A DNA stretch of 25,096 bases from Verrucomicrobiales bacterium (GTDB taxonomy: Bacteria > Verrucomicrobiota > Verrucomicrobiia > Verrucomicrobiales > Akkermansiaceae). The notes beneath the pieces were generated by a model. That model saw only the letters and a list, made by a program, of their open reading frames with translations. It was not told the origin of the DNA and searched no databases. Within the stretch, counting starts at the first letter, position 1. Each line of letters begins with the position of its first letter. The stretch is taken from positions 1 through 25,096 of the forward strand of contig JBNNED010000097.1 of assembly GCA_050285825.1 (NCBI GenBank), read 5' to 3'. Shown here piece by piece: positions 1-25,096 of the stretch. A program made the position numbers and the translations under genes.

Positions 1-194
1 AATACCTCATCCTCGGCTGCAAGGCCCGCGCGGCTCTGCGCGGCTCCTACATGGCCAGCCTAGAAGACATTGAAGCCGTCGCCCAGGCCGTCCTCGCCCA
101 CCGCGTCCTCACCAACTTCGCCGCCGAATCCCAAGGCATGACCTCCAAAAAAATCGTCGCCCGCCTCGTCGAAGAAATGGGAGAGGAAGACTAA
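1..194 (+). CDS. MoxR-family AAA+ ATPase, C-terminal fragment (5' end outside window)
   Basis: Frame starting at nt 3 reads YLILGCKARAALRGSYMASLEDIEAVAQAVLAHRVLTNFAAESQGMTSKKIVARLVEEMGEED* (TAA 192-194). This matches the MoxR lid region (..KARA.L.G.......DI..VA..VL.HR...NF.AE..G), and DUF58 and BatA genes follow, as is typical. Confidence 0.9.
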   Translation, partial: YLILGCKARAALRGSYMASLEDIEAVAQAVLAHRVLTNFAAESQGMTSKKIVARLVEEMGEED

Positions 195-252
195 GAGACT
201 GTCAGATATCCAGAGACCAGAACCCAGAAACCAGAACCCAGAGCAGGTCAGA
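195..252 (+). repeat. Heptamer tandem array (NNCCAGA) upstream of four-helix-bundle gene 1
   Basis: CAGA recurs at 211, 218, 225, 232 and 239 (exact 7-nt period), with looser copies at 203 and 249: atccaga gaccaga acccaga aaccaga acccaga. Confidence 0.9.
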
Positions 253-623
253 ATGACGGCAAGTTCTCACAATTATGAACATTTGGAAATTTGGAAACGC
301 TCATGCCGTCTGGCCGTGACACTTTGCAGTGCTCTCAACACAGCACAACCCTACGCCTACGTGACCAAATCCAAAAATCCGTTATCTCCATACCTTCCAA
401 CATCGCAGAGGGTGCAGATCGCCCCAGCACCCCGGACTTCCTACGTTTTTTGGGCTACAGCCGAGCATCATGCGCCGAACTCCGCACATAATTACTGATA
501 TTCAAAGAAGTGAGCCGAAAACTCAACCAGACTCCTGACTTAGACCTCAATGCAATGATCCGAGAAGCTCACGAACTTTCAAAAATGATTCAAAGTTTTG
601 CAAACCAGCTTACCAAGAATTAA
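253..623 (+). pseudogene. Four helix bundle protein (23S rRNA IVP / TIGR02436-like), disrupted
   Basis: The N-terminus [21 protein letters not shown] (ORF 253) shifts frame near 355-360 (tac gcc _ta cgt gac, one base missing from YALRD) into [43 protein letters not shown]. An in-frame TAA at 489-491 falls where the family has Q (CAA), and the frame then continues LLIFKEVSRKLNQTPDLDLNAMIREAHELSKMIQSFANQLTKN* to 623. Confidence 0.88.
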
Positions 624-645
624 CACCGCAGACCCAGCGTTCGCC

Positions 646-677
646 ACTCTGGCCTCTGAACTCTGGTTTCTGGTCTC
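646..677 (-). repeat. Inverted heptamer array (TCTGG units) downstream of four-helix-bundle gene 1
   Basis: TCTG recurs at 648, 655, 662 and 669. tctggtttctgg (662-673) is the exact reverse complement of ccagaaaccaga (224-235), and ttctggtctc (668-677) is the exact reverse complement of gagaccagaa (213-222). Confidence 0.88.
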
Positions 678-685
678 TTTAAAGA

Positions 686-1570
686 ATGAAATACAAATTC
701 CTAGATAGCGAGGTTCTCGCCCGCCTGGGGGCCTTGCCCCTCGAATCCCGGCACTCCATGATCGGGAACGTGGCCGGGCGCCACCGCTCGCCGCACCGTG
801 GTTCCTCGGTCGAATTCGCGGAATACCGCAAATACGTCCCGGGCGACGACACCCGGCGGCTCGACTGGAAGGCTTTCGCGCGCTCGGACCGCTTCTACAT
901 CAAGGAATTTGAAGCCGACACCAACCTGCGCGCCTACTTCGTCGTCGATTCCTCCGGTTCCATGGACTTTCACTCGGAAGAGCACCCGACGAAAATCCAC
1001 TTCGCAAATCAACTCGCCGCCACCCTCGCCTACCTCATCGTCAACCAAGGCGACGCCGCCGGTCTCTCCGTCTGCAACGACCGCCTCCACCTCGACATCC
1101 CTCCCTCCCGTCGCCCCGCCCAGCTCCAGCACATCTTCGACTCCCTCGAAATGGTCGAACCGCGCGGAGAAACCGGCATCATTCCCGTCCTCCATCAGAT
1201 CGCCGAGAAAATCCAGCAACGCGCCCTCGTCATCATTCTCTCCGACCTCTTCACCGACCCCGAAGAGCTCGGCGACGCCCTCCAGCACCTGCGCTTCCGC
1301 AAGCACGACATCGCCGTTTTCCACCTTCTCGACCCCCAGGAAGTCTCCTTCCACTTCGAGCGCCCCCACCGCTTCGTCGACCTCGAAGACGGCACCACCA
1401 TCGTCGCCGAACCCAACCTCATCGTCGATGAATACCACCAGGCACTCAACGACTTCCTCGCCGCCGTCGAAAAAAAATGCCACGACGTCCACGCCGACTA
1501 CCACCTCCTCCAAACGAACCAAAACTACGAAGAAATCATCTCCAATTTCCTCACGAACCGCCTTCACTGA
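686..1570 (+). CDS. DUF58 domain-containing protein (MoxR-associated, vWA-like)
   Basis: Motifs G.HRSPHRGSSVEFAEYRKYVPGDDTRRLDWKAFARSDRFYIKEFEADTN, VDSSGSM and ILSD; position downstream of MoxR. Confidence 0.95.
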   Translation: MKYKFLDSEVLARLGALPLESRHSMIGNVAGRHRSPHRGSSVEFAEYRKYVPGDDTRRLDWKAFARSDRFYIKEFEADTNLRAYFVVDSSGSMDFHSEEHPTKIHFANQLAATLAYLIVNQGDAAGLSVCNDRLHLDIPPSRRPAQLQHIFDSLEMVEPRGETGIIPVLHQIAEKIQQRALVIILSDLFTDPEELGDALQHLRFRKHDIAVFHLLDPQEVSFHFERPHRFVDLEDGTTIVAEPNLIVDEYHQALNDFLAAVEKKCHDVHADYHLLQTNQNYEEIISNFLTNRLH

Positions 1571-1608
1571 AGACGGAAATACGAAAAACTAAGTTACGAA
1601 ATTCTAAA
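1571..1608 (+). repeat. Degenerate heptamer array (..AC[G/T]AA units) upstream of four-helix-bundle gene 2
   Basis: gacggaa atacgaa aaactaa gttacgaa attctaa; the array abuts the ATG at 1608. Confidence 0.7.
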
Positions 1609-1976
1609 TGCCTTCGGACACCAAACAGTTTGATTTGGAAGAACGCACATTTCAGTTTGCCCTGAAAGTGCGGCAAATCGTTGCAAAGCACGATTGGAGC
1701 CGTGAACATTGGAAAGACCTCGACCAAATCATCCGCTCCTCAGGGTCAATAGGGGCAAACTACATCGAAGCAAACGACGGCCTCTCGAAACAAGATTTCA
1801 TCTATCGCATAAAAATCGCCAAAAAAGAAGCCAAAGAGACTCGCTATTGGGCAAGACTTCTTGGAGCCGCCAATCAGGAGCCAGTCACCAGCGAGTTCAG
1901 AGCTATTTATCGCGAAGCCGACGAACTCATGCGAATCCTTGCAACCGTCCTCAAAAACTACCAGCGTAACTCTTAA
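1608..1976 (+). CDS. Four helix bundle protein (23S rRNA IVP / TIGR02436-like), intact
   Basis: 122 aa with DLEERTFQFA...QIIRSSGSIGANYIEAND..SKQDFIYRIKIAKKEAKETRYW..L...E..EL..IL..., the signature of this family. Visibly more AT-rich than the flanking genes. Confidence 0.93.
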   Translation: MPSDTKQFDLEERTFQFALKVRQIVAKHDWSREHWKDLDQIIRSSGSIGANYIEANDGLSKQDFIYRIKIAKKEAKETRYWARLLGAANQEPVTSEFRAIYREADELMRILATVLKNYQRNS

Positions 1977-2026
1977 ACTTTGATGAGAGAACTTTAGAAT
2001 TTAGCATCTTATCATTTAGACTTTCG
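1977..2026 (-). repeat. Inverted heptamer array (TTAG/TTCG units) downstream of four-helix-bundle gene 2
   Basis: TTAG at 1994, 2001 and 2016, TTCG at 2023 (roughly 7-nt period). tttagaattt (1993-2002) is the exact reverse complement of aaattctaaa (1599-1608). Confidence 0.78.
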
Positions 2027-2031
2027 ACCAC

Positions 2032-4074
2032 GTGACCTTCCTCAATCCATTCCTCCTCTACGGCCTGCTCGCCGTGAGCATCCCCATCATCATCCACCTG
2101 CTCAACAGGCGGCGCTTTCGCACGGTGAAATGGGGAGCGATGCAATTTCTCCTCAAAGCCTCCCAGGAATCCCGCGGCAAAAAACGCCTCAAACACATCA
2201 TCATCCTCGCCTGCCGCGCCCTCGCCATCGCCGCCCTCATCTTCGCCATCTCCCGCCCGCTCGTCGGCGGACTCCTCGGCTGGGGTGGTGGCAGCCTCGA
2301 CACCGTCATCATCATCCTCGACCGCTCCGCCAGCATGGAACTCCGTGCGGGCGACGCCCAGGCATCTCTGCGCGAAAGCTCTCTGACCCGGCTCACTGAA
2401 GCGGCGGGCGAGATCAAGGCCGGGCAAGTTCTCTTTCTCGACAGCGCCACCGGCGAGATCCAGGACATCCCGGATCTCTCCGCCCTCCCGCTCCTTTCCA
2501 CCACCGCGCCCACCTCGACCCAGGCCAACATCCCGGCCCTCCTCAACACCGCCATCGATCACCTCGCCGGCGCCCAGGCAGGCCGCAGCGAAATCTGGCT
2601 CGCTTCCGACCTGCAGGAAGCCGATTGGAAAGCCGCCGACAACCAGTGGGAGGCCATCCGCTCCGGCCTCGCCAACCTCCCCAGCCCGCCGAAACTCCGC
2701 ATCCTCACCGCCTCGCCCTCCGCACAGAGCAACAACCAATCTCTCGAACTCCTCTCCGCCCGACGCAGCGGAGACGAGCTCCTTCTCGACCTCCGCCTCA
2801 CCCGCCGCCAGGACCAGGGACAGGCCACGCTGCCGCTCACTTACGTCCTCAATGGTGCCCGCTCCGCCGAACGAATCACCATCAGCGGCCAGGATCTTCG
2901 CTTTCAAAAACGCCTCCAACTCCCCGCCGAACCCGCCTCCGGCCACGGCTGGATCGCCCTGCCCGCCGACCACAACCCGCAGGATAACGAAGTTTTCTTC
3001 GCCTACGGCCCGCCCGAGCCCATCCAGAGCTACCTCGTCACGAGCCAGCCCGGCCCCAGCGCCGAAGCCCTCGCCAAAGCCGCCGCCCCTCCGGATTACG
3101 CCCGCCAGGATTGCCAAATCCTCCAGCCCGCCCAAGCCCAGGAGATCGACTGGCAACGCGCCTCCCTCATCATCTGGCAGGCCCCGCTGCCCACGGGCGA
3201 GCTCGCGACGCGACTACGCGAATTCATCGCCAAAGGCGGCTCGTTCCTCGCCCTTCCGCCGGGAGCGAGCGAAACCGCTTCCGACGCCTCCTTTCTCGGT
3301 CTCTTCTGGGGAGCGCTCCAGAAGTCGCCCGCCGACCAATACTTCATCACCGGCTCCTCCCTGCGCGATGACGGCCCGTGGCAAGACGGCGCCAACGGCA
3401 CGCCTCTGCCCCTCGACAAACTCCAGGCCATCCAACGACGCGAAATCATCGGCGAAGCGGCCGTTCTCGCCGAGTGGGACGACAACAGCCCCCTTCTTCT
3501 TCGCCAGATCGAAGGTCGCGGCAGCGCCATTTTCCTCAACACCCTGCCCGACTACCAATGGTCGAATCTCGAACACACCGCGCTCCACCTCGTCGCCATC
3601 CAGCGCCTCCTCGCCCTCGGTAACGAACGCCTCCACGACGACCACCGCGCCCTCGCCGGCACCCCCGCCGCCCACCCCGGCCCCGGAGAAAGCGCGCAAC
3701 GACTCGACGAAGCTCGCGAAGCCGATCCCGCCAACGCCCCTTACCTCGCTGGCGTTTACCGCTTCGGCGAACGCCTCGTCGCCCTGAACCGACCCGAAAG
3801 CGAGTCCTCCCTCGAGCGGCTCGACCGCAGCAAACTCAATCAACTCCTCGACGGCACCGAGCATTCTCTCTTCGAAGAAAACGCCCAAAGCGACTCCTCT
3901 CTCGTCCAGGAAATCTGGCGCGCCTTCCTCATCGCCATGATTCTCTTTCTCCTCGCCGAAGCCCTCCTTTGCCTGCAACCTAAAACCGCCAGCCGTGCAG
4001 TGGGTAAAATGCCCTCTGGGTACTTCCAGCCCGCTGGCAAACAACCATTAACAAATAACCAATCACCCCATTGA
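2032..4074 (+). CDS. BatA-domain (N-terminal double-transmembrane) membrane protein with vWA-like region
   Basis: GTG start. MTFLNPFLLYGLLAVSIPIIIHLLNRRRFRTVKWGAMQFL is the canonical BatA N-terminus, followed by ILDRSASM (MIDAS-like) and a C-terminal TM segment (EIWRAFLIAMILFLLAEALL). Confidence 0.92.
   Translation: MTFLNPFLLYGLLAVSIPIIIHLLNRRRFRTVKWGAMQFLLKASQESRGKKRLKHIIILACRALAIAALIFAISRPLVGGLLGWGGGSLDTVIIILDRSASMELRAGDAQASLRESSLTRLTEAAGEIKAGQVLFLDSATGEIQDIPDLSALPLLSTTAPTSTQANIPALLNTAIDHLAGAQAGRSEIWLASDLQEADWKAADNQWEAIRSGLANLPSPPKLRILTASPSAQSNNQSLELLSARRSGDELLLDLRLTRRQDQGQATLPLTYVLNGARSAERITISGQDLRFQKRLQLPAEPASGHGWIALPADHNPQDNEVFFAYGPPEPIQSYLVTSQPGPSAEALAKAAAPPDYARQDCQILQPAQAQEIDWQRASLIIWQAPLPTGELATRLREFIAKGGSFLALPPGASETASDASFLGLFWGALQKSPADQYFITGSSLRDDGPWQDGANGTPLPLDKLQAIQRREIIGEAAVLAEWDDNSPLLLRQIEGRGSAIFLNTLPDYQWSNLEHTALHLVAIQRLLALGNERLHDDHRALAGTPAAHPGPGESAQRLDEAREADPANAPYLAGVYRFGERLVALNRPESESSLERLDRSKLNQLLDGTEHSLFEENAQSDSSLVQEIWRAFLIAMILFLLAEALLCLQPKTASRAVGKMPSGYFQPAGKQPLTNNQSPH
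3993..4036 (+). repeat. REP-like palindromic element, long form (copy 1), inside the BatA CDS 3' end
   Basis: ccgtgcagtgggtaaaatgccctctgggtacttccagcccgc (3993-4034) is identical over 42 nt to 23479-23520. Confidence 0.9.
4043..4070 (+). repeat. Orphan heptamer array (AACCAAT-type)
   Basis: aaccatt aacaaat aaccaat cacccca; encodes the last BatA residues and abuts the TTG start at 4071. Confidence 0.65.
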
Positions 4075-6308
4075 TCTCCTTCAACGTCAGCTCCCTCCAC
4101 TTCCAGGCCAGCCCGCTCGTGCTCGCTCTCGCCATCCTCGGCCTTCTCGCCGGGGCGGCGCTCTGCTTCACCGCCTGGCGCCGCGCGCTCCGACCCAAGC
4201 GCACGGGAGCTCTCGAACTCCTCCGCTTCCTCATCATCCTCCTCGTCGCCCTCCTCCTCCTCCGTCCCGAATGGCGCACGACGAGTGACTCCGACCTGCA
4301 ACCGGAAATCGCCATCCTCTGGGACGACTCCAAATCCATGAGCACCGAGGACGCCCGCGTCCCCGCGCTTTTCTCCCCCGATCAGCTTGTCACCAGCCGC
4401 GCCGAGCTCCTCCATCAAATTCTCTCCACCGAGTTCTGGAAACCCTTCGAGGAAAACGACAAAAACCGCGTCCGCCTCACCCCCTTCGCCACCCCTGACG
4501 AAAACCTCAGCCCCGAACAAGCCGCCCTCACCGGCACCGACCTCGACACCGCCCTCACCGACGCCCTCGAAGCATCCCAAAATCTCCGCGCCGTCATCCT
4601 CCTCTCCGATGGCGACTGGAATCTTGGCTCTTCACCCGTCTCCGCCGCCCAAAAACTCAGCCTCCGCGACATCCCCCTCTACACCCTCCCCCTCGGCAGC
4701 GAGCAACGCCTCCCCGACCTCTCGCTCGAATCCGTCACCGCCCCCACCTACGGCATCGTCGGAGAAAACGTGCAAATCCCCTTCACCATCCATTCCTCCC
4801 TCCCCCAGGACACCCGCACCATCATCCGCCTCCGCAGCGAAAGCGGCCAGGAACGCAGCAAGCAAATCACCATTCCCGCCAACACGAGCTACCACGACTC
4901 CATCCTCTGGCGGATTGAAAAAGAAGGCAGCTCCGAGCTCAACCTCTCCTTCCCCGTCGCCCGCGGCGAACTCCTCTCCACCAATAACAACCAGGAATTC
5001 AGCCTCAGCGGTCGGCCCGAATCGATCCGCGCGCTCGTCATCGAAACCCTCCCCCGCTGGGAATACCGTTTCATCCGCAACGCCCTCTCCCGCGACCCCG
5101 GCGTCCAGGTCGACTGCCTTCTCCTCCACCCCCAGATCGGCCCGGGAGACGGCCCCGATTACATCGCCAAATTCCCTGAAACACCCGAAGAACTCCAGAA
5201 ATACGACGTCATCTTCCTCGGCGACATCGGCATCGGACCCGACCAACTCACCGCCGAGCAAACAACCCTTCTCAAAGGTCTTGTCGAGAACCAGGCCAGC
5301 GGTATCGTCTTCATCCCCGGCCCCCAAGGCCACACCTTCTCCCTCCTCGGCCACCCCCTCGCCGAGCTCCTCCCCGTCACCCTCGACCCCAAGGAGAAAA
5401 ACGGACTCACCGAGCTCACTCCATCCCCGCTCGAACTCACCGAGGAAGGCCGTGGCTCGCTGCTCACCATGCTGGGCGACAGCGAAGAGGACAATCCCCT
5501 CATCTGGAAATCCCTTCCCGGCTTCTACTGGTCCGCCCCCGTCCTCAAGGCCAAATCCGGCTCCGAAGTCCTCGCCGTCCACGCCAACCGCCGCAACGAA
5601 AACGGTCGCATCCCCCTCATCACCACCAGCCGCGCCGGCACCGGCAAAGTCCTCTTCATGGGCATCGACGCTGCCTGGCGCTGGCGCAGAGGCGTGGAAG
5701 ACCTCTACCACTACCGCTTCTGGGGACAAGTCGCCCGCTGGATGTCCTACCAGCGCAACATGGCAGCCGGACAAAAAATCCGCCTCCACTACACCCCGGA
5801 GCGCCCCAAGCCCGGCGACACCCTCACCTTGAATGCCAACGCCTTCGACGCCAACGGCGCGCCTCTCCAGGACGGCGCCCTCCTCCTCAACATCACCCCG
5901 CCCGGGGGCACGCCCCAGCGCCTCGAACTCCAAAAAGACAACGCCACCTGGGGTTCCTTCCTCGGCACATTCAAGATCACCAAACCCGGCACCTGGAAAC
6001 TCGAAGCCCAGAACCCAGACGATCCCGATAGCACCATCAGCGCCACCCTCATCGCCCAGGGCACCGAACTCGAAAAAACCGGTCAACCGGCCCGCCCCGA
6101 CACCCTCGCCGAGCTCTCCCGCATCACCAAAGCCAAACACCTGACGCCCGCCCAGCTCGAAGACCTCGTCGCCGAAATCAACACCCTTCCCCAGCCCCGC
6201 CCGGTCATCGACACCCTCCCCCTCTGGTCGCACTGGCTCACCGCCCTCACCCTCACCCTCCTCCTCTCCCTCTTCTGGATCGGCCGCAAACTCAACGGCA
6301 CTTTTTAA
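4071..6308 (+). CDS. Membrane protein with vWA-like and putative glutamine-amidotransferase-like domains (MoxR/BatA operon)
   Basis: Two N-terminal TM helices, then LWDDSKSM, LLSDGDWN, ETLPRWEYRFIRNAL.RD, YDVIFLGD and WRWRRGVED.YHYRFWGQ.ARW, plus a C-terminal TM (PLWSHWLTALTLTLLLSLFWIGRKLNG). This is the usual partner of BatA in PVC bacteria. Confidence 0.82.
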   Translation: MISFNVSSLHFQASPLVLALAILGLLAGAALCFTAWRRALRPKRTGALELLRFLIILLVALLLLRPEWRTTSDSDLQPEIAILWDDSKSMSTEDARVPALFSPDQLVTSRAELLHQILSTEFWKPFEENDKNRVRLTPFATPDENLSPEQAALTGTDLDTALTDALEASQNLRAVILLSDGDWNLGSSPVSAAQKLSLRDIPLYTLPLGSEQRLPDLSLESVTAPTYGIVGENVQIPFTIHSSLPQDTRTIIRLRSESGQERSKQITIPANTSYHDSILWRIEKEGSSELNLSFPVARGELLSTNNNQEFSLSGRPESIRALVIETLPRWEYRFIRNALSRDPGVQVDCLLLHPQIGPGDGPDYIAKFPETPEELQKYDVIFLGDIGIGPDQLTAEQTTLLKGLVENQASGIVFIPGPQGHTFSLLGHPLAELLPVTLDPKEKNGLTELTPSPLELTEEGRGSLLTMLGDSEEDNPLIWKSLPGFYWSAPVLKAKSGSEVLAVHANRRNENGRIPLITTSRAGTGKVLFMGIDAAWRWRRGVEDLYHYRFWGQVARWMSYQRNMAAGQKIRLHYTPERPKPGDTLTLNANAFDANGAPLQDGALLLNITPPGGTPQRLELQKDNATWGSFLGTFKITKPGTWKLEAQNPDDPDSTISATLIAQGTELEKTGQPARPDTLAELSRITKAKHLTPAQLEDLVAEINTLPQPRPVIDTLPLWSHWLTALTLTLLLSLFWIGRKLNGTF

Positions 6309-6328
6309 TTCATTCGCCAAACATTCTC

Positions 6329-6898
6329 ATGAAAAAAGGCCTCATCCCGCTTCTCTCCGGCATCTTCCTCTTTTTCTTCTCCTTCTTCATCCTCCCCTTC
6401 TTCGCCCTCTGGCCCTTCTTCAAAAACATCGGCTCGGACGAGCGCTTCGAGCTCCCCGGCGTCCACGAAGCGAAGCTGGAAGAAGCAGGCAAATACGTCC
6501 TCTGGGAGCATTACGACGGCCTCCACGAGAACGTCAGTTTCCAACACGACGAGCCCCTGCCCGCTGACTGGCACTTCGAAGTCCTCGACGCCTCCGGAGA
6601 GGTTCTCGCCCTGACCGAAGACCGCAGCACCAGCAGCAGCGTCAACGAGCGCGTCACCAAACGCTCGCTCGCCACCTTCGAAATCGCCGAACCCACCACC
6701 GTGCGCATCCAAGTCGTCTCCGATGACTCCCCCCGTTTGTTTTCTCTGAAAAAATCGATCTTCGACGGCTTCGTCAAAAACTTCCTCGGCGTCGTCATCT
6801 CAATCATCCTCCTCAGTCTCCTCAGCCTCATCCTCGCCATCTACGGCCTCGTCAAACTCACCCAAAGCCCCAAATCCCCTCCAATTCCTAATTCCTAA
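6329..6898 (+). CDS. Hypothetical membrane protein (N- and C-terminal TM helices)
   Basis: 189-aa ORF with host-like C-ending codons and hydrophobic stretches at both ends. Confidence 0.75.
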   Translation: MKKGLIPLLSGIFLFFFSFFILPFFALWPFFKNIGSDERFELPGVHEAKLEEAGKYVLWEHYDGLHENVSFQHDEPLPADWHFEVLDASGEVLALTEDRSTSSSVNERVTKRSLATFEIAEPTTVRIQVVSDDSPRLFSLKKSIFDGFVKNFLGVVISIILLSLLSLILAIYGLVKLTQSPKSPPIPNS

Positions 6899-6910
6899 TT
6901 CCGCATTCCC
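6883..6910 (+). repeat. Orphan heptamer array (AATTCCT-type) spanning a stop codon
   Basis: aattcct aattcct aattccg cattccc; the TAA at 6896-6898 lies inside the array. Confidence 0.8.
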
Positions 6911-6934
6911 ACCTCCATCATCCTCGCCCCGACC

Positions 6935-7957
6935 ATTGCCAACCTCCGTCTTGTCGGCCTCGGCCTCGGCTTCGCAGAAGTCCGGGTTGCCGCCGCCGCC
7001 CGGGCCGATCATGCCGATGACTTCCTGGAATGGATCGCCGATGGAAAGCACGGAGAAATGGCCTGGCTCGAAAAAAACCCGGAGCGCCGCTGTGATCCCC
7101 GCGAGGTCCTCCCCGGCTGCCGCAGCGTCATCACCCTCGGCCTCAACTACTTCCCCGGCTACGCCCACCCGAACCCGGCCTACCGCATCGCCCGCTATTC
7201 CTGGAATGAGGACTACCACGATCTCATCGGCGACAAACTTAAGGATCTCGATCTCGCCCTCCAGGACATGGGCGGCCAACAACGCTACTACGTCGACACC
7301 GGCCCCGTCCTCGAACGCGATTTCGCCAGCGCCTCCGGCCTCGGCTGGAATGGCAAATCCTGCGTGCAGATTCACCGCAAGCTCGGCCCCTGGCTCTTCC
7401 TCGCGGAAGTCCTCACCACCCTCGAGTTCCCACCCGACCAAGCCTCCCGCGATTACTGCGGAAAGTGCACCGCCTGCCTCGACGCCTGCCCGACCCAGGC
7501 CATCACCGCCCCCCACCAGCTCGACGCCCGCCGCTGCATTTCCTACCTCACCATCGAAAATCACGGTCCCATCCCCGAGGAATTCCGCCGCGCCATTGGC
7601 GACCACCTTTACGGCTGCGACGACTGCCTCGCGGTCTGCCCCTGGAACCGTTTCGCCCAAAAATCGCGCCAATCCCAGTTCCACGCCCGCACGGAAATCT
7701 TCGCCCATTCCCTCACCGACTTTCTCGCGCTCAATGACGAGGCCTTCCGTCGCCTCTTTAAAAAATCCCCCATCAAACGCCTCAAACTCCCCCGCTTCCT
7801 CCGCAACGTCTGCGTCGTCCTCGGCAACACCGGCACTCCGGATGACCTCCCCTCCCTCGAAAAAGCCGCCCAGCACCCCGATCCCCTCATCGCCGAACAC
7901 GCCAGCTGGGCCATCGCCGAAATCAAGCGCCGCCACGCAAAAATCGCGCCTTTATAA
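6935..7957 (+). CDS. queG: Epoxyqueuosine reductase QueG (start uncertain)
   Basis: YVDTGPVLERDFASASGLGWNGK, CGKCTACLDACPT, RCISYLTIE and YGCDDCLAVCPWN. Homology extends upstream of the ATG at 7058 (LGFAEVRVAAAARADHADDFLEWIADGKHGEMAWL); 6935 is an in-frame ATT given as a provisional start. Confidence 0.93.
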   Translation: MANLRLVGLGLGFAEVRVAAAARADHADDFLEWIADGKHGEMAWLEKNPERRCDPREVLPGCRSVITLGLNYFPGYAHPNPAYRIARYSWNEDYHDLIGDKLKDLDLALQDMGGQQRYYVDTGPVLERDFASASGLGWNGKSCVQIHRKLGPWLFLAEVLTTLEFPPDQASRDYCGKCTACLDACPTQAITAPHQLDARRCISYLTIENHGPIPEEFRRAIGDHLYGCDDCLAVCPWNRFAQKSRQSQFHARTEIFAHSLTDFLALNDEAFRRLFKKSPIKRLKLPRFLRNVCVVLGNTGTPDDLPSLEKAAQHPDPLIAEHASWAIAEIKRRHAKIAPL

Positions 7958-8041
7958 ATCAGCTCTCATTTTCTCATCGAAGAATTGATGGGAATGCCGC
8001 CGTTTCGCGTTATATTGAATGTGAATCATTCCGCCAATGCC

Positions 8042-8653
8042 ATGAACCCGACCACTTATCAAGACAAACGCAGCCCGGTGAAGCTCATCCTCATCGTAGC
8101 TCTCATCCTCCTCCTCGTCGCCATCAGCGCCGGAGCCGCCTACTGGTGGTGGAGCAACCGCCCCATCGAGCCCACCGTGCTCAGCGCCGCCGAACTCGCG
8201 CAAGTCGAAGAAAAAATCGAAGCCGCGCAAGCCACTCCCGAAAGCCCCGCTTACGAACCTGGCCAAAAAACCATCGTCCTAACGGAACATGAACTCAACG
8301 GCCTGCTCAACCACAACACCCAGCTGGGCGACCAAGTCAAAATCGAGCTCGCTGAAGACGCCGTCCACGCCCGCATCCGCGCCGATCTCGATCCCGAAAT
8401 CCCCGTCGTCGGTGGACGCACCCTGAAGGCCAAAGCGCGCTTCATCGTCAAAACGGAAACCGGCCAACCCGCCATCATCCTCGACGACCTCACCGTCTGG
8501 GGCATTTCCCTGCCCAACGACTGGCTCGCCAACCTCAAAGGCCAGAACCTTCTCGCCACTGTCAGCGGAGAAAGTGCCGAAAACGGCTTCGCCCGCGGCA
8601 TCAAAGAAATCGCCATCCACCAAGGCGAAATCCGCATCGAGCTGAACGAGTAA
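8042..8653 (+). CDS. Hypothetical protein with N-terminal membrane anchor
   Basis: Probable ATG at 8042 (the ORF track starts at 7985); a single TM helix (LILIVALILLLVAISAGAAYWWW) and host-like codon usage. Confidence 0.75.
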   Translation: MNPTTYQDKRSPVKLILIVALILLLVAISAGAAYWWWSNRPIEPTVLSAAELAQVEEKIEAAQATPESPAYEPGQKTIVLTEHELNGLLNHNTQLGDQVKIELAEDAVHARIRADLDPEIPVVGGRTLKAKARFIVKTETGQPAIILDDLTVWGISLPNDWLANLKGQNLLATVSGESAENGFARGIKEIAIHQGEIRIELNE

Positions 8654-8722
8654 GGCTGGAAGCTACTCATAGTATCAACTCATCATACTTCTAAATATGG
8701 ACCGAAACTTGCTCTCAGGATT

Positions 8723-9145
8723 TTGCGTGCTATTCCCTTGATCGCGGGTATCGCTCTATTCTCCAGTAGCATTTCTGGTCTTCTTCAGGCTCAAGAGGCA
8801 GCTGAAAATTATCGGGCTAAGGTAGGTCCAGTTCTGGAGCAATACGTTTTGGGAAAGCAATCAAAACACTATTACACGTCCGAGCAACCCAAGCCAATGA
8901 CGCTTGATGATCAGATCGAGCTTATCCATGAACTACAAAAGCTGAATTTCGATATGGATCGGCAAGAGTCGCCCTCATCGCTAAGATATCAACTTTTCGG
9001 TAGTGTTGCTCTATTGGTTGCAGGCCAATGGCTTATCGTTGATAGAAGCAAGACAAAGTTACGAAAGCCAGTGACTCAACAAGGCGATACAAACCAAGCC
9101 ACTACTCGCCGCGAATCGGAGATTTCAGATAACTATAACCGCTAA
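8723..9145 (+). CDS. AT-rich hypothetical exported/membrane protein, probable gene-cassette ORF
   Basis: 140-aa ORF with a TTG start, signal-peptide-like N-terminus and hydrophobic segment near the C-terminus. Codon usage is unlike the host's (many A/T-ending codons), and the last ~22 codons run into an attC-like sequence. Confidence 0.55.
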   Translation: MRAIPLIAGIALFSSSISGLLQAQEAAENYRAKVGPVLEQYVLGKQSKHYYTSEQPKPMTLDDQIELIHELQKLNFDMDRQESPSSLRYQLFGSVALLVAGQWLIVDRSKTKLRKPVTQQGDTNQATTRRESEISDNYNR

Positions 9146-9197
9146 CTCCATGTCAAAAGCACGCTTCCAGTAGCAGTAGGCGGCCTGAGACACTGGT
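9074..9197 (+). mobile_element. Degenerate attC-like (integron cassette) site
   Basis: ACTCAAC (9074-9080) fits RYYYAAC and is followed by AAGGCG...; partial internal complementarity (CTACT / AGTAG). The tail QQGDTNQATTRRESEISDNYNR resembles C-terminal tails I recall from verrucomicrobial cassette ORFs that read into attC. There is no clean GTTRRRY at the 3' end (CTGGTATAAA). Confidence 0.5.
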
Positions 9198-9199
9198 AT

Positions 9200-9235
9200 A
9201 AAAAAAAGGACGGCTCATCACGAGTCGTCCTTTTT
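9200..9235. terminator. Bidirectional rho-independent terminator
   Basis: aaaaaggacggctc-atcac-gagtcgtccttttt stem-loop with A- and T-tracts, between convergent genes. Confidence 0.88.
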
Positions 9236-9255
9236 AATCGTTCAAAATGCGAGGC

Positions 9256-10338
9256 TCAGGCCTCTTCCGCTTGAAACTCGCTCAAGTCCCAGCTGCTGCG
9301 ACCCAGCCCGGCGGCCAGTTCCGCGAACTCCTTGATTTCCGCTTCCGAGAAGAGCAAACCACCGGCGGCGTCCGTGCGTTGACGGAATCCCGCTTCGATC
9401 TGACCCGGCAGGAGGCACTTTTCGTTACCATGACCGAGGATGTCGTCGAGCACGGCCTTGACGTTGCCCATTTGACCGGCACCCGCCACGAAATCGCCCG
9501 AGGCCCAGGCTTCCGGGTGGATGACCTGGAAGTAAAAGACACAGCTCGTCTTGTCGCCTTCCCGCCCGCGCTGGGTGGGCAAGCTGCCACCGACAAAGGC
9601 CCCCACAATCTCGTTGATGAGAGCCATCCCGTAGCCTTTGTGCGCGCCAAATGGCAGCAGCGCGGCCACTTCGTTCGGGTCATCGGTCGGCTGACCATTC
9701 GCGTCGACCGCCGCGTTCGGCGGCAGGCTCTTGCCCTCCCGTTTCAGCTGTTGGACGCGACCCATGGCCACGGTCGAGGTCGCCCAGTCGATAACGATCG
9801 GGAAACCATTGGCCTCTTGAGTCGGGAAGCCCCAGGAATGCGGGTTCGTGCCCAAAGTCGGGAATTTTCCGCCGAAAGGAACGACCTCCGCCAGCGTCGA
9901 GGTGCAGTTGGTGTAAGCGAGATAGCCGCGCTCAGCCGCCTCCATGACGTAGCCGCCGCCCCAGAGGTAGTGGAAGGCGTTATCAACGGCGACTTGGCCC
10001 ACGCCGTATTCATCCGCGAGCTCGATGCAACGGTCGATCGCGGCCTTCGCCACGGCCTGGCCCAGCTTGCGCTTGGCATCCCAGACCTCGCTGGCCTTGA
10101 AGCGATTCGAGACGACCTCGATCTCAGCACCGGGCACACAGCCGCCGGTCTCCGAGCCAAAAAGATGATCCAAGTGCAGAGCCTTCAGCGCGTTATGCGT
10201 GCGGATACCATGTCGCGTCGCCCCCGCACAGACCTCCACGGCGGCCCGCGCCTCCTCTGCGGAATATCCCCGGCTCTCATAAGCCGCCTGCACTAGCTCA
10301 TCATGCTTCTCTCTCGGAACGATAAAAAACTCACTCAT
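9256..10338 (-). CDS. Ldh_2-family (malate/L-lactate dehydrogenase type 2) oxidoreductase
   Basis: RHGIRTH, A..AIDRCIELADEYGVGQV.V.NAFH, LGTNP..WGFP, DWATSTVAMGRV and LLPFGAHKGYGMALINEI. Confidence 0.9.
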   Translation of the reverse strand: MSEFFIVPREKHDELVQAAYESRGYSAEEARAAVEVCAGATRHGIRTHNALKALHLDHLFGSETGGCVPGAEIEVVSNRFKASEVWDAKRKLGQAVAKAAIDRCIELADEYGVGQVAVDNAFHYLWGGGYVMEAAERGYLAYTNCTSTLAEVVPFGGKFPTLGTNPHSWGFPTQEANGFPIVIDWATSTVAMGRVQQLKREGKSLPPNAAVDANGQPTDDPNEVAALLPFGAHKGYGMALINEIVGAFVGGSLPTQRGREGDKTSCVFYFQVIHPEAWASGDFVAGAGQMGNVKAVLDDILGHGNEKCLLPGQIEAGFRQRTDAAGGLLFSEAEIKEFAELAAGLGRSSWDLSEFQAEEA

Positions 10339-10442
10339 TTGTCATACCGGCGATCACCGCCAGCGCCATCTTGTCCGGCGACCCAACGGAAATCAAGCCT
10401 TGAGCATCACAAGAGAAGCCACCCGCGCCGGGAAGCGACAAA

Positions 10443-12950
10443 TCACTCATGATCGCGTGTGAAAAACCCTTCCTCATCCAAGCGCATTCCGGCCAAAAAC
10501 AACTCTCCCGAGAGCGCCGGTCCCCGCAGGCGTAGTCCGCCCTCCTCTTCTTCGTAGGAAAAGCCCGGGAGCAAGCGCGCGAGCGCTCCCTCTTTCCATC
10601 CCGGTTGGAAAATCATCGTCGTCGTCTCATAATCCGGATGCGGCAGACTGAAGGACAGCACCCGCCCGTCGCGCACCAAACCGCCGAATAGCCCCTCGCT
10701 CCCGCCGGGGAAATCTTCCGCAAAGAAATGCACCTGCGCGCCGAGACCCGAGAGTTTACCGGCCAGGTTCTCGCGCCCCTGAACCCGATGCAGGATGACG
10801 CGATCCGCCGAGAAACGTTCGGTTTCCGCGAGAATTTCGGCAACTGAAGCCCCGGCCTCGACAAAACTCACCCGCGCTCCGATCATTTCCGGCCAGAGGG
10901 TGCCGAGAATTTCCTCGAGCTCGTCCCCGCCGCCGCGCTCGATGAGGAGGCGGTTTTCCCAACAGGCCACGTTCACCTGCGCCAGCTGCAAAGCGTTCGC
11001 CGTCAAGGACTCGTCCCCGCCCTTGGCCGTGGCCTCCCTCGTCCGCTGAAGCAAGGTCTCCCGTGAAAGCGCACTCAACTCACGCCGCAGGCGGCCCACT
11101 GGCATCTCGCGTCCCCTCACCGCGTCTCCGAAGGCGACAGTCACTCCGTAGCGGAGTTTGCGCGGCCATTTTTTCAAAAAACGGTTCCCGATAAAACTCC
11201 ACATCGAACCCCACAGACCATCGAGGTATGCCGGGACGACCACGGCCTCGGCTCGCCGCGCCATCAATTCATAGCCTCGTTTCAGCTCGGACATCGCGCC
11301 GGTGCGGCTCAGTTGCCCTTCCGGAAACAGGCAGACCACCGCCCCCGCCTCCAGGGCTTCCGCGACAATAGCCACCGCTTCCTTGGCCCGCTTGGGGGAA
11401 ATCGGCACCGTGCGAAAGAGCCGCGCGCCGCGACCCAGCCATTTGCGCTCAAAACAGTCGTCGATCATCACGAAACGGATCTCGCGCGGGCAAGCCGCCT
11501 GCAACAAAAGGGCATCGAGATAGCTCAGATGATTCGGCAGCAGCAGCACCCCGCCCACACGCGGCAGCCGTTCCTCGCCCAACACGCGCACGCGGTAAAC
11601 CAGACGCAACACGCCGAGAACGAGGAGTCGCACGAAATCCCGGGGCAGCAAACGCGCCACATAAACCGTCGCAGCGGCACAAATCACGCCCAGAAAAAGC
11701 AACTGTCCCCAGACCGGCACCCCGAGAAATTCCATGGCAAACTGCAAAGCGACCGCCAGCACGCCCGCGCCGTTGTTCAGGAGATTCGAGGCCGAAATGA
11801 CCTTTCCACGCTCGTCGTCGGGGGCTTCGTCCTGCAAAAAAGCGTTTAGCGGGACGAAGAAAAAGGCGGCCCCCACGCCCGTGAAGGCCAGGGCCAGCTT
11901 GAACCAGCCTTCCCAGGGCAGGAGCGCGACCATGGCGAAGTTCCCCAGCGCCAGCATCGCCCCGCCCAGCACGATGAGCCCCAGTTCGTTGCGCTTGCGA
12001 CAGATCAAGCTCGCCACGAGGCTTCCGCCCGCGATGCCCACCACGGCCATCGCCCACAACAAGGCATTTCCCGTCCCAAAACCCTCGCTCGTGCCGTAGC
12101 GCTCCGTCGCGAGCTGGATGACAACGAGATTCAGCATCCCGCCAAAACCCCAGAAGAAGGCCACGCCCCAGGCCGAGAGTCGTAAAGACCTCTCCCGCAA
12201 CAAACTCCGCACATCACGAAAATGCCCAAAAGCCACCTTCGGCCCGTAAGGTTCCGGCTGCCGGGCCGGCGTCCGCATCATGGCGTGCGCGAGGAAGAGA
12301 GAAAAAATCCCGCCCATCCAGATCCAGAAAACGGGCGTCAGCGCGGCCGCCCATTCGTTTTTCCCTGCCGCAAGACCCCAGGAATCATACCAGATGCCCC
12401 CGACGATCTGGCCGCCGAGAATGGCGAGGATGACCGTTCCTTCCATCACGCCGTTGGCAAAACCAAGCCGCCGCGAGCCCACGAGTTCTTTCACCACCCC
12501 CATTTTCGAGGGACTCAGCAAGGCCGACTGCACGGCAAGGAGAAAGTAAGCGAAGACCGCGACCCACAAGCCGAGCAGAGCCGAGCCCCGCAGCCCCATC
12601 CATAAACCCCACACCATCAAGGCCAGGACCGTGAATTGGAACCAGGCCGACCAGACAATGATGCGGTTCTTGGGAAAGCGATCCGCCAGCCAGCCAGCCG
12701 TCGGAGCCAAAATAATGAAGGGCAAGACGAGCAAGAGAACGAGGACGTGCTGAATCCCCTGAAAAGCCTGCCCCGCCGCCGCCAAGCCGACCCCGAAGGG
12801 AATGAGCACGAATTTGGCGACGTTGTCATTGAAGGCATTCAGGGTCTGCATCCCCGTCAGACTCCAGAACGATCCCCAGTGGCGGCGCGACGGCTCGAAA
12901 TCAAGTTCACTCACGCCCGCATCCAACACCGGATCACCCCCCTCTGCCAA
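10443..12950 (-). CDS. MFS transporter (LplT-like) fused to PlsC-type acyltransferase and a degenerate AMP-binding remnant (Aas-like)
   Basis: QTLNAFNDNVAK and LPFIILAPTAGWLADRFPK plus about 12 TM helices; acyltransferase motifs PNHLSYLD and FPEGQLSRTG. Confidence 0.9.
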   Translation of the reverse strand: MAEGGDPVLDAGVSELDFEPSRRHWGSFWSLTGMQTLNAFNDNVAKFVLIPFGVGLAAAGQAFQGIQHVLVLLLVLPFIILAPTAGWLADRFPKNRIIVWSAWFQFTVLALMVWGLWMGLRGSALLGLWVAVFAYFLLAVQSALLSPSKMGVVKELVGSRRLGFANGVMEGTVILAILGGQIVGGIWYDSWGLAAGKNEWAAALTPVFWIWMGGIFSLFLAHAMMRTPARQPEPYGPKVAFGHFRDVRSLLRERSLRLSAWGVAFFWGFGGMLNLVVIQLATERYGTSEGFGTGNALLWAMAVVGIAGGSLVASLICRKRNELGLIVLGGAMLALGNFAMVALLPWEGWFKLALAFTGVGAAFFFVPLNAFLQDEAPDDERGKVISASNLLNNGAGVLAVALQFAMEFLGVPVWGQLLFLGVICAAATVYVARLLPRDFVRLLVLGVLRLVYRVRVLGEERLPRVGGVLLLPNHLSYLDALLLQAACPREIRFVMIDDCFERKWLGRGARLFRTVPISPKRAKEAVAIVAEALEAGAVVCLFPEGQLSRTGAMSELKRGYELMARRAEAVVVPAYLDGLWGSMWSFIGNRFLKKWPRKLRYGVTVAFGDAVRGREMPVGRLRRELSALSRETLLQRTREATAKGGDESLTANALQLAQVNVACWENRLLIERGGGDELEEILGTLWPEMIGARVSFVEAGASVAEILAETERFSADRVILHRVQGRENLAGKLSGLGAQVHFFAEDFPGGSEGLFGGLVRDGRVLSFSLPHPDYETTTMIFQPGWKEGALARLLPGFSYEEEEGGLRLRGPALSGELFLAGMRLDEEGFFTRDHE

Positions 12951-13183
12951 TTGAATAAATCAATCCAAGCATCGAGGACGATCAAGTGAGACAGCGGCTG
13001 ACTCCAACGAGCTCTCCCCCCAAAAACCAAATGATCAAAAAACTCAAAAACCAAAGCAGCCGCTGAAACGAGGTGGAGGTTTTCAATCGCCAAGCCTCCA
13101 ACACGGCTGACTACCAACCGATCACTTCTGAAAAAACAGCAGCCGCCAGACCGCGCAGCCCAGAGGCAAGCCCAGCACCGGTT

Positions 13184-13218
13184 AACTAATGACTAACAAC
13201 CAATGACCAATGACTCAC
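13184..13218 (+). repeat. Orphan heptamer array ((A/G)AC(C/T)AA(T/C)) just downstream of rnr
   Basis: aactaat gactaac aaccaat gaccaat gactcac, five units at an exact 7-nt period. Confidence 0.82.
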
Positions 13219-13230
13219 CCAGGTCTCACT

Positions 13231-15645
13231 TCAGCTCCGCTTCCGATTGGAAGATGAACCGGAGCGACGCGACTTGTTTTTTCCACGATTCCCCCCACCC
13301 GAGCCACTGCGACGGCTGCGCCCGCCGCTGCTGCTTTTGTTTCGGGAGCTGGAACTGTTTTGGCGTCGACTACTCTTTTGGACCTTTCCTCCGCGGGCGG
13401 CGCGACTGGGCTTCGTCGTCGCGCCACTCGGCTTATTCGGCATTTCACCGGCTTCGACGAGGACGAAATCCGCGTTTTTATTGAGCAAATCGACACTTTT
13501 GACGCGCACTTTGATCTGCTGCCCGGCGCGCAACTCGCTGCCTTGACCGTCTTCGTATCGTCCCACCGATTCGTTGACGCGCCAGCGACCGCGGGGCGTG
13601 ATGTCCTCGCGTTTGACCAGTCCGCGCTGGAGGATGTCCGTGCACTCGATGAAGAGGCCGATGGGGCGGAGCTCCGTGATGATGGCCTCGAAGAGACGCG
13701 GTTCTTCCGCACGACTCAGAATGTCGAGCCATTCCAGCATTTTCATGCGGCGGCTTTCGTTTTCCGCGTCCGCGCTCGTGCGCTCCGTGTTGGAAATGGC
13801 CTCCGCGATCTGCGCGAGCTCTTCTTTTTTCGGCAGGCGATCCGTCTGGCGCGGCTTGTTCGTCAACAAGGCCTGCAGAGAGCGGTGCGTGATGAGGTCG
13901 GCGTAGCGCCGGATCGGACTCGTGAAGTGGCAGTAGTCGTTCTTTGATAAGCCGTAATGCCCCAGCGGCTCGGTCATGTAGGCAGCGCGTTTCAGACTCT
14001 TGAGAAGCCCCAGCTTGATGTTGTGCTCTTCGATCGTCCCGCGGGCGGCATCGATGAGGGCCTGGATGTGCTGTTTTTTGCTGAGATCCCCCGGCTCGTA
14101 ACCGTGAGAGCGCGCCAACTCGGCGAATTCCTGCAAGCGATCGGCGTCCGGATCCTCGTGAACGCGGTAAATATTCGGTCGGTGCGCGTTTTTGAGCGCC
14201 CGCGCCACCGCTTCGTTCGCCGCGAGCATAAATTCTTCGACGAGCTGGTGACTTTCGTTATACGGGTCGTTTTTATAACCCGTCGGCACGCCTTTCTCGT
14301 TCAAAATAATGCGCACCTCGGGCATGTCGAGATCAAGCGCCCCATTCTCAAAACGCCGCTTGCGCAGCAGCGAAGCGAGCTCCCAGGAGGTCTTCACAAG
14401 CTCATCAATCCGTCCGCCCTGCCCCTTTCCTTCCAAAATTTCCTGCGCCTCTTCGTAGGTCAACTTGCGCGGCACGCGGATGACGGCATCGAAAAATTCC
14501 GCCTTCGCGATGCGTCCGTTCGGCTCGATGTCCATGAGCGCGCACTTGCTGAGCCGGTCCACGCCGGGCTTCAGCGAGCAAATGCCATTACTCAGCTCCA
14601 CCGGCAGCATCGGCATGACGCGGTCGACGAGATAGGTCGAGTTCCCCCGCTCCACGGCCTCCTGGTCAATGATCGACCCAGGTTTCACGTAATGCGAGAC
14701 ATCCGCGATGTGCACCGCGAGTCGCCAGCCCTTCGCCGTTTTTTCCACCCAAATGGCGTCGTCGTGGTCTTTGGCGTCCGCCGGGTCGATCGTGATCACG
14801 TCCCGATCCCGCCAGTCCTCGCGTCGCTCCAGCTCCACGGGCTCGACCTCTTCCGGCACCGAGCGCGCTGCTTCGAGCACTTCCGGCGGGAATTCCCGCG
14901 CCAATCCGTGCTGGTGAATGATCTCCTGCACGTCCACGCCCGCCTCGTCCGGCCAGCCCAGGACGCGCACCACGCGCCCCACCGGGACATCGTTCGGGTG
15001 CTCCCATTTCGTCAACTCCACGGCGACCACCTGGCCTTTTTTCGCCTCCGCAATATCCTCGATTTCAATGACATCCGGCAAACGCTCATCGTCCGTGTTC
15101 ACGACAAAGCTCTTCCCGCGCGGGACGAGAATGCCCGTGGCCTGGCCGGAGCGCCGCTTGAGCACTTTTTCGACCTTTCCCTTGCGCTCCATCTCGACCG
15201 GCTTGCCCCGGCTCTGCCGTCCGCCCACCGGCGTCGGTTTTTGCAAACGCACCAGCACCTCGTCGCCATTCAGAGCCGTCCACAAATCTCGCTGTTGGAC
15301 GAAAAAGCGGTCGGTCTCCTCAAAATCAATCCCAGAAGCCAAATTCTCCTCATTCGTCAAATCCGGCATGAACCAAGCGTGGCCGGAAGGCATGAAGCGC
15401 ACGCGTCCGACCAGGACATTCTTCCCCCGGGCGGGCGATTTCTCCACGGGAAGCTGGTAGCGTCCACGTTTTCCTTTCACCACCTCGCCTGCCGCCAGCA
15501 GCAGCTTCAAAGCCTCGCGCATCTTCGCACGCTCCGCACCGGGCAGACTCAAATTCCGCGCCAACTCACTCTTATTCAAAGGCCTTCCGCCCTCCGCGCC
15601 CAGGGCGCTCAAAATCTTTTTCTGCATTCCACTCTGTCCTGCCAT
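13231..15645 (-). CDS. rnr: Ribonuclease R
   Basis: N-terminal HTH and cold-shock domains; RNB motifs TIDPADAKDHDDA, VHIADVSHYV, EEFMLAAN and YCHFTSPIRRYADL; S1 domain and a basic C-terminal tail. Confidence 0.95.
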   Translation of the reverse strand: MAGQSGMQKKILSALGAEGGRPLNKSELARNLSLPGAERAKMREALKLLLAAGEVVKGKRGRYQLPVEKSPARGKNVLVGRVRFMPSGHAWFMPDLTNEENLASGIDFEETDRFFVQQRDLWTALNGDEVLVRLQKPTPVGGRQSRGKPVEMERKGKVEKVLKRRSGQATGILVPRGKSFVVNTDDERLPDVIEIEDIAEAKKGQVVAVELTKWEHPNDVPVGRVVRVLGWPDEAGVDVQEIIHQHGLAREFPPEVLEAARSVPEEVEPVELERREDWRDRDVITIDPADAKDHDDAIWVEKTAKGWRLAVHIADVSHYVKPGSIIDQEAVERGNSTYLVDRVMPMLPVELSNGICSLKPGVDRLSKCALMDIEPNGRIAKAEFFDAVIRVPRKLTYEEAQEILEGKGQGGRIDELVKTSWELASLLRKRRFENGALDLDMPEVRIILNEKGVPTGYKNDPYNESHQLVEEFMLAANEAVARALKNAHRPNIYRVHEDPDADRLQEFAELARSHGYEPGDLSKKQHIQALIDAARGTIEEHNIKLGLLKSLKRAAYMTEPLGHYGLSKNDYCHFTSPIRRYADLITHRSLQALLTNKPRQTDRLPKKEELAQIAEAISNTERTSADAENESRRMKMLEWLDILSRAEEPRLFEAIITELRPIGLFIECTDILQRGLVKREDITPRGRWRVNESVGRYEDGQGSELRAGQQIKVRVKSVDLLNKNADFVLVEAGEMPNKPSGATTKPSRAARGGKVQKSSRRQNSSSSRNKSSSGGRSRRSGSGGGNRGKNKSRRSGSSSNRKRS

Positions 15646-15844
15646 ATCGCTATCTTCTCACAGCCCGCGCTTCCGACAACCACTGATTTTTTTATTTATT
15701 GCCAAAAGCCCCCAAAAAGGCTATTTTGTATGTGCAATGTAATAAGGAACTGTTTGATTTCTCGCAAGCTTCTTCCTCGGACATTGCCAAGTGCCCGGAC
15801 TTCGGTTAAGGCTCCCTATCATAACCCACTGAATAAAACACACC

Positions 15845-16405
15845 ATGAATACCCAACAAAAAACGGCCCGACGCCAGGGCTTCACTCTCGTGGAGCTCCT
15901 CGTCGTCATCGCCATCATTGCCATCCTGGCCTCCCTCGGCTTCACCGGATTCCGTTCCGCGATCGAAGCCGCTAAAAAAGCCAGTGCCAAAAACCACGTC
16001 GTCGGCCTTGTCCAAGCCATCGACGCCTACTACGACGACTACAGCCAGCTTCCTAAAGAAGGTACAAGTTACGAGACGAATACTTCATTTATGGGGATTC
16101 TCGTCGGGTTAGACAGTTACTCGAGTGACAACCCGAAGAAAACTTCCTTCTTCAACGCGGCCAAAGCCAAAGGCGCAGGAAGTAATTACCGTGACGGGCT
16201 ACGCCGCACCGCCTCAATCGCCGAACTCTACGACCCTTGGGGCGAGCTCTATCATGTCGAACTAGATGATGATTACGACAATAAAATCGCTAACCCTCTC
16301 AGTGGTGGTGACTCAGAGCTATATGGCGTCCGTAGTCTCGCCTACAGCTACGGCCGCGACAAGGCCGAAAACGGCAACGACGACGTCAAATCCTGGGAGC
16401 AATAA
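15845..16405 (+). CDS. Prepilin-type N-terminal cleavage/methylation protein (T2SS/type IV pilin-like)
   Basis: RRQG|FTLVELLVVIAIIAILASL class III signal peptide; DPWG..Y motif and GspG-like C-terminus YSYGRD...GNDDVKSW. Confidence 0.93.
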   Translation: MNTQQKTARRQGFTLVELLVVIAIIAILASLGFTGFRSAIEAAKKASAKNHVVGLVQAIDAYYDDYSQLPKEGTSYETNTSFMGILVGLDSYSSDNPKKTSFFNAAKAKGAGSNYRDGLRRTASIAELYDPWGELYHVELDDDYDNKIANPLSGGDSELYGVRSLAYSYGRDKAENGNDDVKSWEQ

Positions 16406-16432
16406 GCCACCCCGCCGTCACCCACACACCAC

Positions 16433-16461
16433 AACCGACCCCTCACCGGGTCGGTTTTTTT
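16433..16461 (+). terminator. Rho-independent terminator after the pilin-like gene
   Basis: aaccgaccc-ctcacc-gggtcggtt followed by a T-run. Confidence 0.85.
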
Positions 16462-16484
16462 GTTGTTGATGGATCTTTAGGAAC

Positions 16485-16737
16485 GCCAAGCTCCAGCTTG
16501 GCTCCTTCGTCTCCACCGAAAAATCCACTACGGCCAACACGGACGAAACGTCTGTGCCACGCTTCTCCCTGAAGGTCCTTCGGCGGATTCAACGCACCAA
16601 AAAGCCCCAACAAGACGCCAGCTTCGGGTTTTAGTGAAAGGGAAAAACTCCAAAAAGTCCCAACGGGACGCGCTGTGCGAGCCTGGGGCATCGCCCTGGG
16701 TTACGATCGACCGCGAAAAAACGAGCCCTGAAGGGGC
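16485..16737. repeat. Cluster of short REP-like palindromes
   Basis: gccaagc-tcca-gcttggc (16485-16502), gtccc-aac-gggac (16657-16669), cctggggc-atc-gccctggg (16682-16700) and gccct-gaa-ggggc (16725-16737), in a non-coding gap between convergent genes. Confidence 0.7.
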
Positions 16738-16814
16738 GCGCCATTCATCTCCTCCCTCACGCCGCGAACACAAGACACGGACGAGACGTCCATGCCCATT
16801 GGCGCTCTCTCGAC

Positions 16815-18188
16815 TCACACGTCCCCGTGTACGCCAGTGGAATCACCGAAGCGCTCGGCTTTGGCTCCGAACTCGTGCAGCATGCGCAGGTAGAGGTTAC
16901 TCATCGGCACATCCTGCTTGAGATCCGTGTGGCGGCCCGGCGTCAGCACCCCCCCTCCTTTTCCAGCTACGATGACCGGCAGGTTCAGGTGACTGTGGCG
17001 ATCACCGTCGGCAATCCCGCTCCCGTAAACGATCATCGAGTTATCCAGCAGCGACTTTCCGTTCGCTTCCTTTGTCTCTTTCATCCGTTTCAGGAAGTAG
17101 GACAGGCTATCGAGATAAAAGCGGTCGATTCTCGCGATTTTTTCGAGATTTTCCTCTTTCCGCTGGTGGTGAGAGAGGTGGTGGTGCCCCTCCGGCACGC
17201 CCAGCTCTTTGAAACTCCGGTTGCTGCCATCGTGCGCGAGAAGAAAGCTGCTCACCCGCGTCGAATCCGTCTGGAAAGCCAGCACCATCATGTCCATCAT
17301 CAGGCGAATGTGCTCTTCGTAGGACTGCGGCGTGCCATTCGGGGCGTCGACACCGGGTTCGGGCGGAGGTCCGAAAGATTCCGCCATCTCAACGCGGCGT
17401 TCGATTTCCCGCACGCCCGTGAGGTATTCGTCGAGTTTCTGCTGGTCGTTGCGACCGAGAATCTGGTGCATCCCCTGAGCTTGGTCGTTGACGAAATCAA
17501 GGATCGAGCGCTTCGTCGCGAGTCGGCTCTGCATGTTTTTCGCCCGTTCTTTGGCGTCGCCCACCCCGAAGAGGCGTTCAAAAACAAGACGCGGGTTCGC
17601 CTCCGGCGCCATCGGCTGGGTCGCGCTGCGCCACGAGATATTATACTGGTATGCGCAGGAATAACCGGAGTCACAACTCCCCGACTTCCGCACGCCATCG
17701 CAGGAAAGCTCGAGTGAAGAAAAACGCGTTTTGCCATCCATGACGCGCGCCGCCATCTGGTCCACGGAGACGCCGAGATTGATGTCGGAACCTGCCGTTT
17801 TCTTGGCCCGCACGCCCGTCAGGAACGTCGCGTTCGCCCGCGCGTGGTCACCCGCGCCGTCCTTGCCACCATTGGCATTGGCATGACCGAAGCCGGAAAA
17901 AATTTGAAAATCCTCCCGCTGCCCTTCCAGGGCCTTGAAAGACTCACCGAGCTGGTAGTCCTTACCCTCGCCTTGCGGTCGCCAAAGATCGAGATTCACT
18001 CCGTTTGGCACGTAGAGATAAGCGAGGCGCAAGGGGTCACCGGCCGCCGTCGTCCCAGCCAGGCGCGCGCCCTGAGCCGCTGCCGCCACCGGCGCAAAAG
18101 CCTCCAAAGCAGGCAAACTCAGCATGGCACCCACACCGCGCAGGAAGCCACGGCGTTTCATTGAGGAATTGAGAGTCGATCGGGTCAT
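16815..18188 (-). CDS. DUF1552 domain-containing protein
   Basis: RRGFLRGVGAMLSLPALE, RLAYLYVPNGV, HARANATFLTG, SVDQ.AA, PEANPRLVFERLF, LAFQTDSTRV, HHHLSHH, LLDNSMIVYGSG and H.HLNLPVIVAG. Probable ATG at 18188 (the ORF track starts at 18224). Confidence 0.92.
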   Translation of the reverse strand: MTRSTLNSSMKRRGFLRGVGAMLSLPALEAFAPVAAAAQGARLAGTTAAGDPLRLAYLYVPNGVNLDLWRPQGEGKDYQLGESFKALEGQREDFQIFSGFGHANANGGKDGAGDHARANATFLTGVRAKKTAGSDINLGVSVDQMAARVMDGKTRFSSLELSCDGVRKSGSCDSGYSCAYQYNISWRSATQPMAPEANPRLVFERLFGVGDAKERAKNMQSRLATKRSILDFVNDQAQGMHQILGRNDQQKLDEYLTGVREIERRVEMAESFGPPPEPGVDAPNGTPQSYEEHIRLMMDMMVLAFQTDSTRVSSFLLAHDGSNRSFKELGVPEGHHHLSHHQRKEENLEKIARIDRFYLDSLSYFLKRMKETKEANGKSLLDNSMIVYGSGIADGDRHSHLNLPVIVAGKGGGVLTPGRHTDLKQDVPMSNLYLRMLHEFGAKAERFGDSTGVHGDV

Positions 18189-18271
18189 GCCGTAACTTAC
18201 GCATTCCCCGTGCAAATCAATCAAAATAACTCAAAAATCGCGTAAGAATCGCTCCTCAGCGCCACCCAAAC

Positions 18272-19114
18272 TCACAACTGCCAGCGTCCTTTGACCTCGG
18301 AGGGATAAAACAGGGCGTTCATCTCCCGCACCGCGCGCACCTTCATCACCCCGCCTTGCAAGTCAACGATCTGCGCCGCCCCACCCCGCATGAACGAACC
18401 GGTGTTGACGAGGACCCGGCCGTCTTTCTCCCAAATCCCCGCCCGATGAAAATGTCCGAAAACGAGGACTTTCGCCGCAGGCGCGAATTTTTGGAGAAAA
18501 GCGAGGCTCTCGCGGGGCATCTCCCGCCACGCCCGCGCGATCTGCACCGGACGGCTCGGCGGCCAGAGCGCCGTCGCAAAAAAATTCAAGGGCACCGGCA
18601 AGTCGGGGAGGGGCGTTGGTTTGATGACTTTCGCGATTTCCCGGGCGCGCGCGAGACGCGCCTCCAGTTCGCGGTCGCCTTCGGGAAACTTCGTGATCAA
18701 GTCCTTGATTTCCTTCCGGTAATGCCAGATTTCCCGAGAGAAGGGCGAAGCGACATCGTAAACCCCGTCTCCGTGCGTCACGAGAATTTCGCCCAGCTCT
18801 CCCAAGCTCACATAACCCGTGCGTTCCCCCGTTTCGGGATCATGATTGCCCGGTAAAAACACGCCTTCAACGCCCAGCTCGTCCAGAAGTCGCCGCAACG
18901 CGTCCAGCTCGGCCTTTCCCTCGTCCCGACGGTCCCGCCAGCGTTCCTGCCAAGTATCGCCGTTGAAAATCACCCGCTCGCAGCCCTCGAGGAGCGGCCG
19001 TAATCCCCGCCCTTTCTTCACTCGCGTGGCCGGATGCCCGAGGTGCAGATCCGATAAAATCCGCGTCAAACCCGCGCCCGCGCCCTGCTTTTTGTCGATC
19101 CCTTCCGAACTCAT
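18272..19114 (-). CDS. Calcineurin-like metallophosphoesterase
   Basis: SDLHLG, NGD, GNHD, THGD and FGHFH motifs in the expected order. Confidence 0.9.
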   Translation of the reverse strand: MSSEGIDKKQGAGAGLTRILSDLHLGHPATRVKKGRGLRPLLEGCERVIFNGDTWQERWRDRRDEGKAELDALRRLLDELGVEGVFLPGNHDPETGERTGYVSLGELGEILVTHGDGVYDVASPFSREIWHYRKEIKDLITKFPEGDRELEARLARAREIAKVIKPTPLPDLPVPLNFFATALWPPSRPVQIARAWREMPRESLAFLQKFAPAAKVLVFGHFHRAGIWEKDGRVLVNTGSFMRGGAAQIVDLQGGVMKVRAVREMNALFYPSEVKGRWQL

Positions 19115-19123
19115 TAACCACTA

Positions 19124-19690
19124 TTAACCCACCGACTCCCGCTGCCGCAAGGCTTCATAGAGACAAACTCCCGCCGAGACGCTCACATTCAGGCACGGCA
19201 CCTTCCCCTTCATCGGAAAACGCACCAGAAAATCGCACTCCTCCTCCGTCAGCCGACGCATCCCCTCATCTTCCGCCCCCATCACAATGGCGAGCGGACC
19301 CGCCAGATCCGTTTCGTAAAGCGATTGCGTCGCGCGGTCGGAGGTCCCCACAATCCACACCCCGCGCTCCTTGAGCGTGCGCATGGTGCGCGCCAAATTC
19401 GTCACTTTGACAAAAGGCACGCTCTCCGCCGCGCCCACGGAAACCCGCCGCACGGTCTCGGTCAGGCCCGCCGATTTATCCTTGGGCGCGATGACGGCAT
19501 CAACGCCCGCCCCGTCCGCCGTGCGCAAGAGAGCCCCGAGGTTGTTCGGGTCCTTGACGCAGTCCAAAATCAACAAGAACGGCCGCTCCACTTCCTCCAG
19601 AAGGCGCTCCAGGTCGCCCTCATCCATCGCCCGCGCTTCTTTTTCGCCCGCATGTCGGTTTTTCCGGGCCTCTCCCGCTCGTTTTCGCAT
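19124..19690 (-). CDS. SpoU/TrmH-family RNA 2'-O-methyltransferase, RlmB-like, catalytic domain only
   Basis: [36 protein letters not shown] and [14 protein letters not shown]; 188 aa. Confidence 0.9.
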
Positions 19691-19745
19691 GACCGCTTTC
19701 TATCGAAAAGTTCCCAAAAAACAAGCGACGAAGCTCACAGGAGCC

Positions 19746-20207
19746 TCAACGCTTGTTGAAACGCGCGACCTCCCGCTGCGCCTCACGCAACTCCGTGCGC
19801 TTCTTCAAATCATGCCGCTGGTCGTTGTGCGTCTTCCCTTTCCCCAGTCCGAGCTCGACCTTCACCCGGTTCCCTTTGAAATAAAGCGACAAACATACCA
19901 AAGTTTGGCCTTTTTGCGCGAGCTGCTGTTCCAGCTTGAGAATTTCCCGCCGGTGCATGAGCAACTTGCGCGGTCGCCGCGCCGCGTGCTGAAACCACTC
20001 GCCCGCCGTTTGCCACGGTTGAATGTCGCAGCCATAGAGCCAGGCCTCGCCGCGCTCAATCCGCGCGAAAGCATCGCCGATATTGACTTTGCTATCGCGG
20101 ATCGACTTCACTTCCGTCCCCACCAGCACGAGCCCCGCCTCGAAGGTCTCGCTGATGTGGAAATCCCGCCGCGCCTTCTTATTACGGGCAACCGGAACCG
20201 TCTTCAT
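19746..20207 (-). CDS. smpB: SsrA-binding protein SmpB
   Basis: VARNKKARRDFHISETFEAGLVLVGTEVKSIRD, RRPRKLLMHRREI and LGLGKGKTHNDQRHDLK. Confidence 0.97.
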   Translation of the reverse strand: MKTVPVARNKKARRDFHISETFEAGLVLVGTEVKSIRDSKVNIGDAFARIERGEAWLYGCDIQPWQTAGEWFQHAARRPRKLLMHRREILKLEQQLAQKGQTLVCLSLYFKGNRVKVELGLGKGKTHNDQRHDLKKRTELREAQREVARFNKR

Positions 20208-20210
20208 CCC

Positions 20211-20417
20211 TCAGGACTCGACCGCTTCTTCCTCCAGCACGATTTTGCCTTCGATGATCTCGCTCAGGGCGATGTCGGCAAAACCCATGCTGGGCAAGGC
20301 ATTGATCAGTGGTGCCCGGCCCTGGTTGAGCTGACGCACCCGTTTGGAGACCAGGTTAATCAACACAAGAGGATCGGTCACGATTTCAGAGGCTTGTTCT
20401 ACTAGATCACTTTTCAT
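20211..20417 (-). CDS. rpoZ: DNA-directed RNA polymerase subunit omega (short PVC-type)
   Basis: MKSDLVEQASEIVTDPLVLINLVSKRVRQLNQGRAPL...DIALSEIIEGKI; probable ATG at 20417 (the ORF track starts at 20489). Confidence 0.85.
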   Translation of the reverse strand: MKSDLVEQASEIVTDPLVLINLVSKRVRQLNQGRAPLINALPSMGFADIALSEIIEGKIVLEEEAVES

Positions 20418-20536
20418 GGGTACCGCATTGGACCGAAGGGGTGCCGCTGGCTTTTCAAAAGGAACGATATTGTCAGCTTTCATTAACACCCGATCAGAAA
20501 CACACGCTGCCAGAAGACAACGCGGGCGACGGGTGA

Positions 20537-20566
20537 ATCATATTCCGAGTCGCTTGACAAGCGCAA
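20537..20566 (-). promoter_or_regulatory. Possible sigma70-type promoter for the rpoZ-smpB operon
   Basis: Minus strand TTGCGC-N18-TATGAT upstream of rpoZ; pattern match only. Confidence 0.3.
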
Positions 20567-20633
20567 AGCATGATTTTTTCAAATTCTCCCTGCCAAATCC
20601 GCCCGAAAACCCCACCCTTCCTTTCTCCCAACC

Positions 20634-21572
20634 TCAAAGCTCGATCCCCTCGCCCGGCTCCGGAATGAAGATCCGTTCGCTCAAACCCCGCCTCTCCGCC
20701 TCGCGCCGCAAGCGCTCCACCGGCTCCTCCGGGTGCTCGTTGCCCAGCGGAAAAGTCCCGTAGTGCATTGGCACCATGAGCTCCGCTCCGAGATCGATAA
20801 AAGCCTGCACGGCCTCCTCCGGGTTCATATGGACGTCCCGCCCGCTCGGCGCTTCATAGGCCCCGATCGGCAAGAGCGCCACACAGATATCGACCCTCTT
20901 CCCGATTTCTTTGAAACCCTCGAAATACGCGCTATCGCCGCAGTGAAAGACCTTGCGCCGACCCGAACCCACGACAAAGCCGCCGTAATCGCGGTGCGTG
21001 TCGTGACCGTAGCGCGCGCCCCAGTGGTGACTCGGCGTGTGCATGACCTTCACCCCGCCCAGCTCCATTTCCTCCCAAACCTTCATCTCCGTCACCCGCT
21101 CGAAACCCAGCCTCCGCACCAGCTTCCCGCTTCCCGTTGGCACCACCACCCCTTGCCGCGCCCGCAGCACCTTCAGGCTTTTTTTATGCAAATGGTCGAA
21201 ATGCGCGTGCGAAACCAGGACGAGATCGAGCTCCGGCACCTCCTCCAGCTTCAGCCCCGGCTCCCGCTGCCGCTTCACCGGCCCGTGCCAGCGCGCCCAG
21301 TTCGGGTCAAAAACCATGCTGTGATCCTCAAACTGCACCAAAAAAGAAGCGTGCCCCACCCAGGTCACCCGCATCGCTCCATCCGCCGGCGGGACCGTCA
21401 CCGGCGACAAACTCTCACCGAGCAATCTCTTGAAAACCTGCGGAATCAGCCGATGACGCCAGAAGCGGTAATTGCGCGCCGGCCAGCCTTTCTTCGGGGC
21501 CAAACCCGCATAATCCCGCCTCTCTGTCGACTCCCCCATTTCCGTCTCTTCCAATTCAGCCATGCGCCTCAA
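20634..21572 (-). CDS. MBL-fold metallo-hydrolase (NAPE-PLD-like / Lactamase_B_2), exact start uncertain
   Basis: TWVGHASFLV, FDP, SHAHFDHL, HHWGAR, GDS, PIGAY, HMNPEEAVQAF and PMHYGTF. Confidence 0.92.
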   Translation of the reverse strand: MRRMAELEETEMGESTERRDYAGLAPKKGWPARNYRFWRHRLIPQVFKRLLGESLSPVTVPPADGAMRVTWVGHASFLVQFEDHSMVFDPNWARWHGPVKRQREPGLKLEEVPELDLVLVSHAHFDHLHKKSLKVLRARQGVVVPTGSGKLVRRLGFERVTEMKVWEEMELGGVKVMHTPSHHWGARYGHDTHRDYGGFVVGSGRRKVFHCGDSAYFEGFKEIGKRVDICVALLPIGAYEAPSGRDVHMNPEEAVQAFIDLGAELMVPMHYGTFPLGNEHPEEPVERLRREAERRGLSERIFIPEPGEGIEL

Positions 21573-21578
21573 TCTCGC

Positions 21579-22358
21579 TCAATCCAGAGCCTTCGCAATC
21601 TCTTCCGCCCAAAAGCGCGCCCGCACCGCCAAACTCCGCCCGTCATCCGCGTAGGAAATTCCCCGCGACACATTGATCACCGGCGGAGCCACCCGACCCG
21701 ATCCGCTCAACGAGCCCAGGCTCCCGCCCTGCGCTCCCAAACCCGGCACCAGCAGCGGCACATCCGGCAAACCGCCGAGCACATCCTCGTCCGCATTCGT
21801 CAAACCGACCACCAGCCCCACCTCCGTCTTCCGACCCTCCGCCTGCGCCCGTCCGCAAAAATCCCCCACCCGCTCAAACAACTTCCGCCCCTCGCAATCG
21901 CGCCGCTGAAAATCGGCACTGCCCGCATTCGACGTCACCGCCAGGAGATAAATCCCCTTCCCTTCCCAATCCAAAAAAGGCTCGATCGTATCATAACCCA
22001 AAAACGGATTCAGCGTCACCGCATCCACCTTCCACGTCTCAAAATAGGAAATGGCGTAATACTTCTGCGTCTCCCCGATGTCACTCCGCTTCGCATCCAA
22101 AATCACCGGCACCTCCGCAGGCATCTCCCCGAGCAAATTCTCCAAAATCTCGATCCCCCGCAACCCCATGGCCTCAAAATAGGCCATATTCGGTTTAAAA
22201 GCCGCCGCAAACTCCGCCGTCTCCCCCACGATCCGCCGCAGCGACTCCGCCACGCCCTCCACCCCGCCTTCCGTCAACTGCGGCCTTGGATCCAAACCCA
22301 CACACAGCGCCGAACCCGTCTCCTCACGTCTTTTCTGCAATCGCTCACCAAATTTCAC
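21579..22358 (-). CDS. pyrF: Orotidine-5'-phosphate decarboxylase (type 2)
   Basis: LCVGLDP, FKPNMAYFE, ILDAKRSDIGET, LVPGLGAQGG and INVSRGI. The GTG start at 22358 overlaps the DoxX TGA (GTGA). Confidence 0.95.
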   Translation of the reverse strand: MKFGERLQKRREETGSALCVGLDPRPQLTEGGVEGVAESLRRIVGETAEFAAAFKPNMAYFEAMGLRGIEILENLLGEMPAEVPVILDAKRSDIGETQKYYAISYFETWKVDAVTLNPFLGYDTIEPFLDWEGKGIYLLAVTSNAGSADFQRRDCEGRKLFERVGDFCGRAQAEGRKTEVGLVVGLTNADEDVLGGLPDVPLLVPGLGAQGGSLGSLSGSGRVAPPVINVSRGISYADDGRSLAVRARFWAEEIAKALD

Positions 22359-22915
22359 ACCCCCTCCATACCCTCCCCGGCCTCCCCGCGCAAGCCTCCC
22401 GCCACCCGTCGTTCCTCCCACCACCAAATCCCCGCCGCCAGAACGAGCAGGACCGCATTCGAAAGCATCTTCCAGCCGTAATTGACCGGCGCGTCCGACT
22501 TACCGAAACACCCACAACTGATATCGAGCCCCCGCCCCCAGGCCATCCCCAGCGCCAATAAAAACACCATCAGCATCCCGACAATCGCCAAAAGCCCGCC
22601 CCGCACGCCCAAGCCCGTCACCAAAGCCACTCCCGCCAAAAGCTCCAGCCATGGCAAAAAATGCGCCACCCAGGCATCATGCGGCGACATCAAAATCTGG
22701 TAATTCCCCACCGCCTCCGTGAAAGCCCCGAGATCCAGCAACTTCACCACGCCCGACCACGCGAAAAACACGCCCAAAAAGACCCGCAGCACCCACACCG
22801 TCACTGCCAAATACTCCTCCCGTGCAGTGGGCTTCCAGCCCGCTGATCTCCCATCCCGTGCAGTGGGCTTCCAGCCCGCTGGCCTCTTATCATCTCCCAA
22901 GTGAGCCATCATCAT
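22355..22915 (-). CDS. MauE/DoxX-family redox-associated membrane protein (start uncertain)
   Basis: RVFLGVFFAWSGVVKLLD..AF...V.NY.I, LPWLELLAG and GLDISCGCFG. Confidence 0.88.
   Translation of the reverse strand: MMMAHLGDDKRPAGWKPTARDGRSAGWKPTAREEYLAVTVWVLRVFLGVFFAWSGVVKLLDLGAFTEAVGNYQILMSPHDAWVAHFLPWLELLAGVALVTGLGVRGGLLAIVGMLMVFLLALGMAWGRGLDISCGCFGKSDAPVNYGWKMLSNAVLLVLAAGIWWWEERRVAGGLRGEAGEGMEGV
22820..22881 (+). repeat. REP-like palindromic element, short form, tandem pair (36-nt period)
   Basis: ccgtgcagtgggcttccagcccgctg at 22820-22845 and 22856-22881; hairpin cagtgggc-ttcca-gcccgctg. Confidence 0.92.
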
Positions 22916-22921
22916 CCTTTC

Positions 22922-23434
22922 TTAAAATTCCCGCGCGAGAAACTTGCGCGACACCTTCACATACTTCTCCGCCCAGCCCTTCACCCCCCGCTGGGCCTCC
23001 AGATCGAGCGTCTTCACCACCCGTGCCGGACTCCCCAGCACCAAAGAACCCGGCGGAATCTCCATCCCGCCCGTCACCAGCGCCTTCGCCCCGATGATCG
23101 AGCGCTCCCCCACCACCGCGCCATCCAGAACCACCGCCCCCATCCCCACCAGCACCTCATCCTTGATCGTGCAGGCATGAATGACCGCACTGTGCCCCAC
23201 CGTCACCCACTCCCCGACGTGGCACCCGTAGTCATCCGCCAAATGCACCACCGCATTATCCTGAATATTACTCCGCGGCCCCACCGAAATCTCATTAATA
23301 TCCCCCCGCAACACCGCCCCATACCACACACTCGACTCCTCCCCCAGCCGCACCCGCCCGATCACATCCGCGCTCCCCGCCACAAAGGCGCTCTCCGGCA
23401 CCTCCGGCCACACATTCTCAAAAGGTTCAATCAT
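22922..23434 (-). CDS. Gamma carbonic anhydrase family protein (YrdA-like)
   Basis: Hexapeptide repeats; SVWYGAVLRGDIN, SNIQDNAVVH and VTVGHSAVIHAC (three Zn-binding His positions). ATG at 23434. Confidence 0.94.
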   Translation of the reverse strand: MIEPFENVWPEVPESAFVAGSADVIGRVRLGEESSVWYGAVLRGDINEISVGPRSNIQDNAVVHLADDYGCHVGEWVTVGHSAVIHACTIKDEVLVGMGAVVLDGAVVGERSIIGAKALVTGGMEIPPGSLVLGSPARVVKTLDLEAQRGVKGWAEKYVKVSRKFLAREF

Positions 23435-23478
23435 GACACTCGACAACTAACCCACCCCCACCCCTAAATCAACCCCCA

Positions 23479-23520
23479 CCGTGCAGTGGGTAAAATGCCC
23501 TCTGGGTACTTCCAGCCCGC
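23479..23520 (+). repeat. REP-like palindromic element, long form (copy 2)
   Basis: Identical over 42 nt to 3993-4034; lies between divergent genes. Confidence 0.9.
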
Positions 23521-23527
23521 CGAATTC

Positions 23528-23569
23528 CTCCCTACTCCCTACTCCCTACTCCCTGCTTTCTACTCAATG
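23528..23569 (+). repeat. Orphan heptamer array (CTCCCTA-type)
   Basis: ctcccta x3, ctccctg, ctttcta, ctcaatg; the last unit contains the ATG of the RluA-family gene. Confidence 0.88.
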
Positions 23570-24205
23570 TTCCAAATCATCCACGAAGACGACCACCTCA
23601 TCGTCGTCAACAAAGCCAGCGGCTTCCTATCCGTCCCCGGTCGCGGCCCGGAAAAAATCGACTCCGTCGCCCACCGCGTCCGCCAGCGCCGCCCCGACGC
23701 CATCACCCACCCCGCCGTCCACCGGCTCGACATGGACACCTCCGGCCTCCTCGTCCTCGCTTACACCGCCGAGGCCCACCGCCACCTCTCCCGCCAGTTC
23801 CAGGAACGCCAAACCCAAAAAACCTACCACTCCCTCCTCGACGGCACCCTGCCTCCCGAAAAAGGCACCCACGGTCGCATCGAACTCCCCTTCCGCCTTG
23901 ACATCGACAACCGCCCTTACCAAATCCACGACCCCATCCACGGAAAAATCGGCCTCACCCACTGGCGCCTCCTTGCCAACGAGCCACCCCACGCCCGCAT
24001 CGAGTTCACCCCCCACACCGGCCGCACCCACCAGCTCCGCGTCCACGCCGCCCACCCCCTCGGCCTCGGCCTCCCCATCGTCGGCGATCCCCTTTACGGA
24101 AACGGCAGCGCCCCCGGCCAACTCAAACTCCACGCCACCACCCTCAGCTTCACCCACCCCCACACCCTCGAAACCCTCACCTTCACCACCCCCGTTCCTT
24201 TTTAA
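23567..24205 (+). CDS. RluA-family pseudouridine synthase
   Basis: VVNKASGFLSVPGRG, VHRLDMDTSGLLVLA and TGRTHQLRVHAA..GLPIVGDPLYG. ATG at 23567; the longer 23486 start would translate only REP and heptamer sequence. Confidence 0.94.
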   Translation: MFQIIHEDDHLIVVNKASGFLSVPGRGPEKIDSVAHRVRQRRPDAITHPAVHRLDMDTSGLLVLAYTAEAHRHLSRQFQERQTQKTYHSLLDGTLPPEKGTHGRIELPFRLDIDNRPYQIHDPIHGKIGLTHWRLLANEPPHARIEFTPHTGRTHQLRVHAAHPLGLGLPIVGDPLYGNGSAPGQLKLHATTLSFTHPHTLETLTFTTPVPF

Positions 24206-24220
24206 ACCCCCGAAAACCCC

Positions 24221-24700
24221 ATGAAAAAGCCCCTCTCCGCCCTCAAGCCCAGCTCCCCGCTCTTCCCCCTCGCCCTCCTCACCCTTGCCTGGCTCATCGA
24301 ACTCACCGACCTCATCCTCCTCCGGGGCAGCCTCGACCAACTCGGTATCCGCCCCCGCCAGTGGGCCGGCCTCCCCGGCATCCTCCTCGCCCCCTTCCTC
24401 CATGGCGGACTCCCCCACCTCCTATCCAACACCCTTCCCTTCCTCCTCCTCGCCACCCTCATCCAAAACGCCGAGCGCAAGCACTTCGCCTCCCTCACCC
24501 TCGCCCTCCTCCTCACCGGCGGCCTCGGCACCTGGCTCATCGGCGGGCGAAACGAAATCCACATCGGCGCCAGCGGCCTCATCTACGGCTACTTCGCCTA
24601 CATCCTTGCCCGCGCCTGGACCCAGCGACGCCCCCTCTGGATCGCCCTCGCCCTCCTCACCCTCCTCCTCTACAGCGGCCTCATCCACGGCCTCCACCCC
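24221..24700 (+). CDS. Rhomboid-family intramembrane serine protease, C-terminally truncated (absent from the ORF track because the frame has no stop before the window end)
   Basis: ATG at 24221: MKKPLSALKP...GIRPRQWAGLPGILLAPFLHGGLPHLLSNTLP...HIGASGLIYGYFAY...LLYSGLIHG. The final His-bearing TM helix is not seen. Confidence 0.85.
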
Positions 24701-24739
24701 CACCCCCGCCCCCCCAAAAACAGGGAAGGCCACCACACC

Positions 24740-25096
24740 CGCTTCCGCGCCCGCCGCGGGCGCGGCGCCGTCAGCAACGCCCCCGGACGCTACGAGGCGC
24801 TGGAGACGGTGGCCGAGGGTGACGGCTGGGAGGTGATCGAGGAGCCGGTGCAGATCCGCACCGAAGTGCGCGAGGAGCGCGCGCGCAGCCTGATCACCTA
24901 CAATCGCTCGCCCGATCTGCCCTTCGACCGCTCGATCAATCCTTACCGCGGCTGCGAACACGGCTGCATCTACTGCTTTGCCCGGCCCAGCCATGCCTAT
25001 CTGGGCCTGTCGCCGGGGCTGGATTTCGAAACCCGCCTCGTCGCCCGCCCCGAGGCGCCGCAGGTGCTGGCGCAGGAACTGGCGGCGCGGCGCTAC
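24740..25096 (+). CDS. PA0069-family radical SAM protein, N-terminal part (runs off window)
   Basis: RGRGAVSNAPGRYE...SLITYNRSPDLPFDRSINPYRGCEHGCIYCFARPSHAYLGLSPGLDFETRL with the CxxxCxxC motif, in the same frame as the rhomboid. Boundary approximate. Confidence 0.9.

Follow-up and report, generated by a model that had tools for sequence, protein, structure and literature searches.

PF05635 four-helix-bundle genes within inverted heptamer arms at stop-to-start junctions of a verrucomicrobial moxR operon: a possible counterpart of rRNA intervening sequences

Introduction

Why are two spacers of a single operon each filled with a small gene that is itself enclosed in a pair of complementary repeats? 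The question is raised by the moxR-DUF58-batA operon of a Verrucomicrobiales bacterium (Akkermansiaceae; assembly GCA_050285825.1, contig JBNNED010000097.1), located at the beginning of the 25,096-nucleotide stretch of DNA analysed here (hereafter, the window). The small genes belong to the PF05635/TIGR02436 family, which was first found in 23S rRNA intervening sequences (IVSs). A previous interpretation made from the DNA letters (the sequence-only reading) proposed that these genes are wrapped in inverted arrays of 7-nt repeats that pair in the polycistronic mRNA and loop out the enclosed gene, or else that they form a transposase-free mobile cassette; the two genes looked like independent arrivals.

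Two cassettes in the moxR operon

Spacer 1 (sp1) separates moxR from the DUF58 gene, and spacer 2 (sp2) separates the latter from batA. The features of the region are as follows.

3..194, forward strand: 3′ end of a moxR-type AAA ATPase gene (AAA_lid_2; Pfam PF17863, E 4.3e-10; from the ORF list), stop codon TAA at 192-194
195-685: cassette 1 as a whole, filling the moxR/DUF58 gap
205..245, forward strand: 5′ arm of cassette 1, about five CCAGANN heptamers, core pairing 212-243 (TRF period 7/14; inverted repeat I1)
253..621, forward strand: passenger of cassette 1, a PF05635/TIGR02436 four-helix-bundle pseudogene (three-frame translation; tblastn)
647..678, forward strand: 3′ arm of cassette 1, NNTCTGG heptamers, ending 7 nt upstream of the DUF58 start
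686..1570, forward strand: DUF58/VWA gene, a host gene with a cassette on either side (Pfam PF01882, E 2.4e-45)
1571-2031: cassette 2 as a whole, filling the DUF58/batA gap
1576..1608, forward strand: 5′ arm of cassette 2, CGAA/CTAA units (inverted repeats I2/I6; homologous arms in orthologs L034, L088, L068 and L048)
1608..1976, forward strand: passenger of cassette 2, an intact 122-aa four-helix-bundle protein of the SIGANYIEA subfamily (profile and ortholog matches)
1993..2025, forward strand: 3′ arm of cassette 2, TTAG/TTCG units, ending 6 nt upstream of the GTG start of batA
2032..4074, forward strand: BatA-type gene of the aerotolerance operon, the downstream host gene (Pfam PF07584, E 2.5e-21)

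Both spacers contain PF05635 sequence that is AT-rich compared to the flanks (GC content of the cassettes 0.43-0.53 vs 0.60-0.70), as the sequence-only reading had it, and the two genes do belong to different subfamilies (SIPSNIAEG for gene 1, SIGANYIEA for gene 2), but gene 1 is a pseudogene.

The arms of cassette 1 (212-243/647-678) are 32 nt long, 81% complementary and far above the chance level. They include the previously described 12-nt perfect complement (224-235/662-673), their period of 7 is pronounced (lag-7 score of 16 vs at most 4 at other lags), and the duplex formed by the arms alone has a predicted energy of -44.5 kcal/mol (z -6.9) that none of 300 shuffled sequences reaches. 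In a 511-nt fold, the long-range stem appears in the MFE structure as well as in the centroid.

The passenger of this cassette is split between two reading frames, +1 from 253 to about 357 and +3 from about 345 to 621; in alignment with an ortholog, the former frame covers residues 3-33 (265-357) and the latter residues 34-120 (~345-617). Comparison with the intact orthologs L060 and L077 using tblastn places a single frameshift near 345-357, and an in-frame TAA (489-491) occupies a position where the orthologs have a conserved Gln. The fragment still matches Pfam PF05635 with 57.5 bits, but with these lesions the gene is dead. Logan contigs of one run (X1) contain the lesions in identical letters, but this run is possibly the source sample of the window assembly and is therefore not independent support; no empty-allele reads were seen alongside the Logan contigs matching the window, the one DNA run with raw reads from the same study did not cover this stretch, and no RNA run contained it.

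In cassette 2, the situation is reversed, with an intact gene and weak arms. The encoded protein matches PF05635 with 55.2 bits (cut-off 33.8, positions 4-105 of 106) and TIGR02436 with 78 bits (cut-off 24), its closest structure is PDB 2RLD (E 3.6e-13), which has five chains, and orthologs at the same site are 47-64% identical. The arms (1576-1608/1993-2025; 33 nt, 73% complementary) begin 5 nt past the DUF58 stop, and the 5′ arm contains the A of the passenger ATG (1608-1610). The 10-nt perfect complement at 1599-1608/1993-2002 is present as reported, but 13 of 300 shuffles form a duplex at least as stable as that of the arms (-13.1 kcal/mol, z -1.9), the period of 7 is marginal (lag-7 score of 5.0 vs 4.5 for the best other lag), and a 481-nt fold is no better than shuffled sequences (z +0.28). 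What makes these arms credible as such is solely the presence of strong ones in orthologs at this site; in L048, all 41 of 41 positions form Watson-Crick pairs. The claim of inverted heptamer arms around both genes stands for cassette 1, and in the case of cassette 2 it is made credible by the arms of the orthologs rather than by those in the window.

Association of PF05635 genes with heptamer arms

The gene together with its inverted heptamer arms is a true recurrent module that is specific to PF05635. Within this genome, six of the seven PF05635 genes are armed, each of the armed ones occupying a stop-to-start junction of co-oriented genes. In sister and family genomes, 17 of the 26 best PF05635 copies have arms, compared to 1 of 156 control placements, an enrichment of inverted heptamer flanks of the kind that the sequence-only reading suggested to look for. 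The two spacers of the moxR operon allow comparison at a fixed site: when filled with a PF05635 gene, they show arms with z of 3.6-27.5 in 24 of 25 cases (the exception, L046, has z -1.2), whereas the same spacers filled with other genes have z below 2 in 12 of 15 cases, the three high values being 3.8, 6.4 and 8.1 (in L072 sp2, L080 sp1 and L083 sp1). Co-orientation with the neighbors holds for all copies of the genome and for 43 of the 52 flanks in the family sample. Cassettes occupy at least seven different junctions, and the module is also found in unrelated operons, namely metK/ahcY, gyrB/gyrA, cysD/cysN and sdhA/sdhB. Cassette 1 has the features of this PF05635-heptamer cassette, i.e., co-orientation and the stop-to-start fill, its dead ORF apart; cassette 2 has them with weak arms.

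The arm sequences differ among the cassette copies of the genome, and at sp2 the score is 28.8 for the two arms of one cassette but 11.9 for arms combined from different cassettes, which indicates arm co-evolution. The idea of a unique heptamer for each cassette is only partly true, given that all sp1 orthologs share the CCAGA core. The idea that each arm comprises five units, to match a protein pentamer, was discarded: the number of units ranges from about 2 to 7, without a peak at five.

Age, inheritance and decay of the cassettes

Roseibacillus, Haloferula and Luteolibacter also carry both cassettes at these junctions, subfamily and arm core being shared across several genera by the occupants of a given junction, and the cassette trees are congruent with the trees of the host gene, DUF58. 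These observations show that both cassettes predate the split of the three genera and the present lineage, and have been inherited vertically. They are two distinct but ancient residents and not recent independent arrivals, contrary to the sequence-only reading.

The comparison of moxR operons in relatives reveals filled, decayed and empty spacers, with a patchy distribution that amounts to 11-14 changes on the tree of 78 relatives. The states form a decay series, from the intact gene through the pseudogene (cassette 1 here), the truncated gene (L071 and L078, which keep the arms with 41 codons of the gene) and the bare hairpin (L018, L021, L028 and L043) to the empty junction, which is either 9-15 nt long or consists of an overlapping stop/start (TGATG/ATGA). 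In the closest relatives, both cassettes are absent, and the sp2 junctions are 9-15 nt long. The sp2 hairpins of L032 and L053, which were considered as further remnants, are GC-rich REP-type elements instead.

Where the ORF is intact, dN/dS is 0.02-0.22. The arms of close ortholog pairs are 86-95% identical in six pairs and 78% identical in a seventh (L068/L088), compared to 9-79% for non-arm noncoding positions and 42-74% for third codon positions; this set consists of seven of nine pairs, the remaining two (0.44 and 0.51) having unreliable arm alignments. These substitution patterns show that both the protein and the arms of intact cassettes evolve under purifying selection. Selection of this strength on both parts is compatible with a role that benefits the host and equally with a selfish one.

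The mobile cassette suggested by the sequence-only reading finds no counterpart in these data: near-identical cassette copies were not found in the genome, nor target duplications in comparisons of filled and empty junctions, nor new insertion sites among the relatives, nor an associated enzyme. Recent mobility or homing was rejected, given the lack of target duplication and of conflict between cassette and host trees.

Comparison with known systems

The closest known system is the ORF-bearing IVS in the 23S rRNA of Coxiella burnetii, Leptospira, Brucella and Xanthomonas. Both encode a PF05635 protein in ~430-490 nt of DNA with a GC content below that of the host; in both, terminal inverted repeats form a long stem around the ORF, tandem heptamers immediately precede it, the distribution is patchy and the ORF is prone to decay (PMC4990558). 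The analogy with IVSs made in the sequence-only reading thereby gains a concrete link: in the helix 45 IVS of C. burnetii, three GACAGAT heptamers precede the S23p ORF and the stem is cut by RNase III (PMC4990558). The authors of that study regard the ORF as expendable (PMC4990558), whereas in many lineages the cassette ORF is under strong purifying selection. Another difference is the host site, the cassettes being found at stop/start junctions within protein-coding operons as opposed to rRNA helices: terminal inverted repeats enclose the insert as in an IVS, and no rRNA or other Rfam family was detected in the whole window at the gathering threshold.

Heptamer arrays themselves are known from several bacteria, and the cyanobacterial STRR repeats are among the relatives with which they can be compared. 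Inverted pairs of intergenic heptamer arrays have been described in Xanthomonas (GGGAATC) and Nostoc (GGGGAYT), with 70-75 convergent pairs in Xanthomonas and with positions that are stable between species (Rehm et al., 2015, PMC4692102), and heptanucleotide elements have been reported in Geobacter metallireducens (PMC2700814). The published arrays resemble the cassette arms in the period of 7, the number of units (2 to 7 or more) and the location, mostly amid co-oriented ORFs near stop or start codons. They differ in that no enclosed gene family is named and that they have been read as G-quadruplex or regulatory repeats, whereas the G-poor or varied arrays of the cassettes go together with a PF05635 gene or what is left of one.

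At the protein level, the counterpart is Avd, the accessory protein of diversity-generating retroelements (DGRs), a homologous four-helix bundle that forms a positively charged pentameric barrel and binds a structured RNA encoded adjacent to its gene, all five protomers contacting an RNA stem-loop (bioRxiv 10.1101/2023.10.23.563531). The five chains of 2RLD add to this likeness. Unlike DGRs, the cassettes have no nearby reverse transcriptase or TR/VR pair; the only RVT_1 match, on contig C52, lies in an hsdM/hsdS restriction-modification/defence island.

REP/REPIN-RAYT systems and MITEs share with the cassettes short hairpin-forming intergenic repeats among co-oriented genes, as well as the existence of gene-less hairpins, but they have a genome-wide consensus, whereas arm sequences are particular to each cassette. 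An element of the MITE or IS type was rejected given the differing arms and the lack of target-site duplications and of transposase association. A link to RAYT was likewise discarded: two of the three Y1_Tnp matches were inspected (C326 and C383), and these carry unrelated GC-rich REP hairpins. Finally, inteins and group I introns resemble the cassettes in the patchy occupation of a precise site, with intact, degenerate and empty states, but the cassettes lack an endonuclease, and because their phylogenies match that of the host, reinvasion is not shown.

Proposed mechanism and alternative explanations

The reading that we favor, at about an even chance of being correct, is that of an IVS-type cassette, i.e., a promoterless PF05635 gene with complementary 7-nt arms that takes up the whole stop-to-start gap and is a long-lived commensal or selfish resident. 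Under this scheme, the cassette would be transcribed within the operon mRNA, where the arms would pair to form a long-range stem with the 400-nt passenger looped out. Because the arms lie directly next to the stop and start codons, with 17+7 and 5+6 unpaired nt outside the arms of cassettes 1 and 2, respectively, and empty sites are 9-15 nt long or overlapping, the proposed geometry, with the upstream stop brought close to the downstream start, holds; the ~11-24 unpaired nt that looping would leave are near the empty-site spacing, and we propose that this is why a translationally coupled junction can accommodate the insert. The stem, like that of the homologous IVS in 23S rRNA, would be a likely substrate of RNase III, which is encoded in all 27 good family genomes and was not found in the present 77%-complete assembly. 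The encoded protein is predicted to be an Avd-like pentameric RNA-binding barrel, most likely acting on its own armed transcript, and, given that the last base of the 5′ arm of cassette 2 is the A of the ATG, autoregulation would be possible. Overall, the cassette would be a commensal or selfish resident that is not actively jumping.

The mismatches in the arms do not favor the RNA over the DNA level, since in the sense strand there are 16 G·U vs 32 A·C, i.e., no excess of G·U. It is thus conceivable, albeit quite improbable in our estimate, that the arms function in DNA, as hairpins, cruciforms or repeated binding sites for a nuclease or recombinase acting in trans, similar to REP/RAYT or Ssn-type systems. 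The four-helix-bundle gene would then be only one of several possible cargos. Apart from the missing G·U signature, such an element would account for the heptamer pairs of Xanthomonas, published without a named gene (PMC4692102), for the 44 scattered, mostly solo period-7 arrays of this genome, and for a second type of cargo, a PF13366 gene for a GxxExxY nuclease-fold protein (C301:515-862) that sits in inverted arms of the CGCGAAA type in the same genome. It is, however, at odds with the unrelated REP hairpins of the Y1/RAYT-like genes, with the lack of near-identical copies, target duplications and new sites among relatives, and with the strict co-orientation with host operons and the purifying selection on the ORF, which suggest that it is expression that is constrained.

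Less probable still is a domesticated regulatory module, in which the stem, alone or together with the protein, has been retained by the host as a device for mRNA processing or translational coupling that sets the ratio of MoxR, DUF58 and BatA. The location of the stem exactly at stop/start junctions and the retention of the ORF and arms across genera, under purifying selection, would be expected of such a device. The 11-14 independent state changes, the loss of both cassettes in the closest relatives and the pseudogene in cassette 1 would not, considering also that neighboring lineages manage with an overlapping stop/start and that the same module occurs in operons unrelated to moxR.

Mere coincidence, with ordinary heptamer microsatellites (STRR-like slippage arrays) beside an unrelated small gene, is hardly credible: solo heptamer arrays are frequent near start and stop codons and the arms of cassette 2 taken alone are not significant, but the arms are complementary to each other and specific to their cassette, enriched at PF05635 genes, absent or weak around most other genes in the same spacers, and conserved beyond neutral sites.

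Extending the IVS-type reading, we tentatively suggest, while considering it unlikely in full, that PF05635 cassettes are widespread enzyme-less passengers of rRNA helices and coupled stop/start junctions. The heptamer stem would hide the insert from the host, either by looping it out, so that ribosomes that terminate on the gene upstream still reach the downstream start across the base of the stem, or through removal by RNase III, and the cassette's own Avd-like pentamer would bind the stem units as a control. If true, this would link the heptamer repeats of bacteria, so far unexplained, to rRNA IVSs and to the Avd fold.

Implications

In a literature search that covered sources other than subscription journals, no account came to light of heptamer arms around PF05635 genes located elsewhere than in rRNA. 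Gene and heptamer stem form one conserved module that is not bound to rRNA and whose life cycle can be read from residence through decay and the bare hairpin to loss. This bears on a question that is more than 30 years old, namely the function and origin of rRNA IVSs and of the S23p/four-helix-bundle ORF, and also on the meaning of over-represented heptamer repeats in bacteria. For genome annotation, the module accounts for many genes labeled "four helix bundle protein" and for orphan hairpins and heptamer arrays at gene junctions. Because cultured Roseibacillus, Haloferula and Luteolibacter carry the moxR-operon sites, they offer a practical system for the study of RNase III processing, coupling across the stem and Avd-like RNA binding. 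Cultured strains with the sp2 cassette include Roseibacillus persicicus KCTC 12988, R. ishigakijimensis KCTC 12986, Haloferula chungangensis CCUG 61920, H. rosea KCTC 22201 and Luteolibacter sp. Populi.

Heptamer arrays outside the cassettes

In this genome, period 7 is far above periods 5, 8, 10 and 11 among short tandem arrays. Both in the genome and in the window, solo arrays are common beside start and stop codons, and a few heptamer families are reused among the solo arrays of the genome.

Two PF05635 cassettes in the moxR operon

The moxR-DUF58-batA operon contains two real IVS-type cassettes, one dead and one alive with eroded arms. The host is placed in Akkermansiaceae/Verrucomicrobiales by its DUF58 orthologs and comes from an algae-associated metagenome (assembly G000; 2.72 Mb, 77% complete), of which the window is one entire contig (25,096 bp). 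The relevant features (coding regions of the operon from the ORF list and Pfam) are:

3-194, + strand: MoxR-type ATPase, C-terminus
212-243 / 647-678, + strand: cassette 1 arms, inverted repeat, 32 nt, 81% complementary
686-1570, + strand: DUF58/VWA protein
1576-1608 / 1993-2025, + strand: cassette 2 arms, 33 nt, 73% complementary
1608-1976, + strand: gene 2, intact 122-aa ORF (PF05635/TIGR02436 profiles)
2032-4074, + strand: BatA-type protein

As the sequence-only reading had it, both spacers (195-685 and 1571-2031) are AT-richer than their surroundings (GC 0.43-0.53 vs 0.60-0.70) and contain a four-helix-bundle sequence, which profile search identifies as PF05635/TIGR02436. The perfect complements that it reported, of 12 nt in cassette 1 and of 10 nt within the cassette 2 arms, are exact. 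Its central observation, a gene between inverted heptamer arms in each spacer, stands in part: the cassette 1 arms hold, but gene 1 is dead and the cassette 2 arms are weak by duplex, lag and fold.

The cassette 1 arms are period-7 arrays of CCAGANN (5') and NNTCTGG (3') units according to TRF, with a lag-7 score of 16 (other lags, at most 4). Their duplex alone reaches -44.5 kcal/mol (z -6.9; 0/300 shuffles), and the MFE structure and the centroid of a 511-nt fold both contain the long-range stem. Gene 1 changes frame, from +1 over 265-357 (ortholog residues 3-33) to +3 over ~345-617 (ortholog residues 34-120), and has TAA at 489-491 where intact orthologs have a conserved Gln; judging by these lesions, it is a pseudogene. 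The same letters occur in Logan contigs of run X1, which is possibly the source sample of the window itself and thus lends the lesions no independent support.

In cassette 2, the arms are eroded and the gene is alive. The arm duplex (-13.1 kcal/mol) is reached by 13/300 shuffles, the lag-7 score is 5.0 vs 4.5 for another lag, and the predicted stability of the 481-nt fold is unexceptional (z +0.28).

Heptamer arms across the genome and the family

Inverted period-7 arms enclose six of the seven PF05635 copies in G000, all six in gaps between co-oriented housekeeping genes (metK|ahcY, gyrB|gyrA, cysD|cysN, where the copy is frameshifted, sdhA|sdhB, moxR|DUF58 and DUF58|batA); the seventh, in sdhC|sdhA, is GC-rich and armless. 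The best-scoring copies from 26 other genomes of the family, one per genome, bear out the predicted enrichment: arms scoring at least 14 flank 17/26 copies vs 1/156 control placements of identical geometry in the same loci. Lag-7 identity among the 17 armed copies is mostly 0.5-0.86 (range 0.31-0.86), and 43/52 flanking coding regions in this sample are co-oriented with the PF05635 gene.

The moxR|DUF58 and DUF58|batA junctions are insertion hot spots. Other genes fill the first in L044, L048, L065, L068, L076 and L085 and the second in L072 (L-numbers denote loci of relatives), including a ~150-aa DUF6036/DUF2204 nucleotidyltransferase-like ORF and a pair of ~100-aa ORFs. Arms are absent (z <2) from 12/15 spacers filled by other genes; the exceptions are the second spacer of L072 and the first of L080 and L083 (z 3.8-8.1). 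The nucleotidyltransferase-like inserts have no arms, and the ORF pair of L072, which by eye looks like a toxin-antitoxin pair, has a weak arm score (z 3.8).

Ancestry, decay and loss

Reading both spacers in 80 DUF58-ortholog loci revealed empty and filled states at both junctions. In the closest relatives (DUF58 76-83% identical), the DUF58|batA junction is empty (9-15 nt) and the moxR|DUF58 spacer is 30-147 nt long without a gene; in some of these (L009-L017, L019 and L022; ~127-130 nt), a conserved non-heptamer hairpin, TTTGCGG...CCGCAAA, replaces cassette 1. Roseibacillus, Haloferula and Luteolibacter-like genomes carry, at DUF58|batA, a strongly armed gene that shares 47-64% identity with gene 2 (arm z 5.6-27.5; 41/41 Watson-Crick pairs in L048) and, at moxR|DUF58, a gene-1-type gene with CCAGA/TCTGG arms in all.

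At both sites, the cassette protein trees are congruent with the DUF58 trees in all resolved clades, and gene 2 groups with Roseibacillus, like its host gene (78/86 support). This congruence indicates that both cassettes are older than the divergence of these genera and have descended vertically. The suggestion of independent arrivals therefore survives in one sense, since the two belong to different subfamilies and are independent of each other, but the arrivals are not recent. Nor is a mobile cassette borne out: comparison of relatives' junctions showed no target-site duplication, and their loci no cassette at a new site.

The distribution is patchy: 78 taxa require at least 14 state changes at the first site and at least 11 at the second, and the state may change even between very close relatives. 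The cassettes have been lost recurrently, in a series that runs from intact ORFs through pseudogenes (cassette 1 of the window; L044), arms with 41 codons (L071, L078), a 5' arm alone (L075) and bare heptamer hairpins (L018, L021, L028, L043) to empty junctions, either overlapping (TGATG or ATGA) or of a few nt. In the second spacer of L047 and the first of L037, the 5' arm and first ~30 codons are tandemly duplicated (the L037 copies are separated by an N-run), which could reflect misassembly or genuine slippage. In the first spacer of L066, a long (CTT)n microsatellite separates the cassette ORF from the 3' arm.

Constraint on the protein and the arms

Intact orthologs show dN/dS of 0.02-0.22. 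Among seven close pairs with reliable alignments, arm identity is 78% in L068/L088 and 86-95% in the other six, vs 9-79% for non-arm noncoding sites and 42-74% for third codon positions of the same cassettes. In the DUF58|batA series, arm sequence varies between clades while the two arms of each cassette stay complementary (pairing score 28.8 for own arms vs 11.9 for arms of different cassettes). Pairing, arm sequence and protein are thus under constraint in every living cassette.

Known systems and possible mechanism

The nearest known counterpart is the 23S rRNA IVS that carries an ORF. In the 428-nt IVS of Coxiella burnetii, an S23p (PF05635) ORF with three or four tandem GACAGAT heptamers ahead of it is similarly enclosed by an inverted-repeat stem, in which the first repeat is the site of RNase III cleavage; the authors raise the idea of a selfish element that was once mobile (PMC4990558). 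Xanthomonas has pairs of inverted heptamer arrays between co-oriented genes, as here, but with no gene family named (PMC4692102). A search of non-subscription literature turned up no account of heptamer-armed PF05635 genes between the genes of an operon. The DGR protein Avd, a homolog of the PF05635 protein, is a pentamer shaped as a barrel, and all five protomers contact an RNA stem-loop (bioRxiv 10.1101/2023.10.23.563531); the solved structure nearest to gene 2, PDB 2RLD, likewise has five chains.

It is plausible that the arms pair in the mRNA and loop out the passenger, that RNase III cleaves the stem, and that the pentamer encoded by the cassette itself binds. The geometry fits the proposal that pairing brings the upstream stop near the downstream start: 17+7 nt (cassette 1) and 5+6 nt (cassette 2) would stay unpaired, resembling empty-site spacing. 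RNase III is encoded in 27/27 good family genomes and was not found in the 77% complete G000 assembly. Arm mismatches show no sense-strand G·U excess (16 G·U vs 32 A·C, in data that are not independent), so that pairing at the RNA level is an inference.

We consider it unlikely that the arms instead act at the DNA level, with the four-helix-bundle gene one of several possible cargos. This alternative is kept alive by an unrelated small family, PF13366 (PDDEXK_3, GxxExxY), a gene of which lies between inverted CGCGAAA/TTTCGCG arms at 515-862 of G000 contig C301 (L118), so that the armed vehicle is not exclusive to PF05635. A RAYT link was rejected, as the two RAYT-like genes inspected, among three Y1_Tnp matches in G000, are flanked by unrelated GC-rich REPs, and so was a DGR-like one, the sole reverse transcriptase of G000 sitting in a restriction-modification island. 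This defence-type island, on contig C52 (5530-13400), encodes hsdM, hsdS, a 475-aa ORF and the reverse transcriptase (390 aa), with an in-gene CTGAAAA heptamer array at 7111-7148.

Solo heptamer arrays and other repeats

G000 contains 44 stringent period-7 arrays, mostly solo, among which a few heptamer families are reused; periods 5, 8, 10 and 11 yield only 1-9 arrays. The solo arrays in the window are:

4035-4066: AACCAAT-like units
6880-6911: AATTCCT
13017-13055: CAAAAAC
13184-13218: CAATGAC
23523-23564: CTCCCTA

A start or stop codon is within tens of nt of each; none has a complementary partner within 1.2 kb, and they may be left over from cassette arms or form a repeat class of their own. 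Positions 3993-4034 and 23479-23520 hold the same 42-bp element (CCGTGCAGTGGG...CTTCCAGCCCGC), each time with a heptamer array and, beyond it, a start codon downstream; of the element's 8 genomic copies (up to 6 mismatches), only these two adjoin heptamer arrays. A terminator-like hairpin near 9195-9235 lies downstream of a low-GC (~0.45) 140-aa ORF at 8723-9145, which has no Pfam match and is possibly a foreign or orphan gene. On contig C106, an extra solo CCTAATA x5 array lies between the 3' arm of the metK|ahcY cassette and the ahcY start.
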